DNA of 64,000 nucleotides from Bugula neritina. Its lineage: Eukaryota; Animalia; Bryozoa. The stretch lies in assembly GCA_964035545.1 (NCBI GenBank), contig OZ037766.1, positions 22,494,767 to 22,558,766 on the forward strand, in the 5' to 3' direction. A program made the translations under genes and the position numbers. How positions within the stretch are numbered: position 1 is the first letter of the stretch; each line of letters opens with the position of its first letter. The notes beneath the pieces were generated by a model. It saw nothing but the letters and a program-made list of their open reading frames with translations. It did no database searches and had not been told where the DNA came from. This document shows, piece after piece, positions 1 through 64,000 of the stretch.

Positions 1-779
1 TTTTTAATAAGTTGTTGTCTAATCAACAGAAAGTAATGAAGATTCTAAAAACGAACAACTTTTGCTCTATAGATTAAACTAATGATGCAATATTTAGAAT
101 AAGTATAATTATTTTGTGTATATTGTTGTATATGTGAGATGAAATGTATATTAACAGTTAACTATATAGTTTTCAAAACATGAAACAAAGCACATTGTGA
201 CAAAATAATACATACTTTTAATTATTAAAACATGTTGAAAGCTGCACAACTCTAATCTAGTATCAATTAAGTTGCTGTAGCCACTGTATGGTGCACGGTG
301 CATGGTATTTCACAAGTTTAGCTAAAATTGTGTAGAAAGTTGATAGAATAAAATAGAGTTTAATTCACACTCTAGCTTGACCAAAGTCTAAAAGTATTTA
401 CATTTCCACTTGCATTTGAACTGTTATCGGGTTTTTCACTGTTAGTAAATTACCAGTTGGAACTTACCAACATTCCTATAAGTAACTTGCTGCCATATAT
501 TGTCATTAATCTTAAATTTTTATGGTATTTATTTAATACCTCTAGTTTGTTTTCCATTTCATAGAATTCGCAACTTGCATGATTGCTTATTCTAGGAATA
601 AGCAATCACTCTCCCTTTACTGCTCTGATACCGGTATAGGAACCTTATTATTTTCACCGCTACGTTTCTCATTTTATCTAATAAGTATCAACAGTAAGCA
701 AAAAAGGAAGCGAGTAGCAACTTAGCAACAGGTATAAAAGAATTTGTTTTTTTCTACTGTGAACTTCAATGCATTTTAG

Positions 780-1581
780 GTTCTGCTACTACTTCGTGAT
801 CCTCGAGGAATAATGAGATCTAGAATGGGTATAAAAGATGGTTCCAGCAAAGAATACCAAAATAAAGATGAAGCGCTAAGGATACACTCGAAGAGTAGGT
901 TGCATCAAATTATTTTGTTACTATACTAAGAATAAAGACAGCCTAGGCTTGAAATCTTGAGTTGTTGATCAGAAGTTACAGAAGGTCAATATTAATCTAT
1001 TAAATTTTGATTCTCGTTTGTTTTAAAGTTTCCCTCAGCTTTAACATCTTTATTTTGATGATTTATTTGGGCAACTTGGAAGTCATATGGAGTAGGTTTT
1101 TAACAATGTCATAGCAACAGTAGGTAAATTCCTGCCAGCCGCACAGGATTACGGTGGTGAAAGGAGACCATAGCAGTAGGTCTATTCTTTGAATAATGCA
1201 TATATACACAAGGCAACGTTTTCTATAATACAGTTGATTTAGTTATCTTAAAATAAAAGTAAAAGTACAAAACTCAGAGATTAAATGGAGAAGAAACTTT
1301 ACTTGCCATCAGCAACTTCACCTCAACTTATCATAAGAGGAAAAGAGGAATTCATGAGACAAAGGTGGTGGAGTTAAGAGTACTAAAACATGGGGAATAG
1401 AACTCTATTTGAGATGCTATTCTCTACTAGTTATAAGCTATATAATACCTGTATATATAATTAGCAGCTGTCTTTGTGTAATTGGCTATGTCTTCATAGT
1501 GAACCACAACTACTGGATTTGGGTGCTTTTTCTGAACTTCCTTGGTTATCTGTGTATCATCTGCCATTGCTTTACACAGCA
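780..1581 (+). pseudogene. Rearranged sulfotransferase paralogue fragment (exon 10 on + strand, exon 11 inverted; no exon 12/13 found downstream)
   Basis: 780-894 (+) encodes VLLLLRDPRGIMRSRMGIKDGSSKEYQNKDEALRIHSK (RDPR 3'-PAPS motif) with AG/GT ends. The next exon (LCKAMADDTQITKEVQKKHPNPVVVVHYEDIANYTKTAANYIY, 133 nt) lies on the - strand at 1449-1581. Upstream exons would lie outside the window. Confidence 0.8.
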
Positions 1582-1679
1582 CTGTTGGTATTTAACATCA
1601 TCTTAGTTATATTTCACTAACATTCAGTATATGGAACTTATCTACTGCTATGAATGACTTATATGAATGACACATCCTA

Positions 1680-2230
1680 CGGGTGTGCAGGTGTATGCCT
1701 GGGCAAAGATACATGAAGGACAGGCTGTAGTTGCCCTGTGTGACTTGTCCCCTTCTCTGAGTCACTGACAAATCCAAAGGAACTGCAGGGCTGTTACAGT
1801 TTAGCACCAATGGTGTCGCAGAAGCCGCTAGAACAAAGTTGTAAACAACGGCAAACTGCCTAAAGAGCTGGAACTCCAGGTTTGTCCTCGGGGCTTACTC
1901 CCCAAGCCTTTTTCATGGTTGGGTGTAGCCGCAAATTAAACAGTGAAAGTTTAGAATGAGAGTTTTTTTTCTCCTAGATGAGCTGTGTTCTCAGACTAAT
2001 AAGCCCCATCTGCCTAAAGCATGGGTTTTAATGCGCCAGTAACTTGCCTTTTCCTTTTTCCTATCAGTAGAAACAGGTCAGCTGGGCATATACATATGTC
2101 ACACGAGCAGGCTAAAAGTTGGACTTGGTTGTCATAAGCTATTTGTGATGCGTGTCTGAAGAAGCACTTTTGAACAGCGAGAGCTTATCCCAACTGCTGC
2201 TTCTTCACTGTAGCAACCCTTAGAATCCAC
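1680..2230 (-). mobile_element. Decayed 5' portion of a probable RTE-clade non-LTR retrotransposon
   Basis: GC-richer block. Motifs such as 'gggtgtagccgcaa', 'ttctcctagatgagctg', 'gttggacttggttgtca' and 'gagcttatccc' resemble, from memory, the 5' UTR of RTE-type elements in aquatic animals. Not database-verified. Confidence 0.45.
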
Positions 2231-4308
2231 TATAGTTATAACTATCAAATATGACTACGTAGAAATTCTAATTGAATTAATAGTAATTATTTTTTCTGCT
2301 TTTCCTGAAACTGATTTTTGTTTGCAGGTGGAAATGTAAACTTAAACAATGAGAGAAATGCCGCATCATGATTTTAGAATAATTAATAACCAGTTATCCC
2401 CCTTTCTATAGAAAGAGAGCACAACTTTAATTTAGGTAAAGTTGACTTCAGTAAAGCAAAGTAGTGCAATGACTATAATTAATATGATGGTAGATATAGG
2501 AGAGTATGTGTAAAATATAAAAGTGTGCAGATGGATAGATAGAATGTAGCAAGACAAGCATAGAGAGATGTATAGCTCAAGATCCTACAGATTGAGAGAG
2601 AAGTTGGAGCTAATCTCACAGCTAAGCCTACCCCTAACCTGGATCAAAGGCTACAATAGATCATTGTTTATTGGATTGACTAATATAATTATAAAACTTC
2701 TAAACTTCAACTTAACATTCTTTTCAAATTTTCTACTTCATTAAAACAATCTGAGTATTTGATTTTGAAAAGTTTTTAAATTAGTGACATTCCTACACTC
2801 AAATTTCGTAATTTGCCCTAAAAGTTCCAAGTCCCCCTTTCCCCATCTGAACAGTATCTGCTACTACAAGTGACATCTTTGAACACTGAGAAAGTTTGCA
2901 GGCCGTTACTAACAGTAATCTTAGCAAAATTGTCATAAAAGAAGCCTCGGAGTAGACTGATCAAAAACAAACATGTTTTAGCTGCATATTGTAAGATTAT
3001 ATATTATGGTAACACAATTTATCATCATAAGTCCTTTTCTACAACATATTGTCTGCAGCTGAGAGTCTGCTAGAATTAATGCTACGGCCTCACCCCTAGG
3101 AAACAGTTTAGCTGTCTGTGAAAAAATTCACTCCATGTGGCTTTATTTGTATGGAAATGATTGAAATTTATTGTGCAACACCCTGAACAAAATAAATATA
3201 CTGGTGAGTGAGGCATTGCACTAGTATGAATATTATATCCAATATTGCTTATAATTACTACAACTTAAAACAATTTTTCATCAAGCTAGAATTAATATGT
3301 CGCGGGCTATTGACAAGACTAACTTCCAGAAAAAAAATAAAAAGCAAACTTAATTATTCAAATTGAATAAATTTTACTTTTAATATAATAAAACAAGTAT
3401 TTGTTGAAATATTTCTTTAAAATAATACTGAAACAAAATATAAATCAATATCAGTCATTTTATTTTAGATATTTATTCAAAATTAGGAGTAGTATTTCGA
3501 GAACAAATTAGGTTATAGACGGACAACTCCGTAAGTATGTGCTCAGTAATGGCGTGAGTAATAACGGTGAAGCACGATGAGATAAGAAAATTGACACTTG
3601 CTTTAATTAAAACATCATTTCTGTCATTAAATCTGTGCGTGACCCTTGCAAATAACACATCATTGTAAAGATAAAATATTTTTATTTCATTAGAAATAAA
3701 TAAAATATACCTTAACTTAAAATTGTAAAACTTATTGATCCTGAAAGATGTCAAAACCACTCATTTTGAATTGTCTTACATTGGTAATTAGCTAAAAAAA
3801 TGCACTTTCTGATGAGTTTATACAATATTGTACTAGTGTTTCCAACAAAATATGGACGTTTTATTAATTTTGAGATAGTTTTACATTAATTAAAATTATT
3901 TTGAATCTGTAGAGTCAATCACAAATATGTAAGAGCAAGCAATATATGAACTGACAAACTCAAGTTCAGTTTGTACTAAATAAAATGAACTGAATAAATT
4001 TAATATCCAGTATTGTTTACCAACTTTTACTTTATAAAACTAATATCTGCTCCTCCCCAGTGTTATAGGTAGCAGAATTTTTTGTTAAATTCCTCCATTC
4101 TGAACTTTCATAGGTTATAAAAATTTTGGGGAGTTGGATAATTGGTAATAGGCCAGGTTAATGGTTATTGATATTTATAAGCATCACATCAGTATTGAAA
4201 GAAAAAAATTAAATAAAATAGAAAATAAAGACTTCCAAAAGAACAATCTTGACTTTAAAGATTATTATAGGTTTTACTCACAATTTAGAAGAAAAATATA
4301 ATATACTG

Positions 4309-4690
4309 TTGTGTATGTAACATATCGTATAGTATGTGTATAGTAAGTATATGTATAGTATATGTATAGTAGGTATATGTATAGTATATTATGTGTAGTA
4401 TATGTATAGTATGTGTATAGTATATGTATAGTAGGTAATCGTATAGCATATTATGTATAGTATATGTATAGTATATGTATAGTATGTGTATAGTATATGT
4501 ATAGTATGTGTATAGTATATGTATAGTATGTGTATAGTATATGTATAGTATATGTATAGTATGTGTATAGTATATGTATAGTATGTGTATAGTATGTGTA
4601 TAGTATGTGTATAGTATATGTATAGTATGTGTATAGTATATGTATAGTATGTGTATAGTATATGTATAGTATAGTATGTGTATATGCATA
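4309..4690. repeat. 11-bp minisatellite (TATAGTATRTG)n
   Basis: Directly visible tandem units tatagtatgtg/tatagtatatg. Source of the spurious Y/T/H/I-rich ORFs. Confidence 0.95.
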
Positions 4691-4930
4691 CGTATATGTA
4701 ATAATACCTACAGAAGCTGCCAGTGTAATCAAGGTAAAAGTTACAATTACTTATATTTTGTTAGAGTGTGGTGCATTTAATTATTAAAACTACGAAAATT
4801 AAACTGTTGCTTGTATAATTGCTTGTTTTCTAAAAAATGTGTGGCTTCTTGGGCCTAAAGAAGCCATTAAAACTAAGTCATATAAGCAATCATACACTAG
4901 TAAAAGCTGTTAGTGTGCATTTAAGGTAGA

Positions 4931-13194
<8,264 letters not shown>

Positions 13195-13896
13195 AATTCA
13201 GTATGCATATTGTGCATATCCATTAAAAATGTTATCCTACAATTTTAAAGCTGTAGTAAAATAAATACAAACATTGTTTTTAGTGTCGATAGCAATAACG
13301 TTACTGCAGGCAGCATATCTTGATTGGTCATCAAATGATAAATAAATCAAAAATAACTTTACTAAATATGAGTATGAAGATTTTGAAGCTAACAAAATAG
13401 CTAGCTTATATATGTACTGTAGTGTTTGAGAATATGTTATCAATTTGTTTAATTTTGGTGAGATTATAAATGTGTTCACAGTGACTGCCATAATATTGAG
13501 TAAAGAAACGTAAGACATTGATTTCAATCTCATTTATTTATTGCATGTTGAATAAAATAACATTTATGTTCTAACTATCAATGTACATATGAAATTGTCA
13601 ATGAATATTAATAAAGATATAGTGACTTTCCATTCTAAATTTTAAGAAAGCAACTCAAGTAGATTGATTGATCTTGCAGAGATGTTTGATGTTATTTTAT
13701 GAATAATTTATTATTACAATATGGAATGAGGTTGATGACATGAACCATATCATGGTAAAAGCATTTGCAAGTGCCAATTTTCTGAAAAGAAAGATGTGGA
13801 GAGGAAGTAGACTGTACGATTACATACAAAACCACCATCCATTCTGCTTCAGAGATGCTTGGTCGTGAAACGGGAAACAAATGCCCATGCCGATTT

Positions 13897-14196
13897 TAGG
13901 TAAAAATGGCACAAGTAATGATGGCACAGGTCATAATGGCGCAAATGGAAAAATTGGTAAAAATGGCACACTGATGTTAATTTTTTTCCAAACCTCTTAA
14001 ACTCAAACCCTAATTCCCAAACCTAAACTCTTATTCCAAACCTCTAACCACCACCCCAAACCCTGTAATATTGAAAATGTGCCATTTTTTATTTACATGT
14101 CGATTTGTGCCATTATTACCTGTGCCATTTTTATCTGTGCCATCTTTACCATGCCATTTTTTCCTATGTCTTTTTTACTGATGCCACTTTTACCAT
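13897..14196. mobile_element. Foldback/MITE-like element with tandem 'aaaaatggcaca' arms and central aaaccc(t)-rich spacer
   Basis: Left arm repeats ggtaaaaatggcaca and right arm repeats tgtgccattttt, which are reverse complements. Boundaries approximate. Confidence 0.65.
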
Positions 14197-14507
14197 CAGT
14201 CTATGTCAACTTGTAGACAAGTGGTACTTTAAATCTAGCTAAAGATGTTGATACTCGGTATAATCAGAAAAAAAGAGTACACCAATAAAATGCTAAAGTT
14301 TCTTCTCTTCAGCAAAAATACACAGTTGTGATGAGACGTTGACCTTATGGTAAACTGGAAACAAGCTTTTTGCAATTGTCCAAGAGGCTTCAGACTAGGT
14401 GTACACAATAATATTGCATACTGTTGCCTACCTGCAGTCTAGTCTGAGTGCAACCCCACTGGACAGAAATAAGTCAGACTGCTTACATTGTTGAATAAAA
14501 TAGCAAC

Positions 14508-14740
14508 TCACGCAAGTCTATAGTCGCCGTCCCTGTGGGAAAACCCCTGATACAATAATTTTCTTTTTAAAAAGATTTAAGGACTTATTCAGATGTGGCA
14601 TAGGAGCAATTATGGCTGGATGCTTTTCCTAACATCACTAATAGCCTTTGTCGGGGGGGGGGGGGGGGGGGGGGTGGGGGTTTGAACCCATGACTTTGCG
14701 CTTACTAGGTAAGCGCTCTAACTCCTAGACCACGGCTGTT
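14508..14740 (-). mobile_element. tRNA-Thr-derived SINE copy
   Basis: Homologous to the copies at 30369, 42487, 48795 and 51712. Flanked by a ~24-bp TSD (14484-14507 / 14742-14765, 2 mismatches). Contains an expanded G-tract on the + strand. Confidence 0.8.
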
Positions 14741-15382
14741 CTACATTGTTGCATAAAATAACAACAGTTTATTGGTTTAACACCCGCTACAGGAAGAGAA
14801 CAGAGATAGGTCTGAATTTCAATGTCTCAACTGGTAATGAACATACAAAATGGCAGTTAGAATTATTAGCAATGACTTTTAGTAGTTAAAATAAATGTAA
14901 CAGTAATTGTTAAATTTTTCATTCCATCTTTAAGGGAAAAGGTCGAGGTAGACTTGTTTTTATAAAACTGGAATATTATTTTGCTTTTGCCAAAACTGGA
15001 AATAATAATGTGATTTATTTAGCTAAAATAACCCCTGCTAACTTTTCCTGTTTTATGGCGCTGTTTCTAATGCTGATACTGATAGCTGGTAAAGCACGGG
15101 TGACTTCCAAACAGTTTTACTAAAGTCATCATCATATATTAAGTCATGTTTAATATACCCTTTAATCAAAAAAATATTTCTTATAAAATAATTGTTTACT
15201 GAAACACCCACACTCTCAATTGCTTCATTTGAAAAAAAACTATAATGTGAGTCACAAGAATTGTAATATTCCGCCAAAGAACATCTCACCTATAGTATCT
15301 TTAAAGTAAATTCTATATAGATCCCTTTTCAAAGGTTAAAATAGAAAAAATCTGGCCTTAATCTGGTTTGAAATATTAAATG

Positions 15383-18300
15383 TTAAGTCAGTGGAGTAAG
15401 GCTGGTTCTGTGATAGTTGTTAGGGTCAGATAACTCCTGTTTAGACTCCACGGGCTCATATCCAATATATTTATAATATTCTTTACATCCTTCATCTATG
15501 AGCTTCACTTGCTTAAAAGACAATGACTTTTTCCATTTATATGCAGTGGCTACGCTGTCACGCCTGTAATCAATGAATTCTTTTTTATAATAATCATCTA
15601 AAACTGTAGAAGAATTAAATGTCGTGGTTTGATTAATCAGTTGGTAACTATTTGAACTAATTGACTATTTAGGGTTTGAGCAAAACAATTTTTTTAGATC
15701 ATAGTTTTCTACCTATAAACTCCATAAGCATCGCCTTCTTTGTGTCCCTGTAACCTTGATACTGCTGCTACAACTTTAACTGGAGGATTGCCCATTTCTA
15801 AGTTTCTACAAAATAAATATTTTATAGAAGAATTTCTTAAGCATGTAATATGGTACTTTTGACTGTTAGTGACTAGAAAATTTTTAGATACGTAGTTCAA
15901 AATTTTCACTTTTAGCAGATATTATTTCGATGTTGACTCCTACACTTGAACCATCATTACGGATATATAATGGCTATATACTTGAAATAATGCATATATA
16001 AGTAAGGCGATGTTTCCTATAATACAGTTGATTTAGTTATCTTGGAATAAAAGCAAAGAACCAAACTCAAAGATTAAATGGAGAAGAAACTTTACTTGCC
16101 ATCAGCGACTTAACCTCAACCTATCATATGAGGAAAAGAGGAATTCATGAGACAAAGGTGGTAGAATCAAGAGTACTAAAACATGGGGAATATAGAACTC
16201 TATTTGAGATGCTATTCTCTACTAGTTATAAGCTATATAATACCTGTATATATAATTGGCAGCTGTCTTTGTGTAATTGGCTATATCTTCATAGTGAACT
16301 ACAACTATTGGATTTGAGTGCTTTTTCTGAACTTCCTTGGCTATCTGTGCATCATCTGCCATTGCTTTACACAGCACTGTATGTATTTAACATCATCTTA
16401 GTTATTTTTCACTAGTATTTAGTATATGGAACTTACCTACTGCTATGGCAGTGTTGAAAACCTATTCCACCGGACCTCTAATATAAACATACAAGTTGCC
16501 TTGGTCAAATGTCAAAATAAAGAAATTGAAACTAGGAAAAACTTTAAAGTAGACTAGAATATATTAGATTTTAATAATGTCAATATTAATATTTTGTAAC
16601 TTCTGACTTTCAACTCCAGGCTACTTATCCTATGCTGCCTTCCTTTTAGTAGTTGCGAAATATTCTGATACAACTTACTCTCTGAGTGTACCCTTAGCGC
16701 TTCATCTTCATTTTTGTATTTTTTGTAATAACCATCATTTAATGCCATTCTAGATCTCATGATTCCTCGAGGATCACGAAGTAGTAGCAGAACCTATTAA
16801 ATGTTTTAGTCTATGTTATAAAAGTTACTGTTGGTTGAACAGAAATTTTTGGCCTCTATAATGATCTATGGTTCAGACGACTCCTTTCTTGTTTACTATT
16901 TATATACGAAAGAGACCATATAAGGAATGTACATCATCAGATAGAGGTAGAGCCGCCTGCCATTGCATAGAATAGGACATTCAGCTCTAAATGATAAATT
17001 ATAACCAGTATATATATTTTAAGTTGATAGAAATCGCTTTGCAGAAATTGCCATAGCAAAATGTTAATAGACACTAAATACAAGTTTGCTATTTTTAAAT
17101 GTACGCTCAAAGCCATGAAATCTCATCACGATGAAATTAACTTTATCTAAAGTATAGCTTAAACATTTTTGGTCAGTCTTTTCAACATTCTGCTGTATAG
17201 TTTAATAAAAATGTAGTTCTCACCCTTAGATCTGACTGTTGATATTTCTCAATGGCCATCTTTACAGATTTCATCCTGACCCGTATTGATTTGATGGCAG
17301 TTAGTTTTCTAGCTTTGCACCGAGCAATGAACAAGGCCATACAGTCCAGAATAAATTTCCCCTGGCAATCTATGCAACATATAAGCTTATTATAACCAGT
17401 AAACCATTTTCATTTACTCAATTTTAAAAGGTGAATTGTCATCATATTTTCACTAATAATATTCATTTGATGCATAAGAAGCTATTTATAGGAACTTTTA
17501 AAACTATTTTTCATCATATACTTTTGAATATCAACGGTTTTTATTTCATAACTCTCTTTCATGCATTTGCATTAAATATTTCAACACTCTAACAATAATC
17601 TGCAGTGTTATATGCTGCTGCCTTCTTTGACTTTTTTCTCTCAAATGTCAAAATTCATATTTATATCATTAATTTTTTTCAGCTCAAGTTGTTTTTAATT
17701 TTAGTAACTAAAGAATGTTTAATTTCTTGCTTCTGGAAGAGTAATGGTTGCAAGAACCTATTTTCACAACACATACTTACATTCATTTAGTCTATCAGCT
17801 TGTGGAAATCTGTTTATACTCTCAGGTGCAACTTGTAGCAGGTTGCAATTGAATGTAGAAGTAATTGCATTAGCTGTTGGCTTTGTTAGGTAATCATGTA
17901 TCTCTTCACGTTCCTTGCCTATTGGCAAAGGAATTACTGAATGAAATGGTTCGAACCTGTCTCAAAATTTACAAAAATGTTAATAACTGTAAATAAATAT
18001 TGAAGCAGAATTTATATTCTAGAAATATGCTGTACAATTGAATGAAAATTTAAAGTTCATTTTATATCATTGACCAAGTTACGCAGTCTCACAGTCACAT
18101 TTCTCATAATATTATTCACAACTTTACTGCTCCTCTATTATACTTTGTGTAGTCTACATGTGTTACTTACATATAGAATGCATCTGGATGATTTTTGAAC
18201 AATTCTGAAGTGAAAGTGGATCCAGATCTGTAGTAAGCGAGAAGTAAAACTTTTATTCTGTCTTTCACATTATTGTTGGCAAACACAGTGACTTCTGTCT

Positions 18301-21300
18301 TTTCTACAGATAAGAAACACAAGTCACATTATATATGATTTAACATTGGTATTACCAATATAGTATCCCTGTTCTTACTATTGTATTATAACTATAGTTG
18401 ATTTAGAGAGTTTACACTTGATCTCTAGCTCTGTAGCAACAGGTTATGGTTTCTATTCTATAATCAACAGGTAGATATGCTTGACTGTGCTTAGTCATTA
18501 GTTGGCAAGTCAAGCTACCTCAACTACCCTATTTGAGCACAATTCATAGACTATATGTCACAAATGGTTTGACATATAGGTTATATGACATAGGTCATGA
18601 TATATGTTATGACCACTATGACGCTGTAATCAAGGTAATATACCAACATTGTCATATCAGTATCGAATGTGTGCTGCGTACTGTACAAATAATTACTTGT
18701 GATTGGTGGAGAGTTGACGTTGTATAGTCTTTGGTTCTTCTGTGAAAGTCTTGGTGGATGAAACTGTGAGCAGTTTGTCACAGGCCAAAATCCATACATA
18801 TCTTCTTGGCTCAAACAAAATAGGCATTCTGTTTGGTTACAAACTTTGTCCTAAAATATCAAAATAAAAACATCATGTCCTATATGAAATTATTAATTGT
18901 ACTCTTAATTTAAATGAAAATATTGGTATTGAGATTCGGAACAGTTTATAAACAATTGACACTTGAATTAATAGACTACTTCTATTTCTAATGATTATTC
19001 ACTTTATTCGAGCATATATACCACTGCGTCCTTCAATTTTTATTAAAGATTAATTCAACAATTAACAAGATTTACAATAGATGTCTTAATCATCACTTAC
19101 TGGTTTTTTAGTGCTTTGAAAATTTAAACTGCTGACGATATACTTTGTATCCGGGCAGCGATCTAAAGTTGAAAGTCTCTTGTATTTGAGGAGATCTGTT
19201 TTCTTGGGTCCAGCCCAACATGATGTGTCAGATCCTATGTTATTGCAGGTAATACTTTCACAAGAGTTTGATGTACATCTGCAGCTCCTTGCAGAGTTGG
19301 ACAAATATTTGCTCACTAGTAAACCAGTGGTGTTTCCTAAAATGTATTTTTTAAGTTTTATAGATATAAGTAAAGTATTTATATCTCAAGTTATGTTGAA
19401 AATATTCACCATTTTCAACTGACTTTAAAAAGCATTACCATAATATTATAAGTTTAAACTTACGGCCACTAATGTACTTATTTGTAAATTAGCATTGCTG
19501 TCTCAAGACTAAAACGTGAGTGATTTAGTTACGTAGCATTAATTACGAGAAAGCAATCCGTTGTTTGTTACAGCTTTTTCACAATTATATCAAAGTATAT
19601 TATAAAGATGTCCACCTCTGATTCCAACAAAGCTGTAACCACTACTTTTCAAACAATAATTGGGATCCAAACTATACATGTTATGACAGAGGTCCGTGCA
19701 GAAACATCTCAATTTTGGTTTCTAAAAGATAATTAAAATGTTTATCTTAAAATAATAATAAGCATGCATTGTTTTGCTTTTAGACTTTTTTGTGTGCTTT
19801 CAACCACAAAGGTATTTTGATTTTATACAATTGTTTCAACCATGGCCCAATTTCTTAGCAAATGCACACTATAGCTGTATGCAGTATAACTAATTTTAAA
19901 CTCTCTTTCAACTCTCTGGGTTAGTAGCTTAATTTTTTATCTAAGCTATTTCAGAATAATATTGAATATAATATTATAAATAAATAATATTTGTACTTGC
20001 ATTAAATAAATAATATAGAAAATTTTTTTCACATTTCTCTTTGCATTGTTCTATATTGTCTGCATGAAAATTTCCGCCTGTTTCAGTGAATAAATTTGGG
20101 TCTGTGTGAATGCAGCCAATATCCAACGGAAGCTCTGGTGACCTGTGCAGTAAATGAAAGATTAGGAATGTACTGCTACTATACAATGAGCTGTTGTAAC
20201 TCTTGTATAAACTGGTTAGATTTTGATATTGAATATATTAATGCTATTTTGCAAATGTGAATGTACATACATAACAAGTTGTGGCAACTCTTCCATTATA
20301 GGAGCAGCAGCGGAGAAATTGAGATAGCGTAGGTTTTTTAAATTTCTTTATAAATTTTGGTTTGGACCTCAGATAAATATAACTTCTTTTGCTACATTTC
20401 TAATCTAGAGCACAGGCTTTTCTCAAAGTCTCTATTACTGCCCCTACTTCAACTCTCTGCTATGGTATTTTAAACTAAGAGTAGCATATATTAGCTCATT
20501 AGGCAATTATAAATCCTTAAAGTTCTCTTATAAATGTAAATTTACTGTAGGAGTAAAACTTTAAATAAAATACAGCATATTTAAAGCATATCAATGTGTT
20601 TAAATACTATTATCCTGCCATGGTACATTCACTAGTTGAGAATGGGTTTTCCACTAAATATGATCATTACCTACATCCGCTTTCTTCTGTTCAGGTATAG
20701 TGTAACGTAATAGTCAATATTAGTAAAGATTATACATAGAAAATACTTTTGTATATGCTATATTATAGCATATACAAAAATATTCTTTACGTATATTATA
20801 GTTACTGATGTGTCCTATAAGTTATAACCGGAATCATCATTAACCAAATCAAATATTTGAGCTTATTGGTAATAGTTGAACTAATAAATTTATTACCTTG
20901 AGCTCTCTTTTTTAGAAATGACCGCTTTGGATTCTGATCTCAATACAGCCACAACATCTCTCAACCTTTGTATCTGTGGCGATTCTAAATATAAATGAAT
21001 TAAAACTGCGTATTGATATGCCACCAATTGTTGTAGCTTTTTGAAGTACACTATACTGATCCATTATCATACTACTTACTAATACATAGCAAACTTAAAG
21101 TTTGCTTTATTACTACATTACATCAAAAGCTATTCTTAGCTAGCAGTGTTGTTAAGATAATTCAATGTCCCTAGCACAGCACAGGTGTATTCAGATCAAG
21201 CAGCCTCGGCGAGACATTTTCAACTTCCTTCTTATTAACTGAAGGCTTACTACATCTGCTACTATATTCTACAAACACACAGCTTTATACTCTAATATTT

Positions 21301-22219
21301 TATACTCTGGATCTAGACCACTGGTTGTGACATTTGGATGACAAAGGATATCTTATCTGTGCATCAATTTTGGTGCGATTCAATAGTTAATAAATTTGAT
21401 GAACCTGTTGCCAAGTTGGCTGATAAGGTCAACTACATTTTAAGTCATCCAGACACAGTAGCAAGCTTGCTACACACTGCATTTACTTTACTGAAAACAA
21501 GATGTGTCACGTGAATATATACAAAGCCCTGTGACAATATAGACAAGAATAGATAGAGTGGTATTGGCTTGTAGTGTTAGATTTATATACCAATTGCATG
21601 ATAGCTATGATATTTGAAAAAAACATAACATGAAAATACAAATAATCATAGTTGAATGCATTTGTACAAACCAGATCAGAAATTGTTTGTTAATTTCTTG
21701 TTGGCATGTATGGGTTGACATAATGTAAAAGTTGCTCCCAATGATATTTTTTATTTGGAAAATTTGTATAAAAATTGAAAATCTCAAAGAAATAATCTAA
21801 AATAATTCAACAAATAATAAATTTGCAACCCTCTGTAGTTTTATTAACTCCGCAGCAACGTCTAAATCTGGTGCATGCATGCATTTGAAAGTTTCATGTT
21901 TTAACAATAATAAGACGCTGAAACTGAAACTAAGACGACTTACAGAGGACCCAGTTATGCTATAATATAAACTACAAACCTGCATCTGCTCTTAATAACG
22001 GATGAGTTTTACACAAGACGTATGTTTGTCCATCACAAGTTATATACATGATCATGAATAGAAATATTTATTCTACATACTAACTGTGTATGAATGAAAC
22101 TTGCAACATATACCTTTGTTGTATCTTACAAATGGGTAGAAAGCCATAATAGTCAAAACTCCAATCGTGATAAGAACTACTTTCAAACAATTCAGCTCCT
22201 TTATTTTCTCAATAGGCAT
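15383..22219 (-). CDS. Carbohydrate sulfotransferase paralogue B, 13 exons, ~602 aa
   Basis: Exons 22219-22114, 20984-20897, 20142-20001, 19721-19616, 19336-19101, 18850-18697, 18303-18171, 17956-17781, 17369-17224, 16793-16679, 16376-16244, 15805-15713, 15563-15383. Same phases as gene A. N-terminus MPIEKIKELNCLKVVLITIGVLTIMAFYPF; motifs YYRSGSTF, KSIRVR, RDPRG, HYED. Confidence 0.88.
21029..21499 (-). mobile_element. Insertion in intron 1 of gene B, possibly a degraded solo LTR
   Basis: Absent from the homologous intron of gene A. TG...CA ends and minus-strand TATAAA followed by AATAAA. No convincing TSD. Confidence 0.35.
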
Positions 22220-22881
22220 TTCAATGTCTTCATAAGACACTAATTCTTAGTTATTCTACAAATGCAAACTAACAGTTTTTCATTAGTTTCATTAGCTCCA
22301 ACCCTAAAATAACACATATTCCCAAAAAACAGGCTATCTATAATTGTAAAAAAAAACAAACAATAGACTAAGTGTATTAATTTCATCATTTAGAGATCAC
22401 GTTTTTTAATAAAATGTTAAATACCTGTAGCTTTCAACTTTATATCCCTGACTAGGAACTAGCAAGCGGTGAGAGCATACTAATGCATAGTTTTGTCTAT
22501 AATTATTGTTCTAAAAACATCTTTCAAAACACACTGAGTATTGATTCAAGTTTCAACCTCAGTGATTTTGAATGGTTGATATCAACTTTCAGTTTTTTGT
22601 TATCAATAATGTAAAAAGCTGATACAATGCCCTTGAATGAAACCAGGTCGGGTTTTTTGTAACGCAGCTTTTAATAACAAGCTGGACACTCTTAGGCTCT
22701 CCAAAATATGAATACAGGCTATACAATGACTAATACGTCCAAAGAAAATTATTTGTATAGACACAATCAAACCTAAGCAAATGAGTGAAATAGTGTTTTC
22801 ACTGCCATTTATACTACTAAATGTTTTATTGCTATGATTATTATTATCCCTATAATCTAGAGTCCCTACTTTCTTTTTGCC

Positions 22882-23090
<209 letters not shown>

Positions 23091-23243
23091 CGTATAATAT
23101 AATATATATAGTACTTATTCCAATAGTTACATCAATAATTTATTATTTAAAACTAGGATTGTTCATTTTTAAAGTATTTATTACACCTCTTTGTTTACCT
23201 CAGCTTACTTAAAAAAATGCAAAAATAATATGCAAATTATATT

Positions 23244-26200
23244 TTATATCAGTGAAGTAAGGCGAGTTCTGTGATAATTGTTAGGGTCAGATAACTCCTG
23301 TTCAGAACCCACAGGCTCATATCCAATATATTTATAATAGTCTTTACACCCTTCATCTATTAGCTTCACTTGTTTAAAAGACAATGCTTTCTTCCATTTA
23401 TAGGCAGTGGCTACGCTGTCACGCCTGTAAATAAACAACAATCTTGAAATTACTTTTTGAATGAGTAATTCTAACTTTCGTTCAGAAACATAAATGTAAG
23501 CAACTAATGCTTCATTCATTGCAGAAATTAAGTTACAACTAGAGTACGCTAGCTGTCATCCTTCACTATAATAATTATATGATTTACTGTATTACCTGAA
23601 TGCCATATCAATATAGTTGAAATAATGTGCTTATCCAAACTAAACTTTGTTTCACTGATCTTACTAGCCCTTTTAAGCTCTTCAGCTACTTTTCTGACTA
23701 AAAACTCTAACAAAACTGTCCAGTTGCAACTGTTTCATTTTATTACATTTCTGATTCCTTGCTCTTTATTAGCTTTTATATTGAAACATCGTTTCTAAAT
23801 TTTCACAGTAAGAAATAATATTGATAAGTTATCAAAAGATAGATAGGGGGAGGTTCTGGTTTGCACTCAAAGGTGGAATTGCTGGGACAACTCAAAACTT
23901 TTTATATAAACAAAAGCACTCAGGTGTGACATGACTTATAGGCTTAGTGTTAAAATATTGCTAAAATAGCACCGAGTAGAAGAGTGACTGAATACAGTAT
24001 TTGTATACATATCTGTGTCCAAACTCAACATTCTCTATCTCTGAACCAATGCCATCAGTGACCCCAAACTTGGTGCTGCTTCTAGTGAATTTCTTGAATT
24101 ATAACAATTAATAATGTCTATCATATATGACTAAAGCTTTAATCAACTTACTTTTAAGTTTTTTTGTTAATTCTAGTTAATTTAGGCAAAGAAAGTTATA
24201 AACAGTGATATTTGTTGGTGGCAATTGCATTGTGTACTGATTGGCTATAAGAAATAAATTTACTAGCTGGTTTAGAAAGCATACCCTATGCCTAGTTTTC
24301 AAAAGAATAAAGTAATATTAGCCTAAACTGGGTAAAATAGTTTATGCCCCTCGCCGAATTTTCTCAAGTAAAGAAAGAGCTCGACTACTGCAACCCGTCA
24401 CATACAAAAACTAAACTCAATTTGTAGCAATAGTCAAATTAGAATCGTGCCCTCTACGTTTTATTGGTTCAGTGCAGGCAGTATTAACCTCTAAGATGTT
24501 TTGCGAGTACTGCATTGAGCTCTAAGCATATCTGGTGAATGAGCAATGACCTCTAAGGGTTGTTGGTTTCAGCTGGCTCTCAGAGAATCAGCACAAGCCG
24601 GACTTCATACAAGCTCTTCTCCGGAAAGCGTGTGAGGAGAGACTAGTCATGTCTGTAGATAACCCATGTTACATTCCACGCAATAAACCTCTCATCAAGG
24701 TGTTTAAGGATGTAGATCACACCTTCCCAGAAGACTTTACAGAAAGGTAGGGACTAAACTGGCTATGGTTATGCATTCTTTTATAAACTGGCTGTTCGTT
24801 GCATTTCTCATAGCCAGTCTGTTGAGTGCTGGCTGTAGGCTAAAGCAAACCTGCCAATTTTAATTTCAAATGAATTAGTTGTCAATAACAAAAATATATG
24901 GAATTTGAAGTATGAATAGCGGGACCTATAGGGTTTGCTAATGAGAATTGTCATCTCTTGAGATATCTAATAGTTTTTTGATTATTTATATTAGCTTTAG
25001 TTTGAAACTCATTTTTTGCGTTATAAAAAAGCAAGCATTGCCAAAATGTAAGTGGTGGCAACATTATAAAAACATACATGGGAATTTTATTCTGAATTAC
25101 AATTTTTTGCCATGAAGTTGTCTTCTCATCAATATTGTTGTTGATGTACAAGTATTTATTGTAATATTTTTATTAAGTAAATACTCTACTTGGCATATTG
25201 TGTTACTTTTTGCTGTTGATGTATAGTATTTCAGATTTGAAAGCATTTCTTAGTGTATAAAATGACACAACATTTAGTCTTACACCAGCATTGCTCAGTT
25301 TCTACATTGAGCTTATAATTTATTATATACTTTATATAAATGTAGTCTATACTTTATATAAATGTATTCTATACTTTATATAAATGTATTATATACTTTA
25401 TATAAATGTATTCTATACTTTATATAAATGTATTATATACTTTATATAAATGTATTCTATACTTTACATAAATGTATTATATACTTTATATAAATGTATT
25501 CTATACTTTATATAAATGTATTCTATACAATTCTAAGAAATTGCGTATAGGCTTATATTATAATACAAACTTTTCAATAAGTCAGATTAGAGTAGTTTAG
25601 CCATAATGATTTTAGGGTTGTGCTTTGGTTCCAACCTAGTCCATGTTTAAGGGTGAGCCAAACCACCCCCCCCCCCCATCGCTTATGTTTATATACTAAT
25701 GTTCTTACATTTTTATATTACCTACCTGAATACGCCAAATGCCTTTTCCATCTTATTGCCTTCCAGGGCACTAATGGCACTTTTTATCTCCTGAGGCGGT
25801 TCTGATAGACCTAGTGCTCTAAAGTATACATGGCAAAATACGTAGCAGGGTATATATAGCCTGGAAGTTAAAGTGAATCATTATTATAGTATGCAACTAT
25901 ATATTCTTTTGCTTTTTTGTATAATTTGCGGAGGCTTATATAGCTATCGCAGAGTAATAACTCAACAAGGAAGCAAGTTACTGTTCTATCCAGCTCTTGG
26001 TCTGAAATAGGATTTGTCCTCTCTTTCTATCTCAAACTCACCTGTATATATAGTTAGCAGCAGTTTTAGTGTAATTGGCTATATCTTCATAGTGAATTAT
26101 AACTACTTGTTGAGGATGGATTTTCTGTATTTGTTTAGCACGTTGTATATCATCTGCCATAGCCATACATAACACTGTAAAAGTTAGATCAAATAAAATT

Positions 26201-29200
26201 AAAAGCTACCTAATTTTAAATGAAACAAATCAAAAATAATTAAATTTCATGTTTTAACTGCAAGGAAATCTATTGGCAATGCTTGACCAGTTTTTGATCT
26301 GACTTCAATTATTGCATTTCAATCATATTCATTCTCTTCTGTAAATAAATTCACTTTTCTGGACTGGAACAGAAAAATGTAGAGCTTCAGTGAGTTAGTT
26401 TTTTGTAATGTTTGTATTTATATCATAAATTTTAATATAAGAGTCATGCTGAATAACATCTGCTAATGCAAGCTGATAGGTTTACTTTATATAGATGTAT
26501 GGTAATATATATAATTCCTTCACTTACCGTAAGGACGTTAAATTATTATTGCATTGAAACTTTTGAGAGGACAAGTTACTAGCTGTTTTCACTCATACAT
26601 AATATTATGCAACAATCTACCTGTAGCTCCTAGTTTTTACTAATTTTTTAACATGTAAGAAAGTAGACTATTTAAAAGGGTGCATTGCTTAAACATTTCA
26701 CATTTCTTTTAGTAATGAGGTTAGACATTTAGGTAAGTATATGCTGACTATTACTGTGGTTATTTTACTATATTATTTCTAATCAATTTCAATTGATGAC
26801 CAGTACTTCTTTACATATATATAAGCAAGAAAGATAGGTTCATACTCGCTGCATGTCTAAATATCTCAGAACTGTTATTAGCATATTTTTTGTCAGGACT
26901 GCCAGCTGTGTTAACCCGTGACCGCATCATTCCCCGGGGATCTCGTAGTAGCAATGCCACCTACATAGCACGATGTCAATATTACCAATCTGCATATAGC
27001 AAAGTTTATGTGTTTGAAAAATTAAACTATGCAGCAAAATGTGCTTTTTAAAGTTTTTAAAAGTGATAGTTACAATATGCTTATTACCGGCTAACTCAAG
27101 GATCCATAAATTCAACTTAAAAAGATCTTTCTACAAAAACTAAACAATAAAAATGAAGCTGTTGCCAATTGTCAAAAGATACCAAAACAGTAAGTTTTTA
27201 CATTATATCATGCTATTCCAGTCTAGCATTAGTTCCCACCACTAACTTGGTCATTCTGTAGTGGACAAAAGTATAATCCCCACAGTGTTCTGAACCCTGA
27301 GAACGTTTCAATGCATGGTTTGTCACACATATACTAAATGTTAACAGCAGAACTACACCTTCTCTCTTTTTTGATTATTTGTCAGAGAATATATATAGGC
27401 TATAGTAAATTAGAATTTAACCTTTAAATCTGTATGTTTGTTGTTATTCATCATCCTCTCCACTGAGAGCATTCTTGCCCGTATTGATTTAACAACTGTG
27501 AATCTTTGAGCTTGACATCTTGCAATAAACATTGCAACACAATCTAAAATGTTTTTGGCTTGACAAGCTACAAAATCAAAATAAAAAGCTTTTAGCTTGA
27601 AAGGCATTGAAATCTTTCTTTCATATGTTTTTGCATCGAACTTATTATCAATCACTCTATAAATATTGAATTGAAAATTTCAAATTCATGCATACATGTA
27701 TGCATATTTTGCATTTGAGTCAAAAAATTTCTAAGAACTAAAGAGTTTCCCAGAAAAGTACTATGGCAAGCATGAAGGGATTTCAGCTACAATCATAGGT
27801 ATCATATAAATCCATTTGGAGTTATGGTCTCTTGAAAGATCTGCTACACGTATAACAGACTAGCTGCTCTACACTTTGCATCCAAAAGAGAGGTTAATAT
27901 GTCATATTGAAACAGAGCTCATTGTGCATCAACTAATGATATATTATTAGTGCTATAATTATTGTCAAAAAACCGATGTCTATTTATGCTGGTATGGCTT
28001 CTAAAGACAAGCTATCACATTCAATGACTTCATCAGATCAAAATGCAAGCATAGCATATAAATATGAAATTAAACATAACTTATGGAATGCAAATTGAGT
28101 CACCATTAGCAATAAACCACATAATTATGTGATATTCAACGAGGTCAAAATGACACATCGCAGAAAAAGTAAGGTCATTAAACTATGCAAGTAGTTTATG
28201 CTGGGAAGAGAAAAGGTGTACTTGGCGTAAAATAAAATAGAGAGATTACTTTAGAAGTCTAGATATTGGTATCCTTATACTTCAATAAGATACCACGCCT
28301 GTTAACTGATTTCTGGATGTTTATCTATACTTATTTCTTCACTTTATTAAACGAAGGCTACATCTATATTGTGTACAATTTTTAGAATTCAAATACAGAG
28401 AACTTACACTTTAGCATTTTATCAGCTTGTGGAAACCTGCTTATGGTATTAAATGGAACTTCTAGAAGGTTGCATTCGAATATAGAGCTCATTGCGATGC
28501 TGGTTTGATTAACTAAATAATCATGAACCTCTTCGTGTTGAGAACTGATGTTCCTTGGTATAATTGAATGGAAAGGCTCAAACCTGAAATAGAAATAGAA
28601 TACATAGAATAGAAATCACAATACAGTCTCATGGCTGCTAATATATCAGTAAACCGGTAAATTGATGGCGTAGCATGAGCCACTTCACTTATAGCTGTCG
28701 AGCTTTTTCAAAAATGTTTTCAGTTGATTGCCCTCCTAGCTAAATATTGTTTGTGTCTCGTCTAATAAAGTTAAAACCAATTGAAAAAAACAAGTGCTGT
28801 CCCACCAGCTGTAGTTAAACTAATATTTCAAATGTCCTAATTACTTTGAAATTATAATGTATAACCATATTCAACTATTGTTTACAATATTTCAATTGCA
28901 CCTGTTTCAATTAAGCTTTCTTTAACCTTTAGGTTGATAGCCTATGCTCACTAACATTTATGACAACGATCATTGATGTCTCAAGTATGAAAGTACCGGT
29001 AGCGATATCAGTTAGTTAATTGCAGCTCAAAGTTCGAGTAAAGGCTATGACAAACCAACACTTCAATTTAGCAAGAATATAATCGGTATGTTAAAAGTTA
29101 GTCTGCTTACAAATAGAATGCGTCTGGGTGGCTCCTGAAAAGTTCTGAACTAAAGGTAGACCCAGATCTATAATAGCCCAGTAGTAGAATCTTAGCAGTG

Positions 29201-32200
29201 TCTTTTACCCTCTTCTTTGTGAAGACAGTTACTTGAGTTGGAACTATAAAGTTTCAACAAATTGCTCATAATGGAAATCACCGGCAGTACCTACATAATT
29301 ATTATATACCTGCTACTCAAACAGGACCAAGCATAGATAGATGAGGACATAACAATTATTATAGAGCTTCAAATATTTAATTCTCACTTGAGAAGATTTT
29401 GGGAGAAGTTATTTTATAAAGTCGAATTTTATTCAAAGGAGTTTTTGGCGGGTGAAACTTGGAGCAATCCTCTACAGGCCAGAAGCCATACATGTCCTCA
29501 GGTTTCACACAGTAAATGCACTCTTTCTTTGTGCATACTCTAGTCTAAAATAATATTTTAAGCACTATAGCTGCCTATTTTTACAAGTATAAAATGTGCA
29601 AAACAGTTTAAAGATAAGTTGATCATTTTATAAAAAAAACATACCCCTCTTTTGAGCTTTTTTGGCTGCATTGAATAGATGGTATATTCTCCATCATTGC
29701 AAACATAAGAAGAATTTTCCTTCTGGTACTTGAGAAGATCTGTTTTCTTGGGTCCAGCCCAGCATGATGTGTCAGATCCTATGTTATTGCAGGTAATACT
29801 TTCACAAGAGTTTGATGTACATCTGCAGCTTCTTGCAGAGTTGGACAAATATTTTCTTATTAGTAGACCAGTGGTGTTTCCTAAAAGATATTGCTTAATT
29901 TTAAAAATAGACAAATCAGACACTTAAAATAGACAGAAAAGCCTCATGTTACTATTACTTTGATAATACTGGTTGGCAGCATATCTTGACAAGAAGATCT
30001 TCCCATTTTATTGTCAACTTGGTGCAGGCTGTTTGAAAATTAAGATGGGTGCATGTTCAAATTCAAATACTGCATAACACCATATGAAATTATTCAGGTT
30101 TCTTACATAAATTATCTTTCATGATAAATATGTAATAAATATTTGAAATTAGGTAGACACCTTTATATATTTAAATTGATGGTTTTCATTATTTCAGCCT
30201 TTATTATACCATCTTCTTTGCTTACCACTAACTCCCACAATGCTACCAGAATTATTCTTTGCACAGTGTGAAGGTGGCTTGCTGTACATTGGATGAAACT
30301 GGTCTCTGCAAACACACCTCGAGTTGGACGGCTGTAAGTGTATATAATCAGATAGATTGCAGAACCTAAAACTCACGCAAGTTTATAGTCAGCATCCTTT
30401 GATGGAAACAGTTTTTGTTAGATCGAGCTAAGAACTTTTTCAGATGGGGCACATGAGCAATTATGACTGGATGCTTTTCCTAACATCACCAATGGCCGTT
30501 GTGTGGGGGCTCTAACCCCTAGACCACGGCTGCTATATGATAAAATAAAACCAATGAGTGTACTTGCCCTGTACATAATATTATGTAGACTACATCCACA
30601 TACAAAAAGACAGCTCAGAAGGCTAATAAAGGCTAATACATGTTAAAGGAACATACAAATATTAGGTTGTATTGAAATGGTATCTGGAAATTGTAAAAGT
30701 CTATGGAAAAAAGCTTTAGCAGCCAAAATTTTTATCTGAAGTAGATAAAAAGCATACAATATACATGCCTTTATATAGTTGTGTATCTCATATTCTGATT
30801 ATATTTTAACCAGTGTTTGTATAATAATTGACTTACACTGAATATGTAATACAAATTGTTCTTCAGGCACTTTAACCTACATGCTTCAAGGCTGGTAACC
30901 ATATTACCAATATTTTGATAGAAGACTGTCATGGCACCGAAACAGCCTATTTCTACATAGTCTACTCTATCCTGATGAATCGACTGAGGTAGTTCGTTTT
31001 CACGAATAGAAGAAATTGGGTTGAATGATAATGTTTCTTGGAATGTTTGGTTGGAATGGATTTGTACATCCTGTAGTGGTTTAGAATGGCCGAGTGATTT
31101 TCTATAAAACAAGCTTCCATTGCTATCAGGTTGTTGGCTGACTTTCCTATAAAATAAACAATATTCTATTATATTGATTTATTGCTTAAATGAAGCTTCA
31201 AAACAGACAAGTTTGGTGCTTTTAGCATTGCAATGAAAATCTCAAATATTAGTCCTATTTTTAAAGGGCTATTTTCAAAAATGAAAAGCATCAGTGCTGT
31301 TGTTCATATCCAGTACAATAAAACATCAAAATATCATAGTTAATCTATAGCAATATCTTAGCGCCTTATACTCACATATAGTAGAATATATAATATACTA
31401 TATAACATATCATATAACATATCATTATATGATATATTATATAATACATTTAATGATTCTTCTACAGCTATAGAAAAAATACTGCATATCTATGACTAAC
31501 ATGTGATAAGTTGCTAAGAATAATTAGCACTCTCTATACAATCACAAAATATGTACTGAACAGAAGTACCTCGATAATGTTTCTTTACCAATTGTCTGAG
31601 ACTTTAGTCTTAGCATAGGTTTGACGTATGCTTCATGCGAAGAGTTAGGCCATTCTACACAAATAGGCAGCAGAAATAATGCACATTTGCATTCGAATAG
31701 ATAAGGTAGTTCAGCCCTATTGATGATTAGCATAGGTGTCATGATACACTTGGAATAAAATAACATAAATAAGTATTTTGTTCAGCAAATATAGGTGGCA
31801 GTTACAGCAGCATAGAAACGATAACATTCACAGCATATCATTCCATGCATATTTTATTTATGTTTTCCACTTCATCTTTCACAGGCTCTATTTAATTTTA
31901 TATGCAAAATACAGTGATCTCACACTTGGTAATAACTTTGTTATTTTGGTCATACCATAAGTAATCATGTAGTTTGATTAAGGGAGAGAGCATCTATATC
32001 TTACCATAGATCTATTAACAAACCATAGGACAGTGTGTATTCAAGGTAAGAAACAATTTTTTCACATGTGAGTCAATATAAAGAATACACAGATTTATGA
32101 GTTATCAGACTATCAAAGGTTTAAGAACTAAATACTTGTGCCCTATTGACCTTTATACAGTCAATTTCATTCCATACTACGCCACCTTGATACAAGCTCA

Positions 32201-32332
32201 ACAGGCGCAAAAGTTACCTTATATTTGAAATAGAAACCCACCTGTCAAGAAGTTGTGGTTAAAGTAGGAGACTATGCATAGTCCAGCTGCCAATAGTGAA
32301 ACATGTAGAGACAGCCTCTTCTGACATATCAT
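23244..32332 (-). CDS. Carbohydrate sulfotransferase paralogue C, 13 exons, ~653 aa
   Basis: Exons 32332-32242 (MICQKRLSLHVSLLAAGLCIVSYF), 31654-31570, 31146-30837, 30331-30226, 29880-29645, 29544-29388, 29243-29111 (LLLGYYRSGSTFSSELF), 28583-28408, 27567-27422, 26960-26846 (LLRDPRGMMRSR), 26174-26042, 25818-25726, 23424-23244. Phases identical to A and B. Confidence 0.85.
24573..24746 (+). other. Orphan exon-like coding segment antisense within intron 12 of gene C
   Basis: tttcAG|...|GTaggg, 174 nt, stop-free, phase 2-2: WLSENQHKPDFIQALLRKACEERLVMSVDNPCYIPRNKPLIKVFKDVDHTFPEDFTE. GC content is coding-like relative to the flanks. Confidence 0.55.
25322..25528. repeat. ~22-bp minisatellite (TATACTTTATATAAATGTATTC)n
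   Basis: About 9 tandem units visible. Confidence 0.93.
30369..30533 (-). mobile_element. tRNA-Thr-derived SINE copy with internal deletion in the tRNA head
   Basis: Shares ggatgcttttcctaacatcaccaatggcc and ctagaccacggctgc with the other copies. The anticodon/B-box segment is missing. Confidence 0.75.
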
Positions 32333-35300
32333 CTTTGTAAGTTGGTAAGTAGAAAGAGTTGACGAAATACTAACTCAATAACAACCTACTAAAAGAAACT
32401 GATAGAAACTAATGTATACACATACAGCGTGATACTTTCTTGGTAGTTGCATGCAACTCAGGCTGATTATTGATAGATCTTTTGAAGTCGCAATAATGTA
32501 TCTCTAGGTTTATTAACCTTTTCAAGACAAATTTATAAAAGCTTGCATTCACTGCTACATGGTGTATATTCAATGTGCACACTAAAGATATATAATCATG
32601 CATTGTGGTATGCTGAAATATGTAATCATGATTATTATCTGCACATGATGATATTAGCACTGTTGGCTTAGTATGCTATTATAAATATAATATATCTTAA
32701 TGATATGTTGCATAAGCTTGAAATTCCCTTTATATAGCTGATTATAGCAAGGGCTTTGGTGATGTTTGTAATAGTAAAGATTTAACTTCTTAAGCAACCA
32801 ATGGTACAAATTATTTAATGGTAGGAATAAGAATATTAATATATTAGAGATTGAAATTTATAAGTACATATATAAGTTTCTAAAAATTAGATTTTAACAT
32901 TAGGTAAGTTACCATAAGGCTTTATTTTATAAAAACAATTATTTTTTCCCTAAAAGCAAAATCTCAAAGTTGTATTTTATCTAATTTGATACAAACGAAA
33001 CATTGTAGCTTGAAAAACTGTTTGTGAACGAAGCTATAACTGTCCAAACCTTAATGCTAAACTGAAAACAATATGCTCAAGTTAAAGGAAGAATTTACTT
33101 TGTACGCTGTTGCATCTAACAGTGTGTTATACATACACTCTGTTAGCTGAGAAATTACTACTTACCGCAGTCTAGTCACTGTAATACTGTCAGTCAGTCA
33201 CTACTAAACTCTCCATTTACAAGAATCTGCTTGTTTTCATATAAATGGCAGTTTAAATTATAAATACGTAGCTGTTTGCTTGTACACTCTGCTAACATGT
33301 TTAGTAGAAGAAATTTGATATACATACCTATAAATGAAGGACGTAATTAGCACACGGTAGGCTTGAAAATGTGTCTATTTAGAATAGCATACACTTAGCG
33401 TCTTTATATACCGATGTATTCTTTTCATTCTATTTTACTATTATAGGTTGAAGTGTTGCAGAGAAGTAGGGTTTGCTTGATTCTGCATTCATCACGTATA
33501 TTCATATAGTAGGCTATAGACTATATAGATTATAGAGTATCCAGAAAGGATGTAAATTGCAAAAAAAGCTGGTTTTGTATTGAGAAGGAAAGACAATTTC
33601 TATTAACACTTTTTACAATTACTAATTGGTTCTGCAATCAATAATGTGTTTTCATCGCTGCCTGATTATATAACACATTTTGTCAACAGCTTCTGGTGAT
33701 AATTGATAAAGAATGTTGGTTGGTTAACCCCAGCTTGTCTGCAGTTTGGTAGAATGCAGTGTTTTATGTAAGTATAGGGTAAAGGTAGTCTATTTTTACA
33801 TTTTTTTTTCAATTTATTTTCTGTAAGTTTTACAAATTAAGTGGCACATATATGTCATCTTTTTCATTGTGATGAAAGCACAGCACTGGCATCACTAGTC
33901 ATTGGTAAGAACATATCGCGTGCATATTTTACCTGAAAATTAAACTTATATATGGCATGTTACTTTACTAAAATAATTTTACTGAAGACTAAAATATTCC
34001 TATATTTTATGTTTTATGGCTAGTAATTCGTACATTTTTATCATGTTTAATAACAGTCAATTATTACAACATCTTTCTTCTATAATATAATTAAGAAAAC
34101 CCAAATCCTTGAAAATGAGTTTCTGCTTTCTATACAGACAGTTACACAGACTACTAACATGCCTTTCAACATTTCTAACAAACATTATGTCTACTGTACT
34201 ATAATGTTTTAGTTAATTCTACATTTAATCAATAAATTGAAGTTGTAAGAGCATGTTTACTATTATTTGTACCTATAGTCTAGGGCCTACAAAATTTTTT
34301 GTACAGTTTTTTCTTTGGTTTTATGTTACCCGTCTGTAATAGCCATTGAGTAGTAGAAATGATAAAAGTTTTATTTATTATAAACAAAATTTTTTATGTA
34401 TTAATTAATTTGCAATTAGCAAAATAATATTGTAATAAACATATAATTGTTGTATGTTTTGGATATAATTATTGTTTTTTCTGTCTATTCAATATTAATG
34501 GAAATAATAAAATGTGTATTTAAACACCTATAGAATATGCTTTGTTGAAAAAAACAATAAATAAATAGAATTCAACAATCAATTTTTTGTGTAGCTCTAT
34601 TTTTTTTCATATGACAACATGTAATATGCTATGCTGTGAATTGAAGTTGCAACTGTTGTCACTCTTAATAAGCTAATATTCACAAACAGAGGTAGCTGGT
34701 CATTACCTTTTTATTAGCAAAATACTGGACAGGTAGCTGTTGAAATTTAGGTAAGTCTTGATTGATCAGCTGCAAGTTTTGCATAGGGCTACTCACTATA
34801 CTCTGACTACTGTAACAGCACTCATTAGGTTTAACACTTTGACTTGGGATATCATTATATTTACAGAACTGATTATCATGCACAAACATTATAGATATAT
34901 ATTATGAGCTATTGCTTTGAGATATTGCCTATAGAACTGTTGTTTGTGTTCCAATGAAATGAGTGCGTGGGCTAGAGCACAATAAAATTCTGCCGAGTTC
35001 CAATATGCAAGTGGCTCTTGCTCAAAAGGGGTAGATTTACAAGGGTTTAGAAAAATCCAAGGGGAAATCATGGAATTTCAAGTATGCATAACTGTTTGAA
35101 TAATTTAACTTCAATATTTTAACTATAATTTAGAAGAATGTTATACACCCATAAAATTTTCTCTTCTTTATAATTGAAGTGTGCAGAGCCTATAATACGA
35201 TGCATTAATAGTTTTTACATATACCTAATATTCTTCTTTTTGTTTAAGCATTTAAAGTTTTTATTTCTAGAGGTTGCTATATGATGTCCAAATAATTTAC

Positions 35301-35810
35301 ATCAATTTCTAATTTGCACTAACAAACGGCACTTCTTTTACTACCATATTATATAAACAACTAAATTTTAACAGATGACATAACAGCAGAATAAACCCCA
35401 TCATCATGACATCATTTACAGCATATGGTTTGATGTCAGGATTTTGGTAGTTGATATCAAAAAAACATTAAAAAATAAATCCTGTATATTAAGTTTTGTT
35501 TGAAGAATTGAATTAAAAGTTGATGTGAATTGCTAGGAGTTAAGACATTATGAAATGTCTATATGAATATTAAAATTTAAAAATTTAGATGGCTTGAAAA
35601 ATATAAGGTGTGTAATGGATTGGTTACACAACTTTGAGTTATTTAGTAAAATACGTATTATTTTCATTACAGCAAATTTTACCATATTATTATCTCCTAT
35701 AACTTGCTTTATGCCTCCATTATCTTTTAATTCAACAGTAAAACCTTTGTTTATTTTCTGCTGACATTGGTATCGTACTTGTGCATGGTTATATGGTATC
35801 GCATCGGTGA

Positions 35811-36204
35811 CACGACATTTCAAAAATGACAATTAGAAAACACCTATTTGGAAAATGGACAAATAGAAAATGGACAATTGAAAAATAGACATTTGGAAAA
35901 TGAAAAATATTCAACATGGTCTAGTTCTGAGGGGTTATTCGGTGTCTGGTCAATTCTAGAATAGCTTTAAAAATAAATATAATGGCCGAATCAGTTGGGT
36001 CATCATGGAAGTAGAATTAGTTACCGAGTAGTTCTGATTTAAAATGGTTCACATTTACAAAAAAGCTATTTTGAACCCGACCAGATACTAAACGCCCCTT
36101 CTGGACTAGGCCATTTTGAATATTCTTCATTTTCCAAATGTCCATTTTCTAATTGTCTGCTTTCCAAATAGGTGTTTTCAAATTGTCATTTTTAAAATGT
36201 CGTG
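35811..36204. mobile_element. Foldback MITE with long imperfect inverted arms
   Basis: cacgacattttcaaaaatgacaatt... pairs with ...aattgtcatttttaaaatgtcgtg. The arms contain tandem gaaaatggaca subrepeats. Confidence 0.75.
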
Positions 36205-36366
36205 GATTCGTTGCATCATCATTGCATCATATTTGTGGCCGTAGCGTAAGTAATGAGTAATGACATCATTTAATGGCATCAAGCTACATACTTATACAAG
36301 TAAATCAGTTAAAAGTTATTATTACAGTCATCAAAACAAAGTTTGTATACACTGATTAGTAAAAGA

Positions 36367-36367
<1 letters not shown>

Positions 36368-36460
<93 letters not shown>
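36368..36460. repeat. (TA)n microsatellite, left flank of Penelope-like element
   Basis: Direct observation. Confidence 0.97.
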
Positions 36461-36464
<4 letters not shown>

Positions 36465-36578
36465 GTTGTAGCGTGAGGTTTTTAAAAACCGCAGATGAAA
36501 TAGTGCTCAAATTATTATGTGGATAATAATGAGCAATTATATTATTGAAGAAAAGAGCAACTTAATTAGATGTTATTT

Positions 36579-36631
36579 TATTGCGCTACTATAGTAGTTT
36601 TATGCCTCCTCAGCACTCCTCAGGCACAATA
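36579..36631 (-). ncRNA. Degenerate hammerhead ribozyme in left (inverted) pseudo-LTR
   Basis: UAUUGUGC-CUGAGGA-GUGCU-GAGGA-GGCAU-AAAA-C-UACUAUA-GUA-GCGCAAUA. The core GAAA is mutated to AAAA. Confidence 0.65.
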
Positions 36632-38347
36632 TTGGAGAATTTAATTTTTTACATTAAGAAAGTTAACATGCTAAACACAACGTAAAACGTAACGCAAACA
36701 TAGCAGTGGCATTGTTGTTATATTAGTTTGTAAGTGTAGTTAAACATATAAAAGAACACATAATGTAAAAACACAATTTATAGCAGATGCATGAAATTTG
36801 ACACAATCAGCAAAGATGAAACAGAAATAATTTTATATGCCAAAAAGTCGCTACTCTTCAACTCTGGAAATTTATGGGGAAAACACACCCACAACCTCTT
36901 TGACGTGACAATTGGAGGGTACGACGATGCTGAAATATGCGAACCAGTTGGGGCGTACATCTTAAACTTAATAACACAAAAACATGGCAAAAGTTTTGGC
37001 CTGTACAGGGATGATGGCTTAGGAGTCTCAGACAGAACACCACAAGAAATAGAGAACATGAAAAATGATGTCTGCAAAATATTTTCTGAAAATGGATTAA
37101 AAATAACAATCGAAGCAAATAAAAAAATTATCAACTTCTTAGACACCACGATCAACCTAAACAACAAAACCTACACACCATACACTAAACCAAACAATTC
37201 TACTAAATATATTCATAGCAAATCCAACCACCCACCAAGCATAATCTCTAATCTACCCTCATCTGTTAATAAACGACTGTCCTCAATATCATCTAATGAG
37301 AAAATTTTCACACAATCCACCTACAACCATCAAAATCTCCTAAACTAAAGTGGCTATAAACACCAACTACAATTCCTACCAAGAACACAAACAGACAACA
37401 CATGTAACAGAAATCCCGAAACTGAAAAAGAAAATTTGTTTGGTACAATCCACCATACAGCCAACATGTAACCACAAAAGTTGCAAAAACTTCTTTAAAA
37501 TCATGAATGAGGAATTTCCGAAACAACTCCCACTCTATAAAATAATCAACAAAAACAATATAAAAGTTAGCTACAGCTGCATGCCAAACATAAAACAGAC
37601 CATAAACGCCCACAATAACAGAATTTTAGAGAAACAGAAGCAACAAAACAAAATCTCCAGAAAAAACTGCAACTGCAGAGAAAAAAAAATTGTCCCCTGA
37701 AAGGAAACTGTCAGGAGAGCAGAAAAATATATCAAGCAACTGTGGAAACTACCGAAAACGAGCCTGCAACATACATTGGCCTAAGTGAAGGACCGTTCAA
37801 ACTAAGATACGCAAGCCACAGATCATCATTTAAAAACAAGGAGAAAGAAAATCAAACAGAACTTAGCAAACACATTTGGCAACTAACTAACAAAAACATT
37901 AAGCACAACATAAGCTGGAAAATATTAAGAAAAGCGAAACCATATACAACACAACTACCAAAAGGTGTAATTTATGCCTATGGGAATGTTTCTTTATTTT
38001 ATACAAACCTAACATGTGTACTTTAAACAAGTGAAACGAACTCTTATCAACCTGCCGACACTCAAAAAAATTCTTACTGTGCAACCACAAAACCTAGAAA
38101 CTCTGTAGCCTATTTATATTTTAAGTACTATAGTAAATAATATACAAATACCCATAGAGAATAGTCACCCAAAAAAAACTTCATGCATCTGCTATAAATT
38201 GTGTTTTTACATTACATTATGGTTTTTTTATATATTAATTTACACCTACAAACCTATATAACAATACAGCCACTGCTATGTCTTCGTTACGTTTTACCTT
38301 GTGTTTAGCATGTTAATTTTTTTAATGTAAAAATTTAAATTTGTCAA

Positions 38348-38398
38348 TATTGTGCCTGAGGAGTGCCGAAGAGGCATGAAACTATTAGTAGTGCAATA
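38348..38398 (+). ncRNA. Minimal type I hammerhead ribozyme in right pseudo-LTR of Penelope-like element
   Basis: UAUUGUGC-CUGAGGA-GUGCC-GAAGA-GGCAU-GAAA-C-UAUUA-GUA^GUGCAAUA. Intact core with a quasi-palindromic short stem III, typical of Penelope minimal hammerheads. Confidence 0.8.
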
Positions 38399-38517
38399 AA
38401 ACAACATCTATATAATTAAATTGCTCTTTTCCTCAATAATATAATTGCTCATTATTATACACATAATAATTTGAGCACTTTTTTATCCGCTGTTTTTTAA
38501 AAATCTCACGATACAAT

Positions 38518-38621
<104 letters not shown>

Positions 38622-39393
38622 AATTTAAAGAATGATATAGCTATCTGCATCTCATAGTGTGAGAACAGAGGTATGTGTGCATTAATTGCTGTCATATATA
38701 TTTTACTGCTAATATGAAGATTATCTTTTTTATATTATAACAATTACTTTAAAATGTTGCAATATTTGGATTTTTTATATATATTTGTTAAATCCACTTT
38801 AGTGCTGGTTTTACTGTATATATCTTATGTTTTGTTTTTGCAGTTTTCATGAGTTAACAAAAGGTAAACAAATGGTTGTTAATAAAGTTACATCAAATCA
38901 AATATTTACACCCTGTCAAGACTCATTATTGCAATGAGAAGCAGATACAAGGTGTATTAAAAAGTTCATGGTATCATATTAAAGGCTCTACACCCTGGCC
39001 AACTATTAGTAAAAACTATAAGAGTAAAAATTATATGGGTGTGAAAATTTCTCAAAAAATATATTTTGAATGTCAAAATTATTTTACTGGAGTAACTACA
39101 TATTTAACATTCTATATGCCTCTGTGAATATCACAAAAAACTTAAATTGAAAAAAGTTTTCAACATATTAAACATTTATAATTTTTATCCAATTGGAAAT
39201 AGAATTTGACTTTAGCAATTAGGCGTAGCTTAGCTGTGAAATAATTGCACTCTAGTTACTAATAACTTATTAATATTAGTCATCCATTAAAACACGCAAA
39301 CACACCCAATGTATTTAATAGATTACAAATGTATGTAAATATTATATATTATTTTACAGAGAAAAGACTTGATGCTGATACACCATCAATGTC

Positions 39394-42300
39394 ATGAAGG
39401 GAATGTGCAGAAATATGCTACCAAGTTATAAAAGACTGAGTTTGCTATTACTTGTGCATATAATTGTCATTGGCACTGTCACGGTTTATAAAAGACTGAG
39501 TTCCACTGCAGGTATAGTCAGTTTGTTAGGGAATCAGCCTGCAAGTCTATATAGAAATTAATATGTTGTGACTTCTTTAATGTTTCTGGTTGCAGCACTA
39601 CGTACACTTCTTTCATACAATGCCATGCCACGGCTCATAATATTTTAAGACATCGATGATGTTGAACATCAAAGCGTATAAATGAGCCAATTTGTTAAAA
39701 ATAACTAGCATTGCGTTACATTTTTCTTAGCTGGCACTTTGCAATAAATTGAATGCTATACAGCATTATTATAATATAATTTATTTTGCAAGGTTTTAAT
39801 AAGAAATTTCAGCTCTTTGTTGGAAAAAGCAGCAAATATATATATATTAAACACATGCACAATAAAGACTTTTTATTCTCTCTGTGGTCTATTTACATAT
39901 ATTATATTTGGTTAACTATTATATAGATGTCTAGGATCACCGTGTAAAGCTTCATTTACTATAATTCCAATTTAGATATATCCACAGTTATACAAGCTAG
40001 GCCATCACTACGTTCGTTTGTAAAGAGTATTATGCCCCTTCAAAATGGACGAACCTTGAGGTATCAAACTATAACTATCTTCTGAAACAATAAACGATGA
40101 TAAACACATGTACTCTACCACTAAATTTCTTTGTAACTATTTATTTGATTTGTTTTTGTTAAGACCCTCCCATTGGTGCTTATAAAATAGCGAAAAAATG
40201 TTTTTGCTTCAGAAAATAATATGAAACTAAGAGGCAATTAAATTACTTTATGCTTAGTAATATATCTCAACTATGCAGTTATATAACTTATAACATAATA
40301 AGTACAGTTTGTAGAAATATTACAGCAGATTTACTAGATGTACTACTTGCTTTACAACATTGGCTGGTTGTCGTGACAACTAGAAATAGTTAGCACCTAT
40401 CTGTGATTAGTTTATCACCACATTTTAACTTCCTTATCACACATTTGACGAAAAAAATTCTGAAAAAAGTCAAGTAAAATTTATTTTCATTCTCTACATT
40501 AATATTGTCCTAAGAACATTGTTTCTAACACTAATGTAGCCGAAAGCACAATGAACCTAATTTCTATTTGTAAAATTATAATTATTCATCATTTTACCTA
40601 TATGCATGTGTGCTTTTAATTCCTTTGTCAGACTTAATTATCAGTTTATTAAATATATATTTGGATTTCTGAAAAAAAATAGAAATTGTGAATTTAATAC
40701 CTTTTAGACCAAATTCCAAGAGTACCATTGAACTAAAAAAATATATTTACTTTTTGTTAGAAAATCAAGAAAATAACATAAAGTTTGTGGCCACTTGACC
40801 TCTTACTCCATTTTATTAGTTTAAAGTGACTTACCAGTAACATATGTAGCATAGACTTTTCAACTATACATTCTATTTTTATATTTTATGTGATTTTCTG
40901 TTTATGGTAGTTTTTCACCTTTTCTTTTAGATCAGAATTTATGGCTTTGGAGTTGGGTTGTTACGAGGCTAAACCAGACATGTTTCATAGTAAAAGGTCA
41001 TTCCCTGTCAACAATCAGCAAATATGCAGAGCAACTTGCTGGGAAAAGAACCTATTTTATTTTTACAGCGTGAGTAAATTTTAGTAAAATTGTAAGGGGC
41101 ATTTATACCTTGTCTGAAATAAAATAACTTTTTGCTAATTTCACTCTTTTATAGTTGAATAGCTGAAATCTTGAAAATATAAACACACATACATTACTAA
41201 TATATTAAGAATTTTGAATCTTCAAACTATTTCAAAAGACTATAGAATGTACATCTAGTATTTTCCATGTTAGAATCACTCATCAAGGTGTGTCTGCAAT
41301 GACAAATTCTACCAGATGTATCGTATTCCTTCGGAACTTTGCGTACAAGGCAAAAATGCAAGCTACGTGGGAATTAGAGGTGAGCTGCAGCGTTTCAGGA
41401 TAAACTTGGTATACAACTAACTGCTTCGAAAAAATGCCTTTAGTTTTTTAATAATATTATGCAAAAAATGCTAAATTAATTTTATGTATTATATATACAA
41501 AGTACTCATTTGCAACTTACAGTGCTCAACATGGTTTTAATACAAATTTTATAATTTTTCTTCATAAACATTTGCCTTCTTTTTTAAAGCCAATCAAAAA
41601 CTGTTACTACTTTCCAACTATCAAAAGCTAGATACATTAATAGCCATGTATGATTAATAGGAAAACAAGAAACTTTCTGAAAATTTCGGCAATATTTTCA
41701 AGGTTTGTCATAATGTGTCAATTAACTTCCAATACTTCATAAGCTAAAAACTTGACTTGTATCTATAAAACTGAAAATATATTTTAGGAAACACAACTGG
41801 CTTACTAGTGAGCAAATATTTGTCCAACTCTACAAGGAGCTGCAGATGTACATCACACTCTTGTGAAAGTATTACCTGCAGTAACATAGGATCTGACACA
41901 TCATGTTGGGCTGGACCCAAGAAAACAGATCTTCTCAAGTACCAGAGAGAAAACTCTTCTTATGTTTGCAATGATGGAGAATACACCATCTATTCAATGC
42001 AGCCATCATCTCATAAAAATTCAGTATGTTTGCTATGTTTGCTATACCAATAGATCATGGAAAACTCAGCCAATCAGAGGTGTGCACTAATTGACTGCAA
42101 CATCTTACTATTATAGCGAATATGAAATAATACAAGTTCAACTGCCATGCCTCTGAAAAATAGTTGTGCAACTTTTGTTAAGTGCATTATTTAATCTCTT
42201 ATCCTAAGTATGAAACTCAAGTTAATTTTTTAACATTTCTAAATTTAATGTTTGAAAATTTCAAATACTAATTATTGTCTACACATTTACCCTAGAGAAA

Positions 42301-45300
42301 CTTTACCACAGCACTTGTTGCTGCTGAGTGGAATATAATAGCATTGGCAATTGAGTGGTTATAAAACACTCTTATAAGATTGGTGCATAATTCTGACAAA
42401 GCTTGTTGGTTATATTGTACACTTGTTTACAGTTGTACAGGTGATGCATGATGTGTATTAGCTCTAGTGTAAAGTCTTGGTAAAAAAAACTCACGAAAGT
42501 TTATTGTCAATATTTCTGTGAGAAACCCTGACGGAAAGGGTTTTTGTTAAAGCGGGCTAAGGACTTATTTAAATAAGGCACAGACTGGATGCTCTTCCTA
42601 ACATCACCAATGGCCTTTGTCGGTTAGAACCCATGACTTCGTGTTTACTAAGCAAACGCTCTAACCCTTAGACCACGGCTGCTCCTCTTATTAAAAGGTT
42701 TTAGTGATAAATTTTATTATCAACTAGGAAAATATAATATTATATTATTACATTTTTAGGCAAAAACTTAGGTGTGGTACATATTTATAATAGATAACTT
42801 TTCAAAGCCAAAGTTCTTTAATTTTTTAATAACTTTGGCTTGAGATCCAGATTGCACCTACCTCACAATAAAACATTGATGTCTGCTACCTGTATAATAC
42901 TGGCACAGAAGTTGCTGGCTAATTACATAATATAGTTTTTCAAATAATAAAATAATTAATATAGTATATAACTTTGTCACTTATAATTTTGTTTAAAACT
43001 GCTTGCAGTACAAAAAGCGATACCTTTAGCTCAACTCAACTCAACGCCTGTTTTAACAGCAGAATTAGCTCTCCATGAACTAATTTGTTTTATTGTAATT
43101 TGGAAACTATTTAACATGCTTAATGATCTATTACTAACACTATCGGTGTTAGCAGACAGCATGCACTATAGGGGCAACACTTAGCCTAGGGCCACACGGT
43201 GCGTATTTTCGCATGCGAAAGTTGAAATCACAAGTAGCAAAGGTGTCCACTGTGCGCGTTGAGAAAACCTTCGCACTTGTCGCTCTGCATTTTCAACGCA
43301 AGTGCGAATCGTCTCTGTCGTCGTCACCTAATTGGCTGGTAGGTATTCAGCGAGCCCAATTTCTTTATTTAGTGCTATATTCCAGTAAATTGCGTTTTGT
43401 TGAAAGCGAGTGCGATTTAAAAATGAAAGCTTTATTTACCACGCATCACTGACGCTACAGTGGACACCTTTGCTACTTGTGATTTTAATTTTCGCATGCG
43501 AAAATACGCACAGTGTGGCCCTAGGCTTACTGGCTTCTTGCGGTATTGCAATATAGTATATCATATCTGTCACTTCATAGCATCTGCATGGCAAGAAGTG
43601 CTTCTACCACCAAATATTTAGCCTGTTATATTTTAGGCAATTATAATGAACTTGCTTGCTCAGTAAGATACATTGCACTGTTTGTTATAAAGGCTTTTAG
43701 ATTATCTTGTTTAGTTTACTACAATCAAAAGAAATAAACTGTTGCCCATGTCAGAAATAGTGGATAGTGTTGATGTTTTAATGCAAGATATCAAGTAGCT
43801 GTTTATATTTTAATGTATAATTTTGTTTTATAAACTGCACTTGAAACTTTTGAGGTGTGTATGATAAAGTCAATTGATATATGTAATTTATTGTAAACTT
43901 ACAATTATTTGATATTTGTATTGTTATCTAATGTTGATAATTTACTCCAAAATGACCAACTAGCTATTCATCTCAGTGGGTATCTAAGTCTCATAATAGG
44001 CTACTTGTTGATGTGACTGTAACATTGATTGGTGTTTTAGACTCTATTTGCAAATCAGAAGTTCTGCATTGGTAAACAGCATATGCATGGATTTTGGCCA
44101 GTGACTAGTTGTAAAGAGTTTCACCCCCAAAAACTACCCAACGACAAGTGGAGATTATACCAGATATTTCCCCCTTCGAAAGGTAGGCTAAGTGGATAGT
44201 GTGTGGACTAACTGGCAAACATATACACTCCTTTTTGTCGCCTACTAACTTTGGGTTTACTTATACTTAAGATGCAGCCACTTAACTTGATGATTGTGTT
44301 ATTTGTTACAATTATATTCTATAGTCTAGAACTTGGGCTGAGTGAACAAACAGGTTTTTTGTACCACTTCTCAGCTTTCTATCAGGAAAGTCAAGCAAAT
44401 CAGCAAATAACAAGTTTTGAAATTAACAGCAATATATATGGATTGCTGAAGGGTGGCAGTTCACATAGATAGAATTTTTGTATTTCATTTTTTTATAAGG
44501 TTTCTAATTTCTTTATTAACTCCTACCATTCCTGTGAGTAGTTTCTTTGTGCACGTTGGTGAACCAACATTCACAGATTGAGATTAGAATATATTGATTA
44601 AACTTAATTTAATAATTTCAAATTATATGTTTATTTATATGCACTAACATATTATGATATAATGATATTAGCATGTTATAACTTATACATGCAATGTTCA
44701 TTGTATAAATTAGATACACAACAGCAAAATATACTAATAATATTAATAACAAACTAACATAATTTATACAATTATAGTATTACTTTTTGCAGTAGAGTTT
44801 TCAATATGTATAACAATCTGTATAAAATAAAAATCAGAAGGGTTAATAGCACAAAGTAAGCCTAGGGCCACACTGTGCGTATTTTCGCATGCGAAAATTG
44901 AAACCACGGGTAGCAAAGGTATCCGCTGTAGCGTCAGTGATCCGGGATAAATAAAGCTTTCATTTTTAAATCGTACTCGCTTTTTATAAAACGCAATTTA
45001 CTGGAATATAGCACTAAAATAAAAGAATTGGGCTCGCTAAATAACTACCAGCCAATTAGGTGACGAATACAGAGACGATTCGCACTTGCGTTCAAAATGC
45101 TGAGCGACAAGTGCGAATGTTTTCTCAACGCATACAGTGGACACCTTTGCTACTTGTGGTTTAAATGTTGGCATGCGAAAATACGCACAGTGTGGCCCTA
45201 GGCTAAACGAAAATTTCTTTGTACTCCATATATGTGTACATCTATATATAGAACACTTATAAATGGAATTTCGAAATAAAGTTTTGGCCACTAGCCAGCT

Positions 45301-48300
45301 AAACTTGTGTACATGGCTGGGAAGATTGGTGAAAATAGCTGGCAGATACATTTGGTAACAGTTATGGCATTACTCTCCATACATGGAGACAAAGACTTAG
45401 CCATTATATACGCTCATAATTCCTATTGTACAATGGCTACAGTTAACCTTATTTATCTACACACTAAAGTGTTGCTGTAGTTCTTATTGTATGGTGTAAC
45501 CATGAACACTGTATGTATTGCAGAGAAATCAGTCACTGTGTTTGCAAACAACAATGTGAAAGACAGAATAAAAGTTTTACTGCTCGCCTACTACAGATCT
45601 GGATCAACTTTCACTTCAGAATTGTTCAGAAATCATCCAGATGTATTTTATATGTAAGTAGCACTTATGATTTAAACCAAATTTATATCTCAGTGATAAC
45701 AACTTATGGATAACTCTCCATGTTGTGTTTTAGTATATAGAAATATTTTTTGTTGCAGACTGAAAGAAAATAGAAATGTGAAAACCGCTATATATCATAA
45801 GTTATAAGTGTAGTTGCAAGTTGCAAGTGTGAAGATGAGTGAAAATGCTGGTTTTTTCAAGTTCGCTATTATGTAGGAGCCATAATAAGTGTGGAAAAAA
45901 AACATAATATAGCTGGCATAGCTGTGATGTTACATGAAAAGCTTTAATGAATTAGGGAAAAACTTTCCCAACTTCAACTCCAAGAATATTACTTTAGTTT
46001 GCTGTAGTCAGCAGTAAAACAAGTTTATAACAAATTAATATTAATACTCATAAAATTTTACTTCAAACGGTTAGCCAATAGTTTAATAAGTGAAAAGGTT
46101 TTGGCTAATAAAAACAAATTAGCATGGCATGCTTTTGCCAATTTCTCTACACTATAATCTTTCAGGTTTGAGCCATTTCATTCGATCATACCTCAGAATT
46201 TGAGCAAACAGCATGGAGATATTCCCGATTATTTAATGAACCAAACAGTTCTTGCAATGGATTCTCTTTTTAACTGTGACTTGCTACAGCTTCCGCTTTA
46301 TACATTCAACAGATTTGTTCAAAATGACCTTATCAGTGGCTGTAAGTAACATGCACTAGTTTCTACTCAATATGGGAGTTGAATATCTTTAAATAGAAAT
46401 AGTTTTTTATAAACTGTAATTTATGACATGTTAAAATTGTATTGTTTCTGTTTTAGTAATTTTGTTTATTAGATTTAGTAGTTTTTAACTTGCTACTTTT
46501 ATTTCCTTTGCATATTTTTAGTGTGTCTTGAAAAGTCAATGGTTGATTGCATAGCCTGGTTTATTAGCAACTGCCAGGCTAAAAGAGTCACTGTTGTTAA
46601 ATCCATTAGAGTAAGAATGCAAGCTGCACAGGCTGTAATCAATACCAACAAACACCCACAACTAAAGGTAGGTACTAAAGATGTTTTGCTCAAAGATAAT
46701 CTCATCAGTGTGCAGAATCCTTAACTCTTTCAATTGCTGAATAATACTTGCCATTTATAAAACCATTTAGTTTGCTATAAGCTAATGTACAACCTAATAA
46801 CAATGGATGCCATATTGAATTTAGATGTCAATTATAGGTATTACTGCTACTTCGAGATCCACGAGGAGTTATCAGATCTCGTCTGAAAGTAGGTAGAACA
46901 GGACCAAACATCAGTTTAGTGTTTAATTCAAGAGGGCCAGAGGTGGCCAACTATTCCGCATGTAAGTCTGATAACCGTATTATGTTTTCCTTGTGAAATT
47001 GAATGCATGTACTGCAGTAGCAAGCTATATGCCATATCAATGCATACTTTTGCAGACTGATTGTATTTTGCTTCTTATCGATTTTAAGCAAAAGCATGTT
47101 GAGGCTTTTCGAAAGTAATAAGGAAACTCAACTTTAGATGATACATTAAACATCAGCTGTTGCTACAAATAGAATAGACAAACCTTGCTAAGCTGATATT
47201 ATATTCCATACTCAGCTCTTTTGATAGCCAACGCGGATTCCAGAATATTCTAACAAGAAACAGGAGTATAGAAATATGATGGTGTACGTATAATATATAT
47301 GTAATTGTAACATAACTTGCAACAGATATGAGCTGATATATTTGTAGTGTTGTGTAAATTGATGGCAAATGATGTACTAATAGCTAAGCAGATGCAAAAG
47401 AGTCACCCTAACCAAGTTGTTATAATCCATTATGAAGATATAGCCAACTCCACTAAAACTGCAGCGGATTATGTTTACAGGTATTTTTGTACCTCAATTA
47501 TTGCATAGGTTATAGTGCAGTATATTCATGAAAGCACAACTCTGTGAATTTCCCTAAATTATAGTAAAATTCATCAAGTACAATATGGCCTAATATCCAT
47601 AGCCTGTTATGCAGCAATTATTTGTATGAAATAAAACGCTTGTTGATAAAAGTTGTTACAAATAATGTATGAAACCACTGCTCATTAGCAGCAAAATTCA
47701 TTTTCAAATATTATTTTAAATTTTGAAATTGGAATTGTTTTCTCACTAAACTGGTATCGAAATAGTTTGACGCACTATTCTACTAAATTACCTAATTTTG
47801 AAATACGTTTTATGGCATACAGTAGTTTGCAGCATATTTCATATGATTACAAAGATATGACATTTCTAATGGGCATATATAGTGATAAATACTTAGATGA
47901 TTATTGAAAGTTCATAAAATCCTATAAAAAATAGCTGCAGGTAATTAAACTAGTAATTAACTCCGTGAATCTTTTTATAGAAAGATGGGCCTTCAGAATC
48001 CTCCTTTTGAAGTCTTAGATGCAATGTCTGGCAGTGGCCATGCAAAGGAAACTGTATATGGGGTTTACAGGTTAGTTTAACTACACTACCAAGTCTCAAT
48101 AAATTTTATGAACTAAATTTTTATATTCCATACATTTCATAAAAAGAACAGTATTGTAACTACATCAATTATTATAATTTTGAAGCATTTGTACAAGACG
48201 ATAAATGTAAACTCTATTATGGTTATATTAATTAATATAGGGACAAAAATATTTCTCATCTATTTATACTGTAAAACCACTACAGAATGATAAGGTTTGC

Positions 48301-48509
48301 TCAGTAAAGTAGCTATACTGATTTATAGGCGAGACAGCGTAGCTACTGCATATAAATGGAAGAAGTCTTTGTCTTTTAAACAAGTGAAGCTAATAGATGA
48401 AGGATGTAAAGATTATTATAAATATATTGGATATAAGCCTGTGGGTTCTGAACAGGAGTTATCTGACCCCAACAACTATCACAGAACTCGCCTTACTCCA
48501 CTAAAATAG
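39394..48509 (+). CDS. Carbohydrate sulfotransferase paralogue D, 13 exons, ~601 aa
   Basis: Exons 39394-39511 (MKGMCRNMLPSYKRLSLLLLVHIIVIGTVTVYKRLSSTA), 39976-40060, 40931-41069, 41274-41379, 41788-42023, 44041-44182, 45524-45653, 46166-46341, 46522-46667, 46838-46961, 47348-47480, 47981-48070, 48329-48509. All introns GT-AG, with phases matching the other paralogues. Confidence 0.87.
42487..42682 (-). mobile_element. tRNA-Thr-derived SINE copy
   Basis: Minus-strand head gccgtggtctaagggttagagcgtttgcttagtaaacacgaagtcatgggttctaacc. Body shared with the other copies. Confidence 0.8.
43184..43526 (+). mobile_element. PIF/Harbinger (Tourist-like) MITE, copy 1
   Basis: ~70-bp TIRs starting gcctagggccacac, with TTA target-site duplication on both sides. 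Confidence 0.9.
44860..45203 (-). mobile_element. PIF/Harbinger (Tourist-like) MITE, copy 2 (opposite orientation)
   Basis: Same TIRs and a TAA TSD. The internal region is the reverse complement of copy 1. Confidence 0.9.
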
Positions 48510-48794
48510 AAACCGTCAGATTTGTCGAATTATTGGGTAAGTGACTCACTTTATTTTGTTTGCTGATAAATAGCATTTGTTAAATTACACTCCTAGTCCT
48601 ACAATATAGCAATTTGTGTATTCATAAGAAAACACAAGTATATGGAGGTAAAGAAGCTATAACAAGCTACAGAACAGGAAAGATAGGCGAGGATAGGATG
48701 CAAGTACAGAGGTAGTAGTATTATATATAGCCAGTGTTGTTGTACGTTGTAGCATTACAAATATGCAAAATTAAGAATCATTTATTTTGCATAG

Positions 48795-49016
48795 CAGGGG
48801 GCAGCGGTGGTCTAGGGGTTAGAGCGTTTGTCTAGTAAACATGAGGTCATGGGTGAGCCCAGAAAAAGGCCATTGGTGATGTTAGGAAGAGCATCTAGTC
48901 ATAATTGCTGCTCCTGTGCCTCATTTAAATAAATCCTTAGCCCGATTTAACAAAAACCCTTTCATCAATATCAGGGGTTTCTCACAAGGATATAAGCGAC
49001 TATAAACTTTCGTGAG
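48795..49016 (+). mobile_element. tRNA-Thr(AGU)-derived SINE, full length with TSD
   Basis: Head gcggtggtctaggggttagagcgtttgtctagtaaacatgaggtcatgggt matches eukaryotic tRNA-Thr(AGT), including the TGT-CTAGTAA-ACA anticodon arm. 14-bp TSD tttattttgcatag (48781-48794 / 49017-49030). Confidence 0.85.
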
Positions 49017-50596
49017 TTTATTTTGCATAGAATTGCATTATCAAGTTTGACCTTGCAGCAGCTATTATACTTTTACATAAACATCATGACATATTTGTGC
49101 CCATGTTCAATAAATTGTATTGCTTTGTTAGAGGAATGACTAGCTTCAACTAAAATTTTGCTAGTTTTTGTGGCAAATATTTTTTTGCACAAGAAAACTG
49201 TAAAACAAATCAGTATATGGCTGAATGGAGAGTTGATGCCAAACATGGCTCCTCTTCATACCGTGAAAGATTAGCTATAAAGTCTGCAGTACTAACTTCC
49301 CACAGCTACTAATAACAATTATATATTTTAGATGGACTTCAAACCACATTATTTGTCGGAAGAGATGCCCAACTTGACTGTAACCCATGAACTTGAATTC
49401 TCCACAAAGTGCCAATTCAGCCTCTAGGTAGCTTTATAAGTTAGTTCTTAAATATTATTGTGCTTCAAGTAGAATGTTTGCTGCATATCTGCAACTGGTA
49501 TGAATTAATGAGACAGATAGTAAAATTTACATTACTGCATGCAATACATTTCGGTTAATGAGAATTCAGATTTTTTGAACTACAAACTAAAATTGTATCA
49601 CAACATAGAGATATTGTCAAATGATTTGGAAACCATAATATGATGTATTAAGAATCATTTTGACTATCAAAACAAGTCAATTGGTTCTATTACAGTACAA
49701 TCCAGAGTGTAATAACCCGGCGAGATCAGAAGTCATGGAATTCATGAAAATCATTGGCCATCCCCAAGAAATCACATATCAAGCTAACCACTTACTTTTT
49801 CACAGATTTTTATTCTTTCTAGGACAAACATATTCAAATGACAGCCGTGCCAGTTTCCTAATGCAAATTATACGTGCATGAGGGCTAAATTAAATTTTTA
49901 CAAGTCATATATTACTTATATTATATATTTTATTGAAATAATAATAATTCAAAAGCTAAGCAGTATTATGAGATACAAAAATCAAAATGCTATTATTGCA
50001 ATGGAGAATATTGACTGGTAAAACAAAAATACCAGTCAGAATATCAACAGAAAAAATCTTTCAATCTTTCAAATAAGAAAATATTTCTTTATAAAAAATG
50101 TGCAGATCTTGCGCAGTTATGCATAATTATTACCAGATTAATAGTAAAATACTAAAAATGACTAATAAAGTGAAAATGGCAAATAAATTCTAAATAAATG
50201 GCATAATAATGAGATATGGTTTGAAATTCGCTGCAAAGTTTATACGCTATTTGGTACGAATGATACAAATAGAAACAGAGGGAACAACTCCAACTAATAT
50301 CACTAAAGGGATAAGAAATTCTGGTATTTTGCAACATAATTATTCTGCAATAATGTTGATATTGAGCAATGAGAAGCAAGCCAACCTTGGCCAACTCTCC
50401 CTTGGAGTATCATGGGTGGACAGCACGAAATCTCAACTCTCTTAGTATAATCAGATTGCTTATCAAATAAAGTTGCATAATATTTTATTCAGTACCATTT
50501 TAAAAGGGGCAGTATTTTGTTGTTGAGTTGATGTGGAAGATGGGAATGATTTTGCTGCTAGGCAAACCTACTAGAGAACTAATCTACTTAGGTCAG

Positions 50597-53500
50597 TCAG
50601 GCGTAGACTTCTTTGTTAGGTTCTTCGGTGTAGGAATTGACTGGAGGTTTGACTGTTGGGTCAACAGCGTAACTTCCCTCATCTTTCTTCTTCATTCTGT
50701 AGACTATGAACATGACCAGCAGCAGGGTACAGAGTAGCGCCACAACGGCCCCGCCTATCACAGCTAAAATATACAAAATAATAACCAACATCAATTCTCC
50801 TACTCAATCACTGTGTTATGGACTTTTCATTCCATGCTTGGAAACAATTGCATTAAATGAAACTTATACAACCAGAAGCTGATGCAAACCGCAACCACGT
50901 ATCCATCCAAGGATCTATTCGAAGGCAGTGGAAATGTAGTGACTAACAATAAAAATATTGCTTATCCAATGGTATTCATGGTTGAAAAATACAATAGGCC
51001 TACACTACATGATATAATATGAATTACAAACTCTTGATCTCCATTCACGAAATACTACCCACTACTCACAAATCAGTAACATTGCCAATTTCCTACCTAA
51101 CAGGAATTAGTTCTTGTTATTTCCAATGTTGGCAAGTATTTTGCTGTTTACATTGAGTAATTGAATAACTGTATCAAAATGTGTTCACTGAGTTTACTCA
51201 TAGCAGCTGGCTAAAGCCACAATGAAATATAATATTATTTATACATAACAACTCCAGTAAAGAGAGATTTTAGTACCAGCACAGCTAGTTGATGGGAAAC
51301 ATCAAAGAAAGGCTAGTAAAACACAGGAGACAAGATTGAGAGAGACAAAAACTATCAACATAAATATAATAAGTTGTCTTTGAACAGTGTAGAGCAGCTT
51401 GAGTGCTCCGAGTGCTAATTGTTTCTCTGTAGAATACGATTAATTACATCGTGGTACATTTTATTTCTTTGACATATCTAGGACAGAGTAATCATCACCA
51501 GCTAATAGGTATACCAGCAAATCAAGGTCCAGGGTACTTCTGTGTGTAGCTGCAGGTAGCTGTTTGGCTCCCAACATTATCTTTACAGGTATCTAGCAGA
51601 TTCTTTAGAATGTTTCAGTCAAGTGTTCTGTCTATGACTATATGCAGCTGACTTCACAGTCAACAATAGCGATTGACTAATTTCAAATCAATTATTCCAG
51701 CAGGTTTTTGGGAGTAGCTGTGGTCTAGGGGTTAGAGCACTGAGTTCAAGAAGAGGTCACAGTTTCATGCCCAATAAAAGCCATTAGTGATGTTAGGAAA
51801 AGCATCTAGTCATAATTGCTCCTGTGCAAACTCATGAATAAGTCCTTAGCCAATTTAAAAAACCCTTTCTATCAGGAATTCCCACAGGGACTATTCCACT
51901 AGTCTCTCTGAGTAACATCAACTCTTAGAAAATAATGGCCTAGTGGTGGCAAATAAACTGTAAAAACCAAGTGGCAGCCACAAATTGATTCCTAATCCAA
52001 CCACTCAGCTGGTAAGCCTCTGTTAATAGTAATTTAATTATTGTGTAACATTTAGCCTAGCCCTTACAGTGTGGAGTCAGAAGAGGTAGTAATTATACAA
52101 TCTACATTGGTAACAGGTGGGGGGGAGGGGGGCTGCAACCCATCCCACTGCCTATGCTACATGCAGTTGTAGAGTTTTAGTTGCAGAGCCAAAATTACAG
52201 ATGCACCAGCCCATGGTAGTTAATAGTGTGACTGATGATGACTACCTGGGCTTGGTGGTGGATGAATGCCTACCTGCAAGGATGCCTGGATGAGATAACA
52301 TGGACAGCAGGCTGTGTTTGCCGACTCTGTTGACAGGTTCTCTGAACACACCATCGTGATCCACTCCTTCTCTGGGCTGGTTGAAGTTGAATGTCTCTTT
52401 TCCTCCTGAAGGCGTGTTTCCTCTTTCAGGTTTCTCTACAACAGTCATGATGGTTTGTCACTCCACAACTAGATTCCTATCTACTGATGCTCACACAGGG
52501 GCAAACGCAGGGCAATCTGCAACTGCGACCATACCTTTGTTGGCAACCCATCAACAACGCTAGCACCTGTATGCTAGAATTGTGCAGTGTGATGCATATT
52601 TTTCCAGCAGCTACAGTGGTGAGAAGTTGAGAAAAGTTTTACCAAACATATTTTAATAATTATAGATGCTGATCAACTGACATGCTGTGTAATTTGTGAC
52701 GCCCAAGGTTGCTTAAGCAGCACCTCATCACAATTATTAGGTTAGAGTAAACTATCACATGACATTACAGGTCACTAGGCCTGGAAGGTGCAACCAGGAG
52801 AATATATATGCCTGATTTATCATCCATGGTGCAAGTGAATCACACCAACTACTGCGGATACCATTTGATGCTGCTCAATCATGTGACCTTTTGACTTTTC
52901 TATATGAGTAAGTTGATAGCTTTGTGCAAGTGATAACCTCTTCCCCTAACAGATATAAGCTGTCAACTTCAACCACTGATTCAATTATTCAAATGAATGA
53001 ATTTATGGGTGGGAGAATTTTAATCTCTGATTATTAATACAGCACCAAGTTGTCAGAGAGAGAGAGAGATGCTAGTAGTCAAGATAGGACTACTCTCCTG
53101 ACATCTCCAACCAGCCTTGTGGATAGAGAAGATGTTAGATGTGAGGTCAGGATGCAGACATCTTAACTCACCATGGTGGATTGGTGGTCGTTTGGTTCTA
53201 CTGTTAGTCACCACGTGTGGAGGTGAGCTGCGAGTGAATAAAGCAGTAGGAGTAAAGGGGGTAGAAGATCTAGTGACTGGTGTACTGCTGCGTGGTGTGT
53301 TAGGTCTGTTGGTACTGGACAAAAGCTTACCTGCAATTAGAAAACAAATGTCAGTAGACAGGCAGATCATGGTACCCATGGCAACTCACAAGCTCAAATC
53401 AACAATGCTACTCACAATTTTATATTCAAGTACAATGGAAAGTTGATATCTTAACTTTCCTGAGACATTACTTGGACCAAAATTGCACAACATACTATCT

Positions 53501-56500
53501 GTTGGTGTATACATTGCATAAAATGAATTAAGTATAGCTGATAGTCTGTTGGGTTGATATCACTACTTACTAGAATAACTAGACGAAGTAAATATAAACA
53601 ATATGCCCAACTACTGTACACAGGGCTAAAACAGTGTAAACATATTTCAATGAGCACTCGTGCAGGTGTGAGATGTAGTGCAATAGCCCATTCATTTCAT
53701 CAAACACTTTCAACTCATGCAGCTATTCTTTTTACCAAAATCAATTACTCAAGTTTCTGTTAGCAATAACAGAGTTTAGGCAAATAGCTGATAATTGGCA
53801 AGTAATGCAATACTTCTACTCGTCAGCTGCCTGTTTTCAATTACTAGTAATAAATTAAACAACATTGCTTCAAACCTAGCAATGTAATAAAAGGGTTGGT
53901 GCAGTGGGCTCTCCCTACTCAGTTAGTACAGTTTGTCCTTCAGCTAACAATCCTTTGCGGTGAAACTTAGACATAATACTCATTACAGAGTTGACTTCAA
54001 ACAAGGCTTGCGGCAGCATTGGCCAGCTCTATGATAGCTGCTTTATGTATTACACTCATCTATCAAAAGCATCAAGGCAATAGCTCCTAGTAAAGTTTAA
54101 TGGGGTACCATACGACATCATCTATTTCGACATCTGAGTGGATGGGGTTTAAATCAATTTTATAATTAAAAACACATACTTGAGAAGAGATAGGGGTAAA
54201 CTCTAAGCTGTGGTGATTATATTTTTATTCACAACTTCCAATGTTTTAGGGTTGCCGACCAGCAGAGGCTAAATTAAAATATAAATTCCTGTCACTGATC
54301 TACAGTGCCAGTACAGTTGAAAAACATGTTGACACTGCGAACAACCTGCTGTCAGTCATCAACCATGTCCACTCCCTGTCCTTGAGCTGTCAGCCACCAA
54401 AGTATCTAGTTTTCAGCACTTTCATTATACCACACCTCCTAACAATACACCAACAATACAAGTCACTTACCAACGCCTCCCAGCAGGTGCAGGCTCTTCT
54501 CTACAAGGTCGCAATCATATGGGAAGGAGTCACTGACAACTGAGAGGTGTGTAAGAGTAGAGGCAATCACTCGACCCAGCTTGTCCACACACCAGCAGGA
54601 TAGACCTCCTTCATCACAAACCTTGAGCTCCGAGGTATCACCACTACCTTCCAGTACGATGTCAACATCTGCAGTCACACAGTTAACTTCTTACCATCAT
54701 AATTATTTATATTAAAATTTAATAGACAGGAGTATGAATTGACTGACTAAAAGGCATCTATTTGTGATGATGACAGACTAGAGTCTAGACTCTAGAGTGA
54801 AGGCAGGTGGGCTAGGTGCACAGCAAGCTGGTGGTTTATACATGATATAGAATGTACATCACTCAGAATAGAGAGCATTCATTCCTTATGGCTGCTGGCT
54901 GTGGAATCAGGTGAACATGGCTCTCATCTCATATGAATGATTCATGAATACACTATCTAGTATCTGCACAGACTTGTTAATATTGAGAACTCAAATGCAA
55001 TGATTACATGAAAACTTGACAGACAAATATGATACAATGGCAAAGATGCAATACATACATACAAAGAGGCTTCTAGTGTAAACAGTGGTTGGTGAAAAAA
55101 CAACAGCCCAACTGAAAAAATCAAATTTAATACATAGTGCAATTAGATAAAGTAACAAAATAATGTATGGGCCACAGATTAAGCACAACATATATTACAT
55201 ACCAGGTCAATATAGCTGAAAATCAACAAAGAAGGTGATGATACATAAGTAGGCCTCAGCTGCTATACTATAAAACTCTGGTCTGTATTGTAGGCTGTAT
55301 TACCCTAAGCCAGGCATACAGGGTGTGTCCAGGAGAAAGATGAATGAAAAGAGAATTGGCACATTACGCGCAACATAATGCAATACCTTATTTCTTATAT
55401 TGAATTTTGATTTCTCCGTCTAAAAGTCCAAACTTTAGTGTGGGGCTTTTCTGCCGATATTGAAATCACGAAGGATTGAGGTTTGAGAATAGATAACTAC
55501 CACCTCCACAAAATGTTACACAACTCAAAACTGGGAAAGAAAGGGAGATGGGTGACCCGAAGGTAACAATGAGAAAGGAATAGTAGAGAGGAGGTGAGAA
55601 AGTTGAGAGAAATGCTCATAAAAAGACTCTTAGAATAAAATGTGCGTTGATGCAAACCTACCTCCACTGCCGCTACCTGAAAGAGCAATATCTTCATCAT
55701 CAGGAAATGAAAACCTAGAGAGGTATTGAGTTGTAGACTTAACAGTGGTGGCGGTGGTGGTAGTGGTGGTAGCAGTGTCACCTGAGGAGGCAACGAAGAC
55801 AGAGTCTTCGTCGTCTGGCAGCATCCCAGAGCCGGAAAACGCCAGTCCAGAATACTGAGCCTAAAAGTAGAGTCTGCCGAGTGAGCTGGTAGAATGTGAC
55901 ATCTAGACACTGAAGAGTGGTGGGCAGTACAAACTGGACTAATGTGTGCAATAGTGATGCTGAAACTCAAATCAGATGTGTATTCAATTTTTTTCTTTTT
56001 ATTATTAAACAATAGAATAAATATAGTATGTTACTCTTGCATCAATAAAATGCTAACAGTGACCTGGCAAGTTGAATACACAGAGTTCAGTAAGCAATGT
56101 GGCACCAGAACTGACACTTAGCTATAAGATGAACAGCTAACCACAAGAATCTGAATAAATTCATATAAATCTGCACTTTTCATTGACATTTATCACCTCA
56201 GTTAACTCGACCCACTAGACCACTGGCTGTGGCTGCGCTATGAAAAGAGTAGACCCACATGAACTAAATTAAGGTGGCAAGTAAAATGTAACTGGCAGTG
56301 GAAACACACTATATGATGTGACATGATGGTATTGTAGCTACTAGTGGTTAACAAGATGGTGATATGTTTGTTTATTGGTACTCCCAGCTTATCTAGGTGC
56401 TAGGAGCTCTGTACCTTTTGCTGTTGTACAGTTCATTAGAACAAAACCCATAAAAATAAAATGCCCAAATCAGCATAAAACTAGTGCATAACTGAGATAG

Positions 56501-59500
56501 TTTTAAGCCATATAGTTAGCAGCAAGACCTACTTCAGCATATTGTTACTGAATTGTTATTGGCAATTTAAAAATGGAGCTTAAAAATGGCTTAAGCGATT
56601 TTTATACCTACATACTAGTTATTAAATCCAGAGTTAATCTTCCCTCTTAACTCAATATTTGATCATAAAACTACCTAGTTGCAATCTGCACAACCCACAA
56701 GTAGATTAGTGAATACTAAGTATACAATGTTAAGCGCAAGTCTGCTCACAGAAAAACTGCCACTGATAGTCACCTCTTGAAAGTTTGACATAGCAAAAAG
56801 CAATTTTCATCATAGGTTAATACAGTAGCAGTGACCAAAAATTGGTCAGCTATTTTCAAACCAAAAGTAAATATAGCACACTATACATTGAACATGTTAA
56901 AATAAAGCAATACTTTTGATGAAATTATCTTTTACTGTATTTAATTTTAGTTTACTATTAACTTTATAAAAGGTGTATTATTCTGTCATTTGTTACCACA
57001 GCAGCAACAGCTATCTTTCATGTATGGCAATACAGGGAGAGATGACAATGGTTGCTCTAATAGCAACAAAATTAAATTACTAGAGCACACCAAGGATGCC
57101 TTGGCAACTAACTGAATGTAACAGTGCTCTATGATAGCCCATTGTTATTTGAAACATTTAGACACATTACACTGCTTGATAATATGCAATCTATCTTCTG
57201 TCAGGCAGTTGTAGTAACCATGGAACCCTTAGGGCGTATAATTCACATAATAGCCTGTAATTAAACACAGAATTGGTGCAGTAGTTAGCTTCTGTAGGAA
57301 AACTGAAATGGGTTTAGGAATTCAAAAAATGAGATACCCGGGAGCTCCCATTTAAAAAGTTACAATATGCTAAATTATAACTAAACCTGGTGCTTATTGG
57401 AAGCTAAAAAGATTTGTGGCACTATATGCCAAAGCTATAAATGTCTCCGTAAAAACATTCTTCCCATCTGTTTTCATCAATGAAGACATGCAACTACTGC
57501 TGTCAGTAAGCTCTGTTAATGTAGATTTCTTTATCTGACAAATCATGAAAGGAGTTGTTATTGTTTCATGTATACATTTTTTCTATGTATCTTTAAATAA
57601 AAGTCACAGACATGAGAACTGATGCTTTTCTTATAGCTATTATTATTGCTTTCTCAAGTATTTTTCATCATATTTTTTATGTTATTGATGATGCTTCTGT
57701 TTACATAAACTCATTTTCAGCTGCAATCAATTGGTTAATCAGAAACCACACAGATATTACATATTTCTACAATTGTTGTCTAATGTTGGAAATGTTTTGG
57801 GACAGTAGCTTGAAGTAGATATTATACATTTACTTATATTAATATACCATCTACATGGTTCAGAGTTGGAATTTAAAGTACATTTTTGATTTGTCTACAA
57901 TTTCAAAATTAAAGAAACTTCCTTATCCTATCACATCACTGTTTGTGTTACTTTAAATGCTACCAAAACTGCTGTTGATTACCCAAAAATTAAAAGATTT
58001 TAATTAATTTGGTTTAAAAACTCTATTTGTGATGAAACATTGTGAACCAATACTATTAATAGGATTTAAAAAATAAAATCCCACATGTAATTTTATTTCA
58101 GCTAAAAATTGCATATAGGTTTCGTGACAAAACATGTTTCTGGCATTGGAAATAGTCCCGTTCAGGTTTGTTTATTAAAAGCTACTTTTATATCCTTTAA
58201 TATGGAAGTAGTTGCAATATAGCCTACAGTGTACCCAACTACTGTATAATAGAGTAGTTGGATTTTTCTTTTAAACCTATTGTGATATTACAATCTATAA
58301 GACAAAACAAAAAAATCGGAACAGTTGACAAAAACTAGACATTTTATGAAAGACCCAACATCATCATCTCCAGTTTATTGTCTGTTGTATTACCATTAGT
58401 AATAGTATGACTTTAGATCACCAATAAACTATGAAGCAACTCACAGTCATTGCTACAGGATTACATTTAATTTTATTATGACTATTATTAAATTTAATAT
58501 TATTAATATTATGACTTAGTCTAACTAATAGTAAAACTATTACTATTAGTACCATGTTAGTATTTCACTTGGAATTCGGCTGCTACTCTTAGAATTAGAA
58601 AGAAGTAATGTTACTGAAGACTGATAGTGATGCTCATACCTATAGTGATACTACTTTTGCAGTTAAGAGTTTAATTTTCATTTTGTATCTTAGACGTTCA
58701 CTTAGACTTTCATTTACTCATAAATTTAGATTCAGTTGCTATAAATTAAAATAAAAATTTATAGAAACCAGTTTGAATTACTATTATTATTACTATTAGT
58801 ATTACTGAGTTACACTTGGTCTTACAATTTGAGTTAGCATTGGTGTTACTGCTAGTAAATGGGCCTACTTGTACAGCTATACTGTTACTATTAGTGTTAA
58901 TCATTATGATTAATGCTAGACTTACTAAGATTAAGAATGATACTAAAATAATGGTAGCTTACAGTTACAGTTTGAGCTAGTGAGTTACAACAACTGAGCT
59001 GCTATTAGTAGTAGTACTGCAATGTCAAGTGAACAACAGTTAGACCTACACTTACTGACTTAGTGTTGCACTTAGTCTTACCGTATCAGTATGAGTATGA
59101 CTATGATTAAGTGTAACAGTTAGTGTTACACTTACAGTTAAACTTAATCAGTTAATGTTACTGTTAGTGCGTTACACTAAGAGTTTGCCTAACACATTCA
59201 TATTCATATTGACATAAAGATAGTATCAGTATGAGTTGACATTTTGAGTTAGTCGTATGAGTTAAACTTAATTATAATAAATATTTATATTAATAAAACT
59301 TTGTATAGTTAATGTTATAGGAATGTTATGAGTTACTGTGGACTAGCACTGAGCAACAGGAACTACTAACTATTCTATGTCTATAACTAGGTTACTGGTT
59401 AGCCCAGGACTTATTAAAGTATTAGTAATACTAATACTGCTACTACTTCTAATATTTGACCAGTCTCGGAAATTTATAACTTAACAATGCCTGAAACTTA

Positions 59501-59570
59501 CCTGAGAATAAAATACCACGCACAAAATAACTAATCCTTCGCATAGGAACATTTTTTGTAATAGTTCCAT
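50597..59570 (-). CDS. Sdc: Syndecan (transmembrane heparan/chondroitin sulfate proteoglycan core protein), 6 exons, ~317 aa
   Basis: Exons: 59570-59502 (signal peptide MELLQKMFLCEGLVILCVVFYSQ, accATGg context); 55860-55662 (SGSG/DDED GAG sites, Thr tract); 54668-54471; 53330-53172; 52435-52274; 50763-50597 (TM VIGGAVVALL...IVYRMKKKDEGSY...KEVYA). Phases are consistent. C1 motif RMKKKDEGSY is diagnostic. Confidence 0.93.
51712..51895 (+). mobile_element. tRNA-Thr-derived SINE copy (diverged) in last syndecan intron
   Basis: gtggtctaggggttagagc head and gtgatgttaggaaaagcatctagtcataattgctcc body. Confidence 0.75.
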
Positions 59571-60286
59571 GGTTCGATTTAATTTGAGAAAAAAAATTCA
59601 ATCACTTTTTAAACCATTCGTAATTATTTTCATCTGCATCCAAGAAAAAACCTTGCGTAACGAGACAATTGATGGGCTTGTATAATTAACAATAATATAA
59701 CAATTTTCTAGATTTGTTGCAAGAAAGCACCGATTCACACGGACCCCATGTGCTCAGCGTCAATAGACAGATTGTATACTTTTCTTGGCATGCGATTTGT
59801 TTAATTTGTAGTGACCGTAGCACGTAATTTGTAAAGTCTCCGCCACTAGTTTGTTTCAATATTACTTTTTATTTTACAATTTAAATTATCTATGTTTATT
59901 ATTATATTAAAACATTTAATTTAATATTATTTTAATTAAATAAACTAGATAATATACAAAACTCATTTTAAAACAACCACAGATGCAAAGATTACTGCGC
60001 CTAATTGACGTGTTAAAAGTCCACTCAATCAAGATATTTGTATGTATGCAGAGATCAAATTTATAGTCTGATCTTTATCCACGCATTGCTATAAAAATAA
60101 GTGAGGCCTCGACAATGCCCATGGCTATTAGTGGAAATCTTAAAGAGCAGCAATATAATCGTAGGCTTATTTTTGCAAGAACGTGTACCGGAGTTAGCGA
60201 AACTAATACTATTAGTATTAGTATTATCAGATACTCATACTGATATAAAAATAAGCTCACTTCAAAATTTGTGCAGGATTGCAATA
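59571..60286. promoter_or_regulatory. Probable short bidirectional promoter between syndecan and a divergent gene
   Basis: The syndecan ATG (59570, -) and a candidate ATG (60287, +) are ~720 bp apart head-to-head. Locally more CpG, with a CRE-like tgacgt at ~60006. Inference only. Confidence 0.35.
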
Positions 60287-61203
60287 ATGACTTCAGCTTT
60301 GAAAACTCTGCATGCTATAAAGCCATGTTTGTTGGGAAGCAAGGCTTTTGCTGCAAACTACGTAGCACTTCAAGCTCAGTGTAGAAACAAGTAAGCAAAA
60401 TTAAAAATTAAATTATTAATATAAATATTATAATTATTTTATAAAATAAGTTTACACTTGTACTACTACTACTACTGCTACTACTGCTACTACTGCTACT
60501 ACTGCTACTACTGCTACTACTGCTACTACTGCTACTACTGCTACTACTGCTACTACTGCTACTACTGCTAGTAGTACTAGTAGTACTAGTAGTAGTACTA
60601 ATGCCTCAACTTGTAGTTGTAGTTTTACTTTTAGTTTTACTTTTACAGTTTTAGTTTTACGAAGACCGGAAGAGTAAGACTAAGACGTTATGATTTGTCA
60701 TTGTGATTGAGTCTGACAATGTTTTAATTTATTATTTATTCAATTTTCATTTTATAGTATTAGTTATAAGTTATACTTATACTTATACTTATAGTTATAC
60801 CAACTCTAAGAGTAAGAGTTAAAAAAGAGTAACTATAAGTATATAAGTACATTTCAATTACTAGTAGTAATACAATTACTATGACTATTACTATTATACT
60901 TAGAGTTAGTTAGTAAAACTAAATCAGTAAATGTAATACTGAGTTAAATAATAATATTTATATTAATACTAAAAGTAAAAGTACTACATTTGATTTACTT
61001 TTTTAGTTTTAACTATAACTAAAGGGCATTAAATTTAATTTCATTGTTGAAAGTGATGCCTATCAGTATGAAAACAAAGAAAGGGAACCATTCGCATTAA
61101 TCTTCTTATGAAGATTCTGGCTCTCAGCTTTGAGATTGCCTATGATGACCTGCTGAACAAACCAACAGCACTATACAGACTCTCTGAAAAGTTTTCTCCC
61201 AAG
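60287..61203 (+). CDS. Putative 5' exons of an unidentified gene, possibly with a mitochondrial-type targeting peptide
   Basis: 60287-60390 encodes MTSALKTLHAIKPCLLGSKAFAANYVALQAQCRN (basic, no acidic residues) and ends at a strong GTAAGC donor. In-phase candidate exon 61128-61203 (FEIAYDDLLNKPTALYRLSEKFSPK) has a weak donor. Possible further exon 63219-63270. No homology recognised. Confidence 0.35.
60462..60600. repeat. (CTACTACTG)n / TAG microsatellite
   Basis: Direct observation. Confidence 0.93.
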
Positions 61204-61281
61204 GTTTATCCGGGATCTATATATTGGTCATTATCAAAGCAATAATTCGGAGACCTCCACATATACAGGATTAAGTTTGGA

Positions 61282-61696
61282 TCATTTTACTTAATTTAGT
61301 ACACACTGGATATCTTCAGTTTTTAGTTATTTTTCACAATTTAGCTGGTAATGAACATGGCTTTTTGCCCAAAACTAGTAAACCACCAATAAATACACCG
61401 AAACAATTTAGGTTCTTCTTATTTTTGCTTGATTTCCCATGTTTTTCTTATATATTTAGCTTATTAGGAGTGCGGACCGTTACGAAAAAACCGTAACGGT
61501 CCGCAACCAAAAGCAGCTGAATAATTAGGAAAAAACATGGGAAATGAAGCAAAATTAAAAAGAACTTTGATTATTTAGGTGCATTTATTGGTGTTTTACT
61601 AGTTTTGGCTAAAAAACCCATGTCCATTAGCAGTTAAATTGTGAAAAATAGCTAAAAACTGAAGATATCCAGTGTGTACTAAATTAAGTAAAATGA
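61282..61696. mobile_element. Fully palindromic foldback element (~205-bp arms, short loop)
   Basis: tcattttacttaatttagtacacactggatatcttcagtttttag at the left end is a perfect reverse complement of the right end. Centre is gcggaccgttacg-aaaaaac-cgtaacggtccgc. Confidence 0.85.
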
Positions 61697-61750
61697 CCCG
61701 TTTCTGTTCAGTCAATACAGCTCAACCAGTGCTAACTGTATGACTATTGA

Positions 61751-62043
61751 CCAATGATTGTCCAACACATTGCCCATATGCAGCACATCTCTTCCTCTGT
61801 CTAGGACGGCCCAGTGTGATGATCACTTCGAGTGAGTATTAGACTGAGACCGAGTATCACTATCAGTACGATTAAAATTCACTCAAATTGAAATCCAATG
61901 ACTGTCCAACACATTACCCGTATGCAGCACATCCCTTCCTCTCTCTAGGACGGCCCAGTGTGATGATCACTTCGAGTGAGTATTAGACTGAGACCGAGTA
62001 TCACTTATCAATACGATTAAAATTCACTCAAATTGAAATCCAA
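61751..62043. repeat. Tandem duplication of a ~145-bp unit (2 copies)
   Basis: The unit ccaatga(t/c)tgtccaacacatt...aaattcactcaaattgaaat occurs twice with few differences. Confidence 0.9.
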
Positions 62044-62399
62044 ATTCGAAATCAAACTCTAAAACTTAAGGGCTAAGTCTAAGTGAAAGTCATTTGAATG
62101 CTTGAAGTTTGCAGTTGTTTTTGGAGTTATAAAATTAAAGGAAAACTGTTCAACAAGAACTGTAACATCAACATACTAATACTGATAACCACTATGGTAG
62201 TGATAGTGATACGCATCGTGATAGTCATACTCATAGTTATAAAATTAAATTGGACTTCATAGCCCTTTTTAAACTCTTGTGGGTTTTTACCTGTCCAATA
62301 CATAGAATTGCACTGGTTCGCATTGCCATAACATAAACAATCACAGTGGCAAAATTAGTCAGTGTCACCTCCTCAATGAAAAAGGCTTTTTTTTGTACG

Positions 62400-62552
62400 A
62401 TGCTAAGGACTTGTTTTCTATTGTAATATTTAAAGAATCATGACTGAATGCCTTCCCAGAAATCCCCAAGAACCTTTATTGGGATTAGATTTTGTGTTTA
62501 AAAACCGGTGCTCTAGCCTCTAAGTCTTAGTTTAACCACTAGGCCAGGCTGC
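62400..62552 (-). mobile_element. Highly degenerate copy of the same SINE family
   Basis: Remnants gctaaggactt, atgactgaatgccttccc and aaccactaggccaggctgc. Confidence 0.4.
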
Positions 62553-64000
62553 TTCCTATTGATTATAATTGAAATATCGTTATTGCTATGAGTATGAACA
62601 TTAATTATAATTAATTTTGTATTTGAAATTAATGTAGAACTTTAAAACTAACAGCATGAATACAAATTTGCCTGAAATATAAGTGATAATTGATAACTGT
62701 ATTGTAATAAAAAGGCAACACTGGATCAAGTCAGCAAATTAAATCAATAGCTAACCAAGTCAAGTCATTAGGATTGTCTGTCGAGAAAAAAGTTTTGAAG
62801 TTTAATGATAGCTACTATAAGTGGTTTGACTAAAAGTGGATAGTCATGACTTGACTCTGGGTGGACTCGGGTCAACAGATTTAATAATAAACGTCTTTCC
62901 TTTACTTAGACTAAACTTGCAAGTTAGACCTCTTATATATCTACACAGTAAGCCCTTCACTTCAAATCAACCCTGACTAGACTAATACCAATGTGAGAAT
63001 ATGAATGGCAGTGGAATAAATGTGCAATGCAGAAGCTAAGTAATATTGGTTTGTCTATTAAAGGTATCGAAGCCTTCTTGCTTTATATGCATTCGAAAGT
63101 GTTAGTTCTGCTATTTTTTACGGAAACTAAAGCAATTTTTTGCATAGTAACTACTGGTTCTAAAATTTCCAATGGTGGATTTAAAAAAAAAAATCATGGT
63201 GCATCCTATTTACTGCAGCAATCAATAGGACATAATATTCACACTGAATGCTGCAATACTATGCTACATGGTAAGAATAGTTAATAATTGTTACTATAGA
63301 CTTTCTGCTAGCTAGCATCTTTAGCATTAGAGAGCTGAAGGTTACCCTAATCTCTTTCTGCAAGAATACGTACAGTCAAAAAAACATGGATACAGAAATG
63401 AATTATACCAACATGGTACATGATGCATTTTATAATAAATTTTACAAGTATGCATGTTTTCTTAGAATAAGAATACCAAAAAACATGCTTTGTGCAGAAT
63501 ACCTTAAACAAGAGCACAGCATACTTAAAATGAGAACAACATACCAATGCCATTTTTTTCATATATGTGCAGTTCTTTACATCCTTTTCTCTAATTTATA
63601 TTATAAGTTTTGCTTTATCACTACTACTATATGCAGTCAAGTACTGTGCAAAAGTATGTATAACAGTTTGACAAATAATGTAAATTTTATTGAGAATTGC
63701 AGGAGAGTTTTTTCTCTGCATGTATTTATTTTTACTGCCAGAATAAGCAATGATCTGCAAGTTATAAAGATACATAAAACTTACATCATTGTTATACATG
63801 AATTGTGGATATCCATATAAAATAACATTTAGATTTAAATCAACATGGAGATTGCAATGAATTTACAGATTTAAAGTAAATCAACCTGCAGTGTTGCAAA
63901 AATTAGCATAAATGTGAATGTAACTAAATGAGCTCACACTTGAACTTTATACAAGTCCTCCATCACTGTTACCAGACAATTAAGTAATCAAAAGTCCTCA

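What the first reader, a model, noticed from the sequence alone, without database searches (positions are those of the whole stretch)
54471..54668. Syndecan ectodomain contains a thyroglobulin type-1-like disulfide module
Seen: a symmetric phase 1-1 exon of 198 nt encodes EGSGDTSELKVCDEGGLSCWCVDKLGRVIASTL...FPYDC, in frame between GAG-site and stalk exons. Established: C-x5/6-CWCVD-x2-G...C is the C-terminal subdomain of thyroglobulin type-1 repeats (testicans, nidogen, IGFBPs, thyropin cathepsin inhibitors), and syndecan ectodomains are normally unstructured and Cys-poor. Only four Cys are present, so the first disulfide pair is missing. Inference: exon shuffling gave this syndecan a folded module, possibly for protease inhibition or ligand binding. 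I know of no described example.
Basis: partly seen in the sequence, partly recalled or inferred. Interest (0 to 1): 0.8.

Follow-up and report, generated by a model that had tools for sequence, protein, structure and literature searches.

The report
Half thyroglobulin-type-1 module in bryozoan syndecan
The exon is real and is spliced into a bryozoan (Bugula-type) syndecan mRNA, but it is not a new invention: it is the shortened remnant of a complete thyroglobulin type-1 domain that syndecans of molluscs, annelids, nemerteans, brachiopods and bryozoans carry and that databases already annotate.

Summary
Observation confirmed. Window 54471-54668 (minus strand) is a 198-nt phase 1-1 exon with canonical AG/GT borders. 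It is exon 3 of a six-exon syndecan gene (Pfam Syndecan 74 bits on the last exon). It encodes four Cys in a C-x6-CWCVD-x2-G...C pattern. This matches only the C-terminal half of Pfam Thyroglobulin_1 (20.1 bits, cut-off 20.6).

PF00086+PF01034 is precomputed for more than 100 database proteins, and every named one is lophotrochozoan. Those outside Bryozoa have complete six-Cys domains. In Lingula the whole domain lies on one phase 1-1 exon at the same gene position.

All bryozoan genes seen keep only the four-Cys half, preceded by an acidic Ser-Gly site. These are this gene, a second syndecan gene in the same genome and Watersipora; an unnamed transcript of unknown taxon shows the same half.

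So the domain was gained in an old lophotrochozoan ancestor and shortened inside the exon in bryozoans. Cathepsin inhibition is unlikely because the L1 loop subdomain is missing.

No paper in the searchable library describes TY-syndecans. Interest is moderate.

The parts
59502..59552 (-). Exon 1, coding part: signal peptide. It ends at a phase-0 donor CAG|GTAAGT. An in-frame upstream ATG at 59570 is possible.
   Evidence: tblastn of P0002 and P0036; mRNA contig alignment; sequence context.
55662..55860 (-). Exon 2: distal GAG-attachment exon. It has acidic-flanked SGSG sites and a poly-Thr run. It ends with 1 base of a codon (phase 1).
54471..54668 (-). Exon 3, the finding: a 198-nt phase 1-1 exon. 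It encodes an acidic EGSGD Ser-Gly site followed by a four-Cys half thyroglobulin type-1 module.
   Evidence: RNA-type contigs cover 54466-54670 at the depth of the neighbouring exons. Spliced contigs L003 and L004 are 97.1% identical here.
54511..54618 (-). Core of the module, from Cys17 to Cys52. These Cys are equivalent to Cys3-Cys6 of a TY repeat. Predicted disulfides are 17-24 and 26-52.
   Evidence: All four Cys and Gly31 fall in invariant columns of an 83-sequence alignment of syndecan TY modules. Regex scan. Sequential TY disulfide connectivity is from PMC10889554.
53172..53330 (-). Exon 4: Ser/Thr/Pro-rich stalk, phase 1-1. It is the fastest-evolving exon (76% nt identity to the sister lineage, with indels).
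   Evidence: Junction to exon 5 seen in RNA-type contigs.
52274..52435 (-). Exon 5: juxtamembrane ectodomain exon, phase 1-1.
   Evidence: (joint 52274 to 50763 in four runs).
50600..50763 (-). Exon 6, coding part: transmembrane helix and cytoplasmic C1-V-C2, ending EVYA. The stop codon follows at 50597-50599, and the 3'UTR runs at least to 50402.
   Evidence: Pfam Syndecan 74.1 bits, E 8.8e-21.

Best explanation
The window holds a six-exon syndecan gene of a bugulid bryozoan; its protein is about 90% identical to Bugula neritina KAF6020526.1. Exon 3 is spliced into the mRNA between the distal GAG-attachment exon and the mucin-like stalk exon.

Exon 3 encodes an acidic Ser-Gly site (a probable extra GAG attachment site). 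This is followed by the second, beta-rich subdomain of a thyroglobulin type-1 (TY) repeat, with two self-contained disulfides (Cys3-Cys4 and Cys5-Cys6 equivalents).

This is an inherited and reduced domain. A complete six-Cys TY domain on a single phase 1-1 exon was added to the syndecan gene in a lophotrochozoan ancestor. In bryozoans about 28 residues inside that exon were lost: helix alpha1, loop L1 and disulfide D1. TY disulfides pair sequentially, so the deletion left no unpaired Cys and the remaining half could stay folded.

Inferred function: a small, rigid, disulfide-locked protein-binding knob in an otherwise disordered proteoglycan ectodomain, placed next to a GAG chain. The partner is unknown. 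It is probably not a classical three-loop cathepsin inhibitor.
For: Shown:
- Exon borders, phase and Cys pattern.
- Syndecan domain on the last exon.
- Transcript contigs L003 and L004 from two runs align to the window in six collinear blocks that end at the predicted splice sites.
- Contigs of RNA-type runs cover exon 3 at the same depth as exons 5 and 6 (117 vs 92; 944 vs 815-913), with no intron coverage. They break exactly where exon and intron paths share AG and GTAAG.
- P0002 and P0036 (Bugula neritina 'Syndecan') contain the module in the same place.
- PF00086+PF01034 occurs in molluscs, annelids, nemerteans, the brachiopod Lingula and the bryozoan Watersipora. An ESM Atlas cluster of 72 members carries both families.
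- Full TY domains score 58-61 bits over profile positions 15-67. The four-Cys modules score 20-29 bits, over positions 38-63 in this exon, the paralogue exon and Watersipora, and over 19-65 in the unnamed P0041.
- Only bryozoan-type sequences have the four-Cys form.
- In Lingula the whole TY domain is one phase 1-1 exon between the GAG and stalk exons. The Watersipora half-module is on one exon at the same position.
- A second syndecan gene in this genome has its own four-Cys phase 1-1 exon, 24.5 bits.
- The four Cys and one Gly are invariant in 83 aligned modules.
- Exon 3 has the lowest dN of the ectodomain exons: 0.021, against 0.033-0.087.
- The AlphaFold2 model has three strands and a helix, with core pLDDT 72-82. 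The top Foldseek and VIA hits are all TY proteins.
Against: - The window exon falls just under Pfam's cut-off (20.1 vs 20.6 bits).
- The conserved Gln before Cys3 is Val here.
- The Cys5-Cys6 loop is longer than usual.
- Mean pLDDT of the model is only 69, and the structural matches are weak (Foldseek E 0.66; VIA Z 3.1).
- The dN/dS figure rests on only 6 substitutions.
- The RNA evidence comes from a sister lineage (95-99% identical), not from the sequenced individual.
- Exon skipping would keep the frame and could not be tested.
- No experiment bears on folding, GAG attachment or binding.
- Absence of TY-syndecans outside Lophotrochozoa rests on the best 120 rows of two searches and on silence in the literature.
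Confidence: 0.78

Rival explanations
1. The half-module is a decaying relic of the ancestral TY domain. It now serves only as a spacer and has no specific fold-dependent function.
For: - Half of the domain is gone.
- The Pfam score is below the cut-off.
- Gln is replaced by Val and the last loop is lengthened.
- AlphaFold2 confidence is moderate and the fold matches are weak.
Against: - All four Cys and the Gly are kept in this gene, its paralogue, Watersipora and P0041.
- Exon 3 is the best conserved ectodomain exon at both the nucleotide and protein level.
- An odd or decaying Cys count would be expected in a relic.
Confidence: 0.15
2. The module is a thyropin: it inhibits papain-like cysteine cathepsins at the cell surface.
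For: - TY domains of p41, saxiphilin, testican-1, EpCAM and tick IrThy inhibit cathepsins, and GAGs modulate IrThy (PMC10889554; PMC8114703 listed).
- Loops L2 and L3 lie in the retained subdomain.
- A GAG site adjoins the module.
Against: - The reactive edge is built from three loops, L1-L3. L1, helix alpha1 and disulfide D1 belong to the first subdomain, which is deleted here.
- Many TY domains do not inhibit cathepsins.
Confidence: 0.07
3. A recent exon-shuffling event gave this one syndecan a new module.
For: The symmetric phase 1-1 exon is typical of mobile extracellular modules.
Against: - The orthologous exon, at the same position and phase, is present in Watersipora and Lingula.
- The architecture is present in five phyla.
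- Both paralogues in this genome carry it.
Confidence: 0.02
4. The exon is a prediction artefact and is not part of syndecan mRNA.
For: None beyond the lack of RNA from the very same individual.
Against: Intron-free contigs from two runs contain it in place. Its depth equals that of the neighbouring exons.
Confidence: 0.01

Closest known systems
Lophotrochozoan TY-syndecans, e.g. Lingula anatina 'syndecan-4' P0224, Owenia P0152, Lottia LOTGIDRAFT_235646, Capitella CAPTEDRAFT_227529, Watersipora 'syndecan-2-like' P0043
   Same: Same gene family, same order of parts (signal peptide, GAG sites, TY, stalk, TM, C1-V-C2), and the TY part on one phase 1-1 exon at the same position.
   Different: Non-bryozoan members have one complete six-Cys TY domain, or two in molluscs, scoring 58-61 bits. 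This gene keeps only the four-Cys second subdomain, preceded by a Ser-Gly site.
Thyropins: p41 invariant-chain fragment (1ICF), saxiphilin TY domains, tick IrThy
   Same: CWCV core, beta-sheet second subdomain, Cys3-Cys4 and Cys5-Cys6 disulfides. They are the top structural hits.
   Different: This module lacks the first subdomain (alpha1, L1, D1) that forms one third of the inhibitory wedge. It is membrane-anchored on a proteoglycan. No activity is known.
Testican/SPOCK and SMOC (secreted TY-containing proteoglycans or HSPG partners)
   Same: They combine a TY domain with GAG biology. Testican carries GAG chains and a TY domain (structure rows; PMC10464977, PMC5360445 listed).
   Different: They are secreted, have Kazal and SPARC Ca-binding domains, and have no syndecan TM or cytoplasmic domain. 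They are not homologous outside the TY domain.
Vertebrate, arthropod and nematode syndecans
   Same: Same TM and cytoplasmic domain and same GAG-site logic.
   Different: No TY motif in the ectodomain: 101 of the 221 syndecan-like proteins fetched have none. Reviews treat invertebrate ectodomains as lacking recognisable modules (PMC8061687, PMC1464127).

Membership tests
Syndecan (PF01034) | Conserved transmembrane plus cytoplasmic C1-V-C2 domain scoring above Pfam's gathering score. | tested here: met
   74.1 bits against a cut-off of 25.2 on window:50600-50803:-. The C1 motif RMKKKDEGSY is present. C2 is EVYA rather than EFYA.
Syndecan (PF01034) | Type I topology with an N-terminal signal peptide and acidic-flanked Ser-Gly GAG attachment sites in the ectodomain. 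| tested here: met
   A hydrophobic exon 1 peptide matches the N-terminus of P0002. SGSG sites flanked by D/E lie in exons 2 and 3. Actual GAG substitution cannot be tested here.
Thyroglobulin type-1 repeat (PF00086) | Score at or above Pfam's gathering score. | tested here: not met
   20.1 bits against 20.6 for the window exon, matching profile positions 38-61 only. The paralogue exon scores 24.5, Watersipora 28.7 and P0041 22.5, which are above the cut-off; the first two match only the C-terminal half (38-63), P0041 positions 19-65.
Thyroglobulin type-1 repeat (PF00086) | Six Cys forming three sequential disulfides (subtype 1A), with two subdomains. | tested here: not met
   Only four Cys, aligned to Cys3-Cys6. 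Cys1, Cys2 and the helix/L1 region are absent.
Thyroglobulin type-1 repeat (PF00086) | Core motif (Q)C...CWCV-x2-3-G...C. | tested here: met
   VC-x6-CWCVD-x2-G-x20-C. The Cys and Gly fall in invariant columns of 83 syndecan TY modules; Gln is replaced by Val.
Thyroglobulin type-1 repeat (PF00086) | Descent from a bona fide TY domain (orthologous exon). | tested here: met
   Same exon rank and phase 1-1 as the complete TY exon of Lingula (L002:36750-36977) and the half-module exon of Watersipora (L001:16193-16375).
Thyroglobulin type-1 repeat (PF00086) | TY fold of the second subdomain. | tested here: inconclusive
   The AlphaFold2 model has three strands and a helix, pLDDT 69. The best structural hits are thyroglobulin, saxiphilin, p41 and TROP2, but only at E 0.66 and Z 3.1.
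Thyropin (MEROPS I31 cysteine-protease inhibitors) | Tripartite wedge of loops L1, L2 and L3. | tested here: not met
   The L1-bearing first subdomain is deleted. The loop definition is from PMC10889554.
Thyropin (MEROPS I31 cysteine-protease inhibitors) | Measured inhibition of papain-like cathepsins. | not testable with these tools
   Needs recombinant protein and enzyme assays.

The most novel reading that the evidence does not exclude
The second subdomain of a TY repeat can exist as an autonomous, disulfide-locked mini-domain. Bryozoan syndecans have kept it next to a GAG attachment site through a gene duplication and across cheilostome lineages. More broadly, TY-syndecans are a lophotrochozoan-wide class of syndecan with a folded ectodomain module that the syndecan literature has overlooked. 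That module may couple heparan sulfate to control of extracellular cysteine cathepsins or to a specific protein ligand.
Probability: 0.3. Interest if true: 0.6.

Novelty: new variant of a known kind. Interest (0 to 1): 0.4.

Why it matters
Syndecan ectodomains are generally presented as disordered GAG carriers with no folded modules. An entire superphylum carries a folded TY domain in that position. In bryozoans it has been cut down to half, yet it is conserved.

This gives a natural experiment on two questions:
- What the smallest stable unit of the TY fold is.

The claim in the finding itself, a unique newly shuffled module, does not hold. The architecture is already annotated automatically in many database entries.

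Tried and rejected
- **Full-library search with the exon.** A HMMER search with the 65-residue exon gave only the two Bugula-type clusters plus multi-repeat TY proteins. A single short module is too weak to pull out distant syndecans, so I switched to full-length database proteins.
- **Relic of the lost half.** I looked for a relic of the missing N-terminal TY half in the intron between exons 2 and 3, using open-frame listings and a regex scan. Nothing was found. The Lingula and Watersipora gene structures show the loss was inside the exon, not loss of an exon.
- **Structure searches.** Foldseek and VIA on the 65-residue model gave only weak scores. I use them as consistent evidence, not as decisive evidence.
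- **Direct junction evidence from read laying.** The contigs end at the exon borders, and exons 2 and 4 of the sister lineage fall below the 95% threshold. The junctions were instead shown by the intron-free contigs L003 and L004.
- **tRNA or SINE test.** ARAGORN on the highly covered element in intron 5 found nothing.
- **Literature.** Five paper searches for syndecan plus TY and two syndecan evolution or review papers contain no description of the architecture.
- Exons were searched one by one by reference, and database protein P0002 stood in for the full-length product.

Full report
**What is at the coordinates**

- Read on the minus strand, 54668-54471 is 198 nt, preceded by CTGCAG and followed by GTAAGT.
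- Two bases finish a split codon, 65 whole codons follow and one base is left, so the exon is phase 1-1.
- The peptide begins with an acidic Ser-Gly site (EGSGD). It then has Cys at residues 17, 24, 26 and 52 around a CWCVD-x2-G motif.
- Pfam Thyroglobulin_1 matches residues 17-40 to profile positions 38-61 of 67. The score is 20.1 bits (E 4.4e-4), just under the 20.6 gathering score.
- phmmer against PDB sequences finds thyroglobulin repeats and saxiphilin.
- A loose regular expression for the TY C-terminal half occurs once in the six-frame translation of the window. It occurs 0.01 times per shuffled window.

**The gene**

Open frames on the minus strand and tblastn with the database protein P0002 define six coding exons. 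Splice-site inspection fixes the borders.

| Exon | Window coordinates | Content |
|---|---|---|
| 1 | 59552-59502 | Signal peptide; phase-0 donor |
| 2 | 55860-55662 | Acidic SGSG sites and a poly-Thr run |
| 3 | 54668-54471 | The finding |
| 4 | 53330-53172 | Ser/Thr/Pro-rich stalk |
| 5 | 52435-52274 | Juxtamembrane ectodomain |
| 6 | 50763-50600 | TM helix, C1 RMKKKDEGSY, C2 EVYA |

- Introns 2 to 5 are all phase 1.
- The last exon scores 74.1 bits for Pfam Syndecan.
- The closest named protein is KAF6020526.1 of Bugula neritina, which UniRef calls Syndecan.
- Identity to the window ranges from 72% to 100% by exon. I infer that the window comes from a member or close relative of the Bugula neritina complex.
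Exons were searched by reference one at a time, and P0002 served as the full-length stand-in.

**Is the exon spliced in?**

- One reads call was allowed, on 5,901 bases. All four runs are kept as contigs and are 95-99% identical to the window, so they come from a sister lineage.
- They show the joint 52274>50763 in four runs and the stalk>52436 joint in two.
- They cover 54466-54670 at a depth like the neighbouring exons: 117 vs 92 in X2, and 944 vs 815-913 in X3. The introns have no coverage.
- The contigs end exactly where the spliced and unspliced paths stop sharing letters. These are AG at the 5' side and GTAAG at the 3' side, both shared with the ends of exons 2 and 4.
- The decisive evidence is two Logan contigs of 1,319 and 1,255 nt from two runs (L003, L004). 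They encode P0002 without introns.
- These contigs align to the window in six collinear blocks whose ends are the predicted splice sites.
- Exon 3 is the best conserved block (97.1% nt identity). Exon 2 is 87.5%, exon 4 is 76%, exon 5 is 94.5% and exon 6 plus UTR is 95.6%.
- An exon-by-exon Nei-Gojobori count gives dN 0.021 for exon 3. The other ectodomain exons give 0.033-0.087 and the TM/cytoplasmic exon gives 0. The counts are small: 3 synonymous and 3 non-synonymous changes.

**Is it unique?** No.

- A word-indexed search with P0002, and a profile search with 15 TY-bearing syndecans, list well over 100 proteins whose precomputed Pfam domains are PF00086 plus PF01034.
- Every named one is lophotrochozoan:
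  - Gastropods, bivalves, cephalopods and a chiton.
  - Annelids: Owenia, Capitella, Paralvinella, Ridgeia.
  - Nemerteans: Lineus, Tubulanus.
  - The brachiopod Lingula.
  - The bryozoan Watersipora.
- The ESM Atlas holds a 72-member cluster with both families, whereas the nematode and arthropod syndecan clusters carry PF01034 only.
- Of 221 syndecan-like sequences fetched, 120 have the CWC-type motif and 101 have none.

**Complete domains versus the bryozoan half**

- Molluscs have two complete six-Cys repeats. The annelids and Lingula that I examined (Owenia, Lingula) have one.
- Full domains score 58-61 bits over profile positions 15-67.
- Only the bryozoan-type sequences have a four-Cys module that starts after the position of Cys2. 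These are Bugula P0002/P0036/P0037, Watersipora P0043, and the unnamed P0041, whose taxon I could not establish.
- These modules score 20-29 bits, over profile positions 38-63 except P0041, which matches 19-65.
- In an alignment of 83 modules, all four Bugula Cys and Gly31 fall in invariant columns. The nearly invariant Cys2 column is empty in Bugula, and the usual Gln before Cys3 is Val.

**How the half arose**

- In Lingula the whole TY domain lies on one phase 1-1 exon (L002:36750-36977), between the GAG exon and the stalk exon.
- In Watersipora the half-module lies on one exon at the same rank (L001:16193-16375).
- From exon start to Cys3 there are about 45 residues in Lingula, but 16-17 in Bugula and Watersipora.
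- So bryozoans lost about 28 residues inside the exon, not a separate exon. No relic is visible in the upstream intron.
- The window's genome also has a second syndecan gene (G000:C1, last exon 4690207-4690395). It has its own phase 1-1 exon with a four-Cys half-module, 24.5 bits. I infer that the truncation predates this duplication.
- In every bryozoan-type gene the residues before Cys3 include an acidic-flanked Ser-Gly. The deleted subdomain appears to have been replaced by, or to sit beside, a GAG attachment site. This last point is inference.

**Why a half domain can survive**

- The tick thyropin paper (PMC10889554) describes the TY fold as two subdomains.
  - The first holds helix alpha1, loop L1 and disulfide D1.
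  - The second holds the beta1-beta2 sheet with the Trp-Cys-Val core, loops L2 and L3, and disulfides D2 and D3.
- In the p41 pattern the pairs are sequential: 1-2, 3-4, 5-6.
- Deleting the first subdomain therefore leaves two closed disulfides and no free Cys.
- An AlphaFold2 model built on the 83-sequence alignment gives three strands (15-17, 23-27, 33-40) and a helix (52-62). pLDDT is 72-82 in the core and 69 overall.
- Foldseek and VIA-align rank thyroglobulin, saxiphilin, the p41 fragment and TROP2 on top, but weakly: E 0.66; Z 3.1 with rmsd 3.3 A over 49 residues. This is consistent with the TY second subdomain but not proof.

**Function**

- The thyropin reactive edge needs L1, L2 and L3. 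L1 is gone, so classical cathepsin inhibition is unlikely.
- Conservation of the Cys framework in three bryozoan genes and in P0041, together with the low dN, argues against a mere relic.
- I commit to this reading: a small rigid protein-binding knob between the GAG-bearing tip and the mucin-like stalk, possibly working together with the adjacent GAG chain.
- This step is inference. Nothing here tests binding.

**Literature**

- No paper in the searchable library links syndecan to a thyroglobulin type-1 domain.
- The 2006 comparative genomics paper and the 2021 review do not mention it.
- So the architecture is documented in sequence databases by automatic annotation but, as far as I could search, it is not discussed in print.

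**Verdict**

The module is a reduced, inherited TY domain, not a new shuffled acquisition.
- It is a new variant of a known kind.
- Interest is moderate (0.4).

Noticed in passing
G000:C1:4686237-4690395 (+); loci L009:4238-4456 and L005: There is a second syndecan gene in the same genome, with a stronger Pfam Syndecan match (93.2 bits), a canonical EFYA end and its own four-Cys half-TY phase 1-1 exon. Reviews state that invertebrates have a single syndecan. Several molluscs in the hit lists also show two loci.
   Followed up: partly
window 51710-51827 (intron between exons 5 and 6): A short element is covered at very high depth in RNA-type contigs (up to 11,242 in X1), with many different flanking sequences. 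One flank resembles a tRNA T-arm. ARAGORN finds no tRNA here. It is probably an interspersed repeat.
   Followed up: partly
window 50600-50614 (-): The C2 PDZ-binding end is EVYA in this gene and in Bugula neritina P0002/P0036. The paralogue, Watersipora and almost all other syndecans keep EFYA.
   Followed up: no
window 59553-59570 (-): An in-frame ATG 18 nt upstream of the modelled start lies in an ACCATGG context. It would add six residues to the signal peptide.
   Followed up: no
proteins P0083, P0165, P0168, P0194: Some lophotrochozoan syndecans carry further modules besides the two TY repeats (PF22352, or PF07699 in P0194). This suggests repeated domain accretion on the ectodomain.
   Followed up: no
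protein P0001: A 125-residue 'protein' in the metagenome collection is simply this exon read through into the upstream intron on genomic DNA of the host animal. It is an ORF-calling artefact, not a separate gene.
   Followed up: yes
window 55742-55777 (-): The poly-Thr codon repeat in the GAG exon varies in length between the window and the sister lineage. The reads tool skipped it as a repeat.
   Followed up: no
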